A program made the position numbers and the translations under genes. A DNA stretch of 12,513 nucleotides from Gemmatimonadota bacterium (GTDB taxonomy: Bacteria; Gemmatimonadota; Gemmatimonadetes; Longimicrobiales; RSA9): contig JBBDRO010000059.1 in the NCBI GenBank assembly GCA_040905425.1, forward strand, positions 1 through 12,513. Direction: 5' to 3'. Below the pieces are notes generated by a model. The model made no database searches and was not told the origin of the DNA. It saw only the letters and a list, made by a program, of their open reading frames with translations. Positions 1-12,513 of this stretch are shown here, in pieces (position 1 is the stretch's first letter; each line of letters starts with the position of its first letter).

Positions 1-51
1 ATGACGCTCTACCGGATCGAGCGCCAGGAGGAGGTGGGCATGGACGGCTAG
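1..51 (+). CDS. Probable 3' end of an upstream CDS (partial; ...MTLYRIERQEEVGMDG*)
   Basis: Frame 1 is open from the window edge to TAG at 49-51 with GC-ending codons. TLYRIER resembles the C-terminal strand of the propeller lipoprotein at 3017-4303 (VRLYALEKRV). Too short to identify. Confidence 0.4.
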   Translation: MTLYRIERQEEVGMDG

Positions 52-190
52 CCCCGCCGCGCGCCAGCGGCGTGGACGGGGCCGGATGGGGAGGTAGCTC
101 GGCGTCAGCGCGCTCCGTATGTCGTTCGCGGCAGTGAGGACGAATGGATTGGCGACCGCTCAGCACGATCCCGTCCAGCCCATGACGGTG

Positions 191-235
191 CCAAACAACC
201 GAGCCCCGCCCCGCCAAGACGCGGAGCGGGGCTCG
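191..235 (-). terminator. Rho-independent terminator downstream of the peptidase gene
   Basis: 15-bp stem 200-214 / 221-235 (CGAGCCCCGCCCCGC / GCGGAGCGGGGCTCG). The single mismatch is a G:U pair on the minus strand. 6-nt loop, followed on the minus strand by GTTGTTT. Lies about 100 bp past the stop at 336. Confidence 0.7.
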
Positions 236-335
236 CTCGTGACCCGCCGCCAGGCGGGCTGCCGGCGCCCCCGGACCCGGTCTCCGCCGCGCGCCGGCGG
301 CGCGGGCGGAGCCGGACGGGGGACGTCGCTTACAA

Positions 336-2786
336 CTACTGCCTGATCTCGGCGTCGGCCCGGTAGTAGTCCCCGAGCAGATGCTCGGCGAAGTACTCCT
401 GGAGCATGCGCTGGAAGTAGTCCTGCATGTCCCCGAAGCCGTGCGCCTTGCCGGGCATGATGAAGAGGTCGAAGCGCTTGTTGGCGTCGATGAGCGCCTT
501 GGCCAGCCGGATGGTGCCGGCGGGGTGCACGTTGTTGTCCATGTCACCGTGCACCAGCAGGAGCTTGCCCTTGAGGTTCTCGGCCAGCTCGTGGTTGGCC
601 GGGACGTGGATCTCGAAGGTGATCTCCTCCTCCTGCTCCTGCTCCTGGTCGCTGTCCGCGCCGTCAGCCACGTCCCGGTCCACCTTCTTGCGGACCTCCT
701 TCAGGCCGTGGTGCTGCTCGGACCAGTTCTGGTTGTAGACGTTGTTGTCATGGTTGCCGGCCGAGCTCACGCCCACCTTGAAGAAGTCATTGTAGGGCGG
801 CTGCAGGAGCGCCGCGGCCGTCATGAAGCCGCCGCCGGAGTGGCCGTAGATGCCCACCCGGTCGATGTCGATGAAGTGGTGGCGCGCGGCCAGCTGCTCG
901 ATGCCCGCCTTCTTATCGGCCAGGCCGTAGTCGCGCAGGTTGTAGTAGCCGTAGCTGTGGTAGGCGTTCGAGCGCCGCGGGCTGCCGCCCCGGTTGCCCA
1001 CCTGGATCACGATGAAGCCCAGCTGCGCCAGTTGCTGCCGCGAGTCCGTGGGTGAGAAGCTGGTGTTCACGCTCTCGGTCTGGGGACCCGGGTAGACGTA
1101 GGCGATGATGGGATACTTCTTGGACGGATCGAAGTCGAACGGCTTCCACATGTTGCCGTAGAGGTCCGTGATCCCGTCGGCGGCCTTCACCGAGAACGGC
1201 TCGGGCGGCGTCCAGCCGATCTCCTCGAGCGGCGCCGGATCGAAGGCCTCAAGGTCCATGATCTTGTTGCCGTTGCGGGCGTCGCGGAGCACCGCCACGC
1301 TCGGCACGTCGGGCTGCGAGTAGGAGTCAACCGCATACTTGAAGGACGGCGACAGCGACGTGCGGTGATCCCCCACGCCATTGTCCAGCAGCGTCAGCTG
1401 CGAGCCGTCCGCCTCCACCCGGTAGAGGTGGCTGAAGTAGGGGTTCTCACCCGGCTCCCGGCCCACGCCGCGGAAGAAGACGGTGTGGTTGATCGTGTCC
1501 ATGTCGGCAATGCCGTCCACGCGCCACGGTCCGGAGGTCAGCGCGCGCTTGTACTGGCCGTCGTGGCTGTACAGGTAGAGATGCCCCCAGCCGGTACGCT
1601 CGGACCACCACACCATGTCACCGCCGCGCTCCACGTACTGCACGCCGTTGCGCTCCAGGTGCGCGTCCTCCACGGACTCCTCGATGAGCGTCTTCACGCC
1701 CAGCGTGGCCAGATCCACCTCCAGGAGCTGGAGGTTGCGCTGCAGCCGGTCGCGCACCTGCATGCGCAGGCGCGAGGAATCGTGGATCCAGTGCATGTCC
1801 GTCTCGCGCTGGTCCTTGTACTTCTTGATGGGCAGCTCCGTGAGCTCGGTGTCACCGGCCTTCCAGGCGAAGACCTGCGTCTGCGTGACGTTCTCCTCAC
1901 CCGGCATGGAGTAGCTGTACTCCACCAGCTCCGGCCGGGGCTCGGCCAGCACGTTCACCAGATAGAGCTTGCCCACCTCGCGGGAGTCACTCCGCGAGAC
2001 ATAGAACGCCTCCCCATCGGGCGCCCAGTTCACACGGGCGCGGACGCGGGGATCGCGCGACCGATCGTTGTCATCCTCGTCGTCCTCCTCGTCCTCGTCA
2101 TCCTGCTGCTGCTGGCGCCGCACCTCGGTGGTGTCCCGGTTGCCGAAGGAGAAGTCTTCCTCCCCATCGGTCGTGAGCTGCGTGGTGTCCCCGGTGGCCA
2201 CGTTCACCACGAAGAGCTGATGCTCGCGCGCGAAGGCAAAGCGGGTGGAGTCGGGCGAGAAGTTCTTGAAGGCGTTCTCCTCCTCCTCTTCCTCCTCCTC
2301 CTCGGGCACCTCGGAGAGCGTCTGCGTCTTCATGTCGTAGCGGTACTCCTGCCGCTCCACCCGAAAGGTGAAGCTCGTACCGTCTTCCTCATCGTCGAAG
2401 TTCACCGAGTTGAAGGGCATGTCGTTCCACTCGTAGGGCTTCTTGGAGAGCATGGAGAGGTCCGCGGCCAGCTTCACGTGATCGAAGAGCGGCGTCCTGG
2501 CGCGATTCTTCGGTACCAGCAGCATGAAGCGCTTGCCCTCCGGGTCGCGCCACTGGTACCAGGCGGAGTCCGTGTCCGCGATCCAGCGGGCGCTCACGTT
2601 CGTGCTGGACACGATCGGGCGCAGGTTGTCACTGCTGAAGCGGGTGGCCAGCTCCCAGTTGGCGGTGTTGGGGGCGCGCTGGGCGGACGCAGGCACGGCC
2701 GCGGCAGCCAGCAGGACCAGGATGGCGGCCAGCCTGGCGGCCAGACGGATGGGCCGGATACGGCCCGGGGACGGGATCAGGGACAT
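336..2786 (-). CDS. Secreted S9B-family (dipeptidyl peptidase IV-like) serine peptidase: DPPIV N-terminal propeller plus alpha/beta-hydrolase domain, about 816 aa
   Basis: Signal peptide (RLAARLAAILVLLAAAAVPASA). Motifs KKYPIIAYVYPGPQ, nucleophile elbow GIYGHSGGGF, LLLVHGDMDNNVH (catalytic Asp) and PGKAHGF (catalytic His). Start chosen at ATG 2786 with GAGG upstream, rather than the ORF-track start at 2822. Confidence 0.93.
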   Translation of the reverse strand: MSLIPSPGRIRPIRLAARLAAILVLLAAAAVPASAQRAPNTANWELATRFSSDNLRPIVSSTNVSARWIADTDSAWYQWRDPEGKRFMLLVPKNRARTPLFDHVKLAADLSMLSKKPYEWNDMPFNSVNFDDEEDGTSFTFRVERQEYRYDMKTQTLSEVPEEEEEEEEENAFKNFSPDSTRFAFAREHQLFVVNVATGDTTQLTTDGEEDFSFGNRDTTEVRRQQQQDDEDEEDDEDDNDRSRDPRVRARVNWAPDGEAFYVSRSDSREVGKLYLVNVLAEPRPELVEYSYSMPGEENVTQTQVFAWKAGDTELTELPIKKYKDQRETDMHWIHDSSRLRMQVRDRLQRNLQLLEVDLATLGVKTLIEESVEDAHLERNGVQYVERGGDMVWWSERTGWGHLYLYSHDGQYKRALTSGPWRVDGIADMDTINHTVFFRGVGREPGENPYFSHLYRVEADGSQLTLLDNGVGDHRTSLSPSFKYAVDSYSQPDVPSVAVLRDARNGNKIMDLEAFDPAPLEEIGWTPPEPFSVKAADGITDLYGNMWKPFDFDPSKKYPIIAYVYPGPQTESVNTSFSPTDSRQQLAQLGFIVIQVGNRGGSPRRSNAYHSYGYYNLRDYGLADKKAGIEQLAARHHFIDIDRVGIYGHSGGGFMTAAALLQPPYNDFFKVGVSSAGNHDNNVYNQNWSEQHHGLKEVRKKVDRDVADGADSDQEQEQEEEITFEIHVPANHELAENLKGKLLLVHGDMDNNVHPAGTIRLAKALIDANKRFDLFIMPGKAHGFGDMQDYFQRMLQEYFAEHLLGDYYRADAEIRQ

Positions 2787-2933
2787 GGTCAGCCTCGCGG
2801 GTGTGTGACGACCCTGGCGCACCCTGGCACCGGGGCGTGGATTGTATGCCGGAGGGAATACAGGGTCTCAAGTTAGGACCATTGGATTCTGAGGTAAAGG
2901 CGCATGAGGGGACGCTTGTGTTGGCGGGAAGGG

Positions 2934-2963
2934 TTGACGAGGCCGGACGGCCGGACCTATCAG
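2934..2963 (+). promoter_or_regulatory. Candidate sigma70 promoter for the 3017 gene
   Basis: TTGACG (2934-2939), 18 bp, TATCAG (2958-2963), about 55 bp upstream of the GGAGG RBS and ATG at 3017. Confidence 0.4.
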
Positions 2964-3016
2964 TAGGCATTCCAAAGGCTAGCCACCGCCGCACCTTCCT
3001 CCTCCACGGAGGCCCC

Positions 3017-4303
3017 ATGCGCATGCAGTTCATGGCTCCGCTCACGGCCGCCCTGCTGACCCTCAGCGCCTGCGGGGCGGGAGATAATGCCTCCTCCTCC
3101 GCGCAGGTGAGCGCCTACGACAGCGCGGGCATCCGGATCGTCGAGACCGCCGCGCCGGCCTGGAGCGAACCCGGACAGGGGTGGCGCCTTGCCGCGGAGC
3201 CCACCCTGCAAATCGGCGTGGTTTCGGGCGAGCCGGAGTACCAGTTCGACCGCATCATGGGCACCGTGCGTTTCGACGACGGCACGATCGCGGTGGGCAC
3301 CATGGGCTCGGGCTCCATCCGGTACTACGACGCTGAGGGCAACTTCCTGCACGAGGCGGGGCGGTCGGGGGAGGGACCGGGGGAGTTCCGGCAGTTGATG
3401 GGCATCGGGCACATGGCGGGGGACACACTGTTCGCCGACAATTCCCACGAGGGCATCCTGCTCTTCGACCTGAGTGGCGAGTATCTGGGTGCGATCACCG
3501 CCGGCCGGACCATTATCGAAGAAGGCTTCGTCTGGCCAGCCGGATGGCTGGCCGACGGCACCGCCGTGGGGCTAACCACTCCTCAGGGTCCACCGGAGGG
3601 CTCGGTGGGGCAGGTGGTGGATTCGGCCAATGTTGTGATCTTCGACGGGGAGGAGTACGGCCCCGTGGTGATGAAGCTTCCGTCCACGGTCTGGGGGGAC
3701 GGCGCCGACCCGCGCCGTATGAGGCTGGAGTTCGGCCCCGGACCCGGAATGGCTTTCCACGGACAGCGTTTCTTGTACAGCTTCTCGCGGGACCCGGAGG
3801 TGTTCGTCTTCGAGGTGCGCACCTCCCCGGAGACCGGCATGCTCGTGCCCGAGATGAGGTCCATCCTGCGCCGGACCGCCTGGCAGCCGGATCCGGTCAC
3901 GCCCGAGCACGTAGAGGCTTTCGAAACACAGTACGTCGAGGGTGCCGTGGGTGAGGACGGATCGGGCAACAACGAGCGCCTCCAGCAGCTCCGACGCAAC
4001 AACCTCGAGCGCATGACCTTTGCCGACCACTTCCCCGCCCACGGCCGCATGCTCGTGGATCGCGCGGGCGGTCTGTGGCTGGAGCGCTACGCGCCGCGCC
4101 GCACCGATGGTGGCTGGAACGCCACCCGTGCCGAGCCCACAATCTGGGAGGCCTACGACCCGGACGGCGCCTGGCTGGGGCCTGTGGCCTTCCCGCCGGA
4201 CTTCTTCCCCTTCGAGATCGGTGAGGACTACGTGCTCGGCCTGTGGCGGGACGAGATGGACGTGGAGTACGTGCGGCTGTACGCGTTGGAGAAGAGAGTG
4301 TGA
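3017..4303 (+). CDS. Lipoprotein, 6-bladed beta-propeller (NHL/TolB-like) family, 428 aa
   Basis: RBS GGAGG at 3008-3012. Lipoprotein signal MRMQFMAPLTAALLTLSA-C. Family-typical motifs DSAGIRIVE, GRSGEGPGEF, MLVDRAGGLW, YDPDGAWLG and C-terminal RDEMDVEYVRLYAL. Confidence 0.8.
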   Translation: MRMQFMAPLTAALLTLSACGAGDNASSSAQVSAYDSAGIRIVETAAPAWSEPGQGWRLAAEPTLQIGVVSGEPEYQFDRIMGTVRFDDGTIAVGTMGSGSIRYYDAEGNFLHEAGRSGEGPGEFRQLMGIGHMAGDTLFADNSHEGILLFDLSGEYLGAITAGRTIIEEGFVWPAGWLADGTAVGLTTPQGPPEGSVGQVVDSANVVIFDGEEYGPVVMKLPSTVWGDGADPRRMRLEFGPGPGMAFHGQRFLYSFSRDPEVFVFEVRTSPETGMLVPEMRSILRRTAWQPDPVTPEHVEAFETQYVEGAVGEDGSGNNERLQQLRRNNLERMTFADHFPAHGRMLVDRAGGLWLERYAPRRTDGGWNATRAEPTIWEAYDPDGAWLGPVAFPPDFFPFEIGEDYVLGLWRDEMDVEYVRLYALEKRV

Positions 4304-4421
4304 GGTGGCGCAACTCCGGGAGGTGATAGCGACCGCCCAACCCGGATGCGCGCTATTTGCGTTTCCCGCTCCGGTCCAGACAAAATCCCCACGTGCGACC
4401 ACCTTCGAAAGGATCCTCCGG

Positions 4422-5201
4422 ATGCCAAGGAAGCTGCCGTTGACCGTGCGCCGGGCACTCGCGGCCGTGCTCAGCCCCTTCCACGTCCGGATCCGATCCG
4501 GCCCCAATCAGGGCGCCCGCTGGAGCCTGGCGGCGGCCGGCCGCCACGCGGCGGGCTCATTTGAAGCGGAGCGGATGCAGCTTCTGCGTGTGCTCGTGCG
4601 GGAGGGCAATGTCTTTTGGGACGTTGGCGCACACCATGGCTACGTGACCCTGCTTGCCAGCGGCCTGGTCGGCCAGGACGGTCGCGTGTACTCCTTCGAA
4701 CCCTCTGGCTACAATCACTATTTTCTGCAACGCCACGTGGCCATGAATCGGCTATGCAATGTGGAGGTTCGAAAGGTCGGCCTCGGAGCGCGCAATGAGG
4801 TCGTGAGCTTCGGAGGGGGCGCGTCGTCCCAAGCGCTGCACGTGGGGGGTGGACGCGAGCGGGTGTCGCTGACCACGATCCCGGACCTGCTACGAGCGGG
4901 CGTGCCAGCCCCCGATGTGCTCAAGGTGGACGTCGAAGGTTCCGAGGCGGACATCCTCGAGGCCGGCGCACAACATCTGCCCGGCCATTGCATCGCGGTG
5001 ATCGCGCTGCACCACCGTGAAGCCCGCGACCGCTCGATCGCGGCCCTCGTGGCGGCCGGCTTCGAGGTGATCGAGAGCAATAAAGCCCGCTACTGGGCCC
5101 AGCACGAACGCTGGGGGGAAGACCCCGACATCGTGGCGCTGGGGCAGGACCGTCGCGATCTCGCCGACAAGATCCGTCGACTGCCGGCCTTCTCCGGCTG
5201 A
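4422..5201 (+). CDS. FkbM-family SAM-dependent methyltransferase, 259 aa
   Basis: Motifs FWDVGAHHGY, VYSFEP and LKVDVEGSE. Start moved to ATG 4422 (AAGGA upstream) because the ORF-track start at 4020 overlaps the previous gene. Confidence 0.88.
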   Translation: MPRKLPLTVRRALAAVLSPFHVRIRSGPNQGARWSLAAAGRHAAGSFEAERMQLLRVLVREGNVFWDVGAHHGYVTLLASGLVGQDGRVYSFEPSGYNHYFLQRHVAMNRLCNVEVRKVGLGARNEVVSFGGGASSQALHVGGGRERVSLTTIPDLLRAGVPAPDVLKVDVEGSEADILEAGAQHLPGHCIAVIALHHREARDRSIAALVAAGFEVIESNKARYWAQHERWGEDPDIVALGQDRRDLADKIRRLPAFSG

Positions 5202-5238
5202 ACCGCTCGGGTTGGTGCGGGGAGGAGTACCTGGCGAC

Positions 5239-5325
5239 GTCACCACGCTCAGGTCCCCCACGGAGTTCGGCCATCAGCGCACCCTGGGCGGCGTGATCCT
5301 CCGGATGGCTTCCGGCGCGCTCTAC
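5239..5325 (+). pseudogene. Decayed fragment homologous to the 5' end of the ABC ATPase gene at 9897
   Basis: Ungapped manual alignment of 5239-5325 with 9921-10007 gives 69/87 identical nt. Translations are VTTLRSPTEFGHQRTLGGVILRMASGALY versus VTTHGLRKEFGHQRALDGVNLRVAPGAAY. Homology stops before Walker A. Confidence 0.8.
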
Positions 5326-5783
5326 GCTCCCGCCTCCGCCAGCTCCGACGTGCAGTGCGGGCAGCGGCGCGCCTTGATGGGGATGACCGTGGCGCAGAAG
5401 GGGCAGGTGGTCTCCGTGGGGGAGGCGGGCGCCTCTGCTTCCTTGCGCTTCATGGCGTTGATGGTGCGCACGATCAGGAACACCGCCGCCGCAACAATGA
5501 GGAAGCTCACGAGGCTGTTGATGAAGAGGCCGTAGTTCAGCGTGACGGCGCCCACGGCCTGCGCCGCCTCCAGCGTCAGGTAGGGCCCCGGCTCGGTGCC
5601 CGGCTGGAGGACCAGGAACATGTCCTTGAACTCCACACCCTTGAGCAGCAGCCCGACGGGAGGCATGAGAACATTGGAGACCATGGATGCCACCACGGTG
5701 CCGAAGGCCGCGCCCACCGCGATGCCCACCGCCATGTCCACCACGTTGCCGCGCGCAATGAATTCCCGGAATTCCTTGAACAT
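5322..5783 (-). CDS. mscL: Large-conductance mechanosensitive channel MscL with C-terminal zinc-ribbon-like extension, 153 aa
   Basis: MFKEFREFIARGNVVDMAVGIAVGAAFG and LNYGLFINSLVSFLIVAAAVFLIVR are canonical MscL S1/TM1/TM2 segments. GGAG RBS precedes ATG 5783. C-terminus CPFC...CPHC. Confidence 0.95.
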   Translation of the reverse strand: MFKEFREFIARGNVVDMAVGIAVGAAFGTVVASMVSNVLMPPVGLLLKGVEFKDMFLVLQPGTEPGPYLTLEAAQAVGAVTLNYGLFINSLVSFLIVAAAVFLIVRTINAMKRKEAEAPASPTETTCPFCATVIPIKARRCPHCTSELAEAGA

Positions 5784-5877
5784 GTGTGCTCCCTGGCGTG
5801 GGGCTGCGTGCCGCCCGGCAGGATCGGACGGCGGGCGTGTATGCTGGAACGAGGAGTGGAGGTGGGCAAGGGGGTGC

Positions 5878-6918
5878 GTGCTGGTGGCGATCAGCGCGCT
5901 TCTGGCGGCCTGCGCCGGGGACGCTCCCCGCACCGCCGAGCTCACGTTCCCTCCTCGCGACTCCGGCCAGGTGAACGCCGAGCCGGCGTGTGCCGACTGC
6001 ACGATCGCCTTCGACACGGTGGTCACGCTGGGTGCGGACAGCGACCCCGGCGGCATCAGCGAGCGTGCCTCCGTGGTCTGGGCCGTGGACAGCCGCGGCC
6101 GCTACTTCGTGCCGGTAGGGCGTGGCGAGGTCTTCATCTACGGCCCCGACGCCGCCTTCCAGCGTAGTCTGGCGCCCGCCGGTCCGGGCCCCGGTGAGCT
6201 GCCGGTGGGCCGGTCCCACGTGACCATCGGCCCCGCGGACACGGTGCGCGTGGTCTCGCAGTACCCCCATCCGGGCCGCATCCACGTCTTCGGACCCGAC
6301 CTGGCTTTTGTGCGGAGCGCCGCGCTGGACCCGGGCGTGGCTGGTCCGATCACCACCGCCTACCACGCAGCGAGCGATCGGTTCGTGTTCCCCGAAACCA
6401 GCGCGGCGCAGGCGAGCGTCAGCATCGTGGCCTCCGACGGCAGCCTGGCGGCCGCGTTCGATCCGCACGTGGAAGCCACGCCGCGGCGTGCACCGCACAG
6501 GCCCGTGGTGGCGCCGGACGGCACCATCTGGACCGTGCACGGCGATCTCTGGGGGATCGACGCATGGAGCCCGGACGGCCAGCTGCAGCGCACCTTTCGC
6601 GGGGCGATGCCATGGGCGGACGGGGAGCGGAACGGGCTCTCCGGCATGAGCTTCGATGACCAGGGCCATGCCTTCCTGCACGGCGCCGTCCGCAACATCG
6701 TCATGCTACCGGGCGGCGCCGGCATCGACATGGAGAACTCGTCCGTGCACGCCGTGGTGGAGGCCATGGACCTGGCCTCCGGCACCCTGCTGGCGCGAAC
6801 CACGTTCGAGGAGGGAATCAGCGGCGCCCCGTTCGGACCACTGCCGTGGCGCTTCGTGGAGTCGCCATCGGGCAACATCCGCCTGCAGGTTCTGCGACCG
6901 CGACTGGTGCGGAACTGA
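5878..6918 (+). CDS. Lipoprotein, 6-bladed beta-propeller family with N-terminal CxxC, about 346 aa (start uncertain)
   Basis: Lipobox LLAA-C. Motifs CADCTIAFDTVVTLG, AVDSRGRYFV, GPGPGEL and APDGTIW. GTG 5878 follows AAGGGG, but the signal peptide would lack a basic N-region, so the start is uncertain. Confidence 0.75.
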   Translation: MLVAISALLAACAGDAPRTAELTFPPRDSGQVNAEPACADCTIAFDTVVTLGADSDPGGISERASVVWAVDSRGRYFVPVGRGEVFIYGPDAAFQRSLAPAGPGPGELPVGRSHVTIGPADTVRVVSQYPHPGRIHVFGPDLAFVRSAALDPGVAGPITTAYHAASDRFVFPETSAAQASVSIVASDGSLAAAFDPHVEATPRRAPHRPVVAPDGTIWTVHGDLWGIDAWSPDGQLQRTFRGAMPWADGERNGLSGMSFDDQGHAFLHGAVRNIVMLPGGAGIDMENSSVHAVVEAMDLASGTLLARTTFEEGISGAPFGPLPWRFVESPSGNIRLQVLRPRLVRN

Positions 6919-6951
6919 GAGGCCTGTAGCAGGCTGGGAACGGGATGCTTC

Positions 6952-6980
6952 TTGACGTGGTATCCTGCTGGCGTTACTGT
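6952..6980 (+). promoter_or_regulatory. Sigma70-type promoter for the 7030-9371 operon
   Basis: TTGACG (6952-6957), exactly 17 bp, TACTGT (6975-6980). The -10 box overlaps the palindromic operator. Confidence 0.7.
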
Positions 6981-7000
6981 GCTAGCTAGCTAGCTCACTG
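6978..7000 (+). promoter_or_regulatory. Putative GntR/YtrA operator, copy 1 (TGTGCTAGCTAGCTAGCTCACTG)
   Basis: 20-bp palindrome 6978-6997 with 18/20 symmetric positions. The 23-mer is identical to 9420-9442, directly upstream of the GntR gene. Confidence 0.8.
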
Positions 7001-7029
7001 TCCCACGCGCTAACGAATTCGGAGGATAG

Positions 7030-8187
7030 GTGCGGGTTTCTGGTCACTCACAACGCGACCGCGCGAATCAGCCTCGGCAACGGCAGCGCAAACCGCTCCG
7101 GGAGCGGGAAAAGGCTGTGGCGGGATGGTGCGCGGTGCTCGCCGTGGTAAGTGCACTGGCCTGCGCGGACGATGCCCCCCCGCTCTCCGCCGTCGACTCG
7201 GCCGCGTGCGAAACATGTAGCATCACCCTCGAACCTGTTGCAGTGCTCGGGTCCCGCGAGGATACGATCTGGCCCACCCAGTATTCCACCCTGACGCAGA
7301 CACGAAGCGGCAATTTCATCATGGGCGCCCTGGACCACCCGGTCACCCACGGAATCTACGACGGCGCGGGCACGCTGCTTCGCACGTTTGGTCGCTATGG
7401 GATGGGGCCCGGGGAATACAGTTCTCCCATGACGAGATGGATGCGAGGGCCCGGAGATTCCGTTGGCGTGGTAGACCAAATGAGTGGCAGGTGGACGCTC
7501 GTCGATGATTCTGGCGGGGTGGTACGAACGCAGGAACTCACCTCGTCCACTTTCCATCAGATGGTATGGCTCGGGGACGGGCGCCGGGTCATGGTCGCTG
7601 ACATTCAGTCTCCCGATCTGGTCGGGAAACCTCTGCATGTCCTGGATGAGGACGCAAAAATCGTGACGTCGTTTGGGGAAACGGGCAACTATTCGAATGA
7701 GCTGGACGGCTGGCGGTTCATAGCTCCATCCAGCGCCGGTGGCGTCTGGGTGGCCCTCTACAACCGGTACCGGATTGAACACTACGATGCCGACCTGACC
7801 GTCACGAGAGTCCTGGAGTTCGAGCCGGACTGGTTCCTTCCGTGGGACCACACGCCGATGCCAGGCGAACAATTCCCTCCTGCCATGGCCGGGCTATGGG
7901 AGGACGATGGCCTCCTGTGGGTTCTCGTAAGCACACCCGATCGCAGGTGGGACCCGGCCGCAGCAAATATTCGTCCGGAGACGCGCCGGGAGCGTGATCT
8001 CACGTTCGAAAGGGATGCAGTCTTCGAAGTGATCGAACTCGAGTCTGGCAGTGTGGTGGCTCATCAACGATTTGACGAATACGTACTGAAGATTGAAGGC
8101 GTGGATCTGCTGTATTCGAAAGCCAAGCGACCGGTCGTTGGCGGATACGAGGTTACGGTGTTTTCTCCCACTCTCCACAGGAGGTGA
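7030..8187 (+). CDS. Lipoprotein, 6-bladed beta-propeller family with N-terminal CxxC, 385 aa
   Basis: RBS GGAGG at 7021-7025, GTG start, long basic N-region, then lipobox ALA-C. Motifs CETCSITLEPVAVLG, GRYGMGPGEY, GPGDSVGVVD, GGVWV and EDDGLLWV. Confidence 0.8.
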   Translation: MRVSGHSQRDRANQPRQRQRKPLREREKAVAGWCAVLAVVSALACADDAPPLSAVDSAACETCSITLEPVAVLGSREDTIWPTQYSTLTQTRSGNFIMGALDHPVTHGIYDGAGTLLRTFGRYGMGPGEYSSPMTRWMRGPGDSVGVVDQMSGRWTLVDDSGGVVRTQELTSSTFHQMVWLGDGRRVMVADIQSPDLVGKPLHVLDEDAKIVTSFGETGNYSNELDGWRFIAPSSAGGVWVALYNRYRIEHYDADLTVTRVLEFEPDWFLPWDHTPMPGEQFPPAMAGLWEDDGLLWVLVSTPDRRWDPAAANIRPETRRERDLTFERDAVFEVIELESGSVVAHQRFDEYVLKIEGVDLLYSKAKRPVVGGYEVTVFSPTLHRR

Positions 8188-8189
8188 AA

Positions 8190-8624
8190 ATGTTCAAAAA
8201 GCGTGTAGCTGCCACCGCCCTTTCGGTGTCGTTGCTGATGATGGCTGCCGGCACGGCGGCGGGCGATGATCTCCAGTGCAAGTGCAAGACGTTGACCTAT
8301 TCGGGCGGCTGGGACCACAACTTCAACTCCAACGGTGAGCTGCCGTACGAGTGTGACTATTCGGATGGGGAGTTCGACTACCCGTGCCACATCGACACCC
8401 TCGACGGTTCATGCAGTGGAGTGCACCGGCAGTGCGGTCCGGACTTCGCCTTCGATGCGGAGATGTCGGTAGTGGAGCTGGCGATGTATTCCGGTTTCGT
8501 CTACAACCGGGACAGGCAGGCGCTGCAAATGGTTGGTTGCAACGGCGTCGTGACGGCGAGTTTCAAGGTGGCTCCAGAGCTGCGCTTCGCCGTGCTCGAA
8601 CAACTGGCGGCGCGGTACGTGTAG
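8190..8624 (+). CDS. Secreted cysteine-rich small protein of unknown function, 144 aa
   Basis: Strong RBS AGGAGGT (8179-8185) overlapping the previous stop codon. Sec signal MFKKRVAATALSVSLLMMAAGTAAG. Seven Cys, six of them in the first ~57 mature residues. Alternative GTG start at 8184. Confidence 0.8.
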   Translation: MFKKRVAATALSVSLLMMAAGTAAGDDLQCKCKTLTYSGGWDHNFNSNGELPYECDYSDGEFDYPCHIDTLDGSCSGVHRQCGPDFAFDAEMSVVELAMYSGFVYNRDRQALQMVGCNGVVTASFKVAPELRFAVLEQLAARYV

Positions 8625-9371
8625 GTGCTGCGATCTCAGACGCTGTGCGCAAGCGTGTCTCGCGCCGCCGTGCTTCTTCTTGCCCTCGCCTTGGCCGCGT
8701 GCGGTGGCACGGACGGCCCTGCTGGATGGCCTGAGCCCGTCGTGATCGCGCTACCAGGCGATCACGCGGTGACTTTCGCGGGTCTTTACGTGGCTGAAGA
8801 TGAGGGCTTGTTTGGGGAGCGCGGCCTGGACGTCGGCTACCTGCACGCCGCGGACCCGGGGCAGTCGCTCGCAGTTGTTGGCAACGGCCAGGCCGCGTTT
8901 GCTGTGGTCCCCGCCGCCGACCTCGTGTCGGCACGCACCGCTGGCCTTCCCGTCATGTCGGTGGCCGTGCTGGAGCCGGCCGGATGGGGCGGCGATGCCG
9001 CGCCGGCCGGCTCATACGGTCGCGTGCTGGCAACCTCCTACGACCTGTTGGAGCGGGACACGGCCTTGGTGCGCGCTGTTGTGGGGGCCACGGTGCATGG
9101 ATGGAATCGAGCCATCGAGTCGCCGGCTGCCGCCGCGGCAGCGGTCACGGAGCGGGTATCCGGATCGGAGCTGCAGGCGGCCGAGCAATGGCTCCGAGAC
9201 CGCAGCGCCGGACTGCCGGCCGACAGCCAACAGGTGGGCAGATCGAACGCCGCAGGTTGGTCAGCGCTAATGGCCGCCCTTCGTGATGGCCAACGCATCG
9301 GGCGGCCGGTGCACGTGCAGACGGTGTTCACCGATGCGTACCTCCCGTACCCGCCCAGAATTCGACGTTAA
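8625..9371 (+). CDS. NMT1/THI5 (SsuA/ThiY)-like substrate-binding lipoprotein, internally shortened, 248 aa
   Basis: Lipobox LAA-C. Family motifs FAGLYVAEDEGLFGERGLDV, VGNGQAAFAV, ARTAGLPV, LVRAVVGATVHGWNRAIESP and VFTDAYLP. Starts immediately after the upstream TAG. Confidence 0.75.
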   Translation: MLRSQTLCASVSRAAVLLLALALAACGGTDGPAGWPEPVVIALPGDHAVTFAGLYVAEDEGLFGERGLDVGYLHAADPGQSLAVVGNGQAAFAVVPAADLVSARTAGLPVMSVAVLEPAGWGGDAAPAGSYGRVLATSYDLLERDTALVRAVVGATVHGWNRAIESPAAAAAAVTERVSGSELQAAEQWLRDRSAGLPADSQQVGRSNAAGWSALMAALRDGQRIGRPVHVQTVFTDAYLPYPPRIRR

Positions 9372-9390
9372 ACCTGGATCGTATCTGGGT

Positions 9391-9420
9391 GTGGCAGAGT
9401 TTGGCGTATCTAGGTACATT
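9391..9420 (+). promoter_or_regulatory. Candidate sigma70 promoter for the gntR-ABC operon
   Basis: GTGGCA (9391-9396), 18 bp, TACATT (9415-9420). The -10 box overlaps the first base of operator copy 2. The -35 box is weak. Confidence 0.45.
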
Positions 9421-9442
9421 GTGCTAGCTAGCTAGCTCACTG
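9420..9442 (+). promoter_or_regulatory. Putative GntR/YtrA operator, copy 2 (autoregulatory site)
   Basis: Identical 23-mer to 6978-7000, ending 17 bp before the GntR ATG. YtrA-subfamily regulators characteristically bind palindromes over their own promoter. Confidence 0.85.
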
Positions 9443-9459
9443 CCCCTCGGGAGCCCACC

Positions 9460-9900
9460 ATGCTCTTCCACATCGACGAGGCCGACCCCCGCCCCATCTA
9501 CGTCCAGATCATGGACGAGGTGCGGCGCGGGCTCATCACCGGCAAGCTGAAGCGCGGCGACCCCCTCCCCTCGGTGCGGGAGATGGCCGCCGACCTGTCG
9601 GTGAATCCGAACACGGTGAAGCAGGCCTATCGCGAGCTGGAGCGCGAAGGGCTGGCGGAGCCCCGCCGCGGGGAGGGGACCTTCGTGGCGGACGCGGCGC
9701 GCGTGAGCCGCGGGGAGCGGCGGTCGCTGGCGCGCGGCGTGGCGGAGCGGGCGCTCTGGGAAGCCATCCGGCACGGGCTATCGGCGGAGGAGTTCCTGGC
9801 GGCCGCGAAGGTGGTGGCGCGGCAGCGCGGCATGCTCGGGGAGGCCCCCGCCGCGGCGGTAGGAGCGGCCGGGACCGCGGACACCGGAGGCCGCCCGTGA
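9460..9900 (+). CDS. GntR-family transcriptional regulator, YtrA subfamily, 146 aa
   Basis: Winged HTH motifs PIYVQI, GDPLPSVREMAADLSVNPNTVKQAYRELEREG and RRGEGTFV. Short helical C-terminal domain. Directly upstream of an ABC ATPase, which is the typical YtrA arrangement. Confidence 0.93.
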   Translation: MLFHIDEADPRPIYVQIMDEVRRGLITGKLKRGDPLPSVREMAADLSVNPNTVKQAYRELEREGLAEPRRGEGTFVADAARVSRGERRSLARGVAERALWEAIRHGLSAEEFLAAAKVVARQRGMLGEAPAAAVGAAGTADTGGRP

Positions 9901-10856
9901 GCGATCACCCCCTGGACGGCGTCACCACGCATGGACTCCGCAAGGAATTCGGCCATCAGCGCGCCCTGGACGGCGTGAACCTCCGGGTGGCTCCCGGTGC
10001 CGCCTACCTCATGGCAGGGGAGAACGGTGCCGGGAAGTCCACCCTGCTGCGCATCCTGCTGGGGCTGCAGGAGGCCACCGCTGGATCCGTCAGTGTACTG
10101 GGCGTCGACCCCGCGGTGGACGGCGCGGGCGTGCGGGCGCTGGTGGGGTACATGCCCGACCGCGTGGACTTCGAGCACGGCTGGATGAGCGTGGACGCCG
10201 CGCTGCGCTTCCACGCCCGCTACCGGCCGCGCTGGGATCCGGCGTACGCCGCGGAGCTGATTGGCCAACTGGAGCTGCCGCGGGACCGTCGCTTATCAGG
10301 GCTTTCCAAGGGGCAGCGCCGCCGGCTCCAGCTGGTCCTCACGCTGGCGCACCGGCCGCCCATCGTGGTCATGGACGAGCCCACCGACGCTCTGGACCCG
10401 CGCATGCGCGAGCGCTTCGCGCAGCTGCTCTCGGCCTACCTGGCGGACACCGACGCCACGCTCATCCTCTCCACGCACGCCATCGCGGACGTGAAGTCCA
10501 TCCCCACCGACGTGGGCATCCTGCGCCAGGGGCAGCTCGTGCTGCAGTGCAAGCGCGAGGCGCTCAGAAACCGGCTGGTGCGGGTGAGTGCCGAGGTGCC
10601 TAATGACTGGCTGCCGCCGCGCGCCATCGGCGTGCGCACCATCTCGGAGGAGCACCGCGGCGGCGTGCTGCGGGCGGTGCTGTGGGCCTCGCCCGAGGAG
10701 GCGTGCGCGCTGCTGGAGAGCGCCGGCGCGGCCACGACCAGCCTGGACGCCCTGACACTGTCGGAGGCGGTGGTGGCCATGCTGGCCGCGCCACCGAGCT
10801 GGACGCCGGAAGCCGTCGAAGTGGAGATCGCGCTACTGCCAGGAGGTGTGCTGTGA
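9897..10856 (+). CDS. ABC transporter ATP-binding protein (YtrB/ABC-2 exporter type), 319 aa
   Basis: Walker A GENGAGKST, signature LSKGQRRR, Walker B/D-loop VVMDEPTDALD, H-loop STH. GTGA overlap with the gntR stop codon. Confidence 0.93.
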   Translation: MSDHPLDGVTTHGLRKEFGHQRALDGVNLRVAPGAAYLMAGENGAGKSTLLRILLGLQEATAGSVSVLGVDPAVDGAGVRALVGYMPDRVDFEHGWMSVDAALRFHARYRPRWDPAYAAELIGQLELPRDRRLSGLSKGQRRRLQLVLTLAHRPPIVVMDEPTDALDPRMRERFAQLLSAYLADTDATLILSTHAIADVKSIPTDVGILRQGQLVLQCKREALRNRLVRVSAEVPNDWLPPRAIGVRTISEEHRGGVLRAVLWASPEEACALLESAGAATTSLDALTLSEAVVAMLAAPPSWTPEAVEVEIALLPGGVL

Positions 10857-11656
10857 GTGCCCGTGAGACCATGCTGTGGACCGCGCCGACGTTCAGCCCC
10901 GTGATTCCGCGTGTGGCGTTCCGGGACGTGCTCGCGGCGCAACTCTGGATGCTCTGGGACAGCCGGCGGGTGGCGGTGCTGGTGGTGAGCCTGGGGCTGG
11001 CCATGTTCATCCCGCTCCAGCCCGGCCACGGCATGATGCCCTTTCTGGTCGGCATCCACATCACCGTGCTCGTGGCTGCCCTCCTCTGGGGCGCGGTGGT
11101 CTGGCACGCGCAGGACCCGGACCACCGCATGGAGCACCGGGAGATGCCGGTGGACTTCAAGACCCATGACCTGGCCCGCGTGCTGGCGGGCGCACTGCTC
11201 TTTGCCGGCGCGTACGGGGTGATCGCCATCGCGGCCCTCTTCGCGCCGCCGGTGATCGGCGGGCCGCCCGCGCTTGCGGGCTGGCAGCTGTTCGGCATGG
11301 CGGCCGGGCTCATGGCGGCCTACCTGTTCGGCTCGGCGGCGGGGATCGCCCTCCGCCATCCCATCGCGGGGCTGTCCATCTTCCTGGTGGGCTACATCCT
11401 GCTCGGGCAGGTGCTCATGGTGGTGGTGCGGCACCCGACCCGCCGGTTCGTGACCGAGCTGCTCGGCACCTGGGGACTCGAGCCCGCCGTCATGGGGCCG
11501 GCGGCCATGCACACGTTTGGTCGGGCCGGCATGATGACGTACGCCTTTCCGCCGACTGCGGAGTGGGTGCCCGCCGTCTGCTTCTGGTTCGGTCTGAGTA
11601 TCCTGCTCTTCCTGCTGGCGCTCTCGCCGCCGCGCTTCCTGCGCCGCCGCACCTGA
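10853..11656 (+). CDS. Integral membrane protein, probable ABC-2-type permease, 267 aa
   Basis: RBS AGGAGG at 10841-10846 and GTGA overlap with the ATPase stop. About six hydrophobic segments. The permease role is inferred from gene position. Confidence 0.75.
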   Translation: MSARETMLWTAPTFSPVIPRVAFRDVLAAQLWMLWDSRRVAVLVVSLGLAMFIPLQPGHGMMPFLVGIHITVLVAALLWGAVVWHAQDPDHRMEHREMPVDFKTHDLARVLAGALLFAGAYGVIAIAALFAPPVIGGPPALAGWQLFGMAAGLMAAYLFGSAAGIALRHPIAGLSIFLVGYILLGQVLMVVVRHPTRRFVTELLGTWGLEPAVMGPAAMHTFGRAGMMTYAFPPTAEWVPAVCFWFGLSILLFLLALSPPRFLRRRT

Positions 11657-11669
11657 GCCGCCGGTCAGT

Positions 11670-11699
11670 GGCGGGCCGGACCCACACCTCCGGCCCGCC
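11670..11699 (+). terminator. GC-rich stem-loop after the permease (possible terminator or mRNA-stabilising hairpin)
   Basis: Perfect 11-bp stem GGCGGGCCGGA (11670-11680) / TCCGGCCCGCC (11689-11699), 8-nt loop, 13 bp after the stop. No U-tract. Confidence 0.45.
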
Positions 11700-11780
11700 G
11701 CCCCTCGCCGAAACCACCGCGCGCCCGCTATCGTATCGATCCCGTTCACCCACACGCGTTCCCTCACCGGGATTTCTGCC

Positions 11781-12513
11781 ATGCGACGCCGCATATCCTT
11801 CTTCGCCGCCCTCCTCGTGCTCCTGCTGCCCGGCTGCGAGCCGGCCCCGGACGCGGCCGACTGGGAGCAGATGTCCGACCGCGCGGAAGCCGAGGCCATG
11901 GAGCGGTCGCTGGAGCGGAACACGGGCACCATGACGCTGGAACCGCAGTGCGCCGACTGCCAGATCATCACGCGCACCGTGGCCACGCTCGGTGATCCGT
12001 CGGATCCGGCCAGCGTGGGCCCTATGGCGGAGGTGGCGGCCGACTCCGCCCTCACCACCTTCTACGTGCACTCGAGCACCTTCGGCGGCCAGATCCTGGT
12101 CTATGGCAAGGACGGCCGGCTCATCCGCACGCAGGGCCAGCCGGGTGAGGGACCCGGCGAGTTCGGCGGGCAGCTCATGCTGGACGTGGGCCGGGGAGAC
12201 TCGCTGCACGTGCTGCAGACCCGGCCGCCGCGCTACACGGTCTGGACGCCCGAAGGGGAGCTGGCACGCACCGTCCCCATCGAGCGGCGCTTCCAGGACT
12301 TCGAGGTCCTGCCCTCCGGCGACCTCATCCTGGCCGCACCGGAGCCCACGCCGCGCGGTGACACCTACCGCCTGGTCCGCCTCTCGCCCACGGGCGAGAC
12401 GCTCCAGGTCTTCGACCCCACCACGGAGGATGACACCGGCGTCTACTTCCGCCGCATCGGCGTGGCGGGTGACTGGATCTGGGCGGCCTCGCTGGCGCGC
12501 TGGGAGGTGGACG
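11781..12513 (+). CDS. Lipoprotein, 6-bladed beta-propeller family with N-terminal CxxC (partial, runs off the right edge; absent from ORF track)
   Basis: Manual translation from ATG 11781: MRRRISFFAALLVLLLPG-C (lipobox), then QCADCQIITRTVATLGDPSDP, YGKDGRLIRTQGQPGEGPGEF and GRGDSLHV. No stop before the window end. Confidence 0.85.
   Translation, partial: MRRRISFFAALLVLLLPGCEPAPDAADWEQMSDRAEAEAMERSLERNTGTMTLEPQCADCQIITRTVATLGDPSDPASVGPMAEVAADSALTTFYVHSSTFGGQILVYGKDGRLIRTQGQPGEGPGEFGGQLMLDVGRGDSLHVLQTRPPRYTVWTPEGELARTVPIERRFQDFEVLPSGDLILAAPEPTPRGDTYRLVRLSPTGETLQVFDPTTEDDTGVYFRRIGVAGDWIWAASLARWEVD

Follow-up and report, generated by a model that had tools for sequence, protein, structure and literature searches.

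Genes and exported proteins of the locus

The window, a 12,513-nucleotide stretch from the genome of an uncultured Gemmatimonadota bacterium, carries six tandem genes, and all six open reading frames named by an earlier sequence-only reading were confirmed to be present. These genes, and the promoters, operators and hairpin described below, lie on the forward strand. The first gene (7030-8187, start codon uncertain) encodes a six-bladed NHL-like beta-propeller of 385 aa, predicted to be a lipoprotein, with a lipobox-like Cys45 and a CxxC motif at residues 60-63. Its AlphaFold2 model (pLDDT 92) consists of all-beta repeats, and the best Foldseek matches were NHL domains and the Bacteroides propellers 4raa and 3s9j (TM 0.5-0.6). 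It thus shares the fold of the DUF5128 (PF17170)/NHL six-bladed propellers, but unlike them it has no match in Pfam, DUF5128 included; 19 of 27 homologues match DUF5128 at E<=0.01, 12 of them above the cut-off. Relatives of the propeller numbered 4004 among 50%-identity representatives.

The second gene (8190-8624) encodes an exported acidic protein of 144 aa with seven cysteines and three histidines. A Sec-type signal extends to about residue 26 and comprises a basic N-region, a hydrophobic stretch and a small-residue cleavage motif, as read by inspection without a dedicated predictor. Across the family, a variable Cys/His core with conserved Cys and His columns is followed by a conserved C-terminal alpha/beta domain. 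A fold search with the model (pLDDT 66.7, confident only at residues 90-140) gave no match at Z>=5, which is not proof of a new fold.

The third gene (8625-9371) encodes an NMT1/THI5-like lipoprotein of 248 aa (Pfam NMT1, 4.9e-18, 66.3 bits against a cut-off of 20.5). When compared with 4nmy, residues 18-98 align and 197-302 align weakly, and the roughly 100 residues of 4nmy 99-196 are replaced by about 7. The second lobe is therefore missing, which bears out the description of a one-lobed binding protein. Like the NMT1/THI5 solute-binding proteins 4nmy and 3ix1, the protein retains the sequence of the first lobe and of the C-terminal return segment; unlike them, it has neither the second lobe, and hence the two-lobed ligand clamp, nor adjoining importer genes. 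The query had no match in 72 family genomes. This one-lobed lipoprotein is real, but was found only in this lineage.

The remaining genes form an operon of known type. They encode a GntR repressor of the YtrA subfamily (9460-9900, 146 aa; Pfam GntR at residues 14-76, 2e-17), an ABC ATPase of the DrrA/PmtA-like exporter class (9897-10856, 319 aa; NCBIfam drrA 2.6e-35 and PmtA 3.5e-30, both below cut-off) and a membrane subunit with six helices predicted from hydropathy (10853-11656, 267 aa), which is homologous to the permease of another ytr operon of this genome, on contig C81. Homology of the repressor stops near residue 120 and an Ala/Gly tail follows, and its length fits the short C-terminal domain typical of the subfamily, a two-helix domain of about 50 aa. 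The ATPase has ABC domains only in Pfam, and scanning the genome collection with it returned only distant ABC genes from other phyla. Homologues of ytrA occur in 23 of 73 family genomes, mostly in the order ytrA-ABC-permease, and this genome has three YtrA paralogues (contigs C59, C81 and C83). The GntR domain, the 4-nt overlap of ytrA with the ABC gene of its operon and, ahead of its own gene, a long palindrome with distant half-sites that belongs to a 26-bp motif common to 23 homologous promoters, agree with the YtrA assignment made earlier.

A shared predicted operator and its conservation

The same 23-mer stands at 6978-7000 and 9420-9442 without a mismatch, so that the palindrome-containing repeat reported ahead of both gene sets is indeed there. 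A genome-wide scan found it only at these two places in 4.12 Mb, the next non-self match having 6 mismatches, and 200 shuffles yielded no match with 3 or fewer mismatches. Conservation extends over a 26-bp element (operator 1, 6975-7000; operator 2, 9417-9442). We scored it with a matrix derived from the ytrA promoters of other genomes, 23 in all. Operator 1 scored 21.5 (genome rank 3) and operator 2 scored 14.4 (rank 5), and four of the top five sites in the genome precede the three ytrA operons or the cassette formed by the first three genes. The score of operator 2 is under every leave-one-out training score except one, and level with an intragenic chance match (14.5). The spacing, xGTG-N16-CACx, is that of the Xanthomonas YtrA motif, given as GGTG-N16-CACC (PMC6746942). 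The exact 20-mer, with 2 mismatches allowed, is absent from 60 relatives, where the operator is kept as a degenerate motif. We assign the 23-bp repeat as a predicted YtrA-family operator.

Operator 1 overlaps a predicted sigma-70 promoter, P1 (6952-6980), with a -35 TTGACG (6952-6957), a 17-nt spacer and a -10 TACTGT (6975-6980). This layout is shared with most ytrA promoters of relatives; a strict sigma-70 scan reported no site, P1 being 8/12 by our count. The promoter ahead of ytrA, P2 (9391-9420), is degenerate (GTGGCA at 9391-9396, an 18-nt spacer and TACATT at 9415-9420). The proposal that the repeat lies over the -10 regions is thus clear for the cassette, but only marginal for ytrA because P2 is the weaker promoter.

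A sister genome with about 87% DNA identity keeps the six genes in the same order (locus L092), together with both operators and P1. All genes are under purifying selection against this locus (dN/dS 0.14-0.30; 0.20 for the propeller, 0.17 for the Cys/His protein and 0.21 for the NMT1 lipoprotein). Operator 1 is kept at 25 of 26 bases, against 59 of 81 (73%) elsewhere in the intergenic region; both P1 hexamers are unchanged and their spacer has diverged. Operator 2 is kept at 23 of 26 bases, and its L092 counterpart scores 21.0 at a better promoter (TTGAAG-17-TATATT). This sister locus, together with one contig from another sequencing run that covers 5771-9608, led us to reject an assembly artefact. 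No RNA run carrying the locus was present among the sequencing runs listed. Because the matrix ranks both copies in the top five and the sister genome keeps the operators and P1, the cassette and the ytrA-ABC genes are very probably co-regulated, as the sequence-only reading had suggested. Since the genome has three YtrA paralogues, the protein that would bind operator 1 is taken to be the repressor encoded here from the identity of operators 1 and 2.

Whether the six genes form two transcription units, as proposed, is less clear. The joints within each set are tight, with a 2-nt gap after the propeller gene, abutting genes at 8624/8625 and 4-nt overlaps at 9897-9900 and 10853-10856, but no terminator or stable hairpin was found between the sets (9360-9460; folding z 0.27). 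A single six-gene operon read from P1, with operator 2 internal as a roadblock or weak internal promoter, is therefore a tentative alternative that we consider somewhat doubtful. No good -35 is present at P2 here, and the sole strong hairpin, 13 bp long, GC-rich and without a U-tract, stands after the permease at 11668-11701 as a probable transcript end (folding z for 11650-11780, -2.55; L092 counterpart, -2.65). The arrangement can also be likened to the ytrA locus at G000:C83, where propellers of another subfamily sit between one operator and ytrA; among 38 other ytrA genes preceded by 3 kb or more of sequence, 3 show the same order, and these belong to a single genus. Against a single operon, P2 of L092 is a fair promoter and the intergenic region there folds (z -2.33), and operator 2 is 17 nt from the ytrA start, as at stand-alone ytrA promoters (7-41 nt). 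A single operon would be functionally compatible with the explanation that we prefer below.

The propeller and Cys/His pair in Gemmatimonadota

Homologues of the Cys/His protein were detectable only with profiles. Single-sequence searches returned the protein itself (1 among 17 candidates), nothing in 60 relatives and no Atlas match, and a word-indexed search with a 30-row profile found just 4 proteins. By profile, the family occurs in 13 of 73 family genomes and 61 of 401 class genomes, with up to 10 copies per genome; ten paralogues are present here. Thirty members were compared with Pfam and none matched at E<=0.1, NVEALA (PF14055) included, and the NVEALA motif is absent. Bacteroidota have gene neighbourhoods that join NVEALA proteins to propellers, of which no paper was found in our literature search. 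The analogy drawn with them holds in organisation, a small exported Cys-containing protein adjoining a propeller, but not in family: the partner here belongs to no Pfam family, lacks the NVEALA motif and carries three His along with a C-terminal domain that is conserved. Our literature search, which did not extend to supplements, found no description of a propeller and 7-Cys/3-His pair, in line with the earlier remark that the combination was not recognised as a characterised system. The Cys/His family is undescribed.

Linkage of the Cys-rich protein to its propeller held up in a gene-neighbourhood check across Gemmatimonadota, the gene lying beside a cognate propeller in 36 of 38 cases outside this genome. 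Linkage to ytrA-ABC did not. In 71 other genomes 152 homologues were located, and only 1 of them has a detected ytrA at 5 kb or less, against 0.2 expected by chance (P ~0.19). In this exception (G247:C175) the pair is 2.1 kb from ytrA, with transposase-like fragments between and a sigma gene of its own; it was rejected as a second case, since no operator precedes the pair. The operator pattern matched at no other pair in 30 other genomes with both genes. Regulators vary: of the nine other copies in this genome, five have a sigma-70-type gene directly upstream and one a response regulator, and LuxR, AraC or BlaI genes lie near further copies. Among the copies seen, the one in the window alone has both an identifiable repressor and a predicted operator.

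These results bear on the proposal that the six genes form a dedicated secreted-peptide module for signalling or antagonism, with the Cys-rich protein as signal or antagonist, the propeller as its receptor or as an immunity protein, and the ABC complex as exporter or sensor, similar to PmtR/Pmt with the staphylococcal PSMs. The operator common to the cassette and ytrA speaks for it, and so does the tight, weakly co-diverging pairing (Mantel r 0.18; nearest-neighbour agreement 20/52). Fast divergence, many paralogues and nearby transposases likewise recall polymorphic toxin-immunity or ligand-receptor pairs, and the G247:C175 pair would add a second neighbour of ytrA, although a chance-level one. 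However, besides the missing general linkage to ytrA, the Cys/His protein has a Sec-type signal and so should not need the ABC complex for export, and neither a cargo without such a signal nor a C39 peptidase domain was found. PSMs are small, signal-less, amphipathic peptides; the candidate cargo here is instead a 118-residue acidic Sec-exported domain. PmtR-PmtABCD of Staphylococcus aureus (PMC5080381) resembles the locus in that a GntR repressor controls an ABC exporter, and PmtR and PmtA are among the best NCBIfam matches, but their scores here are far under cut-off (61.8/200 and 105.2/350 bits). No fusion or outer-membrane partner stands among the genes of the window. The family is also strongly acidic (median charge -10), and a cationic antimicrobial or bacteriocin role was rejected as unlikely because none of 52 members is net positive. 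Predicting a complex of propeller and Cys/His protein scored 0.00 twice, with the propeller given no alignment and controls not folded, so that these scores speak neither for nor against their pairing. We regard the secreted-peptide module as very unlikely.

A probable captured cassette as accessory output

The cassette differs from its surroundings in composition (GC3 0.69-0.79, propeller 0.69, against 0.88-0.95 in the flanks). Low GC3 is also seen in all nine paired propellers of this genome (0.53-0.71, against a median of 0.86 in 91 unpaired ones; p=6e-6), and, the sister genome aside, the Cys/His protein has its closest relative in a different genus (37%), not among its own paralogues. The regulatory core of repressor and ABC operon is of known type and the exported pair is undescribed. 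The explanation that we favour, and consider probable, is an ordinary YtrA-ABC operon whose envelope-stress regulon has taken on a captured, low-GC3 mobile cassette as accessory output: a copy of the ytrA promoter and operator would have been placed ahead of the propeller lipoprotein, its cognate 7-Cys/3-His partner and a one-lobed lipoprotein derived from NMT1. The varied regulators at other copies of the pair, the propellers placed ahead of ytrA at other loci and the accessory operons documented for MbrR also favour it; the low score of operator 2, the degenerate P2 and the weak co-divergence of the pair weigh against it.

The cassette might instead have landed behind a duplicated ytr promoter and been kept there for expression, YtrA control having no physiological meaning. 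Outside this genome, the six genes were seen in this arrangement only in close relatives (L092, runs X3 and X5), and comparative genomics therefore cannot show that co-regulation is adaptive. This restriction, the freely varying regulators upstream of the pair and a decayed copy of the ABC gene 5' end at 5235-5325, indicating local duplication of ytr DNA, all fit such hitch-hiking. However, the whole of operator 1 is kept, not its -35 and -10 alone, despite a synonymous divergence of 0.36-0.70 in the adjacent genes, and a mutation abolishing repression, if neutral, would arise easily. We therefore find hitch-hiking unlikely.

In the favoured explanation, YtrA dimers would very probably sit on the -10/start regions and repress P1 and P2. 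The three cassette proteins most probably leave by Sec/Lol, judging from their signal peptides, and not through the ABC complex. By analogy with MbrR/MbrA, the ABC complex may, at about even chance, handle an envelope-active compound, upon which the ATPase would sequester YtrA and the six genes would be switched on. More tentatively, the Cys/His protein could be a disulfide-stapled acidic domain with a three-His Zn/Cu site (H43, H67 and H79), held or chaperoned by the propeller in the periplasm, and could serve under envelope stress as a protective binder or to buffer metal, the metal role being proposed from conserved residues alone.

Known YtrA systems share much of this design. YtrA regulons are reported to be mostly a single operon with a single site (Suvorova 2015, PMC4494728), and like them and ytrGABCDEF of Bacillus subtilis (PMC12772383) the locus has a short GntR repressor, an ABC operon and a long palindrome with distant half-sites; unlike YtrA regulons in general, it has a second site and adds three exported proteins. 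A 2025 paper on that B. subtilis operon (PMC12772383) argues against the view that it is a dedicated response to antibiotic stress, which counts against the favoured explanation. The closest parallel is MbrR-MbrAB of Streptococcus salivarius (bioRxiv 10.64898/2026.02.18.706565). Its YtrA repressor is cotranscribed with an ABC ATPase and permease and binds its cognate ATPase, antimicrobial peptides act as inducers, there is no sensor kinase, and its palindrome is repeated ahead of accessory operons, as operator 1 is here. Those accessory genes encode a second ABC system, a flotillin and a CaaX protease rather than undescribed exported proteins, and the present locus belongs to a diderm bacterium.

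A bolder possibility, which we consider quite unlikely, is that the six genes make up a functioning circuit of envelope defence in a diderm, with a new design. In it the ABC complex would sense an envelope-active peptide or metal complex and lift repression by YtrA; the propeller and its three-His partner would form a polymorphic, metal-dependent periplasmic trap or receptor-ligand pair; and the one-lobed protein would be repurposed as an adaptor passing cargo or signal to the permease. If so, the class-wide pair would be a new plug-in periplasmic effector family, wired to ECF sigma, LuxR, AraC, BlaI or YtrA by lineage.

Because this is the only copy of the pair with an identifiable repressor and predicted operator, a simple reporter that combines P1 with ytrA and the ABC genes could show which signal is the inducer, and hence in which condition the pair is useful. 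In addition, the third gene provides a naturally single-lobed solute-binding protein kept by purifying selection, and the locus would allow the ABC-sequestration mechanism recently put forward for YtrA repressors to be tested in a diderm.

Operators, promoters and their conservation

The sequence-only reading had proposed that one YtrA repressor controls both the ytr operon (ytrA 9460-9900, ABC ATPase 9897-10856, permease 10853-11656) and an adjacent cassette encoding a CxxC propeller lipoprotein (7030-8187), a Cys-rich secreted protein (8190-8624; below the 7-Cys/3-His, or Cys/His, protein) and a one-lobed binding protein (8625-9371). The repeat on which this rested was borne out: the 23-mer occurs without mismatch at 6978 and 9420, with no occurrence in 200 shuffles and no further match under six mismatches in the genome. 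A 26-bp matrix was trained on the 90-nt upstream regions of 23 ytrA homologues in family genomes, this genome excluded. Its consensus is TAGTGTATTAG-N4-CTAATACACTA, and most training promoters have a TTGAC 17-18 nt upstream, with the left half-site lying over the -10. Genome-wide, the matrix placed first a site heading a propeller-ytrA-ABC operon (C83:4423, score 29.4), second a site before the second ytrA (C81:77996, 22.0), third operator 1 before the cassette (6975, 21.5), fourth an intragenic match (14.5) and fifth operator 2 before ytrA (9417, 14.4). Training sites, each left out in turn, scored 19.9-41.3, apart from one at 1.3, so operator 1 lies inside their range and, in this genome, operator 2 is a weak site. 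Their geometry matches the Xanthomonas YtrA motif GGTG-N16-CACC (PMC6746942) and the G3/C20 spacing of the MbrR site (bioRxiv 10.64898/2026.02.18.706565). A subset of ytrA genes (loci L032, L203, L204, L206 and L207, and C81 of this genome, G000) goes with another type of operator (ACTGTTG/ACTGTAG ... CAACAGT), to which the main matrix gives low scores.

All six genes are kept in the same order, with dN/dS of 0.14-0.30, in a sister locus on a metagenome contig (L092), whose YtrA is 95% identical and whose DNA is about 87% identical over 6.6 kb. Operator 1 keeps 25 of 26 bases there (remaining intergenic region, 59/81) and operator 2 keeps 23 of 26 (26/38), and both hexamers of the cassette promoter P1 are unchanged. 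The two operators of L092 are not identical to each other, so perfect identity of the window's two copies is not required. Compared with L092, the ytrA promoter P2 shows a 24-nt insertion, and its -35 is poor. Terminator scanning and folding found no terminator-like site or stable hairpin in 9360-9460, and downstream of the permease the window genome and L092 each carry a 13-bp hairpin; transcription reading through from P1 is plausible. The paired-operator arrangement is real, and the sequence evidence indicates that both units are probably under common control.

The best-matching sequencing runs were sediment metagenomes of one study, and the genome may derive from one of them. Run X3 has a contig covering 5771-9608 (43 differences); run X5 belongs to another study and has fragments of a more remote relative at 8264-9001 and 9460-11451. 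The window opens contig C59, which is 31,595 bp long, in a genome of 4.12 Mb that is 96.7% complete. An ordinary S9/DPP-IV-type peptidase gene with acidic insertions (336-2786, minus strand) is followed by a GC-rich terminator-like hairpin (195-240). A block absent from L092 (about 4300-5850) holds an FkbM methyltransferase gene, mscL and, between the former and the 3' end of the latter, a decayed duplicate of the ABC ATPase gene's 5' end (5235-5325, plus strand; 79% to 9917-10007, 82.5% to the L092 gene); in run X5 its FkbM part is replaced by other sequence. The mscL product has a C-terminal zinc-ribbon-like CxxC pair. Beside the regulon lie three further CxxC propeller lipoprotein genes (5845-6918, 11781-12513 and C59:13048-14166), all lacking both an operator and a Cys/His partner. 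GC3 is native in the first two (0.88 and 0.93); the second, cut by a 100-N scaffold gap (C59:12514-12613), is whole (371 aa) in L092.

The Cys/His protein and its propeller

Single-sequence searches with the Cys/His protein returned only itself. A profile seeded with small Cys-rich frames adjoining paralogous propellers found 10 copies in this genome and matches in 13 of 73 family genomes and at least 61 of 401 class genomes (best nine candidates per genome scored). In an alignment of 52 cognate pairs, five Cys are conserved in 48-52 rows, His43 in 50 and His79 in 49, the middle His being split over two columns (37+11). Members have a median of seven Cys and a median net charge of -10, with none of the 52 net-positive, and none of 30 fitted a Pfam family, apart from three chance matches (E 0.04-0.07). 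Because three conserved His lie in an acidic, disulfide-rich exported domain, the sequences suggest a Zn or Cu site.

The proposed association with propellers was confirmed, a same-strand propeller adjoining the Cys/His gene in 36/38 cases outside this genome and at 29/29 class loci with 1.5-kb flanks (a set overlapping partly with the 38). In this genome, where seeds were chosen by adjacency, a propeller adjoins eight of the nine other copies; the genome holds about 100 propeller-like frames (102 matches), and a propeller beside any gene is therefore not rare. The window propeller gave a confident, all-beta model (pLDDT 92) whose closest structure matches were NHL domains, Bacteroides 4raa and 3s9j, and CxxC is conserved in 43-46 of 52 paired propellers. 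Distances of pair partners correlate weakly (r 0.18, reached in 2/999 permutations, although kin are interdependent), with nearest-neighbour agreement in 20/52. Since paired propellers have low GC3 (0.53-0.71 versus a median of 0.86) and transposases or integrases lie close to several pair loci, the pair fits a mobile cassette. At two loci, L168 (G399:C17) and L090 (G094:C53), one has stop codons interrupting the Cys/His gene, and the other has a near-exact Cys/His duplicate either side of the propeller, beside IS21 genes.

Linkage of the pair to ytrA

Seventy-one genomes other than this one carried 152 Cys/His genes between them. A ytrA gene was detected (threshold 1e-25 in family, 1e-14 in class) in 30 of these genomes, which account for 64 of the Cys/His genes. 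A single one (G247:C175) lay within 5 kb of ytrA versus 0.2 expected (P about 0.19), an estimate treating contigs as unbroken; there the order is sigma gene, propeller, Cys/His gene, transposase-like fragments, operator, ytrA. With 1/152, a general linkage of Cys-rich homologues to ytrA-ABC is not supported; the shared operator and probable co-regulation stand. At 20 family loci, flanks up to 8 kb held no ytrA, ABC or NMT1 homologue and the best matrix score was 16.1, intragenic; at 12 class loci all scores were under 7. A degenerate operator pattern, which captures 40/44 known sites, misses operator 2 and is near background at one mismatch, picked out none of the other pairs in 30 genomes. 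In the reverse test, 56 other ytrA genes were examined, of which 38 had 3 kb or more of preceding sequence. Two operators flanking a cassette occurred at 0/38, the pair upstream of ytrA at 1/38 (G247), and a different propeller between operator and ytrA at 3/38, all in one genus. The six-gene arrangement is lineage-restricted.

In this genome, 5/9 other Cys/His copies have a sigma-70-type gene immediately upstream and 1/9 a response regulator; some of these sigma genes also went into the sigma profile. Divergent ECF-like sigma-70 genes precede the pair directly at L216, L217, L218, L220 and L221 (G000 contigs C58, C32, C100, C9 and C74), five loci at which no anti-sigma gene could be recognised. 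Such sigma genes may have the pair as their output or be controlled by it.

The genome's two other ytrA-ABC operons (C83:4423-7926 and C81:77996-81379) also include a propeller gene, first at C83 and directly after the permease at C81, so that all three have one. In three genomes of genus g50 (L339, L341, L342), the first gene under a YtrA operator encodes a propeller extended by an additional C-terminal domain. At L239 (G207:C18), a homologous propeller follows a perfect operator match and ytrA is on another contig, a possible trans regulon. At L197 (G046:C76), two genes under a YtrA operator precede ytrA, one for an ABC ATPase and one for a 1194-aa permease-aminopeptidase-like fusion (motif-based).

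Possible roles of the cassette

The third cassette gene has an NMT1 match (Atlas first match 0.96), and its protein can be aligned with the two ends of 4nmy but lacks about 100 residues from the middle, as the one-lobed description had it. A single lobe is unable to close over ligand as its two-lobed parent does, yet dN/dS is 0.21, so a new function, in binding or as an adaptor, is probable. Searching with this protein gave no match in 72 family genomes, and a protein search gave two clusters among 8000 candidates scored, one being itself.

The effector domain of YtrA proteins is reduced, and such a regulator usually governs a single ABC operon via one site (PMC4494728). In S. salivarius, the repressor is sequestered by the ATPase and a palindrome is common to accessory operons (bioRxiv 10.64898/2026.02.18.706565); with the same wiring here, the ATPase would sequester YtrA and the cassette would be an accessory output. 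Because the cassette proteins carry Sec or lipoprotein signals (by eye and hydropathy), the ABC complex is more likely a sensor or detoxifier than their exporter, which weakens the suggestion that it exports the Cys-rich protein. The B. subtilis ytr operon may be a response to accumulating cell-wall precursors and not a protection from antibiotics (PMC12772383). In mostly non-subscription literature (main texts), we found no publications on NVEALA, DUF5128 or Gemmatimonad with YtrA. What is new here is a YtrA regulon that has an undescribed pair as passengers.
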